Virus record (IMG/VR): IMGVR_UViG_3300014205_000002
Location: 64,001 to 128,000 of that record
Length of the DNA stretch: 64,000 nt
DNA from: a virus
Taxonomy: Duplodnaviria > Caudoviricetes
Direction: 5' to 3' (one strand)
Below, piece after piece: positions 1 through 64,000 of the stretch (the first letter of the stretch is position 1; each line of letters begins with the position of its first letter). The notes beneath the pieces were generated by a model. The model saw only the letters and a program-made list of their open reading frames with translations. It was not told where the DNA came from and did no database searches. Made by a program: the position numbers and the translations under genes.

Positions 1-46
1 CACGAGCCCGAACCCGATCCAGCCGGGCGACCTCTACTACTCGGGG

Positions 47-2869
47 ATGGACTTCTCCGACGTCTCGTTCAACGCGCCCCTGATGGGCTTCGGCGTGCTC
101 GCCGAGGTCTTACAGGCCGAACTCAAGGCCCGCAGCCCCGAGGGCTTCAAGGTCGTGCTGATCACCCGCGATCACATCGAGGGGTTGGGCCAGGCGCTGA
201 CCGTGGCCCCCTTCCGGGTCGCCCGCCGGCATGAGGTGCTAGGCCGCGACACCTTCGCGATCGTCGACACGCGCGTGGCCGCGGCCTTCACCTATGATGT
301 CACGATCCTGGTGGGTTCGCGCATCTTCATCTGGGTCGATCCCGACACCGGTGCCGTCGGCTCCGGCACGAGCTACACCGAGAGCCTGGGGTTCATGGTG
401 GCGTACGCCGACGTGCCCGTGGGGGCCGCCGGTCTCCAGGATCTCCGCTGGATCCTGGCCTCAGAGATCTCCCAGAGCTTCGCGCAGGCGGGCGCTGAGA
501 TCGAGCTGTTCCGTGACGCCTTGCCCTCGGGCTTCGCGGCCCCCCTGGTCGTGACGCCCTCGGTGCTCTTGCCGAACGCACTGGATCTGCAAGACGCGAT
601 CGCCATCATCAACGGCGTTCAGTTCAGCGCGCCAAGCCAGACGCTGACGCTGCCGGAAGCGCCGTTGCTCGGCGATCGGCTGGATCTGGTATTCCTTGAG
701 GCCTATCGCGTGATCGAGGCGACCCCGCCTGCTGACGGCAGCTTCTTCGTGCCCCTGGCCGACGAGGGCTTTCTGACGACCAAGACCCGGCTCGTGGTAG
801 CCGCCGGCGCGACCCGGGCGCTCTCCGACGAGGCCATGCTCGACGGCCAGGTGCAAAGCATCGGCGGCGGCGCTTACGTGCGCCATCCGCTGGGCCACTT
901 CGTCTCGCCCTATTCCAGCTCCTACGACGGCGAAAGCTGGGCGATACCCGTTGCCTACGCCTACCGCTTCAATCGCGACCCCTGGAGCCTCGGCAACCTC
1001 ACCGGCGGCGGCCTCGGCCCATTGTCGGTGCCCAGTCGGCCGGACGCCAAACGCCATGACTTCATGCACAGCGACGAGGTCGAGGTGCTCGCACCCGTGC
1101 TCTCGCTCACGGGCCTGAACCACCAGGCGATCTTCGGCCAGACCCTCGACATGATCCTCAAGGCCGAGCACCGCAGCATGTTCGGCCAGTCGTCGCTCGT
1201 GCCCACGTACTTCTCCAAGAAGCCCGTGCAGGTCGACACCGTCGACGGAACGCCGACGCCGGGCGTGCGGACGCTGAGTGCGCCCGACCAATTCCGCCGC
1301 CAGTGGAGCGCGGCCCCAGTGCCCTACTGGGTCGGCACCGGCTTCACCCCGAACCTCGACAAGACCAACGAGCTGATCACCTACGAGGACGGCAGCCGCA
1401 CGCTCACGCTCAAGAGCCCCGACGGCGGTGCGCTCTACACCGGCATCCTTGGCACCCAGCCCGTGGCGGAGCTGGCCTGGGTCGAGACCGGCCTGCCGGT
1501 CGCCATCGCTGGCAGTTGGAACCTCGGCATCGACGCCCAGGCCGCCTCATGCGTTCTCGACGACACCGCACCCGGCTTCGATCCGCTCGGCGACATCTCG
1601 CTGAGCTTCGAGGTCGTGCAGGATTCCACCGACTACCTGACCCGGCCGGCTTCGCGCATGCTCCTGGCCTTGATCGACGGCGTGGCGATCGTCCATGCGG
1701 ACGCCACCGAAGTGCTCAGGCTTGAGACGACGCCCGGCAATCTGCTCGCGACGGTCACGGCGATCGGTGACCCCAAGAAGGCTGACGCGCTGGTGGTCGA
1801 GCTGACGCTCACCGCCGACGGCACGAACGTGCTGCTCGTGCCCGAGGTGATCGAGGGCCGCGAGGTGCTCGGCGTGATCGATGCGTCGCTCGCCCTGGGT
1901 GGCGGCCTCGCGATCAAGACCTACCGCCGCGAGGTCGTAAACCATGAACTGGAGCTCACGGCGGCGCTGGCCGCCGGCGTGCTCGTCACGATCCACGTCG
2001 CTCTGGGCGGCAAGATCCTCAACCACGCCCCCCGACGTCTGGAGATCGGCGAGATGGCTGAGAGCCGTGTCGCCGAGACTGTGATCGCGGGCGGTGAAGC
2101 GATCTACCGGTTTGCGCTTCCGAGCAACCGCGTCATGCTCGGCTGTTTCTCCTTTGTGCGGACGCCTGCGACGCCCGCCGTCCATGGCGTGTACCTGAAC
2201 AACCGGCTGTACCCCGCCGTGGTGACGGGCTTCAATCGCAACCTCGTCGAGGTCTCGCTCACGCTCGCGCAGGCGGAGTATCTGGCGCTGCCGCTCGGCG
2301 ACCAGGCGGACTGGGCCTACCATGTGGGCAGCGATACCTACCGGCTCACGCCTGGCGCGTACTCGCTCAAGCTCGGCATCCTCTGGAGTGACCCCTTGAC
2401 CGCCGTGCAGGATCTAGCGCTCGTGTACCAACATGCGGCGCTACCCTTCCTGCCGGTCTCGGGCGGCGAGGTGTTTGAGCTGCTCGCTCGTGGCCTGCTG
2501 CTCTCGTCCAACTCCAGCGTCGCCAACGAGCAGGCCAGCTACACCGCCCCCGTCGCAGAGAAGTTCCCGGTCGTCGCTGGCATGCGGATCGGCCCTGCGG
2601 CGGGGCCCACCACGAGCCTGCTCGACGTGCAGAACGTGCCCCAGCTGGGCCAGTGGCCGCATGACGGCATCCACTTTGAGGTCGATGGCGGCATCGAGTT
2701 CCAGGCTGGCGTCGGCACGCCGGGGGCGGGTTTCGTCACCTGGCTCGCGCTCGTGAAGGTCAATCGCCATCTGCGGCTCCTGGCTTACGTCGAAACGGGA
2801 GCGACCTTCCCTGTCGACAACGACGACAAGGCTTTCCTGAGCTACCCACTCTCCCAGTTCGTGGAGTAG
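47..2869 (+). CDS. Large virion structural protein (tail/baseplate-associated); probably begins before the window
   Basis: 940 aa, beta-rich; motifs RLDLVFLEA and WAIPVAYAYRFN..RPD resemble myovirus tail/baseplate proteins; frame is open from base 2 to the ATG at 47. Confidence 0.55.
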   Translation: MDFSDVSFNAPLMGFGVLAEVLQAELKARSPEGFKVVLITRDHIEGLGQALTVAPFRVARRHEVLGRDTFAIVDTRVAAAFTYDVTILVGSRIFIWVDPDTGAVGSGTSYTESLGFMVAYADVPVGAAGLQDLRWILASEISQSFAQAGAEIELFRDALPSGFAAPLVVTPSVLLPNALDLQDAIAIINGVQFSAPSQTLTLPEAPLLGDRLDLVFLEAYRVIEATPPADGSFFVPLADEGFLTTKTRLVVAAGATRALSDEAMLDGQVQSIGGGAYVRHPLGHFVSPYSSSYDGESWAIPVAYAYRFNRDPWSLGNLTGGGLGPLSVPSRPDAKRHDFMHSDEVEVLAPVLSLTGLNHQAIFGQTLDMILKAEHRSMFGQSSLVPTYFSKKPVQVDTVDGTPTPGVRTLSAPDQFRRQWSAAPVPYWVGTGFTPNLDKTNELITYEDGSRTLTLKSPDGGALYTGILGTQPVAELAWVETGLPVAIAGSWNLGIDAQAASCVLDDTAPGFDPLGDISLSFEVVQDSTDYLTRPASRMLLALIDGVAIVHADATEVLRLETTPGNLLATVTAIGDPKKADALVVELTLTADGTNVLLVPEVIEGREVLGVIDASLALGGGLAIKTYRREVVNHELELTAALAAGVLVTIHVALGGKILNHAPRRLEIGEMAESRVAETVIAGGEAIYRFALPSNRVMLGCFSFVRTPATPAVHGVYLNNRLYPAVVTGFNRNLVEVSLTLAQAEYLALPLGDQADWAYHVGSDTYRLTPGAYSLKLGILWSDPLTAVQDLALVYQHAALPFLPVSGGEVFELLARGLLLSSNSSVANEQASYTAPVAEKFPVVAGMRIGPAAGPTTSLLDVQNVPQLGQWPHDGIHFEVDGGIEFQAGVGTPGAGFVTWLALVKVNRHLRLLAYVETGATFPVDNDDKAFLSYPLSQFVE

Positions 2870-2871
2870 CC

Positions 2872-4362
2872 ATGCTGGAGAGTGGGATTGGGGCCTTCAC
2901 CCAGCCGCCGGCGATCGCAGGCGAGAACGTAACCATCGCCTTCGCCACGGCGAACCTCGTCGTGACGAAGCGTAACCAGTTCCTGTTCGTGGCCCCTTTC
3001 GCACCGCCCGAGGGGGCCGTGCTGACGGCGATTGTCGATCGACTGACCTACTTTGAGCCCGACTTCCGCATCATCCGGGGCGTGTTCACCTGGCAGCGCG
3101 AGGCCTTGCCGATCGGTACGGTCATCCGGCTGGAGGCCTGGGTCGGCGGGGCCGATCACTGGCGCGCCGAGCGCGTGCTCGTCGCAAACGGCGCGAGCGC
3201 GTTCCGGCTATCGGCCCCCAGCGTCGGAAACCGCTGCACGATCTTCGTGAATGGCCGCTGCTTCACCGAGCATGAGGGTGCGTTCGAGACACGGGGCCCG
3301 CGCGTGCGCTGGCTACAGGGCCCAGGCCCCGGTCCCGCCGACAGCGTGGTCGCGCTCTACCCGCGCACGATGGAAGGGGCGATGGCGCTGCATCAGGAGG
3401 CCTTCCCGTTGCACCCGGCGCGCGGCCGCACCTTCGACCTCGCAATCGAGCCCCGGCCGGCCGGGCGCACCCGTCTGTACCACAGGGGCCTGCGCTACAT
3501 TGAGGGCGATGACTTCACGGTCTCGGGCTCCGCGGTGGCCTCGCCGCCCGGGATCGCGCTCCTGCATGGTGAGGTGCTCGCGGTGCTTGCGACCACCGGA
3601 GCGAACTACTTCGTGAAGACGGCGGAAACCCCAGAGGTGGCGCGCCAGCTGTTCGTTGAGAGCCATGTGACGGTCCAGGCGGATGGCGATGCGATCGCGT
3701 CGATGCCAGCAGCGGCCCTGGCGGCCCCAGGCAAGGCCTTGCTGAGCCTGAACGGCCTGACGTATCCCGAGCAGGCCGGCGGCTTCCTGCGCGAGGGCAG
3801 CGACGTGCTGTGGGACGATGGCGACATGACCTTGCGCGCCGGCGACGACCTGGGGCTGTGGGGCCTGCTCGGCGATCGCGCGGCCGGAGCCTGCGTAATC
3901 AAGGAGATTCCGGCCGGCGTGGGCTGGCCCATGCTCGATCTCGGCGAGCAGGCCGCAGACGTGCGCAAGACCATGCTGTTCGTGAGCAGCGGCGGCTTCG
4001 GCGGCCAGCTCTACCTCGGTCCGCGTTGGCTGACCTTCGTCGACGAGCGCACGATCCAGTGGAACGGGCCGTTTCCGCTCAAGGCCAGCGATCGGCTAGT
4101 GGCCGTCATCTGGAAGGATCCGCTGGTGGCGGCGGCCCTGCGGCTGCATACCCAGTCGATCACGCTGGCCGAGGCCGGCCTGCCCTTCGCCTACCGGCTT
4201 CCGCACCCGCCAAGCGACCCCGGCCGCGTGCTGGTCGCGCAGAACGGCCAGCGGCTCGCGCACCCAGCCGACTTCACCATGCTCGGGGGCGTGTTCAATT
4301 ACGGCCTGCCGGTGACCCGTTCGCTGCATGTGGGCGACGAGTTCGTCTTCCTGTACCGCTAG
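2872..4362 (+). CDS. Putative tail-associated protein with repeated small beta domains
   Basis: 496 aa; repeated units of the form IFVNG/LSLNG/AQNG..DFT; GGAG RBS; coupled to the upstream structural gene. Confidence 0.45.
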   Translation: MLESGIGAFTQPPAIAGENVTIAFATANLVVTKRNQFLFVAPFAPPEGAVLTAIVDRLTYFEPDFRIIRGVFTWQREALPIGTVIRLEAWVGGADHWRAERVLVANGASAFRLSAPSVGNRCTIFVNGRCFTEHEGAFETRGPRVRWLQGPGPGPADSVVALYPRTMEGAMALHQEAFPLHPARGRTFDLAIEPRPAGRTRLYHRGLRYIEGDDFTVSGSAVASPPGIALLHGEVLAVLATTGANYFVKTAETPEVARQLFVESHVTVQADGDAIASMPAAALAAPGKALLSLNGLTYPEQAGGFLREGSDVLWDDGDMTLRAGDDLGLWGLLGDRAAGACVIKEIPAGVGWPMLDLGEQAADVRKTMLFVSSGGFGGQLYLGPRWLTFVDERTIQWNGPFPLKASDRLVAVIWKDPLVAAALRLHTQSITLAEAGLPFAYRLPHPPSDPGRVLVAQNGQRLAHPADFTMLGGVFNYGLPVTRSLHVGDEFVFLYR

Positions 4363-5450
4363 GTCTTCTCCAACGCGAACAGGTACTCGGTCACCACGTC
4401 GCTCTTGTAGGTGCGCGTCGCGCTGTCCTTGTCGGCGCGGAAGCGCTTGAGCGGCATCTCGAACGCCGTCACCCGCCCGTGGGCCGCGAGCGTCGCGATG
4501 ATCTGATCCTTGGTCATCAGGCCGTCGCTGGAGTACGAGAGCAGCACCCAGCGAGCGCGTGCGGCTTCGGCGACGCGCTCAAGCTCCCCCTGGACCGTGC
4601 GCCTGGAACACCACAGGCTCTTGAGATCGGCGTAGGGGCGCACGCCGGTCTTGCCGCGAGGCACCGGGCGATCCCAGCGGGCGATCGTCTCCAGGATGTG
4701 GTAGTTCGGGCAGTACTGCCGGTGGTTGTAGGGCGGATCCAGGTAGAGTACGTCGAGCTCGGGCGCGCTCGCGAGGAAGCCGTGGACGTCGAGGTTCGTA
4801 ATGGTCGCCTTCGGGCCGGTGGTGACGGTGAAGCTCTTGAGCCTGAGCGCCTTGGCCGCGGTCGCCTTGATCGCTTTGAGGTAGGCGGCGTAGACCGAGG
4901 CGGTGTTCGCGACCTTGTCGGCGGCGTGAATCAGGCTCGCGACCAGCAGTCCCTTCTCGTCGGGGGTGATCGGCATCTGGTCGATACCCTCCCTGATCGC
5001 CTGGATCGCGGTGCCGTTCGCGGTCGCGAAGTACATGCGCTCGCCGCCGACCGGGTAGCCGCCGGCCTCGCCGCGCTGGCAGTAGTCGTCGATGAACCAG
5101 CTGCCGTACAGATCGGCGCGCCAGAACGTCGTCGGCGCATCGCAGATCATATTGAGGTGGCCGACCACTGCATCCAGCCGATCCGCGTCGGGCAGCTGCT
5201 CGGGGAAGAACTGTCCGGCCACGCCCTCGAAGCGGGGGTGCTCGCTCATGAGCATCGCATGGCCGAGGCAGGCGGAGAAGGCCTGCCAGTCGTTGGCGAA
5301 GACCTCCCAGCCAAGTGCCTGGTAGTGGCGGCCCACCGCGTGGGTGCCCGCGAAGGCGTCGCCGAGCCGGCCGGGCGCGATGCCCAGCTCGGCGATCGCA
5401 CGATCGAGCAGGGGGCCGAGCAGCCGGTCTTTCGAGCCAATGAAATTCAT
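4359..5450 (-). CDS. N6-adenine DNA methyltransferase, D12/Dam class, NlaIII/HpyI-like (CATG inferred); no cognate restriction enzyme seen
   Basis: MNFIGSK start, DAFAGT SAM motif, ADKVANTASVY segment, LYLDPPYNHRQY catalytic motif; GGGAGG RBS. Confidence 0.9.
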   Translation of the reverse strand: MNFIGSKDRLLGPLLDRAIAELGIAPGRLGDAFAGTHAVGRHYQALGWEVFANDWQAFSACLGHAMLMSEHPRFEGVAGQFFPEQLPDADRLDAVVGHLNMICDAPTTFWRADLYGSWFIDDYCQRGEAGGYPVGGERMYFATANGTAIQAIREGIDQMPITPDEKGLLVASLIHAADKVANTASVYAAYLKAIKATAAKALRLKSFTVTTGPKATITNLDVHGFLASAPELDVLYLDPPYNHRQYCPNYHILETIARWDRPVPRGKTGVRPYADLKSLWCSRRTVQGELERVAEAARARWVLLSYSSDGLMTKDQIIATLAAHGRVTAFEMPLKRFRADKDSATRTYKSDVVTEYLFALEKT

Positions 5451-5460
5451 TACGCCTCCC

Positions 5461-5490
5461 GCATGCGGTAACTATGTAATCATAGCATGC
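5461..5490 (-). promoter_or_regulatory. Extended -10 promoter of the methyltransferase, flanked by two GCATGC sites
   Basis: Minus strand TGCTATGAT (5479-5487); CATG at 5462-5465 and 5486-5489. Confidence 0.5.
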
Positions 5491-5508
5491 GGAAGGTTGG
5501 TCGGACCA

Positions 5509-6243
5509 CTAGCGGGTCTTGCGGTAGCAGCGGTTGATCATCTTCGCCCCCTCGGAGCGCACGACGTCTTTGTCGCCGAAGCGGATGATGCCGATGTTGC
5601 GCTCGTTCTCGAACATCCAGAGGTCCTCGCAGGCGCTGACCTTGTCCTCGGGCAAGTCGATCTGCTCGGGGTCCATTGTGACGACCACCAGGGTGTCCTC
5701 GCCGATGCGGGTCAGGCACATACGCAGCTGCTCGGGCGTGGCGTTCTGCATCTCGTCGAGCAGCATCACCGTTCGATGGAAAGTGCGGCCGCGGATGTAG
5801 GTCATGCTGGAGAGCTCAATCAGCTCGTTCTTGATCAGCTGGTCGACCACGCCCTTCCCGACGAAGTGCGCCAAATTCTCAAAGATCGGCTTGAGGTAGG
5901 GGGCCATCTTCGCGGCCAAGTCGCCCGTGAGGAAGCCGACCGACTCGCCGGCCTCGACCGCCGGCCTGGTCGCGAGAATCTTGTCGACCTCGCGGCTCTT
6001 GAGTAGATCGATCGCCATCTTGGCCCCGAGGTAGGTCTTGGAGGTACCGGCAGGCCCGATCAGGAAGACGACGTCCTTCTCCTGGAGCATCTTGATGGCG
6101 GTCGTCTGGAGCGCGGTGCGCGACGTGAACTCGCGGACCTGCATCTTCGACACATTGATGCGGCCCCCGTCACCGCCTGGTGGCGACGCAAACTTGGCCG
6201 GCTTGCCGGGCTTGCCGTTCCATTCCTGTGCCTTCTTGCTCAT
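5509..6243 (-). CDS. phoH: PhoH-family ATPase
   Basis: GPAGTSKT Walker A, TRPAVEAGESVGFLTG, YIRGRTF, LLDEMQN, LTRIGE, DVVRS. Confidence 0.95.
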   Translation of the reverse strand: MSKKAQEWNGKPGKPAKFASPPGGDGGRINVSKMQVREFTSRTALQTTAIKMLQEKDVVFLIGPAGTSKTYLGAKMAIDLLKSREVDKILATRPAVEAGESVGFLTGDLAAKMAPYLKPIFENLAHFVGKGVVDQLIKNELIELSSMTYIRGRTFHRTVMLLDEMQNATPEQLRMCLTRIGEDTLVVVTMDPEQIDLPEDKVSACEDLWMFENERNIGIIRFGDKDVVRSEGAKMINRCYRKTR

Positions 6244-6246
6244 GGC

Positions 6247-8277
6247 TCACATGCTCTTTCCGGTCTCACGTCGGGGGGGCTTCTGGTTGGGCATCGGCTT
6301 GTCGACCTTGGGGCTCTTGCCCCCCTGGCCGCCTTCGTCGCCGCCCATCCCCAGCAGCGGCTGGAGGTTGAACGACTCGGCGAGGTTGCCGACGATCAGG
6401 GCCATCACGGGGTTGTTGGCCTGCATCTCCTGGAAGGTGGTCTGGGCGTCCTCGGGGGTCATCGACAGCATCGTCTGGAGCTGGCTGCCGTACTGTCCGA
6501 TGTCGGTCATTGCACGGGTCTGGAGTTGGCGCGCGAGGCCGGGGTTGGTGGCGGCGACCTGCTGGAGGATACCCGCCTGCTCCTCGGGCTTCATCTTGCT
6601 CAGGCCCTGGTAGACCTGCTCGATCTGGGTTGGGTCGATCGCGGGCATTGTGGTCTTCATCTCCGGCGCGAGGAAGTTCTGGAGCATCGACTGGAGCGCC
6701 ATCATGCGGTTCGCCGCCTCGGCCTGAGCCTTGGCATTCGATACGGCCAACTCGACATCCTCATAGTTCCGCTTGCGCATCTGCTCATTGAAGTCGAAGC
6801 CGAACTCCAGGCCCAACATCTCGCCGCTGATCGCCCGGCTCTGCCAGAGGCCGAGGATTAGCTGGCGGAGCTGGATGTCGTCGGCCATCTTGAAGCGGCG
6901 CAGGCCCACGCCGACCTTCTCCAGGCCGGTGATTGCATGCACGCGCTTGATCACCCAGCGGAACATCTTCTCGATCTGCTCGACCTGATTGAGCAGGCTA
7001 TTCTCCAGCATGCGCAAGGAAACGTTCGAGCCTGAGTAGGTCAGACCGCCGTATACGAACTCGCGGGGCACGTTGAGCCCTGCGATCATGTCGTCCTTGA
7101 CCATGCCCATCTCGTTGAACAACATCAAGGCCTTACCCTGTCCGCCCATCTGACCCTGGCCCAATGGGATCGGGCTGAGCATGATATAGAGCGGATCCTT
7201 CTTCCACTTCGTCAGCTCGACCTTCATGCGCCTGCGCCAGTCGCCGAGATCGATGTTGATCGTCGAGTTGGAGCCGACCTCGATGCCGGGAAACAGGTAG
7301 CGGAACGGCAGGATGTGCTCCATCATCAGCGCGAGCTGGGCGCGACGCATGATGTTCAGGTAGATGATCGAGCGCAAGACCGAGACCGTGGCCGGCATTC
7401 CCCAGGGCGTCTCAACACCTGGCAAGTCGATGCCTGGGCGCGCAAGGTGGAAGATCTGACCCCTGTGGAAGCGGATGCGCGCCTGGGCACCGCTCTTGTT
7501 GCGGGTCATCTTGACCGCATCGATCATGTCCTTGGGCGTATTGCGCAGGCGGACGGGGTTGCCCTCGCGGATCGCCTTGGCCTCGGACTCGGGGATCACG
7601 TAGTAGAAGTCCCGCGCGCCGCTGTAGGGGTCGAAGTCGATCTCGATGTTGCTCGGCTGCCAGCTGACCAGGTTCATGCGCAAGAGCGCGGCCTCACCCG
7701 TGACGGCCTTGTCGTAGAAGCGCGCCGCCAAGTTCTGCTGGCAGCGACGACACTTCATGATGAAGTTCATCTTCGCCGTGTCCCATTTCCAGTTGGCCTT
7801 GTCGAGCAGTTCCTCGTGGCGGCACTGCGAGTTCGCGCACACGAGGATGCGATCGAACGGCGCGTACACGCTCGCGAAGGCGTTGCCGTAGATCTGGTAG
7901 TGCTGGCCGGTCTTGATCGCGTAGGTCTTGGCCGAGAGCGTGTCGTCGAAGAGGTCCTGCCACGTCTCTACCAGGCCCTCCTTGCTGCGTAGCTCGGTCC
8001 GGTACTCGGGCGTGTCCGTCGCCGCTTTGAGCTTCGGCGTGAACTGGAACTCGGTGATCGGGTACTCGGCCACCTTCTCGACGGCGGAGTTGACCACCTC
8101 GTTCGTCAGATGCGCGTGCGCCGAGAAGGCGAACAACTCCTTGATCGTCGCGGGCAGGTAGAAGCTCTCGAACTGGAAGAACTGGCTCTCGCCGATCATC
8201 GTGCGCTGCAAAAGCGCGTTCGAGAACAGGAAACCGAGATCGCCGACGACGTCGTCGAAGTTGGTGCCGAGACTCAT
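6247..8277 (-). CDS. Probable portal protein with zinc-ribbon insertion and Gln/Met-rich C-terminal tail
   Basis: 676 aa; YQIYGNAFAS, IFHL..PWGMP, IAGLNVPREFVYGGLTYSGSNVSLR are portal-like; CxxxxC..CRRC insert. Confidence 0.65.
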   Translation of the reverse strand: MSLGTNFDDVVGDLGFLFSNALLQRTMIGESQFFQFESFYLPATIKELFAFSAHAHLTNEVVNSAVEKVAEYPITEFQFTPKLKAATDTPEYRTELRSKEGLVETWQDLFDDTLSAKTYAIKTGQHYQIYGNAFASVYAPFDRILVCANSQCRHEELLDKANWKWDTAKMNFIMKCRRCQQNLAARFYDKAVTGEAALLRMNLVSWQPSNIEIDFDPYSGARDFYYVIPESEAKAIREGNPVRLRNTPKDMIDAVKMTRNKSGAQARIRFHRGQIFHLARPGIDLPGVETPWGMPATVSVLRSIIYLNIMRRAQLALMMEHILPFRYLFPGIEVGSNSTINIDLGDWRRRMKVELTKWKKDPLYIMLSPIPLGQGQMGGQGKALMLFNEMGMVKDDMIAGLNVPREFVYGGLTYSGSNVSLRMLENSLLNQVEQIEKMFRWVIKRVHAITGLEKVGVGLRRFKMADDIQLRQLILGLWQSRAISGEMLGLEFGFDFNEQMRKRNYEDVELAVSNAKAQAEAANRMMALQSMLQNFLAPEMKTTMPAIDPTQIEQVYQGLSKMKPEEQAGILQQVAATNPGLARQLQTRAMTDIGQYGSQLQTMLSMTPEDAQTTFQEMQANNPVMALIVGNLAESFNLQPLLGMGGDEGGQGGKSPKVDKPMPNQKPPRRETGKSM

Positions 8278-9020
8278 ACCATACCTGCCTTCAATGCGGT
8301 CATCTGCGCGAGGAGACGGGCGTGTCGTGCGGTGACATAGGCGTCAACCGTTTCCATGCGCGCGCGCTGAATGGCCGGGGCTCCGGCCGCCTCCGCGTCG
8401 CCGCGATGGAGGCGCGCGAGGGGATCCCGGGCGAAGGCGAGCGCCTCGGGGGCCCGAGTGAAACCCTCCCCATGCAAGTGGGCCGCCACGAATACGGCGA
8501 CCTCGTCACCCCAGGGCGTGAGCGGATCGAGGTAGCGCAGGGCGTCGGCCGCCCAGGCCAGCTCCGCCACCGACAGATCGGGCGGCGTGTCGAAGACCAC
8601 CTCGCGCTCGTTCAGCGCGCAGGCCAGGTGCGCGAATACATGCCAGTCTAGATAAGGCGCGGGATCGTAGAGCGCGAAGACCACCAGCATCAGGCGGGTC
8701 GCCTCGTCCGCGTCGATGCCGAGCGCCTCTTGCAGCGTCTCGGGCTCGTAGTCGACGAAGCCTGGACCGAGCTTGCGCTCGGCGATCGCCGCGAGCACGA
8801 TCGGATCCTGGGCGCTCTCGCTCGCAGCCTTGACGGGCTCCGGCTTGAACAGGCGTAGACCCACCGCCAGGTTGCGCGCGACGATGCGCTCAACGACGGC
8901 CTTGGGCGTTGTCGCGCCCTCGGCCGCATCGGCCAGGTTCTTCATGGTCGCGAGCGCCGACCGGATCACGCGATGGCGCTCGGTTACGCCTTCCGTGGCG
9001 ATCGTGGTACGGGGATCCAT
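8274..9020 (-). CDS. Hypothetical head-module protein (start revised to MDPRTT)
   Basis: ATG at 9020 just past the upstream stop; ATGA overlap with the portal. Confidence 0.6.
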   Translation of the reverse strand: MDPRTTIATEGVTERHRVIRSALATMKNLADAAEGATTPKAVVERIVARNLAVGLRLFKPEPVKAASESAQDPIVLAAIAERKLGPGFVDYEPETLQEALGIDADEATRLMLVVFALYDPAPYLDWHVFAHLACALNEREVVFDTPPDLSVAELAWAADALRYLDPLTPWGDEVAVFVAAHLHGEGFTRAPEALAFARDPLARLHRGDAEAAGAPAIQRARMETVDAYVTARHARLLAQMTALKAGMV

Positions 9021-9024
9021 GTCG

Positions 9025-10185
9025 TTACCAGCCGCGGACCCTGGCGAGGATGATCGCCTGGGTCTGGGCTGGCAGGGCCTCGATGTGCTTGGCAAGCTTG
9101 GTCGAGTCGCTCATGTCCGGAATGACGTGAGGGGCGAGGTTCTCCCAGTCGCTTGAGCCGACCTTCGCCATCACCTCGGCGATATTGACCATGTTGTTCG
9201 CGCACAGCGCGGTCTTGCGCTGGCGATCGTCTACGACCTCGCGCTCGCGCATGCTCGCCGCAGGCAGGACGTCCTGGCGTTCGTCGAAGCCCGCGAGCTT
9301 ATCGAGATCCGCGACGTTGTTCCAGAACTCGTCGCCCATCGTGTTCTCAAAAGCCTGTTTGAACAGCATGTCGTAGGCAGCCACGAGTTCGGGCTCGCTG
9401 TTCTTGATGTCCGGCTGATCGTAGGGCAGGGTGACGCCGCGACTGGCCGCCGTCTTGTAGAGGCTCGCGTGCTTGGCCTGGGTGCCGATGCGCTCTTTCA
9501 GCAGGCCGATGCGGTACTGCATCTGCGCGATGATGGCGCTGCGCTTGATCGGTCGAACGTCGTCGACGAGGATCGCATTGGGGTTGACGCTGAACTCGGC
9601 GCACTTGCTCATGAGCGCATTGGCGAGCTGGCCGCGCAGTTCCGCGAGGTCGCCCACGAGGCCGAGCGGGTAGCGCATGGCACTCATGGCCACCTTCTCC
9701 CGATCCGTCACCGGGTAGAGCCTGATCGTCGCGGTTCCGTCTCCGTTGAACTGGGCGCTCCGGCCGGCTCGTTTCACCAGCGGATCATCGGCCGCGAAGG
9801 TCGCCTCCAGTGCGTAGACGTCAGGTGTGGCTTCCGCCGCCGCAACCTTCGCCATGGCCGTGGCGAGGTCGACGTCATGTAGTTCCGCAGCCTGCGCGAG
9901 CTTCTCGCGAATGCGCTGGTGGTACTGATGTGGCACGTTGTGCGAGGTCTTCTCGAAATACATGGCCGAAAGCCATGTGTCGAGCGGGGTGTCGCAAGGG
10001 AGCCTGCCGCCCGCGCCCCAGGCGAAGGCGGTCTTGTCCTGGCGGTAGGCGCTGCCTGCGATCAGCGAGGCACCCTTGACGAAGTCCGGAATCGCCTCGA
10101 CGCCGCCCTGGGCGATCTTCTCGGTGAGGATCTCGGTCAAGACGACGCCGGTGGGGTCGTCGAAGTGGTCGATGATGGCAGGCAT
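9025..10185 (-). CDS. Putative head/scaffold-region protein with many K-x-A motifs
   Basis: 386 aa; GAGGA RBS; TATAAT upstream; co-oriented with the portal. Confidence 0.55.
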   Translation of the reverse strand: MPAIIDHFDDPTGVVLTEILTEKIAQGGVEAIPDFVKGASLIAGSAYRQDKTAFAWGAGGRLPCDTPLDTWLSAMYFEKTSHNVPHQYHQRIREKLAQAAELHDVDLATAMAKVAAAEATPDVYALEATFAADDPLVKRAGRSAQFNGDGTATIRLYPVTDREKVAMSAMRYPLGLVGDLAELRGQLANALMSKCAEFSVNPNAILVDDVRPIKRSAIIAQMQYRIGLLKERIGTQAKHASLYKTAASRGVTLPYDQPDIKNSEPELVAAYDMLFKQAFENTMGDEFWNNVADLDKLAGFDERQDVLPAASMREREVVDDRQRKTALCANNMVNIAEVMAKVGSSDWENLAPHVIPDMSDSTKLAKHIEALPAQTQAIILARVRGW

Positions 10186-10250
10186 TCAGGTTCCTCGCTA
10201 TACCGGTCCGACGGTAGGTCCACCGATATTATAGGGTGACGGAAGGTGGG

Positions 10251-10658
10251 CTACCAGGGCGTCAGGCCGATGGCCTGGCGGAGTCCGGTGTGCAGAGCGG
10301 CCTCCTTGGTGTAGCACACGCGAACGGCCTTGGTCTTGCCGTCTCCGCCAGCGATGACGTTCTCGACAATGATGTACTTCCAGTCCGTGACGCGCCGGTG
10401 GTGAAATGAGCCGTCCGAGAAGGACAGGCCGGGTTCATCTTTGACCTTGCCGTCGGTCTCAAACAGGACCGTCTTCGCGGATACCGCATTCTGCATCTGG
10501 ATGCACGCCTCGCCGTCGCGGAGGCTGATGCCGAAGGCCTGGGTGTTCTCGGTGATGCGCACGAAGCGCGTCGCGCGCGTCACCTTGGGTGTGAGCTCCT
10601 GAATGAGGTCTACCACCCACGCCGGGGTCTCGATCCGCTGGGCCTTCTTGATCTCCAC
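10251..10658 (-). CDS. Hypothetical protein (start revised to GTG, VEIKKA)
   Basis: AAGGAGG RBS directly after the upstream stop. Confidence 0.6.
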   Translation of the reverse strand: MEIKKAQRIETPAWVVDLIQELTPKVTRATRFVRITENTQAFGISLRDGEACIQMQNAVSAKTVLFETDGKVKDEPGLSFSDGSFHHRRVTDWKYIIVENVIAGGDGKTKAVRVCYTKEAALHTGLRQAIGLTPW

Positions 10659-10668
10659 GAGTTCCTCC

Positions 10669-11907
10669 TTAGAATGTGACCGCGGCGAGCGCGGGGATAC
10701 CGAAGACGTTTCCGACCTGATTGAGGGAAGCCTTGACCTGATCGGCACTGGCGGCCCCGGCCACCAGAAGGATACCACCCACGATCATGTCGGTGTCGAG
10801 CTCGGGAGCAGCGAGGGCATTGTCGCTGAACCCCTGAGAGAGCGCGAACTTGAACTGATGGGATCCGCCTTGCATGGGCGGAATCACCAGCGTCGCCACG
10901 GTGAGCTGTCCAAGGTCGTACAGGAATCCGCCCACCGCGTCGTCGATCTGGTCGGTGAAGCCAGCGGCGGCATCGAGCGTGCCGGTGACGAGATCGCCCA
11001 CCGAGTCGAGCCCGCGCGTCACGGCGTTGCCGACGTCGCCGAGGATTGCGCCGGCGTTGTCGAGGATGTTTGCGGCCGTAGCCGCGAGCTGGGCGGCACC
11101 CGGCACGAGCTCGTTGACGGCCTCGCCGACGGTGATGGCCTTCCAGTCGTCGAACACCTGGTCGCCGCCCATCTCTTTGAGGTCGGAGAAGGGATCCACC
11201 GGCGGCACCACTGCGGGCGGCGTGCCGTCCGGGGAGGCGAACAGCTGACTGAGCCAGTCGCCTTCCGCGAGATCCTTGAAGCTGGAGCTGTTCCACCAGT
11301 TCATCAGGTCGGTCTGCTCCTTGGTCCAAAGTTCCTCGGGCAGGCTCGCCAGCTCCACGAATTCCTGGGCGAGCGCCTGCAAGGGCGGCGAGCCCGAGAA
11401 GATGGCCCCGAGCGAGTCGGTAATAGTGGTGCCCTTGCCGCCCATCAGGGCCGCGATGGTCGCCATCGCCGCGAGGATCTGGACGCGGCCGCCGGCGAGC
11501 ATGAGGAAAACCCCACCCGTCCAGGCGCTCTCGCCGAACTGGGGGCGATCGGCGTCGGTTGTATCCGAGAGCGCCCGCGCCATCGTGCTGCGCAGGTAAG
11601 GGTATCCGCCGTAGTCGGGCATCGGCAGATAGGCGTACACGCCGGTCTGCCAGGTGTCCTCAAGGAAACCTGCGGCCGCCTGGGCGAGCGCGTTCGTTGG
11701 CTCGGTGCGACTGGCTATCTCGTCGGTATACCAGGCCTTCAAGCGGTTGTTCACGCTCCGGGCTTTGAGCGCGGAGTCGCGCACCGGCTGAAAGAAGGCG
11801 GAGGTCGCATCCTTGGCGGCATTGGCGAGGCCCGACCACTGCACGTTGGTGCCAGGGATGTCGAGTGCCTGGAAATCGGCCGAGAGCCAGAAGGGCTTGA
11901 CGGTCAT
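10669..11907 (-). CDS. Putative baseplate-region protein with two similar modules
   Basis: 412 aa; two YLP/VIP..GG..RPQ/APE..GG-hydrophobic modules; in the spike operon. Confidence 0.45.
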   Translation of the reverse strand: MTVKPFWLSADFQALDIPGTNVQWSGLANAAKDATSAFFQPVRDSALKARSVNNRLKAWYTDEIASRTEPTNALAQAAAGFLEDTWQTGVYAYLPMPDYGGYPYLRSTMARALSDTTDADRPQFGESAWTGGVFLMLAGGRVQILAAMATIAALMGGKGTTITDSLGAIFSGSPPLQALAQEFVELASLPEELWTKEQTDLMNWWNSSSFKDLAEGDWLSQLFASPDGTPPAVVPPVDPFSDLKEMGGDQVFDDWKAITVGEAVNELVPGAAQLAATAANILDNAGAILGDVGNAVTRGLDSVGDLVTGTLDAAAGFTDQIDDAVGGFLYDLGQLTVATLVIPPMQGGSHQFKFALSQGFSDNALAAPELDTDMIVGGILLVAGAASADQVKASLNQVGNVFGIPALAAVTF

Positions 11908-13505
11908 CAGCCGAGCCCTGTGAAGAACGTGAGGATGCCCCAGCTGAGGTCGTCCTCGCAGATGAACAGCAGTGCGCGCGTCTGGCCTGTGGGGCCCTCA
12001 TGGGCGGGCTGCGGATCCGAGCCTTGCAGCCCCTGGGCGAGGTCGGGGTCCATCGTCGCACCGAACTGGTTGATCGGCCCCTCATACTTGTAGACGTGGA
12101 TGTCGCCGAGTACGAGCATGCCGGCGATGCGGGTGGTCCAGCTCATGATGCGCGCGATGAACTTCGTGAAGTCGGCCAGCGCCTTCTCGATCGCCTTCAC
12201 GTAGTTGTCGAAGTAGTCGATCATGGCCTGGAGCCCCTGCCGCCTGAGCTCGGCCATGCCAGCGATGCGATCGATCATGGTCTTGAGGCCTGTGAGCAGC
12301 TCGACGGCCGTCTCCAGGAATCCGAAGGAGATACGGAAGGCGGGAATTGCCCCGCCGACCTTGTCGCGCTTCAAGAATATGAGCTTGCTGCCGTCCGTGG
12401 GGATCGGCAGGGGGCCGCCGGCGGGACCGCTGCCTCCGCCGCCCACTGCGACGGGATCCTGAATGATGAAGTCGCGCGGGGTCTCAACGTCGGACTGGCC
12501 GGACACACGCACCCGCAGCTTGCCGGTCAAGGCACCCTCGGGGATGGTCACGGTCACATAGTCGGCAGCGTAGTCGCCCTCTTCGGGAACGGCGTCGATC
12601 CCGAGGCCGAAGAAACCGCCGGGGAAGACCACACGGACGCCGCCTGGCTCGTCGGAGAAGGCGTCGCCGCGGATCGTGATGGTGCCGCCTGGCAGTCCGT
12701 AGGCAGGCGTCACCGCGTAGATGACGGGTGCATCCTTCGGCAGGATCACGACGACCTGGGGGGTGTAGACGGTGGGTTGACCCGCGACCGTCAAGCCGAC
12801 CTGCGCCGTCACCACGCCGTTCGGCACCTTGACCGTGAGCTGGAAGCCGCTGACCGCCATCGGAACCACGGGGATCGGCAGGCCGATCGCGTCAAAGAAC
12901 AGCACGCTGATGTCGCCCGCCACCGTGCCGAAGTTCTCGCCCGTGATGGTCAGGATCTTGCCGGGCTTGATTGAGGCCGGCGTGAAGGCGGCGATCGCAG
13001 GAGGCTGAGCTGCTTCCTCTTCCTCCTCCTCCTCGTCTAGCTCGCCGAAGAAGCCTTCCAGGCCCTCCCAGCCGGAATTCCCCGTCGCGAAGAAGATCAG
13101 GGCCCGCGCGGGCTCGGTTGGTCCGCCATTGGAGCCCGCCAGGCCCGCCTGGAACTTGGTCGTGACATGCTCATGCATCTCGCTGATCGTGCCTTCGTAC
13201 TGGTAGATGCTCACGCCGCCGTCGAGCAGTCCGTCCTTCAACTCCAGGACCTTGGAGGCGAGGAGCGCGAGGATCACCGCGATGAAGGCCGTGGGGCTAC
13301 CCAGTAGGCCGAGCAGCGCCATCACTACGCCCAAGACCGCCATCATCACGAACTTCTGGATTCGGAGTAGATTCGCGATCAGGTCGAGCACGGGCCGCAC
13401 CAGTCCGACCAGGCCCGCGAGCTGGCCGAGCAGATCGAAGATGCCCTCAAGCCCAGGCACGAGCGCGCCCAGACTTCCTTTGGTCTTGAACTCAAAAACG
13501 GCCAC
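11907..13505 (-). CDS. Virion protein with two IPT/TIG (Ig-like) domains
   Basis: PAIAAFTPASIKPGKILTITGENFG..VKVP and PVIYAVTPAYGLPGGTITIRGDAF..VTIPEGA. Confidence 0.75.
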   Translation of the reverse strand: MAVFEFKTKGSLGALVPGLEGIFDLLGQLAGLVGLVRPVLDLIANLLRIQKFVMMAVLGVVMALLGLLGSPTAFIAVILALLASKVLELKDGLLDGGVSIYQYEGTISEMHEHVTTKFQAGLAGSNGGPTEPARALIFFATGNSGWEGLEGFFGELDEEEEEEEAAQPPAIAAFTPASIKPGKILTITGENFGTVAGDISVLFFDAIGLPIPVVPMAVSGFQLTVKVPNGVVTAQVGLTVAGQPTVYTPQVVVILPKDAPVIYAVTPAYGLPGGTITIRGDAFSDEPGGVRVVFPGGFFGLGIDAVPEEGDYAADYVTVTIPEGALTGKLRVRVSGQSDVETPRDFIIQDPVAVGGGGSGPAGGPLPIPTDGSKLIFLKRDKVGGAIPAFRISFGFLETAVELLTGLKTMIDRIAGMAELRRQGLQAMIDYFDNYVKAIEKALADFTKFIARIMSWTTRIAGMLVLGDIHVYKYEGPINQFGATMDPDLAQGLQGSDPQPAHEGPTGQTRALLFICEDDLSWGILTFFTGLG

Positions 13506-13514
13506 GGGGGCTCC

Positions 13515-13772
13515 TTATCCGATCGGCGGGGTGGTGGGGCTGCCCTGGTTGCCGTTGCCATGAATGTGACCCGTATGAGTCAGATCCAGTGCCGTGAAAA
13601 TGGGCGTGAAGATGGTCGTCATGTAGATATTGAGGTGGGTCACGATCTCCGTGACCGTCGCCTCTTTGGAGCGATCGTCCTTCGGCTGAATGGTCGCGAG
13701 CAGGCTCGCGAGCAGGGTGGCCTGGGCCGTCTGAGAGAGTGCCGCGAACTGGGGCGCGGTAAGCATCGGCAT
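13515..13772 (-). CDS. Small spike-tip-like protein (HxxHxH..GSPTTPP end)
   Basis: C-terminus HTGHIHGNGNQGSPTTPP resembles the metal-binding apex of gpV/gp45 spikes; AGGAG RBS. Confidence 0.55.
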   Translation of the reverse strand: MPMLTAPQFAALSQTAQATLLASLLATIQPKDDRSKEATVTEIVTHLNIYMTTIFTPIFTALDLTHTGHIHGNGNQGSPTTPPIG

Positions 13773-13781
13773 GATCGTCTC

Positions 13782-14960
13782 CTACGGCCCGGGGATATCG
13801 CCGCCGGTGGGGTCGTGCTGGGGGAACTGCACGTTGAGGAACACGCGCGAGAGGAAGTCGGGCACCGGCGGGAACGGGAAGATCATGCCGCAGCCGGGGA
13901 TGGTCGGCCCGCCGAAGGGCTGCGCGTTCACGGTCAGCTGCGTGTTCATGAAGAACTCGACGCTCTTGAGGTAGGCGTAGAGCTGCTCGCCCATCGGGGC
14001 CATCTCCGAGGTGGTGACGCCGCCCATGTAGTTCTTGTTGCAGTTCTGAACGAAGGTGCCGTCGACGTCGCGGGTCTCGTCGCCGCCGACAACCGTCCGG
14101 ACGTTTCCGACGATCCCCTCGCCCTTGTTGCCCATGATCTGGCTGACCTGATCGCGGCGCAGGTAGATGTGCTGGTCGCCGTTCTGGTCGATGCCGACGG
14201 TGTAGACGGGTTCCTTGGACTCCTTGTCGAGAAGCTTGAGTGTGATGAAGTCGTCGGTGACTGGATCCTTGCCGATGATGATCTCGACGTCGTGGACGCC
14301 CGCCCAGGTCTTTGTGCCCTTGGCGTTGCCTTTGACGTGCAGCCGGGTGGCCCCGCCCTCGTTGACGAAGCGCATCTCGCCCCAGTCGGAGAACAGATCG
14401 AAGTTGCGCGATACCATCCGTGCGAGATCGTCTGCCTGGCTGAATAGCAGCTGGCAGAGATCGGAGACCTTGATGCCCGCGACGCCGCCGCGCCCGGCGA
14501 AGATCGTGGAGCCCTCGGGTGTGCGGAAGCCCATGTCGCCCGCGATCAGATCGCTCGGGCGATGGGAGCGGAAGTTGGGGCCGCCGCCGTGATCCAGGGC
14601 CCTATAGGCCTTGGCCGTACCCGTGAGATTCAGGAAGGTGTTGACCTCGTCGGCGTAGTCGTCGCGCTCGGCCGAGACCCCACCTTTGAATAGCGTCGGC
14701 CCCGGCATGAAGCTCTGGATCGACGGTACGCCCATCGCCTTGCTTTTCTGGGCGCGCCAGCCCGGAATCGGGGTCGAGAAGTCACCCTCGCCGTCGGGCC
14801 CGACCATGCCCTGCAATGGCAGGCCAGGCTGGATACTGTCCCCCGACGACATGACGTCGGCGACCTGGCGTACCGGGTCGACGCCCAGGACGGTCTCGTA
14901 TGAACCACCCTGATCGGACTTGAACGCCTCGTAAGGATTGACGGGAGGTTTTTCGCTCAC
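13782..14960 (-). CDS. Baseplate central spike, gp5/gpV-like (start revised to GTG 14960)
   Basis: OB-like N-terminus (VLGVDPVRQVADV); beta-helix repeats VGNVRTVVGGDETRDVDGTF; GGGAG RBS. Confidence 0.6.
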   Translation of the reverse strand: MSEKPPVNPYEAFKSDQGGSYETVLGVDPVRQVADVMSSGDSIQPGLPLQGMVGPDGEGDFSTPIPGWRAQKSKAMGVPSIQSFMPGPTLFKGGVSAERDDYADEVNTFLNLTGTAKAYRALDHGGGPNFRSHRPSDLIAGDMGFRTPEGSTIFAGRGGVAGIKVSDLCQLLFSQADDLARMVSRNFDLFSDWGEMRFVNEGGATRLHVKGNAKGTKTWAGVHDVEIIIGKDPVTDDFITLKLLDKESKEPVYTVGIDQNGDQHIYLRRDQVSQIMGNKGEGIVGNVRTVVGGDETRDVDGTFVQNCNKNYMGGVTTSEMAPMGEQLYAYLKSVEFFMNTQLTVNAQPFGGPTIPGCGMIFPFPPVPDFLSRVFLNVQFPQHDPTGGDIPGP

Positions 14961-15023
14961 ACGCTCTCCCAACGGACGATTGGTAGTACCATACTGGAGG
15001 CAGTATATCACAAGGAGACGACC

Positions 15024-15356
15024 ATGCCCCAGGACCCGTCGTTCAGGAAGTTTATCGAGGCGATCGCGCGGCAGCGCAAGGGTGTCGCGGATCTGGAGTT
15101 CCCCGCGTTTGAGGGCAAGGTCGGGGCGTCGGCGCGGGCCACCAGCAAGCTGCTGGCCGAAGCCAAGAAGACGACCAGTCCCCAGCGGCGCGCATGCATC
15201 CAGCAGGCCCTCGACATGATGAAGGCGGCCGAGCGCGCCATCGACATGCGAAACATGACCCACAAAGACTACATGCAGGCTTACAGCACCTCGCAGATCT
15301 CCCAGGAGCGCTACGAAAAGAGCCGCCTTGCACGCTTTGAGTCCGGCCGGTATTGA
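15024..15356 (+). CDS. Small basic hypothetical protein
   Basis: AAGGAG RBS; 110 aa; divergent from the spike operon. Confidence 0.6.
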   Translation: MPQDPSFRKFIEAIARQRKGVADLEFPAFEGKVGASARATSKLLAEAKKTTSPQRRACIQQALDMMKAAERAIDMRNMTHKDYMQAYSTSQISQERYEKSRLARFESGRY

Positions 15357-15387
15357 CGGCCTATAATAAGGGCAGGAGGGCCTCACC

Positions 15388-15837
15388 TTGGCCGTTGGAT
15401 TCGCATCCGGCACCTTTGAGAAGATCGCCGAGGGCGTCTTTCGGGTGCGACTCGCGCAGGGGTTCGCCTCGGCGCATCCGGCCACGGGCATGGAAAAGCT
15501 CGCCTTCGAGGTCCTCTACACGCTGTTCTCAACCGAGGGCTCTTTGCCTTTCGATCCCACGAAGGGCACCCAGCTGATGGGCCTCGTCGGGCAGACGAAC
15601 TACGGGGCCGAGGACACCGACCTCGCGGCCACCATCACCGCCGAGGTAATCAAGGCGGAGAGCCAGGTGCTCGCGAGCCAGCTCGCCGCGACCCTGCCTG
15701 ATACAGAGCGCCTCAAGAGCCTGATTCTCGCCGAGGTAACGCTCGACCGTGACGAGCAGGAGGTGTCCTTTCGGATTGGCATCGTGAACGTCCTCGACGA
15801 GTTCGTGGGCCTTGAAATTGTGACGGAGGCTTCCTAG
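15388..15837 (+). CDS. Baseplate protein, gp25/gpW-like
   Basis: LFSTEGSLPFDPTKGT..LPDTERL motif; precedes the wedge gene; AGGAGG RBS with TTG start. Confidence 0.75.
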   Translation: MAVGFASGTFEKIAEGVFRVRLAQGFASAHPATGMEKLAFEVLYTLFSTEGSLPFDPTKGTQLMGLVGQTNYGAEDTDLAATITAEVIKAESQVLASQLAATLPDTERLKSLILAEVTLDRDEQEVSFRIGIVNVLDEFVGLEIVTEAS

Positions 15838-17300
15838 TGGCGACCATCAGCGATCTGATCCTGGCGCAGGCTGAGGCCTTCATCGAGGCCGCCATCAAGG
15901 CGCGCTACCCGGAGCTGGATCTGCGCAAGGGCACGCCCCAATGGGATCTGCTCGTCAATCCGCATCTGCCGATCATCTCGGAGATCGTGGGCCTGCTCAA
16001 CGATGCCGACCGCAAGAAGACCTTGCTGTCAGCCTCGGAGATGACCGACACCGAGCTGAATGCCCGCGGCGAGTTCTACTTCGTGCCGCGCAACGGCGGG
16101 GACATCGCGTCGGGCTCGATCCGGCTCAAGTTCAACGCGCCGCGCGACGTCGCGCTCACGACCGGGGCCACCGCGACCCAGGCCGGCCTCGTCTATCACC
16201 CGGTCGTCGACGTCTCGCGCGCCGACACGGCTCTTGCGCAGGATCCCGCCCTGGGCTTCTACTACGTCGACCTGGTGATCGCTGCGGAGCTGGCTGGCGC
16301 AGACTACGACACCATCGTCGGCACCTCGTTCGAGATCGCTGAGTTCGCGGGCGACCCCACCTTCATCGAGGCGATCGCCGTCTCGCCGATCCAGGGTGGC
16401 CTCGACGACGAGCAGCCAGACGACTACTACAACCGCATCGTCGACTCGCAGACGGCGCGCAATCTGGTTTCGGATCGCTCGACCAGCGCGATGCTGCGCT
16501 CGGAGTTCAAAGGCGTGATCAAGAAGGTCCTTGTGATCGGCTACCAGGATCCCGAGATGCGCCGCGACCTCATGCGCGTGGTCGACGCCACCTTGAACGA
16601 GACCATCAGCTTCCACCGCGGCGGGCACACGGACGTGTACGTCCACACGCCGATCGTCAGGCAGGCCGTCGAGCTTGAGGTACCCGAGGATCTCCACATC
16701 GACCTCTCGGCCTACCGGGCGATCTTGAAGATCCATTCCGTCAGCCTGAAAGACGACCCCACGACCCAGCCCTTCTACCAGCTGGTCGACACCGATGTGC
16801 TCACGCGCTACAGCGCCACCGACCCCGCGCGCCTGATGGTCGACCCCGCCGCCGCCGGCCAGACCGTCGTCGTCGACATCTCCTACGCGCCGGACGTCGT
16901 CGCGATCCACGAGTTCGTGAACGGCCCCGATCAGCGCGTCTCCAATGCGGACATGCTCGTGCGCCACTTCTACCCGGCCTGGGTCAGCATGAACGCCTAT
17001 GTCGAGGGCGCGGCCGGCAAGGAGACGGGCATCCTCAAAGCGATCGGCAGCTACCTCGATCAGCTCACCGGCGAGGAGTCGCTCGTGATCTCGCGTGTGA
17101 CCGACGCCATGCATGAAGAGGCGATCGTTGGCGTCCATCAGGACTATGAGGTCAGTGTCCAGCTCTACTTCGGCGATGGCGAGGAGATCGAGATCGCCTC
17201 GGGCGTCGCGCTCGATCTGCCGAACCGGCCGGACAAGGGGTTCAGTCCGCGCCTGGCGGTCTTTGTGGCCGAGGGTGTCGTGGTAACGCCGCTCTCATGA
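15837..17300 (+). CDS. Baseplate wedge protein, gpJ/gp6-like
   Basis: LDLRKGT..DLL, GGLDDE..YYNRI, GGHTDVYV; follows the gp25-like gene. Confidence 0.75.
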   Translation: MATISDLILAQAEAFIEAAIKARYPELDLRKGTPQWDLLVNPHLPIISEIVGLLNDADRKKTLLSASEMTDTELNARGEFYFVPRNGGDIASGSIRLKFNAPRDVALTTGATATQAGLVYHPVVDVSRADTALAQDPALGFYYVDLVIAAELAGADYDTIVGTSFEIAEFAGDPTFIEAIAVSPIQGGLDDEQPDDYYNRIVDSQTARNLVSDRSTSAMLRSEFKGVIKKVLVIGYQDPEMRRDLMRVVDATLNETISFHRGGHTDVYVHTPIVRQAVELEVPEDLHIDLSAYRAILKIHSVSLKDDPTTQPFYQLVDTDVLTRYSATDPARLMVDPAAAGQTVVVDISYAPDVVAIHEFVNGPDQRVSNADMLVRHFYPAWVSMNAYVEGAAGKETGILKAIGSYLDQLTGEESLVISRVTDAMHEEAIVGVHQDYEVSVQLYFGDGEEIEIASGVALDLPNRPDKGFSPRLAVFVAEGVVVTPLS

Positions 17301-17356
17301 CGACGGGTGTATAATTTAGGTCAAAAACACCTATAACTACTTTGAAGGCGAACTTT

Positions 17357-17398
17357 ACGTCCCTCTTGGCCCGCAAGGCCAGGGGGGACGTGTCTTTT
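17357..17398 (+). terminator. Intrinsic terminator at the late/early boundary
   Basis: 15-bp stem ACGTCCCTCTTGGCC / GGCCAGGGGGGACGT followed by GTCTTTT. Confidence 0.6.
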
Positions 17399-17409
17399 AG
17401 GAGGTTTCC

Positions 17410-17679
17410 ATGCCCATCTGGTCCGTCTGGTTTTTTTATGGCCGCGACAGGCCACTTCCCTACTGGGAAGACCCAGAGGCCCGCTACGTGGACTGGCCGG
17501 CGTTCGATTCGGCTGGCGCGCTTCCGGCGCGCTCGCGGCGCATCCTCGCACCAGCTCCCATCGCTCTCGGTCGCGGTCGACCGAAGCCAGCGCCATCCCG
17601 TAAGTCCCCCGCCGCCCCGCCTGCCGCCTTCGTCCTCGACGTCGTCGTCTGGCTTGAAGAGTTCGACCTCGCCGCCTAG
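17410..17679 (+). CDS. Hypothetical protein
   Basis: AGGAGG RBS; 89 aa. Confidence 0.5.
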   Translation: MPIWSVWFFYGRDRPLPYWEDPEARYVDWPAFDSAGALPARSRRILAPAPIALGRGRPKPAPSRKSPAAPPAAFVLDVVVWLEEFDLAA

Positions 17680-17733
17680 TCCTGTCCGGGCATCACTGTC
17701 GTTGGCACAGCCAGCAGAAAAAGGAGTCCATCC

Positions 17734-18495
17734 ATGTTCAATATCGACGCACAGCAGAAGGCCATCGTCGCCGCCGGAGCCGCCCTCGTCGCCATCGCCG
17801 GCTCGGCCATCGCCGCCGGCGTGTACCTCTCGGATGCCACCAACCGCGATCACCTCAGCACCGAGGCCGGCAAGGCCGCCGACGCCGTCAAGGAGGCGGC
17901 CACGAACCTCGCCGCGAACCTGAACCCCTTCGCCAAGGCGGCGGCCCCTGCGGCCGCACCCACGCCTCCCACGAAGGCCCAGGCGGTACGTGTCGAGCCC
18001 ACCGTCATCAAGCCGGAGCCGCAGCCCAAGAACCGCGCCCTGACGCACTACAAGCTCGGCGACTACACACTCTCGGCCCTGGAGGTGTCACCCGGCGTCA
18101 TCGAGCTGGACATGTGGATCGAGGGCACGGGCATCCTGCCGCTCGCCCGGGAGGTCTTCGGCCGAGGGCCCGGCGAGGTGCGCATCGGCGCGGACTTGCT
18201 CGACGCCCATGTCCTGAGCTTCACCAACTGGTACAACAAGTCGCGCTACTCGGATCTGTTCGTCGCCGCAGCCCGCGAACTGGCGGGCCATCACCGCATT
18301 GAGACCCGCGATCACGCGCGGGCCGCCACGATTCTCTGGGAGCCCGCCGGGGGCGGCGTCATCGTCGCCACCGGCTTCAACTATCCCAGCAAGCCCGAGA
18401 AGTGCTGGGTCGAGTTCTCGGCCGACCGCACGCGCCGCCTGGAGGGCGCGGAGGCGGTCATGCTGCTCGCCGTCGGTCAGCAGGTCGCCGCCTGA
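17734..18495 (+). CDS. Membrane-anchored exported protein
   Basis: N-terminal hydrophobic helix, Ala/Pro-rich linker, globular C-terminal domain; AAAGGAG RBS. Confidence 0.65.
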   Translation: MFNIDAQQKAIVAAGAALVAIAGSAIAAGVYLSDATNRDHLSTEAGKAADAVKEAATNLAANLNPFAKAAAPAAAPTPPTKAQAVRVEPTVIKPEPQPKNRALTHYKLGDYTLSALEVSPGVIELDMWIEGTGILPLAREVFGRGPGEVRIGADLLDAHVLSFTNWYNKSRYSDLFVAAARELAGHHRIETRDHARAATILWEPAGGGVIVATGFNYPSKPEKCWVEFSADRTRRLEGAEAVMLLAVGQQVAA

Positions 18496-18731
18496 TGGCC
18501 GGGTTCACACGCCTCTGCTCATGTCGAGCCGCCCTTCACCACCTCGTTTTGGCCCTGCGCCTGGTGGAGGGTGAGAACCCCGGTGTCACCCTCAAGCAGG
18601 CCCTGGATTCGCCGGCGATCGCCGCGCGTCTCCAGGGCCTCGCAGGCCGCGCGGTGCGGCCGTAAATACCCCCTGGCGAACCAACTTCGCCGCAGTGGGA
18701 CTGCGAAAGCGGACTCACAAGAAAGGACCCC

Positions 18732-19409
18732 ATGACCACGAACACCACCACCAGCTCCTTCGTCGGCAAGAAGGCCGAGCGCGCGGCCGCCCAGGCGCTC
18801 GCCGCATCACTGCCTCTCCAGCACACGCTCTCGCGCATGATCGACGAGAAGCTCATTGCCAACAAGCGCACGCTCGCCCGGGCGAACGAGGCGATCATCA
18901 CCCCCGGCGACGTCACCCGCAACGGCGGCATCCTTGAAGCCCTGCGCGCCAAGCTGATTGGCGGTGTCTGCGGCGACGTGGATCGCTTCGTCAGTTGGAC
19001 CTTTGACGACATCATCGTATTCATGTTCGTCTCCGGCATCTGCGCGCCGATGGTGTTGGATCTGGAAGCCTCTGGCGAGAAGACCGTGGCGAAGGTCATC
19101 CGGACGACACTGGAGCTCTTGAAGAACCACCCAGCTCTGGATATCGACCCCAAGGGCATCACCGACGAGGCCGAGGCAGAGCGCTGCCAGGAGCTGGACG
19201 CTATGATCCAGGGTATGATCGCGAACCAGCCGCCCAGCGAGGAGCTGAGCGAGCACATTAGCGTTCTGCGCAGCTATGGCGATCCAGCAACGTTCGCGCG
19301 GGCCGTACGGGCGGCGCTGTATCTCCACTGCCGAGTGGCCCAGGCCTACGGGCTCACGCCCAAACGTTTCTACACCACGGTCGGGTCCGTCTGGGCTCAG
19401 GAAGGATAG
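18732..19409 (+). CDS. Hypothetical protein
   Basis: GAAAGGA RBS; 225 aa. Confidence 0.7.
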   Translation: MTTNTTTSSFVGKKAERAAAQALAASLPLQHTLSRMIDEKLIANKRTLARANEAIITPGDVTRNGGILEALRAKLIGGVCGDVDRFVSWTFDDIIVFMFVSGICAPMVLDLEASGEKTVAKVIRTTLELLKNHPALDIDPKGITDEAEAERCQELDAMIQGMIANQPPSEELSEHISVLRSYGDPATFARAVRAALYLHCRVAQAYGLTPKRFYTTVGSVWAQEG

Positions 19410-19413
19410 GCCT

Positions 19414-19755
19414 ATGCCGAACCTCATTCTGCATGCGGCGGGGGCGGCCACGCTCACCGGCCGTCACCCCAGTACCGGCCACGACCTGGTACTGCCGGCG
19501 GGCAATATCCGCATCGGCCAGGAATTCCAGACAAAGTCGATGATCGACGGCCGCGAGGTCATCGCCATCGCCTTCGCCGATGTTCGCCGACAGCCGGCGG
19601 ACCCTCGGACCATGATTCAGTGCAAGACGCGGGACGGCGAGATCTTCTCGCACGTCGTCTGCGACGACCTGATCGTCGCCCTGCGTGGCGACATCTTCAA
19701 GCTGGCGCAGCAACTCGATATCGTTATCCCGCGCCGCGATCGGCGCACCGCCTAG
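19414..19755 (+). CDS. Hypothetical protein (start MPNLIL)
   Basis: GAAGGA RBS. Confidence 0.6.
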   Translation: MPNLILHAAGAATLTGRHPSTGHDLVLPAGNIRIGQEFQTKSMIDGREVIAIAFADVRRQPADPRTMIQCKTRDGEIFSHVVCDDLIVALRGDIFKLAQQLDIVIPRRDRRTA

Positions 19756-19774
19756 CGGGTCCTGCTGCCCCTTG

Positions 19775-19829
19775 AGGGCCGGGGGCACCGTCGCCTTGTG
19801 CGGCGGTGCCCCCGCAGGCCCTTTGCTTT
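19775..19829 (+). terminator. Intrinsic terminator
   Basis: 14-bp stem GGGGGCACCGTCGC / GCGGCGGTGCCCCC, outer AGGGCC/GGCCCT, then a T-rich tail. Confidence 0.65.
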
Positions 19830-19847
19830 AGCTCCCGAGGAGATCCT

Positions 19848-20354
19848 ATGCTCTTGAACTTCACCCCGCCCGATCGGGCGAGATTCGACTCCGACGAGAC
19901 CTGGGGCGACGCCTACTGGAAGGCGCGCAAGGCCTTCATTCATGCCGGCCACTCCGAGCGTCATGACGACTACTGTGCCGCGAGCGACGGCGAGAAGCGC
20001 TACGCCTTTCAGATTCAGCAGATGTACGAGGGCTCGGGCGACTATCTCAGCGGGAACAGCTCCCACGAGCTGCCCTGGTTCGACGACGTCGACAAGGCGA
20101 TCGCCTACCTAGAGCAGGCCCCGTTCCCCGGCTCGGTGCAGCGCACGGCCGCCGGCCTCAAGGGCGAGCCGACCTGGCTCACCGCTGGCGTGGCCTACAC
20201 GAAGTGGGCCGGCGAGCAGGATTACTGGAAGGCCCGCAACCTGACGCCGGGCTTGCATCACTGGCATCCGGAGCTTGGTCAGACCGGGCCGGGCACCGTG
20301 CCCTGTACGCTCTGTGACGTCGCCCGCGCGGACGCACCGCACACTGAAAGGTGA
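19848..20354 (+). CDS. Hypothetical protein (start MLLNFT)
   Basis: GAGGAG RBS. Confidence 0.6.
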   Translation: MLLNFTPPDRARFDSDETWGDAYWKARKAFIHAGHSERHDDYCAASDGEKRYAFQIQQMYEGSGDYLSGNSSHELPWFDDVDKAIAYLEQAPFPGSVQRTAAGLKGEPTWLTAGVAYTKWAGEQDYWKARNLTPGLHHWHPELGQTGPGTVPCTLCDVARADAPHTER

Positions 20355-21385
20355 CACATATGATTGATTATGAGCACATGGACTTCGACTGTGACGTCCC
20401 TGACGAACTCATGTGCGACCTAAAACAGATTCTCGACGCCCGGAACCGGATCAAGGTATGCGTCGCCGGCAAACTCTACGAGTACCGTCCGGTCGTTGTT
20501 TTTAGTGAAAACTCCGGCACGGTGATTGTCGTCATCAAGTATGCCGACAACGAGGCGCATCTTTCTGATGTGGCGGAGTTCGAGTACGGCGAGTACAAAG
20601 ACCTCTCCGAGGACAAGCGGATCGATCTGGTTCGTTTTAAGTTTCTGGAGATGAAGGATACCTTTGATTGCGTCTCATTCAATATCCCCCGAGAGTTGGG
20701 ACTATTGGAGACGTTTAAGGGGTTGGCCGAGCCTGCGGCCGTCAGCACGGCGACGTGCTCACCTTGGCGCGTCGAGGGCGTCGTTCCAGACGAAGGCATG
20801 GTCAACAAGTTGCTCGTCATCATCCAGAATGAGATTCTTGAGCATTACTCTGACATGCTCGCGTTCGATGTGGACGACGCTGACGACCTCGGTGGTAGCA
20901 TCGTTGATCGGGTGTTTGCGGAGATCGCGCCCGACAAGATCGCCAAGATGCCCAGCGACGATGATGACGCTTCCGAATCCGTCGTTATTACCGACGAAGT
21001 CAAGGAGGCGTTTCGAGACGCCCTCTGGGGCTATTTTAAGATCGCCTCGCCATTGGCGATACGAACCAAGGAAGGCCGCGAGGCCGCAATCGACATGATC
21101 GAGGCTGCTGTTGAGAGCCCCAATCTAGAGGGTAGCTACCTCAAGGATAGCCTTGTTTCTATGACGAATTGGCATAACTTCATGACCGTCACGGAGCTTG
21201 AGCGCAACATTGGTTATGCGATCCTCAATCAGGCTGGCCACGTCCCTATAACCAATGGTTACGGTTACTTGATCTGCACCAATGAGCATCGTCAACTCAC
21301 CGAGATGGAGATCGACTCCATGTCAGATAAGGCCCTGGAGATGATCGTCACCTTCCTTGAGTCCGGCGAGACGGACGACGACTAG
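20351..21385 (+). CDS. Acidic hypothetical protein, AT-richer than its flanks
   Basis: 344 aa; GTGA overlap with the upstream gene. Confidence 0.7.
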   Translation: MTHMIDYEHMDFDCDVPDELMCDLKQILDARNRIKVCVAGKLYEYRPVVVFSENSGTVIVVIKYADNEAHLSDVAEFEYGEYKDLSEDKRIDLVRFKFLEMKDTFDCVSFNIPRELGLLETFKGLAEPAAVSTATCSPWRVEGVVPDEGMVNKLLVIIQNEILEHYSDMLAFDVDDADDLGGSIVDRVFAEIAPDKIAKMPSDDDDASESVVITDEVKEAFRDALWGYFKIASPLAIRTKEGREAAIDMIEAAVESPNLEGSYLKDSLVSMTNWHNFMTVTELERNIGYAILNQAGHVPITNGYGYLICTNEHRQLTEMEIDSMSDKALEMIVTFLESGETDDD

Positions 21386-21387
21386 GC

Positions 21388-21413
21388 TTCCTGATAATCG
21401 CGGTTATCAGGAA
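21388..21413. repeat. Perfect 10-6-10 inverted repeat, dif-like core
   Basis: TTCCTGATAA TCGCGG TTATCAGGAA. Confidence 0.85.
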
Positions 21414-21489
21414 AAGCCACGGGAACGTGACGCGCGCGAATGCCCTGGGCGTTCGGACCTGGCGCGCGACGGGCCGCCGTAGGGGCGCA

Positions 21490-21515
21490 CGCGCGTTATC
21501 TGGCGCGCGTTATCT
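21490..21515 (+). repeat. 12-bp direct repeat, two copies (TTATC half-sites)
   Basis: CGCGCGTTATCT at 21490 and 21504. Confidence 0.8.
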
Positions 21516-21601
21516 AGGCTTGGCACAGGCACTCGTGGGCGCTGCTCCGTAAGCACGCGCCCAGAGCCAGTTTCCGGAAATAGCCCGCATCCGGAATAGG
21601 T

Positions 21602-21621
21602 CAGATAAGACTCATTATCTG
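21602..21621. repeat. 7-6-7 inverted repeat, dif-like core
   Basis: CAGATAA GACTCA TTATCTG. Confidence 0.8.
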
Positions 21622-21689
21622 TACTGGCGCGGGTTTCGGTGCTTTTGTCACGCGTCGCGGCCGAGTTGGTCGCGGCAGAGAGGAACCCT

Positions 21690-22376
21690 GTGGAAAAACA
21701 GCTTGCGACCACGGATCCCCACAAGGGGCCGATCATCGACATGCATGCCTCAGACAAGGAAGTCACTCGCGTCTTGAAGGAGGCCGGACACCTGGGCTAC
21801 GCCCGCGGCTATCCGACCAATAGCGACTATGAGCGGTACGTCCTGGTCAACATCCAAACAATCCAGGATGCCTACGCGTTCATGGAACAGTTGATCCGGC
21901 ACAGCTATCACCACCGACCTCGGTGGGCCGTTCACGCAAAGTGGGTGGATACCTGCACTAAAGTGAGCGTGGCACGGCGCACCTACGAGGGTGACAGCAG
22001 TACTTTCTGGTGCGAGCGGCCACGTATGCCGCTTAGCAGTGCCCGTCTGACCCATTGCGGCTGCCACGGCGTCGGTGCCTTCGATGTCCGCAAGGACACC
22101 GGCCGTCCACCATGGGCATTCAACACCCCTAAAGAGCGGGTGAGGGACGCCTATCGCGACTCCCGCTTCAACGCAAACGGTTGCCAGTGTGTCATCATAG
22201 TAGGCGATCGTGTTCTCGGCACAGGCGAGACCGCGGCCAAGGCCTGGGCTGCCGCCGACTTTGCTCTTGAGGAGCAAGTCGTCGCGCGGTGGTACCAGGG
22301 AAACGGCCGACAATTGGCTCCGGCCATGTTCAAGCTGGAGGCGAATCTCGCGCCGTGCCTGTCCAAGATGGCCTGA
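21690..22376 (+). CDS. Hypothetical protein (GTG start)
   Basis: GAGAGGA RBS. Confidence 0.6.
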   Translation: MEKQLATTDPHKGPIIDMHASDKEVTRVLKEAGHLGYARGYPTNSDYERYVLVNIQTIQDAYAFMEQLIRHSYHHRPRWAVHAKWVDTCTKVSVARRTYEGDSSTFWCERPRMPLSSARLTHCGCHGVGAFDVRKDTGRPPWAFNTPKERVRDAYRDSRFNANGCQCVIIVGDRVLGTGETAAKAWAAADFALEEQVVARWYQGNGRQLAPAMFKLEANLAPCLSKMA

Positions 22377-22491
22377 CCAACGACCCGCAAGACGACCGAC
22401 CGTCGGGTCACCATTCGCATCTCTTCTGGGGACGGACCAGCAGAGACATCACCAAACTCTATCCACCCCACTCCATTAAAAGGACCCCTTC

Positions 22492-22830
22492 ATGATCATC
22501 ACCAACCGGAAGAACGCCCCGCTCGCCGCCCAGTGGATCAAAGATAAGCGCACCGAGGCAGGTCTCACGCTGCGGGACATTGAGAAGAAGGTCGATGGCA
22601 TCACCTACTCGCACATGTCGCGCATCGAGAATGGTACCCGGCGCATTCCGCTCGATCGCGTCGACGATCTCTGTGACGTCATGGGCGCGCCCCGTCATGA
22701 GCTGCGCGCGCTCGTGCTTACAGAAGACATGAGCGCAGACGATCAGCTCAAGGTGGCCGAAGCTATCCTCAGGCGGCTCGGGCTCACCCTCGCGATCTCG
22801 GCGACGGCGACGCCGGAGCTGGCGGCGTGA
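22492..22830 (+). CDS. XRE/Cro-family helix-turn-helix regulator
   Basis: IKDKRTEAGLTLRDIEKKVDGITYSHMSRIENGTRRIP. Confidence 0.9.
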   Translation: MIITNRKNAPLAAQWIKDKRTEAGLTLRDIEKKVDGITYSHMSRIENGTRRIPLDRVDDLCDVMGAPRHELRALVLTEDMSADDQLKVAEAILRRLGLTLAISATATPELAA

Positions 22831-23075
22831 AGCGCCAACCCAAGCCGTCCTTCATGGACCACTGGCAATTGCTACATGACCATCCGCCCGCGCCATTCAA
22901 CCCGCTGGCCGTCCAGGAGACGGCTGCGGAGAAGCAGACGCGCGAAGAGGCCGATCGGGCATTCTGCACGACCCTGCCGGATGTCCCCGAGGAGGAGAAG
23001 CGCCCGCTGCGCGCAGCGTTTCGCCGGACGTACTGGGACGACTTTGTGGCGAAGAAGCGGCCGACTGCGCGATAA
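22827..23075 (+). CDS. Hypothetical protein
   Basis: GTGA overlap with the HTH gene. Confidence 0.5.
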   Translation: MKRQPKPSFMDHWQLLHDHPPAPFNPLAVQETAAEKQTREEADRAFCTTLPDVPEEEKRPLRAAFRRTYWDDFVAKKRPTAR

Positions 23076-23092
23076 TCTCTGGTCCTCGGTCC

Positions 23093-23181
23093 GTCGTCAC
23101 GTGACGGCGATCTGGGGGCCCAGTACCGAGAGTGCCGTCTCGTGACGGCATCTGATCGATCGACTGCCGTCCCGTGACGGC
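23093..23181. repeat. Three copies of the 16-bp palindrome GCCGTCACGTGACGGC, one mismatch each
   Basis: 23093-23108, 23134-23149, 23166-23181; intergenic. Confidence 0.85.
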
Positions 23182-23200
23182 GGCGCACGGAAAGGACCCC

Positions 23201-23692
23201 ATGGACATCAAGGAGAAGGTCTTGGCCCAGGTCGCGGAGCTGGCGAAGAAAGGTTATGTCGTCACGCTCTCTGAGACATATCTTTCGCGCATCGAGAGCG
23301 CGAAGGACGACTGGGACTTCGCCGACTGCCCCGACACGACGCTGATCACCGTCGCGAAGGACGGCCAGGTCGCCGAGGCATCGAGTATTGGCGAGCGGCG
23401 CGTCACACTCAAGGAGTGGACGGGCATCGAGAGTTCGGTCGTGATCGAAGACTGGCACAACAAGCTCTTGCCCGATGCAGAGCGGGTGCTGTTCGACAAG
23501 TTCGGCGACGGCGAGGAGTTCCTCTTCGGCGGCCGCACCTACGAGTTCAACCAGGAGAACAACGGCTGGTTTGAAGACAGCTACTTCGTCGACGGCATCC
23601 AGGATGGCGACGGCTGCGACCCTTACCACGACGTGCCGATGCCGCAGGATGTGGCGGACGGCTTTGAGCGGCGCGACTGGTTCGACGCCTAA
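23201..23692 (+). CDS. Acidic hypothetical protein
   Basis: GAAAGGA RBS, start MDIKEK. Confidence 0.7.
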   Translation: MDIKEKVLAQVAELAKKGYVVTLSETYLSRIESAKDDWDFADCPDTTLITVAKDGQVAEASSIGERRVTLKEWTGIESSVVIEDWHNKLLPDAERVLFDKFGDGEEFLFGGRTYEFNQENNGWFEDSYFVDGIQDGDGCDPYHDVPMPQDVADGFERRDWFDA

Positions 23693-23726
23693 CTCCGGAG
23701 TGATACCCCTGACAGAGGATGAACAC

Positions 23727-24107
23727 ATGGTCAATTGCCCCGTCTGCGGCACCGCTGTTGCGCTCGATCGCATCGGCGGCAAGCCTTGCTATGAGCATCA
23801 TTACAATGGTGACAACGCACACTGCCCTGGCTCGATCCAACTCCATGCGGACGCCGTTGCGACGGTATCCGCCGATGCCGATGGCCCGACCGGCACGAAA
23901 CTAAGCGCGGGCGACACCTTCACCGCCGACAACATCACGCTCCGTATCGTTGAGGGGCCTGACGGCGGCCCGAGCCTGGTGATCGACGACACGTCCGAGG
24001 CTGAGTTCTACATCCTCGACGAAGACGTCAGTCCGGATCGGCGCGCCGTAAACTATTGCAGCGACATCAATGCCTACGTGGCTGACGACCTCGAAGGCGA
24101 CGCGTGA
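23727..24107 (+). CDS. Hypothetical protein with N-terminal zinc ribbon
   Basis: CPVC..H..C; GAGGA RBS. Confidence 0.55.
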   Translation: MVNCPVCGTAVALDRIGGKPCYEHHYNGDNAHCPGSIQLHADAVATVSADADGPTGTKLSAGDTFTADNITLRIVEGPDGGPSLVIDDTSEAEFYILDEDVSPDRRAVNYCSDINAYVADDLEGDA

Positions 24108-24298
24108 TTCGCCGCGTACCCGACATCGCCTGCGACGACTGCGGGGACTGGGTCGGCGACTTTGAGCCAGAGAACGATGCCAGCATTCGGCGGCAGGCAT
24201 ACAAGCGCGGCTGGCGGCGCGCACGTGGTCCGGATGGTAGGCTCTGGGACTACTGCCCCCGCTGCGCCGCCAAACATCCCAGGCTTTCACGGCCATAG
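24104..24298 (+). CDS. Small zinc-finger protein
   Basis: CDDC..GW..DYCPRC. Confidence 0.6.
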   Translation: MIRRVPDIACDDCGDWVGDFEPENDASIRRQAYKRGWRRARGPDGRLWDYCPRCAAKHPRLSRP

Positions 24299-24312
24299 CG
24301 GCCAGGAGGAAT

Positions 24313-24621
24313 ATGGCGACCCCGATTCACTTTCAGGCTTGCAACGGCCTGCATACCATCAAGCGCGAGCATCTGGACGAAGAGGGTGGGCGCACTACCT
24401 TCGATGCGGACGAGCATGACCTTTGGCAGGCTGGCTACGTCAAGGTCGCCACCGTCCGCGAGCACATCGAGGCGAACGATCTGGAAGCGCTGGAGGACTT
24501 CTTTTGCGAGGGGCCGGACGACGGCGAGTTGTCCGACGCCGCGATCGAGCACGCCGCCAAGCTTGAGCAGGCCCGCACCCTAGGCTACCAGAGCAAATCC
24601 GACGGAGGTTCCGATGTCTGA
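24313..24621 (+). CDS. Hypothetical protein
   Basis: AGGAGG RBS. Confidence 0.6.
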   Translation: MATPIHFQACNGLHTIKREHLDEEGGRTTFDADEHDLWQAGYVKVATVREHIEANDLEALEDFFCEGPDDGELSDAAIEHAAKLEQARTLGYQSKSDGGSDV

Positions 24622-25066
24622 ACCGATCCTGCAATACCACTTCAACGTGATTCGCCAGTACAACAGCACGACGCGGGGCGAGCGCGTCAATATGGGCATC
24701 CAGGTGAAGGACATCAAGAGCGGGCGCTGCCTTCAAATGGTCCGCACCGACGCGGAGTGCATGATCGGCATCGCGCCAGACATGACGGTTGAGCAGGCTC
24801 AGGCCATCATGCCATTCTTTGGCGGTGACCACGAATGGCAGGAGGATCCAGGCCCGTTCAAGTGCTGGACGCGCAAGGACAACAGCTTCGCCACCGCCAT
24901 GTCGTGCAACCAGATAGAGAAGGGCGGAGGTGGTATCGGCGGCAAGAGGTGCGGAGTCATGGAGAACACGCTGGAGCCAAAACTGGAGCGCCTGTTTCAT
25001 GACTACTGCACGCCCTACCGCTACAACAAGGACACCGCCGAATACCCGGGCGAAGACGGGGCTTGA
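24614..25066 (+). CDS. Hypothetical protein
   Basis: GGAGG RBS; overlaps the upstream stop. Confidence 0.6.
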   Translation: MSEPILQYHFNVIRQYNSTTRGERVNMGIQVKDIKSGRCLQMVRTDAECMIGIAPDMTVEQAQAIMPFFGGDHEWQEDPGPFKCWTRKDNSFATAMSCNQIEKGGGGIGGKRCGVMENTLEPKLERLFHDYCTPYRYNKDTAEYPGEDGA

Positions 25067-25067
25067 A

Positions 25068-25286
25068 GTGAAGTTGAATGACGACGGCAAGGAGAAGCAG
25101 GTTCCTGTACCGCACCACTGCTCCCAACACGGCGCGGCCCACATGAATGACTGGTGTAGCGTTAGCGACCGGCACAAGACGGCGCTCAGCGCCGTGACCG
25201 AGAAGGAAGCCGTGGCCGAGTGCAGGGCACGGGGCCTTTGGCTCTACGCCGACTCTTCGCGCACAAGCGGAGGCACCGATGCGTAG
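25068..25286 (+). CDS. Hypothetical protein
   Basis: Fills the gap in the coupled gene chain; start uncertain. Confidence 0.45.
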   Translation: MKLNDDGKEKQVPVPHHCSQHGAAHMNDWCSVSDRHKTALSAVTEKEAVAECRARGLWLYADSSRTSGGTDA

Positions 25287-25560
25287 CGCCGCCTACTGTC
25301 GCGCGCAGCTCAAGGCCGCACAGGCCGATCGCAAGGCTGCCAACACGGCAGTCAGGTATTGGCTGAACGAGCTTCGGGCGGCGCATCTCCTGGAGGGCGA
25401 CCGGGAGGCCGCGCGCGAAGCCGGGGTGGATCCGCCGCCCCCGCTGCCGCCCGCACGCTGCGAGTGCCCCAAGGTATTCTCTACGACGGACGGAACCTGC
25501 GATTCATGCGGGTGCGAGGTATGCGAGCTCGTGTTGTCGCGCGACGGCGGTGAAGAATGA
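25279..25560 (+). CDS. Hypothetical protein with Cys-rich C-terminus
   Basis: GGAGG RBS. Confidence 0.55.
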   Translation: MRSAAYCRAQLKAAQADRKAANTAVRYWLNELRAAHLLEGDREAAREAGVDPPPPLPPARCECPKVFSTTDGTCDSCGCEVCELVLSRDGGEE

Positions 25561-25763
25561 CCGTGAAGTGGATCGCCAAAAACGCGGGGCCTGTCGTCCG
25601 ATGCGGCGACACTCATGATGTGACGCTGATTCAGGCTAAATGCTTCTGCCACAACATGGCCGGCTGTGTCGAGCACGGCATGCTGTTTATACAGGAGAGT
25701 GGCGAGAAGTCCTGGTACGAGGGTGGTGTCGGTCCCTCGCTCAAGCCCGATGATTCTCAATAA
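25557..25763 (+). CDS. Hypothetical protein; stop lies in site 1
   Basis: ATGA overlap; TAA inside TCAATAAGG. Confidence 0.55.
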   Translation: MTVKWIAKNAGPVVRCGDTHDVTLIQAKCFCHNMAGCVEHGMLFIQESGEKSWYEGGVGPSLKPDDSQ

Positions 25764-25790
25764 GGTTTTGCTTACATTGAAAGGAGCACC

Positions 25791-25937
25791 ATGACGGTCG
25801 AGCAGCTTATCAAGCTCCTGCAAGAGGCCAAACAGACGGCCGAGGTCCGCATCGGTGGTAAGAGCCGCAAGGCGATCGGAAAGAGGATTGGAGGCGTCTG
25901 GCATGGGTCCTGCTACATCGAGATCCTGCCCGAGTAG
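25791..25937 (+). CDS. Cassette ORF, 48 aa (MTVEQLIKLLQE; not in the ORF track)
   Basis: GAAAGGAG RBS from site 1; TAG abuts site 2. Confidence 0.65.
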   Translation: MTVEQLIKLLQEAKQTAEVRIGGKSRKAIGKRIGGVWHGSCYIEILPE

Positions 25938-25973
25938 CGATAGGCGTTTACTTCCATTGAAAGGAGGTCCACG

Positions 25974-26339
25974 GTGACCAATTACCTAGTCCGCAATACC
26001 GAGACCGGCGCGTTCTATCCTGTGGTTAACGTCCAACTCGAAATGGACGCCTACACCGCGGTCGTCGAAGCGTTCGACATCCCGCAGTCGGTCGCAGACG
26101 CCCCTCTCGAAATTATGAACCAGGCGTGGGTTTGCCCCGGCGAGTACGCCACCAAGAGCATCCGTAGCGCCAAAGAGGAACTCTGGCAGGCGATGGGGCC
26201 TGACGCCACCGAGGCCGAGCGTGACGCCGTATGGGAGGCTGATGTCGTCCACGATCCGGACGCGGACGCCTACTACGTGGTCGACCTCGTCAAGGCGATC
26301 GAGCGAGTGACGGACAACAAATCGGAGAATCGGAAGTAG
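25974..26339 (+). CDS. Cassette ORF, acidic hypothetical
   Basis: GAAAGGAGG RBS; TAG directly before site 3. Confidence 0.7.
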   Translation: MTNYLVRNTETGAFYPVVNVQLEMDAYTAVVEAFDIPQSVADAPLEIMNQAWVCPGEYATKSIRSAKEELWQAMGPDATEAERDAVWEADVVHDPDADAYYVVDLVKAIERVTDNKSENRK

Positions 26340-26374
26340 TCAATACTCGTTTACTTACATTGAAAGGAGCCACG

Positions 26375-26581
26375 ATGGCACGCCCACCAGGACCTCGCAA
26401 GCCCCGCCGTGACTTCGACGCCGAGCCGCAATACTGCGGCAGCGGCATCACGCCTGAACAGGCGAAGGCGATTCTGTCGCTCTGCAAGGCGCTGGAATAC
26501 TGCGCGGCCCTGGGTCACGACGACGTGGCGCTCAACGCCCTGGAAGCCGACGCCGCCAAGCACGGGCCACCTACAAAGTAG
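26375..26581 (+). CDS. Cassette ORF, 68 aa
   Basis: GAAAGGAG RBS; TAG ends the left arm of site 4. Confidence 0.65.
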   Translation: MARPPGPRKPRRDFDAEPQYCGSGITPEQAKAILSLCKALEYCAALGHDDVALNALEADAAKHGPPTK

Positions 26582-26612
26582 TCCTTCTTATCGAGAGCAT
26601 ATGAGGCCACGA

Positions 26613-26810
26613 ATGGAACAACTACACCAGGCTAAATTCCGCGTTGTCTGCACATTGCCGTATGACAACGAAAGGCATGTAGCGTGCCTGACTCCTATTA
26701 ATGGACCCGGCGTAGATCTTCAACTCTACGTTGACACGCCAACATGCGTGCGGTTAAAGCAGGCGTACGACAGCGGTGAGATTGTAACGTTAACGCTAAG
26801 TTCCGGATAA
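26613..26810 (+). CDS. Cassette ORF, 65 aa, AT-rich
   Basis: GAGG RBS; flanked by two sites with spacer TCCTTC. Confidence 0.6.
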   Translation: MEQLHQAKFRVVCTLPYDNERHVACLTPINGPGVDLQLYVDTPTCVRLKQAYDSGEIVTLTLSSG

Positions 26811-26838
26811 TCCTTCGAATATTGAAAATGAGGTCCTT

Positions 26839-27012
26839 ATGGACGCCTACCACATAGACGGAGAACCATTGCTGCTTGCCACGGTGCAACACGGTGATGG
26901 GCGCACAGAGGAAGTGTGTCTAATGTCCGATGGCACACAGGCCACTAACCCCGTTCGCAGGCTCGGAGGCGGCAACCGGGCACAGCGCAGGGCCGCCAAG
27001 AAGTCAAAGTAA
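26839..27012 (+). CDS. Cassette ORF, 57 aa (MDAYHIDG; not in the ORF track)
   Basis: GAGG RBS; ends TCA AAG TAA, the left arm of site 6. Confidence 0.6.
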   Translation: MDAYHIDGEPLLLATVQHGDGRTEEVCLMSDGTQATNPVRRLGGGNRAQRRAAKKSK

Positions 27013-27037
27013 TCACTATTTCATTGAAAGGAGCGTC

Positions 27038-27244
27038 ATGTACGACGTACAAGTTTGCATCAACGGCTGGGTCACGAACCTGCCGACCAACGTCCCCTGG
27101 ACCGTAGGACAGGAGATCAGCATCCGCGTCGGCGCAGACGAATGGGTCGGCGAAGTCATGGCCTGCAAGTCCACCCTGGACGACCCGAACGAAGGGCCTG
27201 TGACCTCGCCTGGCTACGACCACGCGGCGGGTTACCATGACTGA
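27038..27244 (+). CDS. Cassette ORF, 68 aa
   Basis: GAAAGGAG RBS, start MYDVQV. Confidence 0.6.
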   Translation: MYDVQVCINGWVTNLPTNVPWTVGQEISIRVGADEWVGEVMACKSTLDDPNEGPVTSPGYDHAAGYHD

Positions 27245-27605
27245 GCAGATGGCTGACAGCCCAAGAGGGGCAGCTCACGTCGCAGCTCTCAAAGCAATCA
27301 GCCGGTTCGCCGCTGCTGGCCTGGCAGCCGTCCACGGCGAGCATGTGCCGATCGCCATCACCCAAGGCGCGCTCGACTCCATCTTGCAAGCCGCGATCGA
27401 CGTTGCCGGCGACAGCGCCGTAGACGACGCGCGGGCATCCCTGCGCGACCACTACAACGGCGAGCCAGGTCGATGGCCGGTTGGGGCACCCTTGGAGTGG
27501 CGACGGCCTGAGCCAGAGCCGAAAGAGGAGTGCCAGCACCGGGACACCTACTCGTCCTCGCCGAGCGGCTTCACTGTCTGTCGAGACTGCAATCAGGAGC
27601 TTTAG
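27237..27605 (+). CDS. Cassette ORF with C-terminal zinc ribbon
   Basis: CQH..CRDC; stop 2 bp before site 7. Confidence 0.6.
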   Translation: MTEQMADSPRGAAHVAALKAISRFAAAGLAAVHGEHVPIAITQGALDSILQAAIDVAGDSAVDDARASLRDHYNGEPGRWPVGAPLEWRRPEPEPKEECQHRDTYSSSPSGFTVCRDCNQEL

Positions 27606-27645
27606 GCTCAATGTAACCAATATTACATAACGAAAGGAGGGCCCT

Positions 27646-28143
27646 GTGACCTGGTTGAAGTTCGGTACCGTGAAGGGCGGCAAGACACACCGCCACATTG
27701 GTGGCGGCAATGCGCTCTGTGACCCCACTATTCAGTTTGAGGTGACGGGCAACCTCGGCGAGGTCTCGTGCAAGCATTGCCTGCGCAAGATGGCTGACGA
27801 GTCCTTGGCGGTGCCGGCCGTCCGCACGTTCTTCACTTATCAACAGGGCCTCGACTACGCAGTCCATACGGTGACGTTCCCGGCGGAATGGGTGCGGCCT
27901 GCCCGCGGCACCTGGTTCAAGAGCCTTGAAGGGCGTATGGTCGCCTGGCACAACTTCTACGACACGCCGGAGGAGGCGCACGCGGCAGCGGACCTGGCGA
28001 AGTTGCGCAGCCACCTGGCAGCCTTTCACAGCCGTACGAGGGACGACGCCTACGGCAGGGAGATGGTCCAGGAGATGACGGAGCTGGTCGAGAAGATCAT
28101 CGCCATCGCCTACCCGAAGCCAGCCGCCGCACCCGCAATATAA
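27646..28143 (+). CDS. Cassette ORF with N-terminal zinc finger
   Basis: H..ALC..VSCKHC; ends GCA ATA TAA, the left arm of site 8. Confidence 0.7.
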   Translation: MTWLKFGTVKGGKTHRHIGGGNALCDPTIQFEVTGNLGEVSCKHCLRKMADESLAVPAVRTFFTYQQGLDYAVHTVTFPAEWVRPARGTWFKSLEGRMVAWHNFYDTPEEAHAAADLAKLRSHLAAFHSRTRDDAYGREMVQEMTELVEKIIAIAYPKPAAAPAI

Positions 28144-28173
28144 CAACCATTTCATTGAAGAAAGGAGGGCTAC

Positions 28174-28353
28174 GTGCCCAAGTTCATCGTGGTGACCACG
28201 GTCATCGAGCGGCGAGAGATTGAGGCGGCAACGCCCGACGAGGCTTTTGAGTTAAACAACAACGCAGAAGGCAACGACTACAGTCTTTCCGTTGAGGTCC
28301 CTGACCGCTATGCCACGGACGGGAGTGGTCGGCAGTTCCGCGAAGCACTGTAA
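28174..28353 (+). CDS. Cassette ORF, 59 aa (VPKFIVVT; not in the ORF track)
   Basis: GAAAGGAGG RBS; TAA directly before site 9. Confidence 0.65.
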   Translation: MPKFIVVTTVIERREIEAATPDEAFELNNNAEGNDYSLSVEVPDRYATDGSGRQFREAL

Positions 28354-28388
28354 TCAAAGTAACACCAACATCATTGAGAGGCCCCAAC

Positions 28389-28712
28389 ATGGACCCTAGC
28401 GCACAGATCCAGGTTGACAAACTGCGACCTAAAATGATCGAAGCATTTTGCGTCAATTTCAATAAAAGTGAAGAAGAAGTAACTACGGCTATGAAAAGCG
28501 TGGGACATAAGTTCTTCATTGTAATATCAACTCGCCAACATGAATCATACGGATTGATGGCAACATTTATGGTTCCAGCCATCCGCAATAACCAACCAGA
28601 CTTTTCGGTCGAGGAGGCGCTAGTTGACGACGACTATATAGATTACTCGATTCGAGTTATTATCCAGTCAATCGAATCCGTCAACAATACGACCATCAGG
28701 CTTTCGCTATAA
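28389..28712 (+). CDS. Cassette ORF, 107 aa, markedly AT-rich
   Basis: GAGAGG RBS; ends TCG CTA TAA, the left arm of degenerate site 10. Confidence 0.65.
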   Translation: MDPSAQIQVDKLRPKMIEAFCVNFNKSEEEVTTAMKSVGHKFFIVISTRQHESYGLMATFMVPAIRNNQPDFSVEEALVDDDYIDYSIRVIIQSIESVNNTTIRLSL

Positions 28713-28796
28713 CTCCAAAACCCTTAAAAATAGCACGTAATATACTGACCAGATACCTAGACAACGACGGCGGCACGACCGCCAGGAGGATACCCA

Positions 28797-29165
28797 TTGA
28801 AGCAAGAACGCAAAGAGGCGCTGAGGAAGCTCGGCAAGGCCGCAGAGCGGTTCCGGCTGCTCGCGGCGGTGCCGATGCAACGCACCATCCGCCCCGGCGG
28901 CATCATCGTCCAGGCCGCCGAGGACGTGAACCTGTTTCTGCTGGCCGAGGGCATCGGCCTGGCGGGCGGCGACGGCCTGTTGCTGCTCACCGAGTTGGCG
29001 GCCACGCGGAAGGCGCTGGCGGATCTACTGGAGCACCACGAGGACGAGCCCGATCGGCCAGCCGTCAAGAACGCCAGCGCGATGCTGGAAGGAATCCACG
29101 AACACGTGGCGCTGATGCGGGACTTCGGCCCTGCCTCCGCTAAACAGAGCGAAGGCGGGCTGTGA
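28797..29165 (+). CDS. Hypothetical protein
   Basis: AGGAGG RBS, TTG start. Confidence 0.6.
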   Translation: MKQERKEALRKLGKAAERFRLLAAVPMQRTIRPGGIIVQAAEDVNLFLLAEGIGLAGGDGLLLLTELAATRKALADLLEHHEDEPDRPAVKNASAMLEGIHEHVALMRDFGPASAKQSEGGL

Positions 29166-29404
29166 TGCGGCGAGAGATTCCCATTACCCAGGGACCCAAC
29201 CGCACCGTGGCGATGACCCAACACGGCGACACGTTGAGTCTCTATGAGCGTGCGGACGGCCGGGAAAACCGGGTGTTTATTGCGCCCGAGGAGTTGGCAC
29301 TGGTTGCGCTCTCCGCGTCGGGACGCTTCCAGGAACGCTACTCCGCGGAGATTGAGCGGTTGCAGGGCCAGGCCGACTCACCGGGCGAAGGCGGCGGCGC
29401 ATGA
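29162..29404 (+). CDS. Hypothetical protein
   Basis: Overlaps both neighbours by 4 bp. Confidence 0.55.
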   Translation: MMRREIPITQGPNRTVAMTQHGDTLSLYERADGRENRVFIAPEELALVALSASGRFQERYSAEIERLQGQADSPGEGGGA

Positions 29405-29607
29405 CGAGCGTTTATCCCATCGGGCCGCTCGGCGAACCCGAAGATAGTCGGGCGTGGTCGAACGGCATTCCGCCGTGCGGTCCCTGTGGACGCGGGGAGC
29501 ACGATGAGTGCAAGGGTGGATTCGAGGACCTGGCCGGATACCGTCAGTGCTGGTGCCCTGTTTGCTACCCCGCCTCTTCGCGCAAAGACGGCGATCAGCA
29601 CGGATAG
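29401..29607 (+). CDS. Small Cys-rich protein
   Basis: CGPC..H..C..CWCPVC; TAG directly before site 11. Confidence 0.55.
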   Translation: MTSVYPIGPLGEPEDSRAWSNGIPPCGPCGRGEHDECKGGFEDLAGYRQCWCPVCYPASSRKDGDQHG

Positions 29608-29645
29608 TCAATGTAACAGCCGATTCATTGCAAAAAGGAGTCCTG

Positions 29646-29993
29646 ATGACTTGCTGCCATTGTTCAAGCGCCAACTTGGAATACGCCACGAAGCGCGCCC
29701 GCGAGGCTGAAGTTGAACTGGCTCGACTCCAGGCAGACGTCGCACGCATCCGCGGCGAGAACCAGAACCTCCACTACGCCATGCTCGTCGTCCGAGATCT
29801 GGTTGGCTTACAGACGCGGGATGCCTACCTTGACCCGGCCTTTGGGCAGATGGTGAAGCTCCCGGCTGACTGGCGAAAGTGGACGACCGAGCAGTATCAG
29901 GAATGGATCGATGGGCAGCAGCCAGAACTGCGCCGGGCCGTCGAGTTCCTGGACAAGATGGAGGGCGTCGTTGGCGTCGTCCCAGCAATATAA
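29646..29993 (+). CDS. Cassette ORF, 115 aa, coiled-coil
   Basis: AAAGGAG RBS; ends GCA ATA TAA, the left arm of site 12. Confidence 0.65.
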   Translation: MTCCHCSSANLEYATKRAREAEVELARLQADVARIRGENQNLHYAMLVVRDLVGLQTRDAYLDPAFGQMVKLPADWRKWTTEQYQEWIDGQQPELRRAVEFLDKMEGVVGVVPAI

Positions 29994-30020
29994 CCCCTGA
30001 CTCATTGAAAGGATGGCATT

Positions 30021-30497
30021 TTGCCCAACAAGACGGAACCTGAAATTGGCATGTTGGTCACCAAATGGAAGCACCAATACACGGTCGCCAGCGTGAAGGT
30101 TGGCCTGATCGCCGGGCCTCACGTCCGACTCTCTGGCGATGGCCCAGATGCGGACGGAAGCCTGGTCGCATGGTCGCTCTGCACGCCTGTCGTTACCGAC
30201 CTAAAAGAGGGAAACATGCAGATACTCAAAACCGGCGACAAGGTTCGTCCTCTTAGAGAGTTCGACCTCAGCACCTCGGCCACTCGCAAGATCGTTCCGG
30301 CCGGCACGCCCGGCGTGGTCATCGAGGATCTGAACGAGGTCGTGGCGAAGGAGAACCAGCGACCCGAGATCTACGGGCCGCCCAGCCACCGTCACAAGGA
30401 CCTCGCCCTGGTCCGCTTTGAGGGCCACGACGCCCAGGGGTGGCTGCGGTACGCCGACATCGAGTTGATCGAGGCTGCGGAAGAGGGGTCGACATGA
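30021..30497 (+). CDS. Hypothetical protein (possible internal start at MQILKTG)
   Basis: GAAAGGA RBS from site 12, TTG start. Confidence 0.55.
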   Translation: MPNKTEPEIGMLVTKWKHQYTVASVKVGLIAGPHVRLSGDGPDADGSLVAWSLCTPVVTDLKEGNMQILKTGDKVRPLREFDLSTSATRKIVPAGTPGVVIEDLNEVVAKENQRPEIYGPPSHRHKDLALVRFEGHDAQGWLRYADIELIEAAEEGST

Positions 30498-30781
30498 CCA
30501 AAAACACCGTCAGGCACAACTCAGTCGAGGTTGTCGTCACCCACCCTGGCAAGAAGCCCATCAGCGACGAGCAGGCGCTGGAGTTGGTCAAGTTCGCCGA
30601 AGTGGAGGGTCGTCGCTGGAAGTCGGCGCTGAGTGGCTTGTGGATGCGCGCGGCGGCGAACCCGCTGCTTCATCAGCTGAGAAACTCACATGGTCCGACT
30701 TGGTTGCAAGGCGTCCGAATCAATGCGTCCGGCGAGGGGTCTTTTGGTGTTCCTGCCGATCGCGGACTGCCTCCCGATTGA
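30494..30781 (+). CDS. Hypothetical phage protein
   Basis: GRRWKSAL..W..LHQLRNSHGPTWL motif; ATGA overlap. Confidence 0.6.
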   Translation: MTKNTVRHNSVEVVVTHPGKKPISDEQALELVKFAEVEGRRWKSALSGLWMRAAANPLLHQLRNSHGPTWLQGVRINASGEGSFGVPADRGLPPD

Positions 30782-31200
30782 TGACGTCACATGACGACAC
30801 CCTGGCGCGGGTCGGCCTGGCGGTGCCGGGCCTACTCGCCATGGTGCGGCCGCTGGAGAAGATCCAGCAGTATGCAACGGAGCTGGCGGCCGCGCTGGAG
30901 TCTGACGGCCAGGGCGCTAGCCTGCGCGGTGAGGCCAAATACGCCTACAGCATGCTACGGGCAGCGCTGGACGCCGCCGACCCACAAAGGAGCAAGGACT
31001 TGAATAAGCTGTTTACGATCACGGATCCCGCCACCGGCGCGGTGGTGCATGGCCTTGAGGGCCTGCCGCGCGACCATGCGCAGATGATGATGATCGAGAG
31101 CATGGCGAAGCCGCTCGACGAGCTGGAAGTCGGTGAGATCACGACCTGCCGCTTTGCATCCAGCGATCGCGGCACCTACAACGTCTTTCGCGCCCAGTAA
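30781..31200 (+). CDS. Hypothetical protein
   Basis: TGATG overlap. Confidence 0.6.
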   Translation: MTSHDDTLARVGLAVPGLLAMVRPLEKIQQYATELAAALESDGQGASLRGEAKYAYSMLRAALDAADPQRSKDLNKLFTITDPATGAVVHGLEGLPRDHAQMMMIESMAKPLDELEVGEITTCRFASSDRGTYNVFRAQ

Positions 31201-31213
31201 GGAGGGGTCTGAA

Positions 31214-31837
31214 ATGCCCATCTATCCCCCGAACAGGCAGAAGTGGCAGGTCGACGACCTGGTGCTGGCAGACGCCGACGCCAAGGACATATTCATGCTC
31301 ATGGTCGTGGTCAGCGACCAACTCACCCGTGAAGAGGAGCAGCAGGATCTGATCGCGCTGCGCTACCTCGTGCCACGACGCAATTACGGCACCGAGCGGA
31401 TCTACAAGGGCCACTACAGCCACTACCATGATCCGCGCATCTGGCTGAACATGGCCGCCGTCAACCTGCACGAACTCGCGGAGAAACCGAAGCCCAGCCG
31501 CAACCCCCTCGGGGTGCGTGACCTCGACTCGATGGGTATCGTCGGAGAGTACGGCGTCATCCTGCCAGACTTCGCCAACAGCTGGCTCGTGAAGCCTCAG
31601 GCCGCAGCCGTCTTCGACGCCGTCGCCGCCATGCGGGATCGCGCCCATCGGCATGCGGCCTTCCATGTTCCGGGCGACGAGGCGATCGCCATCGAGAACC
31701 AGTTCGCCCAGAGCGCCCCGTGCCGCTGCACGTTCTGGCACGACCCCGCTACCTGTGCGTGGCCGGTCGTGGCGATCGCCGAGGCCTTCTGTCGTTACAT
31801 CGACGCGCACGACCTGGTCGCGCGCGTCAAAGCCTGA
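31214..31837 (+). CDS. Hypothetical protein
   Basis: AAGGAGG RBS. Confidence 0.65.
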   Translation: MPIYPPNRQKWQVDDLVLADADAKDIFMLMVVVSDQLTREEEQQDLIALRYLVPRRNYGTERIYKGHYSHYHDPRIWLNMAAVNLHELAEKPKPSRNPLGVRDLDSMGIVGEYGVILPDFANSWLVKPQAAAVFDAVAAMRDRAHRHAAFHVPGDEAIAIENQFAQSAPCRCTFWHDPATCAWPVVAIAEAFCRYIDAHDLVARVKA

Positions 31838-31849
31838 GGAAAAGGATCC

Positions 31850-32227
31850 ATGAACAAAAAGACCAAGACCACAGGCGACCTCGATCGCCCGGTGATCATC
31901 TACATCTACAAGGGCGGCGCGATCGATTTCAAGCACAAGCATGACAACGCCAAGAATCTGGACGGTGCGCTGCCCATCTTCTCGGTGGACAGCGAGGCGG
32001 ATGCGGAGCAACTCCAGACGTCCTTCTGCAAGCTCTCGCGCGACGACAACAAGACCATGGTCCTGCCGTTTAGCGGAAAATACGAGCACATGGAGAAGGT
32101 CACGGATATGCTCAGGGCCTGCTACGCCCTGCGCAAGGCCGGCGTCACCGGTGCCGCCTTCTGGGAGCCGTTCGTCGCCTACCGGAAGGAGTGCGGGCTT
32201 GAGGAAGTCTACCCCGCCGCCGAGTAG
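31850..32227 (+). CDS. Hypothetical protein
   Basis: AAAGGA RBS. Confidence 0.65.
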   Translation: MNKKTKTTGDLDRPVIIYIYKGGAIDFKHKHDNAKNLDGALPIFSVDSEADAEQLQTSFCKLSRDDNKTMVLPFSGKYEHMEKVTDMLRACYALRKAGVTGAAFWEPFVAYRKECGLEEVYPAAE

Positions 32228-32398
32228 CCGCCCGTCGCTCGTCGATCGCCTGTGGAACCTGCTGCACCACGGGCGAAGCCAGCGCCATCCGGTGGTACCC
32301 TGTGGAGGGTGCGGCCGGCCGATCGGTCTCGCGTCGCCCCATGTCCTCCTCGGCGAGGTTCCCTTCCACACGGGCTGTCAGCCCAAGGAGATCGTCAC

Positions 32399-32644
32399 AT
32401 GAACCCGGAGATCCAAGAATTGCTGGCGGAAATGTCCGCCGACGACTATTGCAAGTTCAAGTTTGGCAAGCGCATCGAGAAGGCGCTCAAGGCGGCTCCC
32501 GTACCCCCCTCGGATCTGGAGCCTGCGATCGCGCTACTTCGCGAGGGCATGGCGAAGCTGGAGGAGGCAACGGGTAAGAAGACCCCGCCCAAAAGCCGTG
32601 GCCCCAAGGCCGCAGTCGACCAGCAACCTGCCCAGCCCAAGTAG
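32399..32644 (+). CDS. Hypothetical protein
   Basis: AAGGAG RBS, start MNPEIQ. Confidence 0.6.
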   Translation: MNPEIQELLAEMSADDYCKFKFGKRIEKALKAAPVPPSDLEPAIALLREGMAKLEEATGKKTPPKSRGPKAAVDQQPAQPK

Positions 32645-32992
32645 TCTCGTCAGCCAACTCCCCTGGCGAAGAAGACCGGGGGAGCACCTGTTGGCGAAGC
32701 CGGGGGAGCGATCCTGTGGAGGTTGCCGATTCCTCAAAATGAGTCCGAATGAGGCGAACGGAAAGGCTCCCAACGCCTCCGACGAGGATCTTCCCTGCCT
32801 ACGCTTCGGTCAGCGGGCAGGGTTCCGTGCGTGCCGGGCCTTCGAGGCTCCAGACCGCCCAGAGAAGAGGTGAGAACGTGATTCGCAACGTATCCCGAGA
32901 GACCCTGAGCCAGGTGGCCGATGCCGCCGCCAAGATTGTGCTGGGCGTCGCGTCGCTCGTCGCCATCTACCAGGCCACGAAGGAGGGACACC

Positions 32993-35164
32993 ATGCCCCA
33001 GGCACCGACATTGTCCCCGCCGAGGACGCAAGCTGAGTTCGCCGAGCTCGGGTTTATGCCCGCTCCGGCCGTGAAGTATTTCTACAAGGACCATGAGCAT
33101 GTCACGCCGCCGGTCCAGCACTACATGCTCCAGAGCATGCGGGTGAACGAGCTGCATACGCTCAGGGGCGTGAACAACGTGTTCTTCGTGAAGCACATGG
33201 GTGAGCTCTGGCTGTGGCCGATCCACAGCCGGGGCTTCGAGGCCTTTGACACATTCATTCACAACCAGGTCTGGGAGGGCGAGGTCTTCGCCAAGATCGA
33301 TCGCAAGGTCGCGAAGGCGATGGGCGACGCGCCAGGCGTCTCGGTGATCCAGGCCCAGGCGGATGGCGGATACATCTGTCGGCTCGACCGGTACGGCGAT
33401 CTGTTCGTTTCCGACACCTACGGCGGCTGGGACAAGCCCGGTCGCCCGCGGGGAGAGAAGCCGCAATTCCATGAGAACGGCTTCGCCTGGCGCTCAGACA
33501 TGGTCGCGGCCGCGTGCATGCTCTGTCCGGACAAGAAGCCGACCTGCATGATGCGGGGGGACGGCCGCGGCGATTACAAGTCGACGCCCAAGGACACCCG
33601 CTGGGTGCAGGACACCCAGGGGCGCTTCCACCACGCGCGCATCGAATACGACGGAACGACCAGCACAGGCCGGGTAGTCGAGATGGCGATCGCACCCGCA
33701 TGCGTGAACAAGACCTTCGTGAAGCTCAAGCCGGAGTTCAAGCTCGACGTCGCGGTTTTTGAGGTCGCAGCGCACCACGGCGAGATGGAGCCGCTCTCTC
33801 AGAGGCTCCGTGAGGCGGCCTGCGATAACTGCGCAGGCTGCTCGCACAAGAAGATGATCGGCAAGAGCCGGCTTGAGCGGAACGAGAATTGCGTGATCAG
33901 CACGAAAGAGTTGGTCGCGGACGTACTCGGCTGGGTCGACCAGACGTTCGGTCGCCGCCGACTCGTTAACCTGCTCGCGGCCATGGATTACGAGTACCGT
34001 GTGCGCGGCCAGGGCCGCAAGGCCTACCGTATCTCCGGCTGGAACTGGCGCAAGGGCCTGGTCAAGCTGCGGCACCAGGTCTGGACCGGCGGGTTCCACG
34101 ACGGTCACAAGGAGATTGAGGCGCTGCCAGCGGACATCACGGCGGTCCGGAAAGCCTACACCGATAGCGAAGAGGCGAAGCAGAGCAAGGTGTTACGCCG
34201 TTACCGTCAGCGCACGTTGGATCTGGAATGCGAAACGGATCAGTTTACGATCAGTGATGAAAACTTGGCTGCCGTGGCGCTGACGCTCAACCTGTTCAGC
34301 CACAGTGACAAGCCGACGGTGTTCGTGCCGAAAGACATGTACAAGCTCAAGGGCTTTCGCACCACAATTCACCAGAGTCGCGGTGAAAAACATCACATCG
34401 CCTGTATCTTGATGGATACCACTCGCCGGAACAACGACGAGAAACGGTTCTGGATCATGGGCTGGGAAAATACAATGGAGCAATTCGGCTCTTTTCCGCG
34501 CAGCCGCTACGACGAAGTCAAGAGAGGAGGGCTCCCGCCCTTGCCACCGACACCCAGTGAACCAGACAGCATGGCGATCATGCGAAGCCTTCCGCGCATC
34601 AGCGAGGGTTTTCAGTCGCAACTCCTCAACCGAGCGGTCGAGGATCTCGTCTTCCCGATGTTCGAGGACGACAACCTCAAGACGTACTTCAATCGCCGCT
34701 TTTTCCACGGTGGTGATCTGTGTGACCCGAACGCCGACGCGCTGTATGTGCTCTACAAACCTCGCGTCAACCAACTCCGGCAGCCCATGGACGACATCGC
34801 CCAGGTCCTCGGACACATGACCTTCTACTGCGACGTGCCGGCTGCGGGCGGCTGGTTCTCTGATGACGACGTGCGAGCCATGTTGGTTGCGCACCGGCTG
34901 CGGGTGGTGGACGCACGGGGTGTCGAGATCCCCGATGCGCTCCAGTGGATCGCTCCGATCGGACTGGAAGCCGGCAAGCCCTGGGCGACCGGTCCGTGCG
35001 AGGCTGGCGCTCATGCCTACATCCTGCCCGCAGAGCCTGGCAAGTCCATCCCTGCGCGCCTGGAGGTCGGCTACCGGATGAAGGTCACGAGCGGTGAGGA
35101 TTCCAATAAGCAGGCAGTGCAGAGCCTGCTGTTCGTTCAGCCACTCGCGCCAGGCAGGCCATGA
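32993..35164 (+). CDS. Large hypothetical protein with Cys clusters (723 aa)
   Basis: AAGGAGG RBS; CMLC and CDNCAGC motifs; no family recognised. Confidence 0.7.
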   Translation: MPQAPTLSPPRTQAEFAELGFMPAPAVKYFYKDHEHVTPPVQHYMLQSMRVNELHTLRGVNNVFFVKHMGELWLWPIHSRGFEAFDTFIHNQVWEGEVFAKIDRKVAKAMGDAPGVSVIQAQADGGYICRLDRYGDLFVSDTYGGWDKPGRPRGEKPQFHENGFAWRSDMVAAACMLCPDKKPTCMMRGDGRGDYKSTPKDTRWVQDTQGRFHHARIEYDGTTSTGRVVEMAIAPACVNKTFVKLKPEFKLDVAVFEVAAHHGEMEPLSQRLREAACDNCAGCSHKKMIGKSRLERNENCVISTKELVADVLGWVDQTFGRRRLVNLLAAMDYEYRVRGQGRKAYRISGWNWRKGLVKLRHQVWTGGFHDGHKEIEALPADITAVRKAYTDSEEAKQSKVLRRYRQRTLDLECETDQFTISDENLAAVALTLNLFSHSDKPTVFVPKDMYKLKGFRTTIHQSRGEKHHIACILMDTTRRNNDEKRFWIMGWENTMEQFGSFPRSRYDEVKRGGLPPLPPTPSEPDSMAIMRSLPRISEGFQSQLLNRAVEDLVFPMFEDDNLKTYFNRRFFHGGDLCDPNADALYVLYKPRVNQLRQPMDDIAQVLGHMTFYCDVPAAGGWFSDDDVRAMLVAHRLRVVDARGVEIPDALQWIAPIGLEAGKPWATGPCEAGAHAYILPAEPGKSIPARLEVGYRMKVTSGEDSNKQAVQSLLFVQPLAPGRP

Positions 35165-35199
35165 ACTGGTTTGACGCGCCAGCGCTCCTCCTCGACCTG

Positions 35200-35328
35200 C
35201 CCGAACAGGTATAATGAGTCACCCAGCCATCCGAGAGGATGGTCGGGCCTGAAACTTACCGTAGGGCCACGAAGGGGATGCGGCTCCCCTCGACGGCCGT
35301 TCCGTCTTGATGAAAGGACACCACCACC
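35200..35328 (+). promoter_or_regulatory. TATAAT promoter and hairpin-rich leader of the AAA/vWA operon
   Basis: TATAAT at 35210-35215; GCCATCC-GAGA-GGATGGT hairpin; second hairpin GGGGA..TCCCC. Confidence 0.5.
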
Positions 35329-36660
35329 ATGGCATACCGTCTCAACCTCGCCATCAAGTTCGCCTTCGCCGCCGACCGCACCGCCGAGCTGGCTCCGGCC
35401 GGCCAGGTGCGCAACTACACGACCGTCATGGGGATTGGCGAGAAGTCGCAGGGCAAGACCGCGACCGTCAAAGCCGCCGCCCAGCAGATCGCCCAGGCCC
35501 TCGGCAAGAAATTCGTCGAGAGCGCCTCACCCGGCCCCGACGAGTTCGGCTTCTGCATCGCGGACCTCTCCGGCGACACCGCAGAGTCGATCGCGGGCCT
35601 GATGGATCGCGAGGAGCGCGAGGGCCGTCGCGTCACCATCTTCGACGCGCACCACTGGTTCCCGCGCCAGGGCACGGGCATCCTCGTGTTCGACGAATGG
35701 AACCGCATCAGCCCGATGGCCGCCCCCGTACTCCAGCAGGCCGCCGACAAGCACCAGCTGGGCCCGCACACCGCGCCCAAGGGCTGGACCTTCGTGTTCA
35801 TCGGTAACCCGCCCGAGGGGGCCTCAGGTAATCAGTACCAGGTCAATGAGGGCTTTGACGACTCGTTCTTCTCGCGCTTCACGGTACTGCCGGTCAGTAT
35901 TGGCAAGGAGGACTTCGTTCGTTATGCCCTGTCACAGGGCTTCCGCAATGAGGTCGTCAACTTCGTTGCGACCGCCGACGATCTGCTGACGGCACCCGAA
36001 GAGGGTCTCAGGCTGGAGAGCAAATTCCCGATCCATCCGAGCAGCCGCGCGCTGGAGACCGTGAACAACCTGCTCGAAGGCTGCGCCTATGCAGAGCGGA
36101 TCTTCAAGCTGCGGCACCTCACCGACCCCAAGAACGAGGATATGTTCCTGCATCTGGTCGGCGGCGCGCTGGGCAAGAAAACGGCGATCGCCATGCACCA
36201 GAGCCTGACGTCCCGCGAGAAGCCGCTGGACGCCGAGGACATCATGGACAACTACTCCTCCAGGGACGCCGAGAGCCAGGAGAGCCCACAGGACAAGGTG
36301 CGCCGCTGGAGCCAGCCGACCAACATGGATCAGGCGCTGCTTGCGACCATCACGAGCGAGCGGGTCGCTCGCTACATCATCGCGATCGATCGCGCCGACC
36401 GCGAGGCCATCAAGCGGATGGAAGCCAAGCTCGGCAACCTCGACGCCTTCCTCGGTGACCTGCGCCATGAGGAGGTGACGATGTTCAATCGCACCATTCA
36501 GCAACACGGCTCGCGCGGCGTGAAGCTGCTCGACATCATTCAGAAGTACACCCAGCGCAACCTGCAAGGCATCGACGCGGGCCGTACGGGCTCGGTCGTG
36601 TCGAATGCGGAGCTGTACGACACCGACGACAGCCAGCCGCTCGCCGCGGCGACGGCCTAG
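35329..36660 (+). CDS. MoxR-like AAA+ ATPase
   Basis: GEKSQGKT Walker A, ILVFDEWNR Walker B, IGNP sensor 1, SRF Arg finger, PSSR. Confidence 0.85.
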   Translation: MAYRLNLAIKFAFAADRTAELAPAGQVRNYTTVMGIGEKSQGKTATVKAAAQQIAQALGKKFVESASPGPDEFGFCIADLSGDTAESIAGLMDREEREGRRVTIFDAHHWFPRQGTGILVFDEWNRISPMAAPVLQQAADKHQLGPHTAPKGWTFVFIGNPPEGASGNQYQVNEGFDDSFFSRFTVLPVSIGKEDFVRYALSQGFRNEVVNFVATADDLLTAPEEGLRLESKFPIHPSSRALETVNNLLEGCAYAERIFKLRHLTDPKNEDMFLHLVGGALGKKTAIAMHQSLTSREKPLDAEDIMDNYSSRDAESQESPQDKVRRWSQPTNMDQALLATITSERVARYIIAIDRADREAIKRMEAKLGNLDAFLGDLRHEEVTMFNRTIQQHGSRGVKLLDIIQKYTQRNLQGIDAGRTGSVVSNAELYDTDDSQPLAAATA

Positions 36661-36663
36661 CCC

Positions 36664-37236
36664 GTGCAGACCACTGTCGACGTCGAGGCGCTGCTCGCCC
36701 GCGCGAACGAGCGTGGCGACGCGACCTCGCTGATCATCGACCTCAAGCTCGTTTCGGCGGAGAAGATACGGATCTTCGCCGCCTCACTCGCGCGCGACGC
36801 ACTCAAGGCGGTTGAGAACGTGGATCTTCGCGCCGTCCGCTGCGTGCGCGCGGCGGAGGCCTACGCCCTGGGCACACTGTCAGCCAACACCTACGAGCAC
36901 ACCCGGCAGATATACAGTCATGCGCACATCGCCTGGACGGAGGTCCAGGCGGTGGTTCAGCAGAAGCCGGTCGAGCCGCCGCACATGCTTTGGGCCCTGC
37001 GCGACGCACGAATGGCCGCGTTCATCCTGCTCAACGATGTCTTTGCGGCCGACGTCTGTCCCGACGTCTGGTATGCGGCGGGATGCGTGATTCCGCTCTA
37101 CGCGACGGCGATGGCGCGCTCTCGACTAATCCCGGAGAAAACGGCGCGCTGGGTGGCGGCCCATCACCAGGCGATCGACAAGGTCGAACACGATCTGATT
37201 GCGCTCGTTCGCAGCGAAAAGGAGTCCGGATGCTGA
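36664..37236 (+). CDS. Imm5-like helical protein
   Basis: FAASLARDAL..DLRAVRCVRAAEAYALG resembles the Imm-5-like motif. Confidence 0.5.
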   Translation: MQTTVDVEALLARANERGDATSLIIDLKLVSAEKIRIFAASLARDALKAVENVDLRAVRCVRAAEAYALGTLSANTYEHTRQIYSHAHIAWTEVQAVVQQKPVEPPHMLWALRDARMAAFILLNDVFAADVCPDVWYAAGCVIPLYATAMARSRLIPEKTARWVAAHHQAIDKVEHDLIALVRSEKESGC

Positions 37237-38720
37237 CTCAACTCAAGAGCCCCAAGCTGTTCAAGCGGCTTGAGACCACCATGACTTATCTCATGTACGA
37301 CAAGAGCGAGATGGGACGCCTCTACAATGGCATCCTGAGGCGCTCAAAGGTCATCATCGTGGACAGCATGCCGAGCCTGTCGCGGGCGGCTGTGTGCATG
37401 GAGGGGATCAAGCCCACCTTCATCTTCACGCCCGAGTACTTCGAGGAGCCGCTCCAGGTTCAGATCGACATCCTGTGTCATGAGATGTACCACCTAATCT
37501 TGAAGCACCCGATCCTTTATCGCGATCTGGAGGGCCCCAAGCTCGTGTTCAGGACGGGGCTACCGAGGCCGCAGCACCAGCAGATCGTGACGGTGATCAA
37601 CCTTGCCGCCGATGCGGTCGTGAACCAGCGGCTGCGGCCCGAGCAGGTCCAGGCGGGCTGGGTGCTGCCCGAGCGCTACGGCCTGGAACCGCACCGCGAC
37701 ACGACCTACTACCATGCGAAGTTCATGGAGATGTTCCCAGAGACCCCGCCCGAAAGCGGCTTCGGCGAGGGCGACGCGGACATGATGCTGATGCCGCAGG
37801 CTGGCGAGCCGGATGGCGAGCCGAGCGAGGACGCCACGGAGCTTGAGGTCGTGGTGCCGGCGGCGGAACCAGAAGGCGAGACGGAACCCATCCTGCGCGC
37901 CGAGCGCGCCATTCAGGGTTCCGCCGAGCAGGGCCCCATGCGCCAGCTTCATGAAGGCGTCCAGCAGGACTACGGCATCGCACCCGACGGCCAACTCGCG
38001 AATCCGCATCTGATGTGGAAGATCGGGCCTGAGGGCATCGGCAACGGCATCACCGACCCCGGCCTCGCCGAGGAAGCGATCCGCCAGGTGATCGCCAAGG
38101 CTGCGCTCGCGTTGACACCCCAGCAGCGCGGCACGCTGCCGGGCTGGCTCCAGCAGGAGATCGAGAGCGCGCTCAAGCCCTCGCGGGTGCCGTGGTTCTA
38201 CACGCTCAGGCGTTGCTTCGCGCGGCTCGGGGCGATGACCATGCGCAAGACCGTCGTGCGACCGAACCGCCACACCGGCGGCCGACCGGGTGTGCGGCCC
38301 GTACTCAAGCGCAAGATCATTGTCGCGATCGACGAGAGTTGCTCGGTCTCGGACTCGTGGGTCCAGCAGTTCAAGAGCGAGATCCACCACGCCTGGACGA
38401 TGGGCGTCGACGTCTGGGTGATCACGCACAACAGCGTCGTGACGAGCATGTATCGCTACAACGGCAAGAATCTGGCCTGGGGCCGCAAGGGTGGCGGCAC
38501 CGATCACACGGAAGTGATCGATCGCGCCAATGCGGAGAAGGCCGACTTGCTCGTGTGCATGACCGACGGCTACACCGGCGTCGCCGAGGGCACCCGCCCG
38601 AAGCACGGCATGAAGGTCGCCTGGGTCACGACGCCAGACGGCGTGAACCCGGTGGATCAGGACTACTGCGACTTCGGGTTCCATGTGCCCATCTACGAGC
38701 TGGAGGAGGAGGCCGCTTGA
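37230..38720 (+). CDS. DUF2201-type metallopeptidase-vWA protein
   Basis: HEMYH, NLAAD..VNQ, MIDAS DESCS..GGGTD..TDG; AAAGGAG RBS. Confidence 0.9.
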   Translation: MLTQLKSPKLFKRLETTMTYLMYDKSEMGRLYNGILRRSKVIIVDSMPSLSRAAVCMEGIKPTFIFTPEYFEEPLQVQIDILCHEMYHLILKHPILYRDLEGPKLVFRTGLPRPQHQQIVTVINLAADAVVNQRLRPEQVQAGWVLPERYGLEPHRDTTYYHAKFMEMFPETPPESGFGEGDADMMLMPQAGEPDGEPSEDATELEVVVPAAEPEGETEPILRAERAIQGSAEQGPMRQLHEGVQQDYGIAPDGQLANPHLMWKIGPEGIGNGITDPGLAEEAIRQVIAKAALALTPQQRGTLPGWLQQEIESALKPSRVPWFYTLRRCFARLGAMTMRKTVVRPNRHTGGRPGVRPVLKRKIIVAIDESCSVSDSWVQQFKSEIHHAWTMGVDVWVITHNSVVTSMYRYNGKNLAWGRKGGGTDHTEVIDRANAEKADLLVCMTDGYTGVAEGTRPKHGMKVAWVTTPDGVNPVDQDYCDFGFHVPIYELEEEAA

Positions 38721-40183
38721 GCTTCAATACCCGCACCGAGAGCGCTGCGGCCGCAGCGCTGCTCGATCAGGTCCACGGATTGAGTCCCGACGATCAGGCC
38801 AACTTCATCGCGCAGCTGCTCGCAGACTACCTTGAGGTCGACGGACTCGGCCGCACCATCGCCGCCCTGGACGAACTCGTGGCCGTCCTGCCGGCCGGGC
38901 CCGGTATCGACGCGCTCATGAAGCTCCAGCTCCGGTGGGAGGAGACCGAGGGCGACAAGAACAGCTACGGCTTTGCGACCTGGGGTTACGCGGTGAGTAA
39001 CCCAGGCCTGTCGGACGACTTCATAAACCTGATCGTCGAGCGTCGCCCCAGCGTGCTTGTGCCGGGGAGCACCTATGCGCGCACCATTGCGGCTAAACTC
39101 ACGCCCGCGCAGTTCCTGCGGGTGGTCGAGACGGAAGGGGCCAGCGAGGGCGTGGCGAAGGCCATCCTCGATCGTTTCAAGGACGTGGTGACGCCTCAGG
39201 CCGTCTGGACCTTCGCCCAGAAGTGGGCCGAGAACCCCAAGCACAGCGCGCCCGTCAGCTTCCACGCCAATGCCATGAACGACGCGATCGACAACGTCCT
39301 GCGCATGGCGATCGCGGATCGGCAGACGCCGCCGGCGATCGTTGGGGCGCTCTATGCTGCATGGGTACTGGTTCGACCGGAACTCGCCTTGCACCCGAAC
39401 CTGCCCCAGAAAGACTTCGACGCGGCCGTCGAGGTACTGGTGACGCACCCATGGGGCGAGTGGCCGAAAGAGTGGGCGGGCGTCGCCTGCGAGCTCGTGC
39501 GCTCGCCCCGGCTGCCCGCCTCCGTAGTGAACTACCTGCTCGACGAGCCGCGGAGTTGGCGTTACCTCGGCTCCAACCCGGCGTTGCCGGCGAACATCCG
39601 CACGATCATCATCGAGCAGGGTAGCCCAGCCGACTACCTCGGCCTGATCGAAAACCGCGCGATCGACCCCGCCGAGTTCAAGGCCTGGTTTGAGCGGGCC
39701 GTGGATCTGGGGACCGGGGTCGAACTCAACGACTCCAACCTCCTGAACCACCCATGCATGACCGGCGCGCAGCTCGCGGTGTTCGCCCATTACATCCGCA
39801 TCTGGTCGCCCGCCAAGTTCAGCGCCCATCTACGCAGCTCCGCCGCATGCGATAAATCGCTGGCGGCGGCCATTCGCGGGGCTCGGAGTTGCAATATAAC
39901 CAGCATCGTGAGCACGCTCACGAAGTTTCTCGCCAAACCCCATGGCCGTGAGCGGGCGGGTGTCCAGACTCTGGAGGCGTGTCTCGGCTGCGTAAAGTCC
40001 GCTGGCAGCAACGACAACGGCCTGCGCGCCGCGGTGGCCCGGCATCCGGCGGTGGACGCAGGGATCCTCAAGCGGCTCGCCAAGATCCAGAATCGCGACG
40101 TGCGTGCAGCCGTGGGGGCTGCGCGTGTGCGACTCAACCAAAAGGAGCCCGCGAATGACTCAGCAGAAGCTGCCTCTGCCTGA
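38717..40183 (+). CDS. Alpha-solenoid (LRV/HEAT-like) paralog 1
   Basis: TTG start with GGAGGAGG RBS; repeated HPNLP/SPRLP/NPALP. Confidence 0.7.
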   Translation: MSFNTRTESAAAAALLDQVHGLSPDDQANFIAQLLADYLEVDGLGRTIAALDELVAVLPAGPGIDALMKLQLRWEETEGDKNSYGFATWGYAVSNPGLSDDFINLIVERRPSVLVPGSTYARTIAAKLTPAQFLRVVETEGASEGVAKAILDRFKDVVTPQAVWTFAQKWAENPKHSAPVSFHANAMNDAIDNVLRMAIADRQTPPAIVGALYAAWVLVRPELALHPNLPQKDFDAAVEVLVTHPWGEWPKEWAGVACELVRSPRLPASVVNYLLDEPRSWRYLGSNPALPANIRTIIIEQGSPADYLGLIENRAIDPAEFKAWFERAVDLGTGVELNDSNLLNHPCMTGAQLAVFAHYIRIWSPAKFSAHLRSSAACDKSLAAAIRGARSCNITSIVSTLTKFLAKPHGRERAGVQTLEACLGCVKSAGSNDNGLRAAVARHPAVDAGILKRLAKIQNRDVRAAVGAARVRLNQKEPANDSAEAASA

Positions 40184-41609
40184 CACCGTGGAGACGGTGC
40201 GGGCCCAGGCCGAGAAGCTTTCCAGCGCCGACCAGGCGGATTTGCTCGCGCAGATGCTGGGCGGCTTCTTGCGCCACGACATCGACCGCGTGCTGGTGCC
40301 GGCGGCCGACAAGGCGGCGACGCGCAATGGCCTCAGGCTCCTGCGCGCGCTGGTCGATCGCCAGGCCCGGCCGGCCGGTCCCGGCGGCCCATTGAAGCCG
40401 CCCGAGGCCATGCGGCATGTGGTACTGGACATCGCCCAGAACCCGATGGCGGACGAGGAGCTGGTGACCTGGGCTATTCGGTACGGCGTCAGCGAGCTGC
40501 TCAAGATCACCGACAAGGATCGCAATAAGGCCTACCGGCCAGACGAGGTGCGCGAGCCCTGGTTCACCGACGAACGGGTGGCGCTGATCATCGAGACCCA
40601 TATGCCGATCGGCGCGCTGATGGACTGGATGGGGCACTACATGCTGGATCTCCCGGTGCCTTTGCGCGAGGCCTATCTCGCCAAGCTCGTGGTGGCCGAG
40701 CGCGAACTGGGATTGCCCGGGCGGCTGCGGGACAGCCGCCGCGAGCAGATCGTGCATCTGGCCTTCAAGACCTATGAACTCTCGGTGGCGTCGGTGCTGG
40801 CGCTGTGGGAGGTTTACCCGATGCACCGCGACATCCTGTTGTTTCACCGGGGCATGCCCGAGGAGGTGGCGCTCGCGAAGATGGGTGAGTTCTGTGAGGA
40901 CGCGCCCATCAAGGGCAAGCCCCACGAGACCGTCACCAACGACCGCCGGCTGTTTGAGGCGATGTTCACCTGGCCGAAGCTGCCGACGAAGTTCATGTAC
41001 TTCTTTATGGATGATCCCGAACTCCGGCCGCTGATCGCCGACAACCCCAAGCTACCGGCCGACCTCGCGTGCATGCTCGCAGGTTTCCGCGAGTGGCCGG
41101 TGGTCGAGAAACTACTCAGGCATCAGACCCTGCCTCAGCAAACCTGGCAGGAGGTCTTTGAGGAGGCCTTCCGTATCAACATGACGGAAGCCATCAAGTG
41201 CGGTCGCGCAAACCCCCTGGCGAGCCCTGAGCAGCTCTCAGAGATGTGGCTGAGTGACATCGGCGACGCGGCGCGGACGTTGGAGTACCTCGCCCACCCA
41301 GCCTGCTCGTCCAAGCTCTACTGGCAGATCGTGGCTTCCAGTCGTCGCAAGGACTGGTGGGGCCGGGTGCTGGCGGTGTTACTAGAGGACGAAAGCATGT
41401 CCGAGGCGAAGCTGGTCAAGCTCTGCGGATTCAAGCAGGGCGACGACAAGTGGATCGACAAGTTCCCCGCCTCGGCCTGCACCAAGCTCGCCCAGCACCC
41501 CCATGCGCCGCTTTGGGCGCTGGAGATAGTATCGGAGTATGCGGGCCCGCAGGATGCCCGGGCCGCCGATGACAACATTGAGAAGCGGAAAGCGAGAATG
41601 ACAGCATGA
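40155..41609 (+). CDS. Alpha-solenoid (LRV/HEAT-like) paralog 2
   Basis: AAAGGAG RBS; NPKLP and LAHP motifs. Confidence 0.7.
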   Translation: MTQQKLPLPDTVETVRAQAEKLSSADQADLLAQMLGGFLRHDIDRVLVPAADKAATRNGLRLLRALVDRQARPAGPGGPLKPPEAMRHVVLDIAQNPMADEELVTWAIRYGVSELLKITDKDRNKAYRPDEVREPWFTDERVALIIETHMPIGALMDWMGHYMLDLPVPLREAYLAKLVVAERELGLPGRLRDSRREQIVHLAFKTYELSVASVLALWEVYPMHRDILLFHRGMPEEVALAKMGEFCEDAPIKGKPHETVTNDRRLFEAMFTWPKLPTKFMYFFMDDPELRPLIADNPKLPADLACMLAGFREWPVVEKLLRHQTLPQQTWQEVFEEAFRINMTEAIKCGRANPLASPEQLSEMWLSDIGDAARTLEYLAHPACSSKLYWQIVASSRRKDWWGRVLAVLLEDESMSEAKLVKLCGFKQGDDKWIDKFPASACTKLAQHPHAPLWALEIVSEYAGPQDARAADDNIEKRKARMTA

Positions 41610-43126
41610 CGACCTTCAACGACGTCTACGACGGCTACACCCATCTGCCCGAGCGATCGCGCCTGGAATTCCTGCGGCAGGCCATGATCATGGGCTCGGA
41701 GATCACGAACGGCGATCTGATCGAGATGATCAAGCCGCTCGCCTGCGCCGAGAACCACTGGTGCGATCTGTTTGAGCTGTGCGTGCAGCTGATCCAGTTG
41801 GAGTTCGGCTATAGCAATGAGGCCTTGGGTCTGGAACTCAACGGTTTCGCGCGCAACGTCAACCTGCCCGAGCATGTGGCGGATCTGATGGTTACGGCCG
41901 GCTGTCCGGACTTCTGGGACGGATCGCTGAGTCACCTCTCGCCCATGTGGACCCTGAGCCGAATCGACACGATGATCCGGAGCCAATTCCCTGGCTCGGT
42001 CGTCTGCCATTGGGTGGTGATGAACCGCCATGCGATCAGCCAGGAGCAGTTTGAGTGCTTCTTTGCGCGGGCGCTGGAAACCCACGCCGACATGGCTGAC
42101 ATGGTCCCCCGCTTTCCTTGGGCGGCCGAGGAGGCGCATCTGGTCCAAGGCGGCCTTTGGCGCAAGAGTGACACCGGCATGGACGCCCTGTTCAGCATGG
42201 TCGCACAGGATCACCATCCAGTCTCGCCGGCGACGCTCCGGCGCTTCTACAGCCTCGGCTGGCAGCGTTATGGTGCGATGCTAGTGGCGCACCCTGGCCT
42301 GCCTGAGGAGGTCTTCGACTACGAGCACAGCGTCTGCGTAAACGGCACGCCCGAATGGGCCAGGCTGCACGACAGCGAGGGCCGGCTCCGAAAGCTGGTC
42401 GCCAACCCAAGCTGCCCGCCGCGCTACCTCTACTACAGCCTAGAGAGCCGGCGCTTGTGGCAGGCGATGGCCCTGAACCCCCGGCTGCCGGAGGATATCC
42501 GCAGCCTGATGTTGGCCGACGGCGACGAAGGCGTGCAGGAGGGCATGCTCCATAACGAGAGCCTGCCTGCGGAGGCGTGGAACGCAATCGCGAGCAACCT
42601 CAGCCTGGCGTATGCCGAGACCTTCTTGGTCAACCTCGCGAACCGTCAATTCAATGACTGCCTGCTGCGAGACAAGCGTTGGTCTAAAGCCTCGCTGATG
42701 CTGGCTTTCGTTGCCGTTCTCAACTTGGAGAAGTCGGGACATCGCTCACTTGTGAGCAGCAGCCAGAACTGGGTCGCGCGTTTCGCCCAGGCGGGCCAGC
42801 CGCTGGGCGACGTGGTCGTGGAGATGGTTGAGGCAATCGCCTTGGAGCGTTGGGCTTCCAATGCCTACCGCGACATCCTGCGCTGGTCGCCAAACACGTC
42901 TCCGGCGACGCTCTGGGCCATGCTTGAAAACAGCACCGAGGCGGACACGGGGCTCGCGAGCGATCTCGTCACCCACCCAGCGGCCAACATCAAGCTACTC
43001 AAGGCGATCGCGGAGAAGTGGCTGGGCCATGACCTCTACATCGTCCAGCACGCCACCAAGCGCATCAACGAACTTTACAAGGAGGCTACAGTCCATGGCA
43101 CTCTCACCCCTGGAACTGATCCATGA
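41606..43126 (+). CDS. Alpha-solenoid (LRV/HEAT-like) paralog 3
   Basis: ATGA overlap; HPGLP, NPSCP, NPRLP. Confidence 0.7.
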   Translation: MTTFNDVYDGYTHLPERSRLEFLRQAMIMGSEITNGDLIEMIKPLACAENHWCDLFELCVQLIQLEFGYSNEALGLELNGFARNVNLPEHVADLMVTAGCPDFWDGSLSHLSPMWTLSRIDTMIRSQFPGSVVCHWVVMNRHAISQEQFECFFARALETHADMADMVPRFPWAAEEAHLVQGGLWRKSDTGMDALFSMVAQDHHPVSPATLRRFYSLGWQRYGAMLVAHPGLPEEVFDYEHSVCVNGTPEWARLHDSEGRLRKLVANPSCPPRYLYYSLESRRLWQAMALNPRLPEDIRSLMLADGDEGVQEGMLHNESLPAEAWNAIASNLSLAYAETFLVNLANRQFNDCLLRDKRWSKASLMLAFVAVLNLEKSGHRSLVSSSQNWVARFAQAGQPLGDVVVEMVEAIALERWASNAYRDILRWSPNTSPATLWAMLENSTEADTGLASDLVTHPAANIKLLKAIAEKWLGHDLYIVQHATKRINELYKEATVHGTLTPGTDP

Positions 43127-44573
43127 GCAGATCGACGAGCTGTCGGACACCGATCGCGGGGAGTTGGCCGCCCAGCTGACCTGGCGCTTCCTCAAGGGCG
43201 AGGACAGCTCCCAGGACGGCTTCCTCGGCGATCTCGCGAACCGCATCGGCCAGGACATGATCGACGCACCGCACAAGCTCGCCTTCGTGACGGAATTGCT
43301 CAACCTGTCTGGCTCCTACAACGGGTACCACTCGGGTGCTTCGGACATGGCCAAGCGGATCCTGCAACGCGACAACGTGCCAACTCACACCGTCGACGTC
43401 ATGATCACGGGCCATCTCGACGCGGTGCTGCTGGAGCCTATTTCCTCGCAATACAAGTACCAGCTGACCCAGCCACAGGTCGACAGGATCGCGGGCCAGT
43501 ACAGCGCCTCGGATCGAGCGATCGACTTCGTGAAGCGCGAGGCTGCGCGCATCACGCCGGCGCGCTACGACGAGTTCCTCGCACGGGCGATGAAGGAGCA
43601 CCTCTTCTTCGACGATGAAGACGGGCGCTACCGGCCACGCAAGATCGACGACATCATGGGGCCCGTCGTTCACGGCAAGCAGCCGGGGAACGCGGAGTTG
43701 ATTGCCCAGGCTGTCGGACGCTCGGACCAGGTGGCCCGCAGCCTCGCCAAACATGGGCTACTTCCGCTCGCGTTCATCGAGGAGAACATGGCGCGCTTCG
43801 CGGAGTTGGAAGGTCCGCTGCAAACCTGGGACAGCGAGTTGCGCGAAGGCCTGCTCGCCAACCCGAGCACACCAGAGAAGTACCTCTACTTCTACGCAGA
43901 GGACGAGGAGCGCCGATCCTGGTTTAGCCTGGCCGAAAACCCCAAGCTGCCCATGGATCTCGCGAACCTGCTGGTGAGCCAGGGCAACGATGGCGTGGCG
44001 TTGGCGTTGGCGACGAACAAGTCGCTCGACGCGAAGCTCTGGAACGAGGCCGTTTGCCACCTCGCACGCTCGGAGCGCATGCGCGACGGAAAGTCCTCGG
44101 ACTACATCCGCGACCCCCGGGCGACGGTGGACACGCTGGTTTACCTGTGCGAGCGGATGGCGGCGTGGCGCGAAGCCAACCAGGGCGGCTACCAGCATGT
44201 GGCCTGGTTTCCGGCCTTCATGCGCACGGGGATGCCGGGTGGCGTGGTGGCACGCTTCATCACCATCGTCGCCGCTTACAAGTGGGGCAAGGACGCCATG
44301 CTCGCCGCGCTGGAGGCAGCCGCCGGCGAGCGCTTCGAGATCACCGCGGCAGCCCTGCGGATGATGAGTACGCACGCCAAGGGCGGCAGCAAGGCGGCCA
44401 TGACCATGCGGCTGCTGCTCGCCGGGCAAGCAACCACTCCAGACGATATACTGGTCACGCTGGCCGGCTCGAACGACGAGGCGATCGCCGGCGCGGCCAA
44501 GTCCCAGATGATGCGCCGCGGAGCCAGCGACGTCATCAGCGCCTATTACCAGAAGGAGTCCAAGAAAAAATGA
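43095..44573 (+). CDS. Alpha-solenoid (LRV/HEAT-like) paralog 4
   Basis: AAGGAGG RBS; NPSTP, NPKLP. Confidence 0.7.
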   Translation: MALSPLELIHEQIDELSDTDRGELAAQLTWRFLKGEDSSQDGFLGDLANRIGQDMIDAPHKLAFVTELLNLSGSYNGYHSGASDMAKRILQRDNVPTHTVDVMITGHLDAVLLEPISSQYKYQLTQPQVDRIAGQYSASDRAIDFVKREAARITPARYDEFLARAMKEHLFFDDEDGRYRPRKIDDIMGPVVHGKQPGNAELIAQAVGRSDQVARSLAKHGLLPLAFIEENMARFAELEGPLQTWDSELREGLLANPSTPEKYLYFYAEDEERRSWFSLAENPKLPMDLANLLVSQGNDGVALALATNKSLDAKLWNEAVCHLARSERMRDGKSSDYIRDPRATVDTLVYLCERMAAWREANQGGYQHVAWFPAFMRTGMPGGVVARFITIVAAYKWGKDAMLAALEAAAGERFEITAAALRMMSTHAKGGSKAAMTMRLLLAGQATTPDDILVTLAGSNDEAIAGAAKSQMMRRGASDVISAYYQKESKKK

Positions 44574-45343
44574 CCGTACGCAGCTACAACAAGCAGGCAA
44601 TGATCGCCGAACTCCGCGCCCACGCGCTGACCTCAGTGACGCCCGCCCGCCTCGGCCATGAGGGCGCTCGAACGCCGGGTGCGAAGGGCGTCTTGCTGAT
44701 GCTCAACCACCTGGAGAAGAACACGGACTTCTTCGACGCGCCCGCCAGCTCCCGCCGGCACTACCACAAGTCCGAGGTCGGCGGGCTCGCCCAGCACTCG
44801 TGGAACGTGATCAAGCTGATGCAGCGCTTCATCGTCGCCACCTTCAACGACACGGCGCAGGCCGAGCTGTACTGGTCGGCCACGCCGACGGCGGCAGCTC
44901 TCGACACCAAGGCGCTCTTGGAAAGTTGTTTCGTAATTGGCTTGTGCCATGACCTCAATAAGACCACGGTCTGGGGTCATCGGCAGTACGTCGACAACAT
45001 GCTCGTCAAGGGCCGCTCTGAGGCCGAGCCGTGGAAGAAGAACGCCCAGCGCGTGAAGCTCGGCTCGACCGACCAGGTGCTGCTCGCGTCGGAGTTCATC
45101 GACCTCAAGGCCGACGAGGTGCAGGGCATCCGCTACATCGAGGGCATGTACGATCGCAGCTTCATGGCCGACCTCGGTGCCAATTTCGAGTTCCTCACGC
45201 TGGCCGCTCACCACGCGGACATCATGGCCTCGCACGTCGTCGAGTCCAACGTGCCGTGGGATCGCGATCACCGCACCTGGGGCGCTCAGTTCGGGGCCTA
45301 CGCCAGTGTGCCCCAGACGGCCGAGGAGGCTGCCATCCTCTGA
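44570..45343 (+). CDS. HD-domain protein, phage YhaM-related family
   Basis: FFDAPAS..H..GGLAQHSWNV..LCHDLNK..HHADIMAS. Confidence 0.8.
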   Translation: MTVRSYNKQAMIAELRAHALTSVTPARLGHEGARTPGAKGVLLMLNHLEKNTDFFDAPASSRRHYHKSEVGGLAQHSWNVIKLMQRFIVATFNDTAQAELYWSATPTAAALDTKALLESCFVIGLCHDLNKTTVWGHRQYVDNMLVKGRSEAEPWKKNAQRVKLGSTDQVLLASEFIDLKADEVQGIRYIEGMYDRSFMADLGANFEFLTLAAHHADIMASHVVESNVPWDRDHRTWGAQFGAYASVPQTAEEAAIL

Positions 45344-45354
45344 AAGGAGGACCC

Positions 45355-46149
45355 GTGTCCACATTGAACGAATCGAAGGCCGCGCTGGTGAAGCGCGGCC
45401 TTCCTGCTGAGGCCGTCGCGATCCTGGCGGCCCAGCTCCCAGCGGGCGATCTCTCGTACAAACCGAAGAAGGTCATCAAGTCCACGACGGGCCAGGGCTT
45501 CGTGGCGCTCGCGATCGCCTACGTCGATCGCGACGCGGTCTGCAAGCGCCTGCACGAGAGCGGTCTCGCCTGGAGCTACAAGCCCACCCTGATCGAGCGC
45601 ACCAACGTCTACGCGTGCATCCTGGGTACAATCCTCGTGACGCTGGAAAGCGGCGTCGTGGTCGAGTTCTCCGACTACGGCGAGGCCGAGAACGGCCGCG
45701 GGTATGCGGATCGCGAACTCGTCAAGGAGGCGAACACCGATGCGATCAAGCGCGCCGGTCGTATGCTGCTGATCGGGGCGGAGATGTCCAAGGTCAAGAA
45801 GGTCTGGAAGCCCTGTCTCGTCGAGAACGAGCGGGATACCAAGCTGAAATTCCAGGCCTGGGTGGAGGAGGTCGATCCCGAGCCTCCGGCCATACCGCCG
45901 GTGACCAAGCCGATCACGCCGGCCGTGGTCGCCGTGATCAATACGAAGCCGCCACCTCCGCATGTGGAGCGCATCGAGAAGCTGATCGAGAAGCATGCGA
46001 TCAAGCGGTCGGAGCTGATCCTCTACATCCAGAACACGTTCAAGGTCAACGACTTCGCCCTGCTGACGGAGGCCAACGCCCAGGTCGTGGTCGACACCAT
46101 CGTGCGCAAGTACGAGAGCCCCAAGGAGGTCCCGATTGGACGCAGTTAG
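45355..46149 (+). CDS. Rad52/Rad22-like (Sak-type) single-strand annealing protein
   Basis: AYVDRDAVCKRL..W..KEANTDAIKRA..IG; GAAAGGAGG RBS. Confidence 0.8.
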   Translation: MSTLNESKAALVKRGLPAEAVAILAAQLPAGDLSYKPKKVIKSTTGQGFVALAIAYVDRDAVCKRLHESGLAWSYKPTLIERTNVYACILGTILVTLESGVVVEFSDYGEAENGRGYADRELVKEANTDAIKRAGRMLLIGAEMSKVKKVWKPCLVENERDTKLKFQAWVEEVDPEPPAIPPVTKPITPAVVAVINTKPPPPHVERIEKLIEKHAIKRSELILYIQNTFKVNDFALLTEANAQVVVDTIVRKYESPKEVPIGRS

Positions 46150-46567
46150 CTACACCCCGCAAGACAACGGCCTCACGCCCGGCGGCACCCCGCCGCGCGA
46201 GGAAGCGCGCACCTTCACCGCGGGCTTCACGCCCCCGTGGATCATCTACGGGGCGATGCCCGAGACCTACCAGATGAAGATCGTCGGCGAGGAACTGGAC
46301 GCCATCTTCGAGGCCGGCGACTTCATCGGCGACTACGGCCTACTCAAGGGCCGCTACAACTGGGGCGACGCCAACGGTGTCCACGTCAAGCGCGAGGACA
46401 TGATGGTGCTGCTGCTCGCGTTGCAGCTCTATGAGCAGTTCGGCTGGAACGCGCAGTACAGCGCCCCGAGCGACCAGGAAGAAGAGGATCGCGGAGCGGT
46501 GCTCAGGGAGGCCGCCAGCAGCCTGCGCTCGGCCATCCTGGAGACCCTCGGCATTGACGAGGTCTGA
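46136..46567 (+). CDS. Hypothetical protein
   Basis: AAGGAGG RBS, TTG start. Confidence 0.6.
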   Translation: MDAVSYTPQDNGLTPGGTPPREEARTFTAGFTPPWIIYGAMPETYQMKIVGEELDAIFEAGDFIGDYGLLKGRYNWGDANGVHVKREDMMVLLLALQLYEQFGWNAQYSAPSDQEEEDRGAVLREAASSLRSAILETLGIDEV

Positions 46568-46568
46568 G

Positions 46569-47051
46569 ATGGGCGAGGTCGACCTCACGTGGGCCTTTGA
46601 CCTCGTCGCGCCGATCTATTGCACGGATTGGTCGAATGGCGTTCGCAACATAGCGGAGGCCCGGCTCGCGCTCACCCGGCTCAAGCTCGCGGATCGGCTG
46701 CGGCTGTCCCTGCTGCTGCCGCATCTCGGCATCGCGCCGGGTGACTTCACCCAGCTGCTGGTAGATCTGACGGACGGCCTGGAGTTGCCCGGAACCAAGG
46801 CCCTGCGCTACGTGGCCCACACCGTCTACGACGTCGCCTTCGTGGAACTCGTGAGTCTCTGGGGCGAGGACTTCCTGGTGCTCGACGAAAGCAAGTGCGG
46901 ATTCATCCGCAAGGACGACCCTGACCGTGGTCGAGTCTTCTCAACCGATCTCGCCACGGGCTGGACGGCGTTCATGAGCGCACGGAATCTACACCGCCGG
47001 ATCGACCTAATTGCGCGCGACCTTGTGCCTCATGGGGCTGGCCCACTGTGA
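46569..47051 (+). CDS. Hypothetical protein, paralog of the next gene
   Basis: FDLVAPI..RLALTRLKLADRLRL. Confidence 0.6.
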   Translation: MGEVDLTWAFDLVAPIYCTDWSNGVRNIAEARLALTRLKLADRLRLSLLLPHLGIAPGDFTQLLVDLTDGLELPGTKALRYVAHTVYDVAFVELVSLWGEDFLVLDESKCGFIRKDDPDRGRVFSTDLATGWTAFMSARNLHRRIDLIARDLVPHGAGPL

Positions 47052-47530
47052 CGCCGGTGGTGACGCCCGAGGCCCTGGAGTTGCTTGATCTGATCGGCCC
47101 GATCGACAACTACGCGAATGTGAGCCTGCGCTTTGAGAGGCCGGCCCGCGTGGCGTTGGTGAAACTCGCGCTCGCCGACAGGCAGCGCCTGCTCGCGGGG
47201 ACAGCCATCTCGGGCAGCGTGCATGTCGGATCCATGCTGCTGGAACTCGTGACGGACGGCGCGTCGCTCGACGACGCGGTGTGGGGTGCCGCGATCAGCG
47301 ACATCTACCAGGCTGTCTTCCCGAATCTCGTTTTGGGGATGGCGAAAGGCAAGCTCATGATCCACCCCCAGGCTCGCCACATATTTCTCACCGGCGAACC
47401 GGACGCCGTGCTGTTTCAAGCCCGCAGTGACCCATGGCCCAGCTTCTCCAGCGCGGAGGAGCTGGCTCGCGAGATCGATAGCGTTCTCGCCGTAGGCCAT
47501 GACCACCCCTCGATCTGGAGGACCTCATGA
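47048..47530 (+). CDS. Hypothetical protein, paralog of the previous gene
   Basis: LDLIGPI..RVALVKLALADRQRL. Confidence 0.6.
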   Translation: MTPVVTPEALELLDLIGPIDNYANVSLRFERPARVALVKLALADRQRLLAGTAISGSVHVGSMLLELVTDGASLDDAVWGAAISDIYQAVFPNLVLGMAKGKLMIHPQARHIFLTGEPDAVLFQARSDPWPSFSSAEELAREIDSVLAVGHDHPSIWRTS

Positions 47531-48381
47531 TGATGACCGAAACAAAACTGGCGTTCAAGCCTTTCCCCGCCGGCGTCACGACCTTCTGGCTGGAGGACGT
47601 GGCGGCCATCCGGATCAGAGTTCGGGATCAGCGCACCTACACCTACAAGGGGCGCTACGGCAACCTGGAGACGGACACGCCCTGGCGGCCCGAGGCCGCG
47701 CGCTCGTTCTTCGCGCATCTGGCCCACATCAAGGGCAAGCTCGTGAAGTGCAAGCGTGACACGACGACCAGCATCACGATCGTGCTCAAGGACGGCAGGG
47801 AGTTGCCGAACCTGGAGTTCTGGGAGCACGAACTCCAGGCATTCTGGCAGGGACAGCCTCAGCCGCCAGGCTTCGGTAGCAAGGCCGCCTGCTACAACGG
47901 CTGGCAGGTCGACTACGTGCTCATGAGCGAGGAGCGGGGCCAGATGGCGCGCCTGCGGGTGACGATGCCGCGGGAGATCCTCCAGGCGGCGATCGCCCAG
48001 GTCCCCAAGATCGCCCACTCCACGACCAGCGGCACCTACCGGCTTGCCGAGCGGCATGTGAAGTACTGGAAGCCCTCGGTGCGCGTGGAGATGCCGCCCG
48101 AGGCGCTCGCCATCTACAAGGCGAACTGGAACGTCGCCAAGGCTGGCGAGACGAACCTGCGCGAGCAGATGTGCCGGCTCGTGAATATCGCCCGCAACGG
48201 CTCGCGCAACCAACGTCAGCCTGGTCGTCTACGGCTCTACGCGGAGAGCCCGCGGAGCTTCGGCTGGTCAGCCCAGACCGGCACCGGCAAGCCGAGCATG
48301 CATGGCGGCCTGATCTTCCATGGCGATCGCGGACCTAACGACGAGCGCCTGGAGACCGGCTACTACTCGATCCACACCTGA
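47527..48381 (+). CDS. Protein with a DUF4120-like C-terminal domain
   Basis: LY..PRSFGW..GGLIFHG..YSIHT terminus. Confidence 0.6.
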   Translation: MMMTETKLAFKPFPAGVTTFWLEDVAAIRIRVRDQRTYTYKGRYGNLETDTPWRPEAARSFFAHLAHIKGKLVKCKRDTTTSITIVLKDGRELPNLEFWEHELQAFWQGQPQPPGFGSKAACYNGWQVDYVLMSEERGQMARLRVTMPREILQAAIAQVPKIAHSTTSGTYRLAERHVKYWKPSVRVEMPPEALAIYKANWNVAKAGETNLREQMCRLVNIARNGSRNQRQPGRLRLYAESPRSFGWSAQTGTGKPSMHGGLIFHGDRGPNDERLETGYYSIHT

Positions 48382-48388
48382 GGTGACC

Positions 48389-49150
48389 ATGGGAAAGTTT
48401 TTTGAAGCGGCCGTGAGCGCGTATGCGGCCACGGTGGCTCACGAGAAAGCCAAGGAGGCAGCAGAAGCCGCCTCTTTGAACCTGCTCGACAAGGTTTACC
48501 ACGAGCAGAAGCCGCGCTTCGACGAGGCGACCCGGCTGATCGAAGGCCTGGTGTCCGAGCTATCGACACAGGCTTTCATAAAATACGAGCCGCTCCACGA
48601 GACGCCGCGCGTCCCGTTGCCACCGGGAACGCCGCTATTCAACCCCCAGGCCGCCGTGAGAAACCGAAGGGAGGATCTGGCACGCCACTGGATGCTGGTG
48701 GGTGCGTCCAAAAGCGACGAGGATCGCATCTACGATCTGCGCGCCAACGCGGTGATCAGCCTGATGTGCGCGACCAACGAGCCGTCCACCGCCGAGGACG
48801 TCCCCTGGGGAGGTAGCTTCTCCCATAGCCTGTCTCTGACGACCTACTGCTTTCTCGTGCCCAGCAAAGAGAAGACAGGGTATAATTTCCCCTTGGTTGC
48901 TACAGTCGACCCGCTGACGGCCGATCTGAGTGAGATCGCCGAAGCCATGGCGGCGGGCGCGGCCATGGTTAACGCGTTCATCAGACGCTTTGAGTGGCAT
49001 CTAAATACGACCACCAGCGTCGACAGTCAGACCCTCTTCAATATGACCGCCACCGATGATGTAACGCCTCTCTATCTGGACTTCGCCGCCCAAGACTTCC
49101 GGTCGTTCCAGGTGCCGCACGCGCAGGCTGGACCGACCAACCAGACCTAG
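48389..49150 (+). CDS. Hypothetical protein, paralog family B
   Basis: DPLTADLSEIAEAMAAG. Confidence 0.65.
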   Translation: MGKFFEAAVSAYAATVAHEKAKEAAEAASLNLLDKVYHEQKPRFDEATRLIEGLVSELSTQAFIKYEPLHETPRVPLPPGTPLFNPQAAVRNRREDLARHWMLVGASKSDEDRIYDLRANAVISLMCATNEPSTAEDVPWGGSFSHSLSLTTYCFLVPSKEKTGYNFPLVATVDPLTADLSEIAEAMAAGAAMVNAFIRRFEWHLNTTTSVDSQTLFNMTATDDVTPLYLDFAAQDFRSFQVPHAQAGPTNQT

Positions 49151-49164
49151 CAGGAGAACCCGAC

Positions 49165-49905
49165 GTGAGCACGAACTATTACGACCAGCTGGCCGCGGAC
49201 AAGGCGGCGTCCGATGCGGCGATCGCGCTGGCCGCATCGAATCAAACCGCAAACGATGCGGCCTTCACGGCTGCGATCACCCGTGAGGGTCCGCTCTATA
49301 TCGCGCGACGCCTGCTCGTTAGTGCGGTGGTAGCGGACCTCCGCGACAACGCCGGCCTGGATGTGCAGTTCGGCGGGGAGCTGCCGGATCTGCTCGCGAG
49401 CACATGGGCTTTCTTGCCTCTGGCTGGTATGCACAGGGTCAATCAGCCCCATGTCGTCCGTCACGTCGACAGGGCGGAGGCCAAGGCCATAGGCGGAGGT
49501 CGGACCTTCTGGTCCATAGCCACAGCGGTTCTCGCGGTCGTTATCGACGACATCCCGGACCCCGCGCATGCGACGCTCTGGGTGGATACGGCCCGACTCT
49601 GTCTCGATGTGCGACTGGAGGTCGCGGGACATGACCCCCGCAAGAGCGAGGCCAACGAGGCATTCAGCCCAATCATGCTGCCCTTCATTCGGATGAAGCT
49701 GGAGTCGAACGTCAGCGACGCCCAGCTTCGCGAGGCGCTCGCAGCCGCCGTCAGTCTGGGGCGCATCTGGATGCAGACCGTCGTCGACGGGATCGATGAA
49801 GCCAAGCCGTTGGATGGTGAGCATCCGGCGGTACGCTTCGCGCGGGACGCATTGGCCGTGGCTTATGTCCCCTACTGCGACGCGAATCCCGGACTCCTTC
49901 TTTGA
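49165..49905 (+). CDS. Hypothetical protein, possibly family B
   Basis: AGGAG RBS; AVLAVV..QLREALAAA. Confidence 0.6.
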   Translation: MSTNYYDQLAADKAASDAAIALAASNQTANDAAFTAAITREGPLYIARRLLVSAVVADLRDNAGLDVQFGGELPDLLASTWAFLPLAGMHRVNQPHVVRHVDRAEAKAIGGGRTFWSIATAVLAVVIDDIPDPAHATLWVDTARLCLDVRLEVAGHDPRKSEANEAFSPIMLPFIRMKLESNVSDAQLREALAAAVSLGRIWMQTVVDGIDEAKPLDGEHPAVRFARDALAVAYVPYCDANPGLLL

Positions 49906-49910
49906 ATCCA

Positions 49911-50747
49911 ATGTCGAGCGAGACGCTCGCCCGGATCAAGCGATCGCGCAGACCAGGCGAACTGGTCGAGCACTACGCTTTGAGGTCGAGCTACAACGTA
50001 CCCACCCACCAGCAACAAGGAGGCATCTTCGTGTTCATCGACCGGTTTCGCGAAGCCCGCGTGCAGCGCGACGACATCGCCAAGATTCGCGGGGAGGTCG
50101 GCCTAGAGAATGCAGGCCGGGTCATCACAGCCCTGGAGCGCGTGCGGCCGGCCTACGAGGAAGCCGCCAAGATGCTCACGGCGGTGACCGGTGAGCTGCG
50201 GATCGACACCACGCTCGACTTCGCGGCCCGCAATGACGACAAGTACGTCGAGGAGAACGTCTTCGGGCTCAAGATTCTCGACAAGCGGATCAAGTCCTGG
50301 GAAATGTACACCGAGGAACACATGCTCTGGCCCAAGGGCTTCAAGGCGCATGTTTATGCGGCGGCGATCCTGGTGGTGGTCAGCGACCAGCTGATCACCC
50401 CGCTCGACACCGAGCCGTGGAAGGACGACGCGCGCGTGGTGCTCGGCATCTACGGCGGCTTCGGCACGGATCTCCCGCTCAACGAGCCCGGCTTCAAGTT
50501 TCGCGTCGTCGAGCCGTGCGATCCCATGACGCTGCGGCCGTCGCTGATCGCCGAGGCGCTCGCGGGCGCGATGGCGGTGACCGAAGACGCGCTCGCCGCC
50601 ACCGTGAATTACGCCAGATGGGGCGATGGCCCCACGCCCACCTTCGCCGACGACGGCGGCACCCACCCCATCATCTCGGCCGCCCGCCAGGCGTCGGCCG
50701 AGACGTTCAAAGCCGTCACCCATTACCTCCAGAACCCAACCCCCTAG
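49911..50747 (+). CDS. Hypothetical protein, paralog family B
   Basis: DPMTLRPSLIAEALAGA. Confidence 0.65.
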   Translation: MSSETLARIKRSRRPGELVEHYALRSSYNVPTHQQQGGIFVFIDRFREARVQRDDIAKIRGEVGLENAGRVITALERVRPAYEEAAKMLTAVTGELRIDTTLDFAARNDDKYVEENVFGLKILDKRIKSWEMYTEEHMLWPKGFKAHVYAAAILVVVSDQLITPLDTEPWKDDARVVLGIYGGFGTDLPLNEPGFKFRVVEPCDPMTLRPSLIAEALAGAMAVTEDALAATVNYARWGDGPTPTFADDGGTHPIISAARQASAETFKAVTHYLQNPTP

Positions 50748-50757
50748 CGAGGCCCCC

Positions 50758-51186
50758 ATGCACTCTTACTTTCAGAACTTCCCGTTCAGCCTCCTGGCGC
50801 TGTTTAGTCAGTTGACACCGCCTGCTGAGTCCCCGTTCGTTGAGCCCGTCACAGAGGAGCCTGACCCTGGTACGTCGAACGGCGTGAGTCTGGGGTTGTT
50901 GGTCGACCCCGAGATCTTCAAGGCCAAGCAGGCCATGGTGTTAATGGCAGAGCTCGACACAATTTCAGCTGAGATGAACAAGGCGATGGAACCCTTTCAA
51001 CGTCGCCTGATGGTCGCGAGCATGCAGCGGCAGACCGCCAGTATCGAGCTTGCGGCGATGCTGCATGAGCGACTGGGTATCCCGATGGCGATGCCCGCGT
51101 TTATCAGTCCCGATCAGGAGGTGGTACTGATCAGGGCCGGAGCGGAGGCGGCGGGACTCAAAGGCAAGCCCTATGACCTCTGCTGA
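50758..51186 (+). CDS. Hypothetical protein
   Basis: GAGG RBS. Confidence 0.55.
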   Translation: MHSYFQNFPFSLLALFSQLTPPAESPFVEPVTEEPDPGTSNGVSLGLLVDPEIFKAKQAMVLMAELDTISAEMNKAMEPFQRRLMVASMQRQTASIELAAMLHERLGIPMAMPAFISPDQEVVLIRAGAEAAGLKGKPYDLC

Positions 51187-51688
51187 TTCCCAGCCCTCAC
51201 CCTGGGAGGTGGTCGGGGTCACTGAGTACCACTTTACGACCCAGGGTCGATCCCTGCGCGAGCTGATGAATAACTTGCGCGACGGCACGATCGACGCGAG
51301 CCCGCCCTACCAGCGCGGGCTGGTCTGGGACGAACCCCGCCAGGTGGCCCTGATCGACTCACTCTGGCGCGGGCTCGGCATGCCCGGCCTGTACTTCCGG
51401 CAGTTCAAGAACTCCAGCCCGAGCGGGGCCCACTGGGAGGTGCTCGACGGCCAGCAGCGCCTGCATGCGATCCGGTGCTACGTTGACGGCGGGTTCGCGT
51501 TCAACGGCAAGCTGTTCACCGATCTGCCGGTGTACGTCCAGCGGGTCTTCCTGTTCATGGCTGCGACGGTTAGCATCGCCAAGGATCTCACCGACGAGGA
51601 CGCGCTCGTCATCTACGACCGGATCAACTTCTGCGGGGTGCCGCACACGGCGGCCGAGCGCAAACCGATTGAAAGGAGCACACCGTAA
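51173..51688 (+). CDS. Stand-alone DUF262 (ParB/Srx fold, GmrS-like) protein, copy 1
   Basis: PPYQRGLVW..LIDSL..VLDGQQRL..YDRIN. Confidence 0.9.
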   Translation: MTSADSQPSPWEVVGVTEYHFTTQGRSLRELMNNLRDGTIDASPPYQRGLVWDEPRQVALIDSLWRGLGMPGLYFRQFKNSSPSGAHWEVLDGQQRLHAIRCYVDGGFAFNGKLFTDLPVYVQRVFLFMAATVSIAKDLTDEDALVIYDRINFCGVPHTAAERKPIERSTP

Positions 51689-52005
51689 TGGGACACAACC
51701 ACATCCAGCGCGCTGACCTCAAGGACTTCACGGCGAAGATGGAAGGCCAGATGCGCCTTAACCACCACAAGGAAGTCGACAAGGACACGAAACTCCTCGA
51801 CCCCTTTCTCTACGCCAAGGACAACCCCCTGGATCTGATCGCCCAGGCCCAGAAGCATCTGGATCGACTCAAGGCCAGCGTGATCGGAAGGTCCGAGCCC
51901 GACGAGGTCTTCCGGAACGCCGCCGACGGCGCGAACTTCCTGATGATGGCCTCAAACGGCTACTACCTGCGGGCGGTAGATCCGGACCTCGTGAGCAAGC
52001 CGTAG
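51688..52005 (+). CDS. Hypothetical protein
   Basis: GAAAGGAG RBS; AADGANFLMM is MazG-like. Confidence 0.6.
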   Translation: MGHNHIQRADLKDFTAKMEGQMRLNHHKEVDKDTKLLDPFLYAKDNPLDLIAQAQKHLDRLKASVIGRSEPDEVFRNAADGANFLMMASNGYYLRAVDPDLVSKP

Positions 52006-52007
52006 CC

Positions 52008-52616
52008 ATGCGCGATCGCGACATCCGCCCGGCCCTGCTGGAAGCTCTGCGATCCGCGTGCCAGGGTGCACTCGTCATCGAGGAGTTGGACATCCTGCGG
52101 GTCAACCGGGTGGATGTCGCGGTGATCGACGACCAGCTCCACGGCTACGAGATCAAGGCCGACAATGACACGCTCGGCCGTCTAAAAGATCAGGTCGAGG
52201 CCTATGGGCTCGTCTTTCAGCGTATGACGCTGGTGTCGGGCCCGAAGCACCTCGTGAAGGCGGCGAAGCTGATTCCTGACTGGTGGGGGGTGATCAGGGC
52301 CGAGTCGGACGGGCACGCCATGCGGCTGAATTGCCTGAGGCCAGGTGAACCCAATCCCGCTGTCGACGGCACCTACCTCGCGGGCCTGCTGTGGCGTAAA
52401 GAGCTCACCGAGGGGCTGGTGGCCCGTGGGGTCACGCGCGGGCTCTCCAATGTGAACCTCAAGCTCGCGGCCATGCTCGCCCAGCGCTGTGAGCCCACGG
52501 AGCTGGTGACCTACGTCGCGGGTAGGCTGCGGGCCCGCGGAGACTGGCGGACCAACGGTGTCGGCCGCATGCAGAGTAAGAAAAAGGAGCCGATTCGTGG
52601 CCCTTGGTCCAGTTGA
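52008..52616 (+). CDS. sce7726-family PD-(D/E)xK-like protein
   Basis: IEEL..RVDVAVI..LHGYEIKADNDTLGRL..Q..Y..IPDWWGVI. Confidence 0.8.
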   Translation: MRDRDIRPALLEALRSACQGALVIEELDILRVNRVDVAVIDDQLHGYEIKADNDTLGRLKDQVEAYGLVFQRMTLVSGPKHLVKAAKLIPDWWGVIRAESDGHAMRLNCLRPGEPNPAVDGTYLAGLLWRKELTEGLVARGVTRGLSNVNLKLAAMLAQRCEPTELVTYVAGRLRARGDWRTNGVGRMQSKKKEPIRGPWSS

Positions 52617-53331
52617 ACGCTACATGCCGCCAGACAGCCTGGAACTGCGTGAACGGAAATGCCGCTATGTCTGGGCCGTCGAGGAGGCGCGCCGCGCCAA
52701 TGTGAGATTGGAGGCCAGCCCTCAGCGACAGCTTCTCCAAGGCCTGTTGGCCGACGACGCCTGGGAGGCGATCGGACTCTCCGGAGGCGATGTGTTCAAG
52801 CTCTGCTACACCATCCGCCCCGATCCCAAGAGCCGGCCCCAGGAGTTCGACCTGACGGTGCGCTACCCGCCCAATACCATGTTCAGTATCCACTGGGAGA
52901 CCGACGGCGGCGACTTGGATGCGTTATCCCATTTCAGCGGCCATGCCGCTTGGCCCACGCCTGACGAGGCTGCCTTCGCGAGGGGTCTGGCGGAGAAGAC
53001 TTATGGAGCTGGTCGCATTGTTCGCGGGACGCTCGGCGGCCGTTCGGCCTGGGTGACCAGCGGCTTCTTTGGTTACATCGAGGCCGTCTACGATCCGCCC
53101 TCGTTCGGGGCATGCAGCCGGTCTTTTTCGCGGCATTTCAAGGACGTCCACCCGCTCGACGTGAGATTCTGGCAGCGCTATCTGCGCTCGCGCGCACTCG
53201 ACACCCAGATCGGAATAGGGCTGCTTCCCAGCGGAGCCAGTAAAGGGATGGAGGGCTATGTCCCGCTTCCGGACCCACTTAACCCAGGTCGCCCGAGCGG
53301 GCGCTTCGATCCGCCCTTTCTCATGCATTGA
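52597..53331 (+). CDS. Hypothetical protein
   Basis: AAAGGAG RBS, GTG start. Confidence 0.55.
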   Translation: MALGPVERYMPPDSLELRERKCRYVWAVEEARRANVRLEASPQRQLLQGLLADDAWEAIGLSGGDVFKLCYTIRPDPKSRPQEFDLTVRYPPNTMFSIHWETDGGDLDALSHFSGHAAWPTPDEAAFARGLAEKTYGAGRIVRGTLGGRSAWVTSGFFGYIEAVYDPPSFGACSRSFSRHFKDVHPLDVRFWQRYLRSRALDTQIGIGLLPSGASKGMEGYVPLPDPLNPGRPSGRFDPPFLMH

Positions 53332-53550
53332 GGCCCGCCATGAGTGGCGCGGCTATCGTTGAAAACAGGGGGCTTCGGATGGAGAGCACTGACCCAGACG
53401 CCTTCGTGCAACTCGTGACCGACGTCTTCGTCGGTCAGGTGCGACCTGCCTACGTCGAGGCCACCAACGCACCACACCGCCCGCAGGTCAAGCCAGATGC
53501 GGGTAGGAAGGTATAACGGAATCTGAGAGGAAACCAGAAGGGATCCCACT

Positions 53551-54006
53551 ATGAGCGAACCCATGAGCCGGGCCGAGAAGGCCCAGCACGACCTCAAGAC
53601 CGCGGAGATGGTCTTGGAAAACCTACGCGTGCAGCTGCGCGCGGCGATCGCCACCGGCGAGTTCTACTACATCCTGGAGACCCAGACCCACAACGGCAAG
53701 TTTCCCTGGCAGCGCATCTTCAACTTCGCCGTGATCGTCGAGGGCAAGTTGGAGTGGGTGGTGCCGGATCCGACGCCGCACCCGAGCCGGGGCGTCGAAG
53801 CGCCTGAGGGTTGGCGGCATCTGCCCGACGATTATGACAAGGCCTACAAGCAGCTCAACTACAGCAAGGGTCCCGGCTTCCGCATGGATGGCGGCTCACT
53901 GACGGAAGTCTGGTACTGGGTCGTCGAGATGGCGAAGTTGCCGCCCGACGAGGAGAAGCTCGCGAAGAAGCTCAAGGACGTGCGCATGCGCCGGATGGGC
54001 GGATGA
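53551..54006 (+). CDS. Hypothetical protein
   Basis: GAAGGGA RBS; TATAAC upstream at 53512. Confidence 0.65.
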   Translation: MSEPMSRAEKAQHDLKTAEMVLENLRVQLRAAIATGEFYYILETQTHNGKFPWQRIFNFAVIVEGKLEWVVPDPTPHPSRGVEAPEGWRHLPDDYDKAYKQLNYSKGPGFRMDGGSLTEVWYWVVEMAKLPPDEEKLAKKLKDVRMRRMGG

Positions 54007-54494
54007 AGACGATCGGCTACTTCATCGGCGGCGAGGAGCACTGCAAGGACTGCGCCGAGGATGGCACTGAGATAGCTTGCTCTGTCTGCGAAAAGCCGGG
54101 AACACTTGGTATGGGCTGGCACAGCGAAGAAGCCTGCCGTCGGCGCTGCGAAAAGAACGGTCTACCCTGGCCGGGTCACCCAGGTTACTTCGAGGACGAG
54201 GAGACCGTGCGCATCGGCTCGCTCAGCGAGCATGAGCGCGACCTCGTTTGCACCATCTGCTGCGAGGTCTTTTACGAGTGTCCGATTTTCAAGATGCGGG
54301 TCACGCGGGTAACCGACGGCGACGATGACGAAACCGAGACCATCTACGGAACGCCGGACGCGCGACGCATTCCCAGCGAGATGGAGAGCCTTTACAAAGA
54401 AGCGATGCAGGCAGACAGGACCAAGCGCGACCCGGTGGTCTTCGACGAGGATGAAGGCGTCCGGATTCGGATCGAGGTGAACTTTGAGCGATGA
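54003..54494 (+). CDS. Cys-rich hypothetical protein
   Basis: Several CxxC motifs; ATGA overlap. Confidence 0.6.
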   Translation: MKTIGYFIGGEEHCKDCAEDGTEIACSVCEKPGTLGMGWHSEEACRRRCEKNGLPWPGHPGYFEDEETVRIGSLSEHERDLVCTICCEVFYECPIFKMRVTRVTDGDDDETETIYGTPDARRIPSEMESLYKEAMQADRTKRDPVVFDEDEGVRIRIEVNFER

Positions 54495-55191
54495 AGTGAA
54501 ACAAGTCACGGTGATGATTCAGGGGACACGTACGGACGTCTCCAACTGGGGCTCGCTGGAGTCCGGCTGCTACGCCGTGGTACGAGGAGCCGAGACCATC
54601 TACCGTGGTGTCGTGCTGCGGACGGCCCTGAGTGAAGCGCGCAGGCTCGCTGATCAGTTGAAGACCATGGTCCAGATTCTGCCGGGCCGCTTCGAGGCTC
54701 CACCCCATGCCGAGCTGAGCATCGCGACCCCAGGAAACAAGGCGTTGCTCCTGCACCCGAGCAGCGACCAGATGGATCGGCTGATCAACGGAACGACGCT
54801 GCCGTTCGAGCCCTTGCGGGTGGTCCTGAACTCGGCCAAGGGGGTGCTTTGGAATCATCCTATCGGCACTGTGACCGACGAACACTCGATTGGCTACTGC
54901 GCACAGCTGCCTGATCCGGAGAACGCCGGTTTCGGCAAAGTGCTCGTGTCGGGCGCGGACGGCAAGCTCTATGAGCTCAGGCTCCAGTACCGACTGGAGG
55001 CGACGACGCTCGCCGAGCAGAGTCTTGACGGCCGGGTCTGCGGGGTCTGTGGCGAGATGTTCATCTATGAGAGCGTTGGCGCGCTCACGGCCGGCAGCGA
55101 GGCTCGGAGCGCTCACCTGGTCGGACACGCCGACGGCGTCGCCAACCTCGGGCCGGACGAGCACGCGGAATTCATGACGGTGATCCCGTGA
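54484..55191 (+). CDS. Hypothetical protein
   Basis: GAGG RBS, TTG start. Confidence 0.6.
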   Translation: MSDEVKQVTVMIQGTRTDVSNWGSLESGCYAVVRGAETIYRGVVLRTALSEARRLADQLKTMVQILPGRFEAPPHAELSIATPGNKALLLHPSSDQMDRLINGTTLPFEPLRVVLNSAKGVLWNHPIGTVTDEHSIGYCAQLPDPENAGFGKVLVSGADGKLYELRLQYRLEATTLAEQSLDGRVCGVCGEMFIYESVGALTAGSEARSAHLVGHADGVANLGPDEHAEFMTVIP

Positions 55192-55682
55192 TGAATCCGA
55201 ACTCGGTCTTCCGCAAGCGCATCTGCTCGGGGGCTTTCAATAGCCATCTGTGGGCGGTCTGCGATCTGGTCAAGATGGGCGAGCTGGACTTGAGTCCGCC
55301 CTACCAGCGCGGGCTGGTCTGGACCATCCAGCAAAAACAGGATCTGATCGACACGCTCACGCAGGGGCTGAACATGCCGGCGCTGTACGTTCGCGAGCGC
55401 GACGCGCTGCACCCAGGGCCGTGGATGGAAATGGTCGACGGCAAGCAGCGCCTCTCGACGATCATTGCGTTCATGGCCGACGAATTCAGCTTCCGCGATC
55501 GGCTGTTTAGCGAGTGGTCTGAGACGGATCGCGCGGTGTTCCGCCATCTATTCATCAGCGTCGTCCAGCTGATCGACGCCACCGACGAGGACATCGCCCT
55601 CGTCTACAACCGCATCAACTTCAACGGCACCCCCCATCTGCCACAGGAGGACAAGAGCCTTGACGAAAACCACCAAGCGTAA
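55188..55682 (+). CDS. Stand-alone DUF262 protein, copy 2
   Basis: PPYQRGLVW..LIDTL..MVDGKQRL..YNRIN. Confidence 0.9.
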   Translation: MMNPNSVFRKRICSGAFNSHLWAVCDLVKMGELDLSPPYQRGLVWTIQQKQDLIDTLTQGLNMPALYVRERDALHPGPWMEMVDGKQRLSTIIAFMADEFSFRDRLFSEWSETDRAVFRHLFISVVQLIDATDEDIALVYNRINFNGTPHLPQEDKSLDENHQA

Positions 55683-56202
55683 CGGCCAGGAGCCAGCACT
55701 CGACGCGGGCGAGCTCGTTCTCAGCTCCCACCAGGCCGGCCAGCTGGCCTTTGCTCGCGACCAGCTGTTCGCGTACCTCGCACGCGGCGGAGACATCCCC
55801 ACGGACATCCAGCAGGCCATTCACATTATCGGCGGCGTGCTCGGCCGGCCACCTGAACCCGCGCTCCTGTGCGTCACGAACGAGCGCGGCATCGCGTTCA
55901 ACGTGCGCATCATTCAGCGTGGCGACAAGTTCGGGCTCAACAACAAGCTCACCTATGACGAGGACGAGCCCCAGATTGAGTTCTACGATACTCGCTACCC
56001 CCACACCGAGTACGGACAGTTCGTATCCCGTTACTACGTAAAGACGCTCCTGGGTGAGGACATATGGGGCCAGGTGGCCGAGGGTCACGGACTCTGTCTC
56101 CATGGCGGCGTCGAGGATTGGGCGATCAGCGCGGATAATCTGACGGCTACCCGTTCCTGGGTGCGCCGGCGGCTCGGGCGAGAAGTCGCCCCCGCTACGT
56201 GA
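55660..56202 (+). CDS. Hypothetical protein
   Basis: AGGAGG RBS; EFYD..GQFVSRYYVKTLL motif. Confidence 0.65.
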   Translation: MTKTTKRNGQEPALDAGELVLSSHQAGQLAFARDQLFAYLARGGDIPTDIQQAIHIIGGVLGRPPEPALLCVTNERGIAFNVRIIQRGDKFGLNNKLTYDEDEPQIEFYDTRYPHTEYGQFVSRYYVKTLLGEDIWGQVAEGHGLCLHGGVEDWAISADNLTATRSWVRRRLGREVAPAT

Positions 56203-56915
56203 CCTATGAGAGCGTGTGGCACGGGCTCGTCGAGCCCGAGACGGAGTTGCCGACCTGTCAGTGGTGTGGGGCCGAGCATCCCGCGCTCTGCGACATCTGC
56301 TTGGTCTGCGACTCTGGAAACACCGTGTGCATGCTCAGCCAGGAGGACTGCGAGGCCTACTTCGTCCCGCGGATGGCCTATGAGGATCCTGAGGCCTACC
56401 TCAAGCTCATTTGGAATGACGTCGTCGCCGCCGTCGAGGCCGCCCAACCGGAAGAAAAGCTCCGGCTGGGCCTGCGCATGATCACGCAGAAGGATGCCTT
56501 CGACTTCGTCACCCTGATCCACCGCCACCATGAGAAGCCTCAGGGCTGGAAGTTTGGCATCGGCGTCGAGGATCAGCACGGCCAGCTCCGCGGGGTCGTC
56601 GTCGTTGGCCGACCGGTGGCGTGCGGCAATCAAGACGGCAAGACCCTGGAGGTCACGCGGCTGTGTACCGACGGCGCGCGCAATGCCTGCTCAAAACTGT
56701 ATGCTGCGGCCTGGCAGGCGGCCAGGGCGATGGGCTGCAAGCGCATGCTCACCTACATCCTCGACAGCGAGGACGGCACGACGCTCAAGGCCTCGGGCTG
56801 GAAGAGGATGCACACCACAGCTGGCGGCAGCTGGGATCGGCGCGGGCGTCCGCGCAAAGACAAGCACCCCACAGGGCCGAAGACGCTCTGGCAAGTGGAG
56901 GTTTCCCCATGTTGA
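56199..56915 (+). CDS. XF1762/Mom-like GNAT-fold protein with N-terminal zinc ribbon
   Basis: HRHH..GRPVA..LEVTRLCTDG..NACSKLY..TYILDSEDGTTLKASGW. Confidence 0.75.
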   Translation: MTYESVWHGLVEPETELPTCQWCGAEHPALCDICLVCDSGNTVCMLSQEDCEAYFVPRMAYEDPEAYLKLIWNDVVAAVEAAQPEEKLRLGLRMITQKDAFDFVTLIHRHHEKPQGWKFGIGVEDQHGQLRGVVVVGRPVACGNQDGKTLEVTRLCTDGARNACSKLYAAAWQAARAMGCKRMLTYILDSEDGTTLKASGWKRMHTTAGGSWDRRGRPRKDKHPTGPKTLWQVEVSPC

Positions 56916-57490
56916 AGAAGATCCGCATCCACAAGCACGACCAGTTCGTCTGGCTGCTCGAAACGCTCACAGCGACATTTCAGTGCTCGATCGACGCGAA
57001 GATCGTCCATGAGAACGGCACGCGTGCGATCCCGGTATTGTCCTTCGGGATGGGGGGAGCCTCTGAGATCGACTACGACCTCAAGGCCGTGTCGAGTCAT
57101 GGGCAGGAGGCCATGGCTGGCACTGAGACGCCGCTGCTCAAAGCGGCGATCGCGGCCATCAATGCGTTATCGAAAGACAAGGAGGTGCCGAACTTCGGCT
57201 CGCCCGCCTATAGCGACGAGGGCTATCTGGCCTTCGGCTGGGACGCTGGCTACCAGCGCGACATATCCGAGCGGCTGCAACGCTGCGAGAACGACTGGCA
57301 GGCGATCGACGATGCGGTTACGCGCTTCGGCTCGTCGCTCAAGGAGGTGCTACGCGTTGACGCTCGGGAGAATCGCGTTGTCTCGGAAGTCTGGAGTCGC
57401 GGCGATCGCGACGACGCCGCAGTGATCGCGGATCTGAGCGAGTTGCTCGACCGTGACGACATCCTCGCGATCACCCCTGCCGTCACGTGA
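56909..57490 (+). CDS. Hypothetical protein
   Basis: GGAGG RBS, start MLKKIR. Confidence 0.65.
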   Translation: MLKKIRIHKHDQFVWLLETLTATFQCSIDAKIVHENGTRAIPVLSFGMGGASEIDYDLKAVSSHGQEAMAGTETPLLKAAIAAINALSKDKEVPNFGSPAYSDEGYLAFGWDAGYQRDISERLQRCENDWQAIDDAVTRFGSSLKEVLRVDARENRVVSEVWSRGDRDDAAVIADLSELLDRDDILAITPAVT

Positions 57491-57494
57491 CGCC
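57479..57494. repeat. 16-bp palindrome, copy 4
   Basis: GCCGTCACGTGACGCC, overlaps a stop codon. Confidence 0.7.
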
Positions 57495-57693
57495 GCGGTG
57501 AGCATGTACACGGTTCGGGTCCGGGGACACTGGGTACGGACGGCCCAGGCGCACGGGCTCCACGCTTACCACTCGGACGTCACCAACGTCACCGCCATCG
57601 AGATCCCCGCAAGCGACAGCGGCGAGGCGTGCCGCAAGGCGCGCGCGCTCGGCTCGCTCCAGGTGATCGACGCCTTCCCTTGAAAGGGCCCCC

Positions 57694-58464
57694 ATGCCGA
57701 CTTTCGACATTGAAGAACTACAAGCCGTCGCAAACCTCGCCGCGATGACAGCCGAGCGACTCACGGGCTGGCACTTCATCGGACAGGTCGTGCCAGAGCG
57801 ACGTGAGATCTGGGTCAACACCGGTACCGACACCAGTCCCGAGAAACTGCCATACAACTTCATCCTCAGGCCGATCACAGGCGATCTGATGACCGCCTGG
57901 CGGATCGAGGTCGTCGTAGGCGGCAAGAACGGCATCGCCAGGCTCGCCGAGGTGATGCGGGCGATGCGCGGCGTCGACGACCGGTACAAGATCGTAAAGA
58001 CGGGCCGCGGCTCCTACGCCGAGACCCACGCGTCGATCGGCCCAAACACCCTGATGTCCGCTGCGAATCGACTGATCGAGTACATCGAGCGAGTGGTCGC
58101 CTGGCACATGACCAAGACACACAACGCCGACGGCGGCGGCAACCTGCTCACGCCCGAGCAGATGGCGCGCCAGCGTCAATTGGAGAGTGATCTCATGCAG
58201 CGGTGGCAGATCGCCGAAGTCAGCGGCATGCGTATGATCGACCTCTGCGATCACGAGTTCACTGTCCGTATGCGGGTTGTGCCCGTCTCGGACGATATCA
58301 CCCCGCCGTCACGTGACGTCGTGCGCGGCATTCTCCAGGGCTGCCTGGAGCTCGCCCTGGAGGGCGGCACGCATGAGGAAACCTACGCCCTGGAGTTGGT
58401 CGAGGGCCGGGTGGGGCTCCAGTGGGAGCCGCTGGTCGGCGCGCGCCCCGAGCAAGACGACTAA
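57694..58464 (+). CDS. Hypothetical protein
   Basis: GAAAGG RBS; 256 aa. Confidence 0.65.
   Translation: MPTFDIEELQAVANLAAMTAERLTGWHFIGQVVPERREIWVNTGTDTSPEKLPYNFILRPITGDLMTAWRIEVVVGGKNGIARLAEVMRAMRGVDDRYKIVKTGRGSYAETHASIGPNTLMSAANRLIEYIERVVAWHMTKTHNADGGGNLLTPEQMARQRQLESDLMQRWQIAEVSGMRMIDLCDHEFTVRMRVVPVSDDITPPSRDVVRGILQGCLELALEGGTHEETYALELVEGRVGLQWEPLVGARPEQDD
58305..58320. repeat. 16-bp palindrome, copy 5 (inside a gene)
   Basis: GCCGTCACGTGACGTC. Confidence 0.65.
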
Positions 58465-58487
58465 CCCCATTCAGAAGGAGAGACCCG

Positions 58488-59087
58488 ATGTCACAACCCC
58501 CCGAAGACCCGGCGACCGCGTTCCAGGCACACCTCACCTCGCTCCAGGCGCTGCTCGTGGATTATCCGCCGGAGGGCCGCTGGCGCGAGCACATCCGCTT
58601 CCTGCTCGCGGCGGTCGCTGTCCAGCAGGATGTGGGCGCGTCGGCGGCGGAGCTGGCGGACGCGCGCCAGATGATCGCGGAGTCCTGGCGCTGGATCACG
58701 AGCCTACTCAACGACGGCAAGGCCGAGCCCACCGACTTCGGCGCGCAGCCCCAGGACATGGAGGCTTACTTCCGTGCCTGCGGGGCGGTCGAGAGCCTGT
58801 TCGGGCTCATGAACAACGCCCTGGTGCGCGAACGGGCAAAGAACGCCCCGCCTCCGGAGACGCCCCTGGGGGCGCACGGCACGATGCTGATCGCCTACGT
58901 CAAGCGGGTCATGAACGACGAGGCGGCGATCGTGGCGGAGGGCGATCGCTTCAAGGTCGACGCAATCCGTGAGCAGTTCGGCAAGCTCGTCGACGCGTTC
59001 GACAAGGACATTCAAAAGTACCGCATGGACTTCTTCATCGCCGAGGAGGCCCAGCGTGAAGCAAAGAAAGGAAAGACCGGTGCCTGA
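58488..59087 (+). CDS. Helical hypothetical protein
   Basis: GAAGGAG RBS. Confidence 0.65.
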   Translation: MSQPPEDPATAFQAHLTSLQALLVDYPPEGRWREHIRFLLAAVAVQQDVGASAAELADARQMIAESWRWITSLLNDGKAEPTDFGAQPQDMEAYFRACGAVESLFGLMNNALVRERAKNAPPPETPLGAHGTMLIAYVKRVMNDEAAIVAEGDRFKVDAIREQFGKLVDAFDKDIQKYRMDFFIAEEAQREAKKGKTGA

Positions 59088-59694
59088 GGCGCACGTCTAC
59101 AAAGGCGATCGGGCGCTCGCCGTCGCGCGGGAACTCGGGCGCGATGTGCGCGTTCGCGACACTGCGGCCGAGTCTGGCTGGCGCGAGGTCACGCCCGACG
59201 CGTACGCCTATCTCGCGGGGCCTGACGACACCGCGCGCCAGAGCGTGAGCCGCGCGATCGAGCCGGGCCTGGAGGTCCCCTTCGACGTCTTCGTGGGCTG
59301 GGAGATGGCGCACCAGATCCGCGAGGCCGCCGCGGATCCGGAGACCGCCATCATCCAGGGCCGCAGCTTCGGGCCCGGCTGGCTCGGTGAGGTCGAGCTG
59401 GATCAGTACAAGTACATGTTCAAGGCCGAATGCGTCGTGCTTGAATCGCCGGCGCACGCGGCGGATCCAATCGCCGACGCGACCTATGCGATCAGGGCCT
59501 CATTCTGGGCTGGTACAGAGGGCGCATTCGACTCCGACTGGCGCGTAGCCTGCAATCTGGTCGAGGCGATCGCCATCGTGGTCGAGGAGGCCGCGAAGGA
59601 ATTCGACCGACAGGAAGACTGCGACGACTTCCTGGAAGGCGAGATACCGGAAGACGACGACCCCGCAGGTCCTTGGGGTGAGGAACGTCCATGA
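59080..59694 (+). CDS. Acidic hypothetical protein
   Basis: GAAAGGA RBS, GTG start. Confidence 0.6.
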   Translation: MPEAHVYKGDRALAVARELGRDVRVRDTAAESGWREVTPDAYAYLAGPDDTARQSVSRAIEPGLEVPFDVFVGWEMAHQIREAAADPETAIIQGRSFGPGWLGEVELDQYKYMFKAECVVLESPAHAADPIADATYAIRASFWAGTEGAFDSDWRVACNLVEAIAIVVEEAAKEFDRQEDCDDFLEGEIPEDDDPAGPWGEERP

Positions 59695-60002
59695 TAACCG
59701 TCGAATTCAGAAGCAATGATCACCTCAAAGTGGTTGAGCAGCACAGCCCGACCTCGCGCACGGTCTGGCAATTCTACCTCGCCTACAACAAGCTCTGGCT
59801 CGACGAGTTCCAGCCGCAGCAGCGCACGAGCGTGCGCGCCAAGTGGCTGGTTCACGGCAATCACTACGACCGACTTCGCCATTCGTACCTATCGGAGGCC
59901 AGCGTCGTGATCCCAGAGGCCATCAAGGCCGCGGCGATCAAGGCGGTCGTCGACGAGCTCGCCGTCTGCAAGTGGAACGCCGACAAGGAGTTTCACCGGT
60001 GA
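59691..60002 (+). CDS. Hypothetical protein
   Basis: GAGGA RBS; ATGA overlap. Confidence 0.6.
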   Translation: MITVEFRSNDHLKVVEQHSPTSRTVWQFYLAYNKLWLDEFQPQQRTSVRAKWLVHGNHYDRLRHSYLSEASVVIPEAIKAAAIKAVVDELAVCKWNADKEFHR

Positions 60003-60166
60003 GCAACCTGCTGGCTACTGGGGCGATCGCGCTCGGGTATATCATCCTGGCGTTCGTGAGCAACGGCCTTGTGCGCGCGTGGGAGTGGGACCGCATGTGG
60101 TCCCGGCGACTAGGGGATCCCGACCCCCAGAAGCCGCCCTGGTGGTGCTTCCTTCTCGGGAGCTAG
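59999..60166 (+). CDS. Small membrane protein
   Basis: AAGGAG RBS; single hydrophobic helix. Confidence 0.55.
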   Translation: MSNLLATGAIALGYIILAFVSNGLVRAWEWDRMWSRRLGDPDPQKPPWWCFLLGS

Positions 60167-60175
60167 GAGGTCTCT

Positions 60176-60700
60176 ATGCGGATCATCATGGCCATGTGGC
60201 TCTGCCTGCTGCTCGCGCTGCCGGCTGAGGCATTCACGCTCGACACTCACCGCTACCCAGGCTTCTCCGTGGGATTCCCTGAGACCTGGATCACCCCGTT
60301 CCCATTCAAGAACGGGCCGATGTACGGCCTGGAGTCCAAGAGCCCCGACGGTCAGATGTGGGTCGAGGTGTTCCAGGTGGGCGATCGCCCGATGCCGGTG
60401 GACACCATCCTCGACGAGTTCACCGAAAGCTTCAAGACGAACCCGCAATTCTACCCGCACTGCCGACCGCGCCACTTCACGGTAGCCGGCCGCAAGGCAG
60501 CCGTGCGCGTCTATTCATGCCAACGCCGCCCGAACTACAACTGGCGCAAATACCTGTTCGGCGTGGTCGAGACCAATCGCGGCGGCATCATGGTGATGGG
60601 CAGCGTCGCCGACAGCGTGGTGCCCAGTGAAAGCGCCTACGACGAGGATCGCCTGGAGCGGTTCCTCGCGATCGTGCGCAGCGTCAAGCCGGTGCGTTAG
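60176..60700 (+). CDS. Secreted protein, possibly PsbP/DUF1795-like fold
   Basis: Signal peptide MRIIMAMWLCLLLALPAEA; GFSVGFPETW; FLAIVRSVK end. Confidence 0.65.
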   Translation: MRIIMAMWLCLLLALPAEAFTLDTHRYPGFSVGFPETWITPFPFKNGPMYGLESKSPDGQMWVEVFQVGDRPMPVDTILDEFTESFKTNPQFYPHCRPRHFTVAGRKAAVRVYSCQRRPNYNWRKYLFGVVETNRGGIMVMGSVADSVVPSESAYDEDRLERFLAIVRSVKPVR

Positions 60701-60724
60701 CCCCGGCCACTTAAGGGAGGGCCC

Positions 60725-61483
60725 ATGGCCGACTGGCTCATAACGATCCCCCAGCAGATCACCTGGGAAGCCTACCAGCGGGAGCTCGACGTCGTCAAGA
60801 AAGAGCACTGCGTCACCTTCCTGAACTACAAGGTGCCCTTCATCCCCCGCGAGTTTCGCCGCGGCGATCGCTGCTTCGTGGTCTGGCGCGGCCAGGTGCG
60901 CGGCTGGATGATCTGCTGGGACAGCTTCAAGGCCGACAAGCCCTGGGCCTGCGAGACCAGCGGAACCTGGTGGGGGGCAGGAAGCTACATCCAGCGCTAC
61001 GGCGAGTTCTACGCTCTGAAAGACGGCGAGGCGATCAAGGGCTTCCAGGGCATCCGCCGTTACCGGCTGCCGCGTGAGCGGGCGGCCTATGCGGCAGCCA
61101 GTCGAGCGATGGACGCCGGGAAAGGTATCGGCCGCTGGCAGGAGTGCCTGACGCCCGAGGAGATCGAGTTTTTGCGGGTGACGCCTGGCTTCCGCGTCAT
61201 GTGGTCTCGATCTTACCATACCCACCTCGGCATCGACTTTGACTTCCACGAGGGGAGCTGGCAGCGGAAACCCGGCCAGCTCCTCTGCGGGGCACAGGTC
61301 AAACAGCCGTTTTTCGAGCGAGATCCTGGCATGTGGTCGGTGTGCTGCGATAACTGCGTAGAGACGGCGCTCGCCCTGGATCTACCAGGCAAACACCCCG
61401 ACGCCCTGAGCGGGATCGGGTTCTACCTGTCGACCAAGCTCGCGCGTCGCATGCGGGCGCAGAAGGAGGGAGCATGTCCGTGA
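60725..61483 (+). CDS. Protein with a PUA/ASCH-like N-terminal domain and C-terminal zinc motif
   Basis: GDRCFVVWRGQVRGW..IKGFQGIRRY; H..LLCG..CCDNC. Confidence 0.5.
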   Translation: MADWLITIPQQITWEAYQRELDVVKKEHCVTFLNYKVPFIPREFRRGDRCFVVWRGQVRGWMICWDSFKADKPWACETSGTWWGAGSYIQRYGEFYALKDGEAIKGFQGIRRYRLPRERAAYAAASRAMDAGKGIGRWQECLTPEEIEFLRVTPGFRVMWSRSYHTHLGIDFDFHEGSWQRKPGQLLCGAQVKQPFFERDPGMWSVCCDNCVETALALDLPGKHPDALSGIGFYLSTKLARRMRAQKEGACP

Positions 61484-62346
61484 CGGCACCACCCAGGCCC
61501 AAACGCACCACCAAAGACCTCAAGACCCGCTCGTGCGTACGAAGCTGGCAAGGCGCGCACGAGCTATACGAGGAAGAAGAGGGGAAATTCTTCCACACCA
61601 AGGAGTACATTTTCGGCGATCTGCCCGCCGCATCCCGGACCAAGGCCACCGAGGAATTCAACCAGCACCATGAGACCTGGGATGACCATGACACCGAGTA
61701 CCTGGTCGACTGGTTCAAGGAGCGTGCGGCCGAAGCTGGCTACGATGACGCAGACCTCGGCTACAGCGTCGGGTTCTGCCAGGGCGACCACGTCAACTTC
61801 CGCGGCTGCTCGGCCGACCACAAGAAGCTCGCCGCACGCCTGCTGCCCTTCCAAGCCCAGCATGCCGAGGCGCTCGTCAGCTGGCACGGCGAGGATCTCT
61901 GGGAGATGATCGAGCTGGAGTTCGATTATTCGTCGCGCGGCGGAGATCCCCGCGTCAGCGGCAGCGGCATCCAGGAGCGGGTACTCGTGGGCGCGCGTCT
62001 CAGCTACCTGACCGACGGTCACGACGCCGTAGAGACCAAGGCCCTGATCATCCCCGCGCCAGACGAGCTGGAGGAGGGGCTCCTGGAGGGCGACGAGATC
62101 GATCGCTACGAGACCGACATGGGTCGTCTCGTACGCTACGCCGGCGTTCAGGTCGGCGATTACTGCGGGGCCTTTGCTGAGGATCTGGCCGATGCGATCG
62201 AGGCGGACATGCGGGATCTGGCCCATGACTTCTACCGCGAATTCAGCGACGCGATCCTGGAAGCGGGATCCGAGCGGGCGATCGCGGAGCGGCTCGCAGA
62301 CGACGACTTCCTCACGTTCCGGCGCGACGGCACGCTGATCAGGTAG
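61474..62346 (+). CDS. Acidic hypothetical phage protein
   Basis: AAGGAGG RBS; YSVGFCQGD motif; ends FRRDG. Confidence 0.65.
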   Translation: MSVTAPPRPKRTTKDLKTRSCVRSWQGAHELYEEEEGKFFHTKEYIFGDLPAASRTKATEEFNQHHETWDDHDTEYLVDWFKERAAEAGYDDADLGYSVGFCQGDHVNFRGCSADHKKLAARLLPFQAQHAEALVSWHGEDLWEMIELEFDYSSRGGDPRVSGSGIQERVLVGARLSYLTDGHDAVETKALIIPAPDELEEGLLEGDEIDRYETDMGRLVRYAGVQVGDYCGAFAEDLADAIEADMRDLAHDFYREFSDAILEAGSERAIAERLADDDFLTFRRDGTLIR

Positions 62347-62397
62347 CTTGATGCCCTGGGGCGGGGCGGTGTATGGTCATGGACGGAGGCTCCGCTT

Positions 62398-62976
62398 ATG
62401 CACCCCCTTCCCCACCTGGCCTTTTACGGGCCTCCGGGGGCCGGCAAGTCCGCCATCGCGAATGCGCTGGTGAGCGAGTTCGGCTACCGGCGTTTCTCTC
62501 TGCGCGGTATGACGATGGAACTCTCGCGACTCATGGTCGACCGCAAGCTCGATCGCGGCCGCGACTTTGAGATGATCCGCCGGCTGCGCCAGGCGATGTG
62601 CGACCCCTACTTCGGGGGTAGCCCGACATTCTGGATCGAGCGCCTCGACGATCGAATCGCCGAGGCCGACTGGATGCGCCCCGTGGTGATCGATGATGTC
62701 GAGACCGTCGCCGAGGCCGAGTGGCTCAAACACCATGAGGGCGTACTGGTCGTACGGGTCGACACCGACATCGAAGAGTGCATGCGGCGGGTGCGGGGCT
62801 GGGCGAACGGCATCATGCAAGCCAGTTGGTTTGCCGTCGAGGACTATGCGGCGATCGCCCCCGACGACCAGATACCTGGGGTCGGCGACATCCACACGAA
62901 CATCCGCGGGCTGATCGCCAACAATCGACAAACGGCCGGATTCCAGGAGCTGGTTTTGGAGGAACGGATCGCATGA
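62398..62976 (+). CDS. P-loop kinase, dNMP-kinase-like
   Basis: GPPGAGKS; FWIE..VVIDDV..EAEWL..VVRVD. Confidence 0.7.
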   Translation: MHPLPHLAFYGPPGAGKSAIANALVSEFGYRRFSLRGMTMELSRLMVDRKLDRGRDFEMIRRLRQAMCDPYFGGSPTFWIERLDDRIAEADWMRPVVIDDVETVAEAEWLKHHEGVLVVRVDTDIEECMRRVRGWANGIMQASWFAVEDYAAIAPDDQIPGVGDIHTNIRGLIANNRQTAGFQELVLEERIA

Positions 62977-63485
62977 TTAAACGAACGAGCGGCATGATCG
63001 ATCCGCGCTTCGTCAAGAAGGCGCTGGCCGACATCCATTATGAGGCTGTACTCGGCCCCGTCGAGAAGACACTGCTCTCGCCGGCCCTCTCACAGGGCCG
63101 CTACCACCTTCACCAGCACCAGGCCGTCGACGACTGGGCTTTCTACTCGGGGCACCTGAACTTCGGCGCGGAGATGCCGATCCTCGCAACCGCAGGCCCC
63201 GTCCAGCCTGCGGACAAGAGTCAGGATCCCCTGATCATTCTCGATATCTTCATGAGCGAGGTCGTCTGCAAGGGCACAGGCCCGCGGGACGGGGTGGTCA
63301 TCGAGCTGCCCGACGCAACCAGAACGCGCTACGAGATGCTCCGGCAGCCCCTGGAGGACGGCCGCCATCTCTGGTGGATCCAGCGGGTCGAGACCGAACA
63401 GGAACTCGAACGCAGGAAATTCTTTCAGTATGTGTTCAGGCACACAGATCCCAGCGGCGATCCACCCATCGCCGGGTTAATTTAA
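62973..63485 (+). CDS. Hypothetical protein
   Basis: GGAGG RBS; ATGA overlap. Confidence 0.6.
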   Translation: MIKRTSGMIDPRFVKKALADIHYEAVLGPVEKTLLSPALSQGRYHLHQHQAVDDWAFYSGHLNFGAEMPILATAGPVQPADKSQDPLIILDIFMSEVVCKGTGPRDGVVIELPDATRTRYEMLRQPLEDGRHLWWIQRVETEQELERRKFFQYVFRHTDPSGDPPIAGLI

Positions 63486-63489
63486 ATTT

Positions 63490-63730
63490 AACATGATGGT
63501 TGGCGGCCAGGATCCAATAGGCCTGGAGGGCCATGTCCGAACACATGTTCGCCATGCCAACCGTTGTCAGTCTTCGCAGCCATGGGTTATTGTGGATCAG
63601 GCTTATTGGTCCTACCAACGCCTCCAGATCGGAAGATCCGCAGGTAGAGCCGATCCACAAACCCGGCACCCCGGCAGGGTCCGGGTCTTGGCCGCATCGG
63701 TAGGGCCCAGAAGGAGATCTCGGATGCACG
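63490..63730 (+). ncRNA. Candidate structured non-coding RNA
   Basis: Long stems 63493-63504/63556-63567 and 63584-63604/63647-63664; G-U pairs and a GGAA loop favour the plus strand. Confidence 0.5.
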
Positions 63731-63749
63731 ACTAGCACCCAAAACGACC

Positions 63750-63782
63750 AAAAAGAAAGAGATCGGCTGGCCGGCCGATCTC
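63750..63782 (-). terminator. Intrinsic terminator, minus strand
   Basis: GAGATCGGC-6nt-GCCGATCTC followed by TTTCTTTTT. Confidence 0.85.
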
Positions 63783-63820
63783 CCTCAAGTCTGTCTCGCG
63801 CCCACGCTCGACCTCACAAG
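63750..63820 (-). ncRNA. Candidate small RNA of about 70 nt
   Basis: Lies between a consensus promoter and a terminator; no ORF. Confidence 0.6.
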
Positions 63821-63826
63821 GACCCG

Positions 63827-63855
63827 ATCGTATCACGCGAGGCAGGCTCCGTCAA
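63827..63855 (-). promoter_or_regulatory. Sigma70-type promoter
   Basis: TTGACG-17bp-TACGAT on the minus strand. Confidence 0.75.
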
Positions 63856-64000
63856 CGTGCAAATGCGCATGTTAGGAAGGACGCTCTCGTGACGATCGTG
63901 CCATCTGTGGGGGCCCCGAGGGGCGGCCCCTCTGTCTGGTCGGAGCAATCCGGCTGCCGCGAGGATCGCGCATGATCCGCCCGAGCAGCTCCGGATCACC

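Follow-up and report, generated by a model that had tools for sequence, protein, structure and literature searches.

A row of twelve 24-bp motifs in a phage genome is read here, tentatively, as a set of duplex-DNA junction elements that would border independently acquired gene units and double as translation signals, the likeness between neighbouring motifs being a matter of descent. The graded middle of the motif is probably a record of the growth of the gene row and not an address for insertion.

The mechanics of orphan-gene gain in phage hotspots are known for few systems, such as the PeSLs of T4-like phages. The array described below is an unusually legible case, with a compact palindromic element, a putative junction, that doubles as a translation signal, with two genes flanked by identical centres, and with a gradient that may keep the order of additions. 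If genes are indeed exchanged at these sites, the array would be a new model for the capture and expression of foreign genes by large phages, and might provide a compact recombination site that brings its own expression signals. Should the element prove to be no more than a regulator site, it would join the poorly understood start-associated repeats of phages.

The array and its repeated element

The window, that is, the whole stretch of DNA under analysis, comprises 64,000 nucleotides (bases 64001-128000) of a 208,264-bp IMG/VR virus record, from an uncultured phage, that has direct terminal repeats and 64% GC and is rated complete; G000 denotes coordinates in the genome. The analysis rests on this one genome and on twelve sites, a number that leaves several of the tests with little power. 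Very few of the phage's proteins have Pfam or PHROGs matches, and a baseplate wedge match suggests a contractile-tailed phage.

Small genes on the + strand occur in the window from ~19.3 kb on. Between 25.7 and 30.0 kb they form an array of 11 units, each made of one to three small genes (48-165 aa), and a repeated element sits in the 26-40-nt gap ahead of each unit. Within multi-gene units the inner genes overlap stop-to-start and carry no element. As in an integron-like row, the array genes all lie on the + strand, are mutually unrelated and show no promoter excess. None of them belongs to a Pfam family. The cassette proteins show no paralogy among themselves and have no second copies elsewhere in the genome, and gene duplication was rejected as the source of the repeats on these grounds. 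The sites and the genes discussed in the text are the following:

25757-25780, + strand: site 1, 24 bp, centre TTTTGC, PWM score 25.4; followed by the RBS and start of the gene at 25791-25937
25937-25960, + strand: site 2, centre GTTTAC, PWM score 18.3, left arm weak, right arm 8/9; first member of a matched pair
25974-26339, + strand: 121-aa orphan gene between the matched sites 2 and 3
26340-26363, + strand: site 3, centre GTTTAC, PWM score 25.5; second member of the matched pair
26573-26596, + strand: site 4, centre TCCTTC, left arm consensus-like, right arm non-consensus
26613-26810, + strand: 65-aa gene, 50% GC; the low-GC stretch spans site 4 to site 5
26802-26825, + strand: site 5, centre TCCTTC, left arm non-consensus, right arm consensus-like
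27004-27027, + strand: site 6, centre TCACTA, 16 of 18 arm positions equal to the consensus, PWM score 31.0
27608-27631, + strand: site 7, centre CCAATA, found by consensus and PWM scan
28135-28158, + strand: site 8, centre CAACCA; its left arm is the last codons and stop of the gene at 27646-28143
28354-28377, + strand: site 9, centre CACCAA, found by consensus and PWM scan
28389-28712, + strand: 107-aa gene between sites 9 and 10, 42% GC, the most AT-rich gene of the array
28704-28727, + strand: site 10, centre CTCCAA; doubtful, with right arm 3/9 and PWM score below threshold, and followed by an 84-nt AT-rich gap
29608-29631, + strand: site 11, centre CAGCCG, found by consensus and PWM scan
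29985-30008, + strand: site 12, centre CCCCTG; its left arm is the last codons and stop of the gene at 29646-29993

The geometry of the element is fixed at 9-6-9 (24 bp), and the consensus sequences of the two arms are reverse complements of each other. Conservation is highest in the outer columns, which read C-A-A(-T) in the left arm and C-A-T-T-G-A in the right, a fixed distance apart. CATTGA is the most conserved part of the site, and conservation is lowest in columns 16-18, at the inner end of the right arm. The stop codon of the upstream gene, or an in-frame second stop, lies within the left arm. The right arm leads into GAAAGGAG, an RBS sequence that other genes of the phage use as well, which leaves TCAAT-N14-ATTGA as the part specific to the element. 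The copies all lie on the + strand, with CATTGA followed by the RBS and then by 4-7 nt to the start codon. Because the left arms of sites 8 and 12 encode the ends of the upstream genes, two unrelated proteins both end in Pro-Ala-Ile. These two sites have four further upstream bases in common.

An inverted repeat of this kind admits more than one explanation. One is an RNA or single-stranded DNA hairpin, acting in processing or attenuation or as an attC-like folded site: the arm consensus sequences are reverse-complementary, and the site at 27608 folds a 6-bp stem. It is, however, alone in doing so. The inverted repeat does not fold in 10 of the 11 elements, and the z-scores obtained by RNA folding of the 11 elements range from -0.5 to +1.8, mostly above 0, which is no better than shuffled sequence. 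Compensatory changes are not seen either, as the arms of the same site pair at 4.67 of 9 positions, worse than random combinations of left and right arms (5.15 of 9). The lack of covariation between the arms of one site argues for a duplex-DNA site bound by a symmetric protein, and a hairpin appears exceedingly unlikely.

Neither a sigma-70 promoter nor an intrinsic terminator accounts for the element, and both identities were rejected: 3 promoter-like sites were found in 13 kb against 3.7 expected, none of them in the elements, and intrinsic terminators were at chance level, with none within the elements. A search for a T7-type RNA polymerase gave no match, and is uninformative because the control search gave none either. 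The phage encodes a sigma-70-family protein at G000:62119-62319, just upstream of the window start (Sigma70_r2, 9e-9, within an open frame of 503 aa), and the genome is therefore likely to contain phage-specific promoters.

When the whole genome was scanned with the consensus and with a weight matrix, strong copies of the motif were found only within a 4.3-kb stretch, the remaining matches being at shuffle level. A genome-wide regulon was rejected because strong sites are confined to the array in both scans.

The graded middle of the motif

The first-pass annotation of this DNA had singled out a matched pair of sites, at 25937 and 26340, around one ORF. We find the pair as described: the 22-mer CGTTTACTT(C/A)CATTGAAAGGAG is present at 25945-25966 and 26348-26369 with one difference (21 of 22 bases equal). 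Aligned in the fixed 9-6-9 register, sites 2 and 3 are equal at 19 of their 24 positions; both also carry CCACG just ahead of the start codon. The probability that a given adjacent pair matches over 7 bases is ~6e-5, which indicates that the identical centres flanking one gene are not due to chance. The twelve 6-mers are exactly as they had been listed, and CACCAA and CTCCAA, at 28363 and 28713, do lie on either side of the most AT-rich ORF (28389-28712, 42% GC). Identical 6-mers flank only 2 of the 11 units; in the other 9 the flanking 6-mers are non-identical.

The same annotation held that adjacent spacers are alike and that they form a gradient along the array, and both statements are borne out. 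When the identity of adjacent 6-mers was summed and compared with 200,000 shuffled orders, 42 identities were found against 20.0 ± 5.0 in the shuffled orders (p ~1e-5). The likeness persisted when identical neighbours were collapsed (p = 3e-4), when only the nine robust sites were considered, leaving out those at 26573, 26802 and 28704 (p = 0.0015), and when both restrictions were applied together (p = 0.007). Checks that do not depend on the register point in the same direction: alignment scores of whole intergenic elements gave p = 0.004-0.016, a Mantel test gave r = -0.34 (p = 0.011), and a repeat search split the copies into two families, each contiguous in position. The gradient is one of base composition: centres further along the array contain fewer T (T count against rank, rho = -0.86, p = 3e-4) and more C (rho = +0.81, p = 0.0015), a trend that is absent from the cassette genes. 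The sub-families of centres are contiguous, and comprise sites 1-3, 4-5 and 6-12.

Tested column by column, the likeness between neighbours resides in columns 7-17 of the 24-bp element. By parts, the signal amounts to p = 0.001 in left-arm positions 7-9, p = 1e-5 in the six centre bases and p = 0.06 in right-arm positions 1-3, and it does not reach significance in the outer arms, in the tails between RBS and start codon, or in the coding flanks. Hence, the 6-bp 'spacer' is the core of a broader variable middle and not a sharply bounded unit. Adjacent sites resemble each other in the outer left arm no more than random pairs do, and possibly less (27 vs 29.8 ± 1.7). Sites 6, 7 and 8 have three left-arm 9-mers that return in identical succession at sites 9, 11 and 12, where the centres are unrelated, an arrangement whose chance is ~0.07 by simple counting; identical left arms recur three sites apart. 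Position in the array is reflected in the middle of a site but not in its left arm, so that the sites look mosaic.

At sites 4 and 5 the arms look chimeric, and each of the two non-consensus arms repeats the other in inverted form at 7 of 9 positions. These arms are of the ATAA-N6-TTAT kind, as found also at 21389 and 21600.

We consider that the pattern may be explained by stepwise growth of the gene row. In the proposed mechanism the 24-bp motifs would be double-stranded-DNA junction elements in a gene-gain hotspot, with outer half-sites, TCAAT and ATTGA, whose separation of ~14 bp would suit a dimeric protein. The left half often provides the stop codon of the upstream gene, the right half joins the ordinary RBS of the phage, and the motifs border units of one to three unrelated orphan genes. 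A new unit would be added beside an existing one by recombination inside the element, and the newcomer would come to lie between two copies of the resident centre, a state that the two matched pairs may illustrate. Later drift would turn identical centres into similar ones, and in this manner might produce both the contiguous sub-families and the T-to-C gradient, which would then reflect age. If centres are similar by descent, the likeness between neighbours is a trace of that descent and not an address.

If units had been added locally, one after another, with drift afterwards, one would expect contiguous sub-families and a monotonic gradient, and both are observed. One half of the interpretation offered in the first-pass annotation, that the array records insertion history, fits these data; the other half, that the spacer acts as an address, finds no support in the tests.

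Two observations do not sit easily with junction elements. Simple duplication of a whole element predicts likeness at every variable column, and the outer left arms show none, or even the reverse, with identical left arms recurring beside unrelated centres. In addition, the AT-rich island around the gene at 28389-28712 is not bounded by sites 9 and 10. This island (~28410-28760) covers most of the gene and runs ~50 nt past its stop. It is followed by the 84-nt gap, which has an RBS of its own and precedes a three-gene unit (28797-29607), and a promoter may lie within the AT-rich region 28410-28796.

A purely regulatory role is possible, if unlikely. In this case the element would be the operator of a repressor or activator (a stoperator-like roadblock) fused to a translation start and without any part in gene movement, and the likeness between neighbours would come from tandem duplication or from short-range gene conversion of a centre that the protein does not contact. 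Dyad symmetry, conserved outer half-sites and a free centre are typical of dimer operators, and the leaders are unstructured. The placement between stop and RBS also resembles that of the SAS/ESAS repeats (PMC3203893). A possible DNA-binding protein is encoded nearby:

22492-22830, + strand: XRE-family helix-turn-helix gene (HTH_31, 9e-10), 3 kb upstream of the array

The XRE-family protein is a candidate reader of the palindromes. The PWM scan found no site at the start of the XRE gene itself, however, and the sites lie within 4.3 kb and are not spread over a regulon. Gene conversion should homogenise the arms too, and the outer left arms of neighbours are not alike. Furthermore, a regulatory role alone leaves unexplained the identical 6-mers around single genes of foreign GC content and the chimeric sites 4 and 5.

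The identical 6-mers might also be duplications of the target site, produced when small transposon-like units with terminal inverted repeats inserted into elements already in place, the remaining gradient being a coincidence of sub-families. The unit between sites 4 and 5 lends itself to this idea, as it has foreign GC content and 9-bp terminal inverted repeats (7/9) just inside the two copies of TCCTTC. However, no transposase is found in or near the array units and no serine recombinase in the genome, the identity between sites 2 and 3 reaches 21/22 and thus extends well past six bases, and the array-wide gradient is left unexplained. We regard this explanation as very improbable.

Possible recombination and gene gain, and candidate proteins

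The address model of the first-pass annotation is a site-specific cassette system: a tyrosine recombinase would cut at the borders between arms and centre, and identical 6-bp centres, required for exchange, would direct the entry of circular cassettes, which would make the array a phage counterpart of integrons or Xer/pdif modules. Several features are in its favour. The 9-bp inverted arms always lie 6 bp apart, two single genes have the same 6-mer on either side, and the outer left arms are uncoupled from the centres, as if arms travelled and centres stayed. Arm pairs that border the same cassette are slightly more complementary than those of the same site (5.45 vs 4.67, a difference that is not significant). 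No other reading naturally predicts both the independence of arm and centre and the chimeric arms of sites 4 and 5. The genome also encodes a possible enzyme, outside the window:

G000:171395-172348 (L001:1459-2412), minus strand: Xer-like tyrosine recombinase, 317 aa, with SAM-like and catalytic domains

This protein contains the single PF00589 match of the genome (G000:171437-171874), ~80 kb from the array. Of its catalytic residues, the two Arg and the Tyr are retained, but His II is replaced by Gln and His III by Phe. It aligns over its full length with the XerD/XerC models (1e-16), with a score of ~60 bits (61) against cut-offs of ~330, and scores 15.5 bits against the integron-integrase model TIGR02249, whose cut-off is 265. 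The gene sits within a row of genes, with no obvious site adjoining it.

What speaks against the address model is, in part, this same enzyme: it is ~80 kb away, its scores of 61 and 15.5 bits are far below the cut-offs, and it has Gln and Phe in place of catalytic His. Other objections concern the sites. Non-identical centres flank 9 of the 11 units; the neighbour signal covers columns 7-17 and not a sharp 6-bp block; the inner positions of the right arm are the least conserved, the opposite of dif and pdif sites (PMC6449649); and the genome scans found no strong site outside the array, the vicinity of the recombinase gene included. Matched centres are expected from conservative site-specific recombination, from homology-driven insertion of a circle, or from target duplication. 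Any insertion that duplicates the target centre yields a matched pair, so a matched pair does not show that the centre chose the target. With matched centres in 2 of 11 units, a signal that goes beyond six bases, and a recombinase that is remote and atypical, the address idea is unsupported, and we consider the model as a whole doubtful.

For junction elements that exchange units by recombination, the enzyme candidates would be the distant Xer-like recombinase, a Rad52-like annealing protein, or host functions. The second of these is represented in the window:

45031-46149, + strand: 372-aa ORF, candidate Rad52/22-family single-strand annealing protein (PF04098, 3.6e-5)

Phage annealing proteins of the Rad52/22 type support exchange between short homologies, and the candidate protein is a possible driver of short-homology exchange in the array. 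No ParB was found in the genome.

Two cassette genes, 26613-26810 (50% GC) and 28389-28712 (42% GC), are compositionally foreign. For the 121-aa protein encoded between sites 2 and 3, a metagenome scan revealed one homologue, with 56% identity, on the 1948-bp contig Ga0181337_1003171 (L002:391-901), which is without the motif. The family of the 121-aa gene thus exists independently of the element. The homologue overlaps a small ribbon-helix-helix-like gene and has a GC-rich terminator-like hairpin with a T run after it; on that contig it is part of a two-gene module in another genome.

Relatives of the array were sought in several collections. None was found in a phage database by DNA and protein search, nor in IMG/VR when four of the proteins were used as queries, and scans of IMG/VR and GTDB with the motif pattern returned scattered single matches only, of low GC or at chance level. 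Among sequencing runs, the stretch is present in one only, a landfill metagenome that is probably its source, and the contigs of that run show no variants, joints or circles for it. The junction-element reading accordingly rests on a single genome, for which the searches gave neither a relative nor a read variant that would show the gain, loss or movement of a unit.

Comparison with known systems

The element lacks defining features of SAS and stoperators, PeSLs, dif sites and integrons. SAS/ESAS are closest by layout, PeSLs by proposed role and Xer/pdif sites by site geometry.

SAS and ESAS are found in Cluster K mycobacteriophages (Pope et al. 2011; PMC3203893). The SAS is a 13-bp start-associated repeat that contains the RBS and lies 3-8 bp before the start of a subset of non-structural genes, in one orientation. 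Imperfect inverted repeats with 17-bp arms and a spacer of 4-13 bp precede about half of the repeats, and the copies extend over the non-structural half of the genome and recur in related phages. The systems are alike in having an RBS-containing repeat a few bases before start codons, in one orientation, and in the association with imperfect inverted repeats whose spacer is variable, here 9-bp arms around a variable 6-bp centre. They differ in several respects: the sequences are unrelated, the arms are 9 bp here and 17 bp in Cluster K, the spacing is fixed at 6 bp as opposed to 4-13 bp, the RBS here directly adjoins the right arm while the stop codon of the preceding gene lies in the left arm, and the copies lie within 4.3 kb instead of being spread over half a genome. 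Positional grading of the centres is not known to have been described for ESAS.

PeSLs of T4-type phages have been proposed, and partly shown, to mediate gene shuffling and the formation of mini-circles (Arbiol et al. 2010, PMC2839356; Comeau et al. 2014, PMC4122927), the exchange having been demonstrated by comparison of sister phages. Like the element described here, the PeSL is an intergenic repeat that reaches from the upstream stop codon to the RBS or start of the next gene, upstream of ORFans and in a variable or hyperplastic region. What sets PeSLs apart is their strong sigma-70 promoter and their stable stem-loop terminator, both absent from the elements of the array; in addition, no sister phage was found here for comparison.

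The pdif/dif sites of Acinetobacter plasmids resemble the array in that small gene modules are bounded by inverted arms around a variable 6-bp centre; the phage genome also encodes the Xer-like recombinase candidate. dif sites have an 11-6-11 geometry (28 bp) and their inner arm parts are the most conserved (PMC6449649). The arms of the phage element are 9 bp long, and the inner right-arm bases are the least conserved. Orientation is a further difference: pdif modules are flanked by oppositely oriented sites, whereas all sites in the array face the same way relative to the genes, and the recombinase is remote and atypical.

Integrons (IntI, attI, attC) have in common with the array a series of promoterless, unrelated small genes that point in the same direction and lie between repeats resembling recombination sites. 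No IntI is encoded next to the array (TIGR02249, 15.5 vs 265 bits), there is no adjacent attI or promoter platform, and the sites are 24 bp long and do not fold, in contrast to attC sites, which are imperfect palindromes of 57-141 bp that fold as single strands. A more speculative reading would be a phage integron-like gene-capture array, in which a divergent Xer-like recombinase acts at the borders between arms and centre of 9-6-9 sites that carry stop and RBS context; arms would move with cassettes, and centres would keep their place and with it the order of insertion. We judge it improbable.

Stoperators, described in mycobacteriophage L5 and in Cluster A, are 13-bp asymmetric sites distributed genome-wide and bound by the immunity repressor. 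In both cases many copies of a short, here putative, protein-binding site lie in gaps between stop and start codons. The site described here differs in being a 24-bp palindrome and in its local distribution.

Other repeats were detected in the window upstream of the array. A 300-bp non-coding block contains a perfect 9-6-9 palindrome at 21389-21412, with arms ending in GATAA and starting with TTATC, and a second palindrome, of 7-6-7 geometry, at 21600-21623. With the exception of the one at 21389, other 9-6-9 palindromes in the genome occur at shuffle level. A 344-aa protein encoded beside the 21.4-kb palindromes belongs to no family, and its Atlas model is poor. Finally, G000:44912-44935 and window positions 21141-21164, which are far apart, have GCCTTGTTTCT(C/A)TGA in common (15 of 16 bases); the window copy is a terminator-like hairpin within the end of the ORF at 20351-21385.

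Follow-up and report, generated by a model that had tools for sequence, protein, structure and literature searches.

The locus described here raises the question of how an AT-rich gene of 65 codons (ORF65) came to stand among the small genes of a GC-rich phage, between two palindromic sites with the same 6-bp centre. The window analyzed was a stretch of 64,000 nucleotides, representing bases 64001–128000 of a virus record of 208,264 bp, which carries direct terminal repeats, was assembled from a landfill metagenome, and has a whole-genome GC content of 0.64. Positions given below are those of the window unless the genome is named. Comparison with 50,697 phage records by megablast and tblastn revealed no relative of the phage, and back-translated scans of IMG/VR with ORF65, with a gene for 121 aa lying upstream, and with one for 747 aa located 6 kb downstream gave 0 matches. 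Since no relatives are detectable, all conclusions rest on internal evidence from a single genome.

ORF65 lies within an array of 12 palindromic sites (25757–30008, plus strand) spanning 4.3 kb; the list of the 12 sites was taken from the initial annotation of this DNA. The sites have the 9-6-9 form TCAATGTAA-N6-TTACATTGA, followed by AAGGAG and a start codon, and in about half of them the stop codon of the upstream gene is inside the left arm. The pattern TCAAT-N14-ATTGA, with ≤1 mismatch allowed, was found 8 times in the 208-kb genome, 7 of them within 25757–29985, with about 0.8 expected. Allowing ≤2 mismatches, CATTGAAAGGAG had 12 matches versus 3.1 expected, and the copies in the array that were exact or had 1 mismatch were situated directly 5′ of start codons. 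At three junctions of the array (27237–27244, 29162–29165, and 29401–29404), stop and start codons overlap and no site is present; therefore, some of the inter-site units contain two or three genes.

No paralogy was found among the genes between the sites, and for this reason tandem duplication was ruled out as the origin of the array. Reading the sites as RNA hairpins or terminators was rejected as well: folding was no better than that of shuffled sequences (z from −1.2 to +0.7), the sites matched no family in Rfam, and scanning for promoter-like and terminator-like sequences gave 3 versus 3.1 and 8 versus 9.4 in shuffled DNA, respectively, with none inside the sites. The lack of RNA folding beyond chance and of any Rfam match points to a signal at the DNA level or in the linear sequence. 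When IMG/VR was scanned with the array motif, 48 single hits were obtained, mostly on AT-rich contigs and at about the number expected by chance, and no second array was detected. Judged from the sequence, the sites most likely act chiefly as signals of an early-type gene block, either for protein binding or for the start of translation, and as landing pads secondarily.

ORF65 (26613–26810, plus strand) is an orphan gene encoding 65 aa, with GAGG 6 nt 5′ of its ATG and a TAA stop codon within the right inner arm. It is preceded by a gene for 68 aa (26375–26581, plus strand; GC3, 0.77), whose last codons and TAG stop make up the outer left arm, and is followed by a gene for 57 aa (26839–27012, plus strand; GC3, 0.66). 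The sequence was as claimed in the initial annotation, which had described an AT-rich 65-aa gene between TCCTTC-centred sites: ORF65 had a GC content of 0.495 and a GC3 of 0.52, compared with GC3 values of 0.66–0.85 in the 17 other GC-typical genes scored. The gene is compositionally foreign to the phage.

Word-indexed protein searches gave 0 matches for ORF65, and both adjoining genes matched themselves only. An exhaustive HMMER search returned four hits to ORF65, none of which was counted as a homologue. The strongest was discarded as a repeat artefact, the match being to a 13-residue motif that recurs many times within a junk repeat protein, and the second as a weak resemblance (about 30% identity) to an FG-GAP protein repeat domain. 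Searches of Pfam, PHROGs, and Atlas with ORF65 gave nothing usable, and a wobble pattern for its peptide had 0 matches in metagenome contigs. The single-sequence AlphaFold model was a strand-strand-strand-helix fold of low confidence (pLDDT 61). It had been proposed that homologues of the ORF would reveal whether the same arms accompany it elsewhere; with no credible homologue among 15 billion proteins, this comparison neither supports nor refutes integration.

The left site (26573–26596) reads ACAAAGTAG TCCTTC TTATCGAGA and the right site (26802–26825) reads TCCGGATAA TCCTTC GAATATTGA, and ORF65 is bracketed by TAGTCCTTC (26579) and TAATCCTTC (26808). On the plus strand, the outer left arm (26573–26581) is an array-type half site that scored 4.2 bits (top 0.29% of genome positions) and has CAAAGTA in common with the sites at 27004 and 28354. 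It is followed by the left copy of the centre (26582–26587), a putative inserted segment of 223 bp (26588–26810; GC content, 0.49) with the ends TTATCGAGA ... TCCGGATAA, the right copy of the centre (26811–26816), and the outer right arm (26817–26825), which is again an array-type half site (2.3 bits, top 0.44% of genome positions). Beyond this arm are AAATGAGG and then the ATG of the 57-aa gene, and the spacing between the ATTGA of the arm and the ribosome-binding site is the usual one.

The direct repeat is 9 nt long with one mismatch (TAG or TAA plus TCCTTC), its copies are 229 bp apart, and the identical hexamers stand directly after two consecutive stop codons. In the window, TARTCCTTC was present at two places only, both of them here (0.21 expected; 1 of 100 shuffles reached 2), and the whole genome had one extra copy, on the opposite strand. 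The chance of identical hexamers was estimated at about 3e-4 per adjacent pair of sites and about 3e-3 over the 11 pairs of the array. The two inner arms are complementary at 7 of 9 positions with a perfect GATAA/TTATC core, and the extended inner ends are inverted at 10 of 16 positions (P about 0.002 against random pairs drawn from the region). In the initial annotation, the circle junction obtained by recombining the two sites on paper had been described as this 7/9 repeat. The repeat and its core are present, but 7/9 is ordinary for the array, in which other gene units reach 8/9 and 7/9, since one palindrome is the source of all the sites; what is special in the inner arms is the non-consensus GA/TC bases alone. 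Among the 48 TTATC...GATAA pairs found genome-wide, the ORF65 unit was the only one with 6/6 identical flanking hexamers (0.012 expected).

To score the idea that one site had been split, a weight matrix (in bits) was built from the 10 other sites of the array, and the members were scored by leave-one-out; the motif choices were all post hoc, having been made after the data were seen. The inner right arm of the left site scored −3.5 bits and the inner left arm of the right site −2.3 bits, the lowest right arm and the lowest left arm, respectively, among the 12 sites. With the outer arms being array-type, this is in line with the hybrid look that had been attributed to the flanking sites. As they are, the left site scored 0.7 bits and the right site 0.0 bits, and the predicted circle junction scored −5.8 bits. 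When everything between the hexamers is deleted, the outer arms meet again exactly in the 9-6-9 register; the empty site rebuilt in this way scored 6.4 bits, the best among the four arm combinations. It fits the array consensus less well than had been claimed, however, as it is below every true member (8.5 to 30.9 bits). When virtual deletions bounded by identical hexamers were made, 9 of 151,822 rebuilt a site of at least 6.4 bits, the ORF65 deletion included; in the array region, with any hexamer pair allowed (1,935 pairs), about 0.1 such reconstruction was expected by chance.

The explanation we favour is that ORF65 is a foreign segment inserted at the centre of one pre-existing array site, and its probability is put at roughly 0.45. 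A segment of about 223 bp carrying ORF65 would recently have entered at the 6-bp centre of a palindromic site that stood between the genes for 68 and 57 aa. The event would have left TCCTTC at either side and parted the array-type arms into the present outer arms, and the non-array ends, TTATC... and ...GATAA, would have come with the segment to become the present inner arms. The segment would supply its own ribosome-binding site and stop codon and no promoter, and would thus be read from the surrounding early-type operon. The AT-richness of ORF65, the worst inner arms of the array, the outer arms in register, and the duplicated centre favour a true insertion.

The footprint is plausible as that of an insertion. 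Its sequence geometry, the foreign composition of ORF65, and the pattern of centres across the array are read directly from the DNA; we infer both the insertion itself and a break or crossover staggered across the centre. Three routes fit the footprint, namely conservative crossover of a circle with the target within an identical 6-bp overlap, a staggered cut on both sides of the centre followed by fill-in (target-site duplication around an element with inverted ends), and a single crossover at a microhomology. A dimeric protein that cuts at both sides of the centre would rank first, acting either as a conservative recombinase whose substrate is a circle sharing that centre or by a transposition-like staggered cut with duplication of the centre. 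Second would be a single crossover of a mini-circle at a microhomology of 6–9 bp through the general recombination machinery. In the initial annotation, the locus was called an integration scar with an attL/attR pattern. One array site split by a foreign segment is the part of this claim that stands; an attL/attR crossover does not follow from it, since other mechanisms give the same geometry. Nor can the locus be taken as the strongest sign within the sequence that the array serves recombination, as had been asserted, given that target-site duplication or microhomology would look the same, that the target and incoming arms are dissimilar, and that the recombinase of the phage is about 80 kb away and, by one alignment, has non-canonical residues at two catalytic positions.

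The centres of the array change gradually along its length, in agreement with the spacer gradient noted earlier. Adjacent centres were alike at 3.8 of 6 bases versus 1.4 of 6 for non-adjacent centres (permutation p<1e-5); two adjacent pairs were identical (GTTTAC and TCCTTC) and one pair was alike at 5/6. Sites 1–5 have T-rich centres and sites 7–12 have C/A-rich centres. Likeness of adjacent sites combined with unrelated genes is the pattern expected from successive insertions that duplicate the centre. The simplest account of the array-wide pattern would be local multiplication of sites, each insertion leaving two daughter sites with the same centre that later drifted. AT-rich islands, defined as <50% GC in 200-nt windows, numbered 8 in 208 kb, and 2 of these were within the 4.3-kb array, which is 2% of the genome (0.17 expected). 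This enrichment marks the array as a hot spot for foreign DNA, and the two islands together with the likeness of adjacent centres favour an array growing by such insertions.

A more far-reaching version, for which the odds appear poor, is that the array serves the phage as a platform for capturing genes. Units of one gene each, with inverted ends, would be placed by a phage-encoded enzyme exactly at the 6-bp centre of a palindromic boundary site, the centre being duplicated each time, and the array would grow in a nested manner with ORF65 as its youngest member. Nested growth would explain the likeness of neighbouring centres. The enzyme might be, for instance, the atypical Xer-like recombinase described below, perhaps acting also on both GATAA-N6-TTATC palindromes of the genome.

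The second AT-rich gene in the array (28389–28712) encodes 107 aa, has a GC content of 0.42 and a GC3 of 0.47, and had no homologue in phage records. It was considered as a replicate of the footprint and rejected: its centres are matched at 5/6, but its arms are not hybrid. That this gene does not repeat the pattern counts against the insertion reading of ORF65. The AT-rich DNA of the gene continues about 45 nt beyond the degenerate site at 28704, to about 28760, and thus leaves no clean footprint.

The main competitor of insertion is coincidence, which we consider somewhat unlikely. ORF65 would then be an ordinary fast-evolving gene, or an older acquired one, between two degenerate copies of the motif, and the common TCCTTC would be a local intergenic similarity due to common descent or gene conversion. 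TA(A/G)TC follows the stop codon in 6 of the 12 array intergenic regions; thus, the repeat beyond the consensus is effectively four bases, CTTC, and these four extra bases in common are all that coincidence has to supply. In addition, consensus positions (TC....TAA / TTA....GA) are partly kept in all four arms, and several true members likewise have one poor arm. Likeness of centres is general along the array, so that the 6/6 pair may be the tail of a trend. Close to the start codon, both intergenic regions flanking ORF65 also have ATGAGG.C (alignment score 9 versus 2.9 in shuffled sequences), which could have arisen by duplication of a whole intergenic region and fits this better than a 6-bp duplication. 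A repeat of CTTC only, a rebuilt site scoring below the members, and about 0.1 reconstructions expected by chance all count against insertion. Left unexplained by coincidence are the inner arms, both of which are the worst in the array, the lack of ATTGAAAGGAG in register in the left intergenic region, the enclosure of one of the two AT-rich genes of the array, and TTATC/GATAA ends with identical flanks.

Insertion at one array site, still the preferred reading, might have been carried out by a tyrosine recombinase, with the 9-6-9 sites as dif-like or integron-like core sites. A circle with the junction TCCGGATAA-TCCTTC-TTATCGAGA would have recombined within the 6-bp overlap to give attL and attR. 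We regard this as an unlikely course of events. The 9-6-9 form with a 6-bp centre does recall the geometry of Xer/dif-type core sites (PMC2731167), and the centres are identical, as preferred by strand exchange. The genome also encodes one Xer-like tyrosine recombinase (genome positions 171395–172348, minus strand) with a SAM-like domain (SAM_1) and a catalytic domain. This protein was the sole PF00589 match in the genome, with Pfam scores of 28–29 bits, just above the cut-off, and some 80 kb separate its gene from the array. In an alignment to one solved homologue, the Arg of HxxRH and the Tyr were kept, and Q and A occupied the two His positions of HxxRH, with F replacing the LGH histidine. 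Both this departure from the canonical residues, as seen in the single alignment, and the distance speak against the enzyme. A search of the genome for serine recombinases found none, and no array-like palindrome was present beside the recombinase gene.

The predicted circle junction has the form GATAA-N6-TTATC, and palindromes of this form were found at two places only in the 208 kb. One is the perfect 10-6-10 palindrome TTCCTGATAA-N6-TTATCAGGAA at 21388–21413, and the other, also perfect, is a 7-6-7 palindrome at 21602–21621 in the same non-coding block. Of all positions in the genome, the 21388 palindrome came closest to the predicted circle junction, but its 16/20 is barely above the 14–15/20 reached by control patterns, and the TTCCKGATAA arm was matched at chance level, with 5 extra hits versus about 3 expected. 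A relation between the end of ORF65, TTCCGGATAA, and the arm of the 21388 palindrome was rejected, the match on its own being at chance level. The non-coding block (21386–21689, about 300 bp) also contains two copies each of the direct repeat CGCGCGTTATCT and of the repeat TCCGGAA(A)TAG. From its sequence, it looks like a protein-binding hub, which may be an origin, a regulatory region, or the own site of the phage recombinase. Two further AT-rich islands, at 20501–20700 and 21101–21350, are just 5′ of this block.

The sites themselves also argue against a tyrosine recombinase. The incoming GATAA-N6-TTATC is unlike the target CAAAGTAG-N6-GAATATTGA, and a single enzyme would need to recognize each of the four arms. 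Nearly all centres of the array differ, which under a homology rule would permit neither mutual recombination nor a common cassette pool. In contig searches, moreover, neither the circle nor the empty site was seen.

The predicted empty site reads ...AAGTAG TCCTTC GAATATTGA... and the predicted circle junction reads ...CCGGATAA TCCTTC TTATCGAG.... Exact matching against viral contigs found neither of the two, and a degenerate pattern for both joints gave 0 matches in metagenome and genome contigs, in which rare forms cannot be shown. The search for these joints had been suggested in the initial annotation as a check on the scar; the blank outcome neither supports nor refutes it and, as no relative of the phage has been sequenced, carries no information. 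The stretch with ORF65 was present in a sole run, the likely source (landfill metagenome), as one contig with no joints, and a second run had scraps only, none of them spanning the ORF65 site. A 151-nt contig from a freshwater-sediment metagenome of 2025 was identical to window positions 27183–27333, indicating that the phage or a very close relative is present beyond the landfill sample; coverage in the sediment was too low to resolve the ORF65 junctions.

Shuffling of the PeSL type, in which regulatory boundary motifs double as short homologies for general recombination and a mini-circle or another phage genome leaves chimeric sites, has a precedent in T4-type phages that needs no dedicated recombinase (PMC2839356) and would suit a run of small orphan genes without paralogy, enriched in foreign DNA and with no recombinase adjacent, but is very improbable here, as homologous exchange would be expected to place its crossovers in conserved arm sequence, so that both resulting sites would be of the array type; what is seen instead is inner arms unlike those of the array, with the variable centre as the only common sequence, and the sites have no promoter or terminator above chance.

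Several features of the locus resemble those of known systems. In T4-type phages, PeSLs are conserved intergenic cassettes that flank orphan genes in hyperplastic regions, with mini-circles and chimeric junctions observed and no dedicated recombinase involved (Arbiol et al. 2010, PMC2839356; PMC4122927). The present sites are similar to PeSLs in being short conserved motifs that recur where one small orphan gene ends and the next begins, within an early region, and that are proposed as places of entry and exit, with no adjacent recombinase. They differ in structure, since a PeSL is a sigma-70 early promoter plus a stem-loop terminator, whereas each site here is a palindrome of 24 bp joined to a stop codon and a ribosome-binding site. 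The putative crossover here would be in the variable centre instead of conserved sequence, and circles are predicted here.

The SAS and extended SAS (ESAS) motifs of Cluster K mycobacteriophages include the ribosome-binding site and have a presumed role in expression (Pope et al. 2011, PMC3203893). As in the array, a motif with a ribosome-binding site is directly 5′ of many start codons in one orientation, and in a subset the motif is preceded by an imperfect inverted repeat, whose spacer is variable. The sequences are unrelated; the arms are 9 bp here versus 17 bp, the spacer is fixed at 6 bp here, the sites are clustered in 4.3 kb here versus distributed genome-wide, and ESAS is not known to be tied to gene insertion. 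The resemblance is one of architecture alone.

Core sites of Xer/dif have the form 11-6-11, in which conservation is highest at the inner positions (PMC2731167). Likeness to Xer/dif and IMEX systems is seen in the inverted arms around a 6-bp centre, the inner TAA...TTA, the Xer-like gene in the genome, and the identical centres flanking the insert. In contrast, the arms here have 9 nt instead of 11 nt, twelve sites at gene boundaries are present instead of one site, the arms of target and incoming DNA are dissimilar, and the recombinase is distant and atypical. The array is also similar to an integron in consisting of promoterless, unrelated single genes in one direction, each bounded by an imperfect inverted-repeat site, some of the cassettes being foreign in composition. 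Unlike integrons, no IntI-type integrase adjoins the array, the sole PF00589 match being about 80 kb off. The sites are 24 bp long, with neither the folded attC of 57–141 bp with R′′/L′′...L′/R′ boxes nor a GTTRRRY core in the sites as printed, and the centres resemble those of their neighbours, which is not known of integron cassettes.

Small transposable elements include MITE-like elements and the ultra-small MPME elements of mycobacteriophages. The 223-bp unit is comparable to an element with terminal inverted repeats and a target-site duplication in its 7/9 (10/16) inverted ends, TTATCGAGA / TCCGGATAA, its 6-bp direct repeat, and its position between phage genes. It differs in being present as a single copy in the genome, in consisting almost wholly of one ORF, and in having ends that resemble no named family. 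Genome-wide, no other TTATC...GATAA unit with matching flanks was found, ORF65 was without a family match, and no transposase was identified in the searches made.

Turnover of genes at conserved intergenic motifs in the hyperplastic regions of phages is of an already known kind; the architecture of the sites, along with the grading of their centres, would add a new variety to it. How phages acquire their large stock of small orphan genes is poorly understood, and few concrete landing sites are known beyond the PeSLs of T4-type phages. Should the features around ORF65 prove coincidental, the array would remain a clear example of a start-associated palindromic motif with a candidate regulatory role. 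If the footprint is real, it would define a 24-bp site for the in-frame entry of foreign genes, with ready-made stop and start signals, in a high-GC phage of 208 kb, and the graded similarity of the centres would record the order of past insertions. If the array should prove to be a capture platform, a virus would here carry an integron-like system, in which the site doubles as stop codon and ribosome-binding site.
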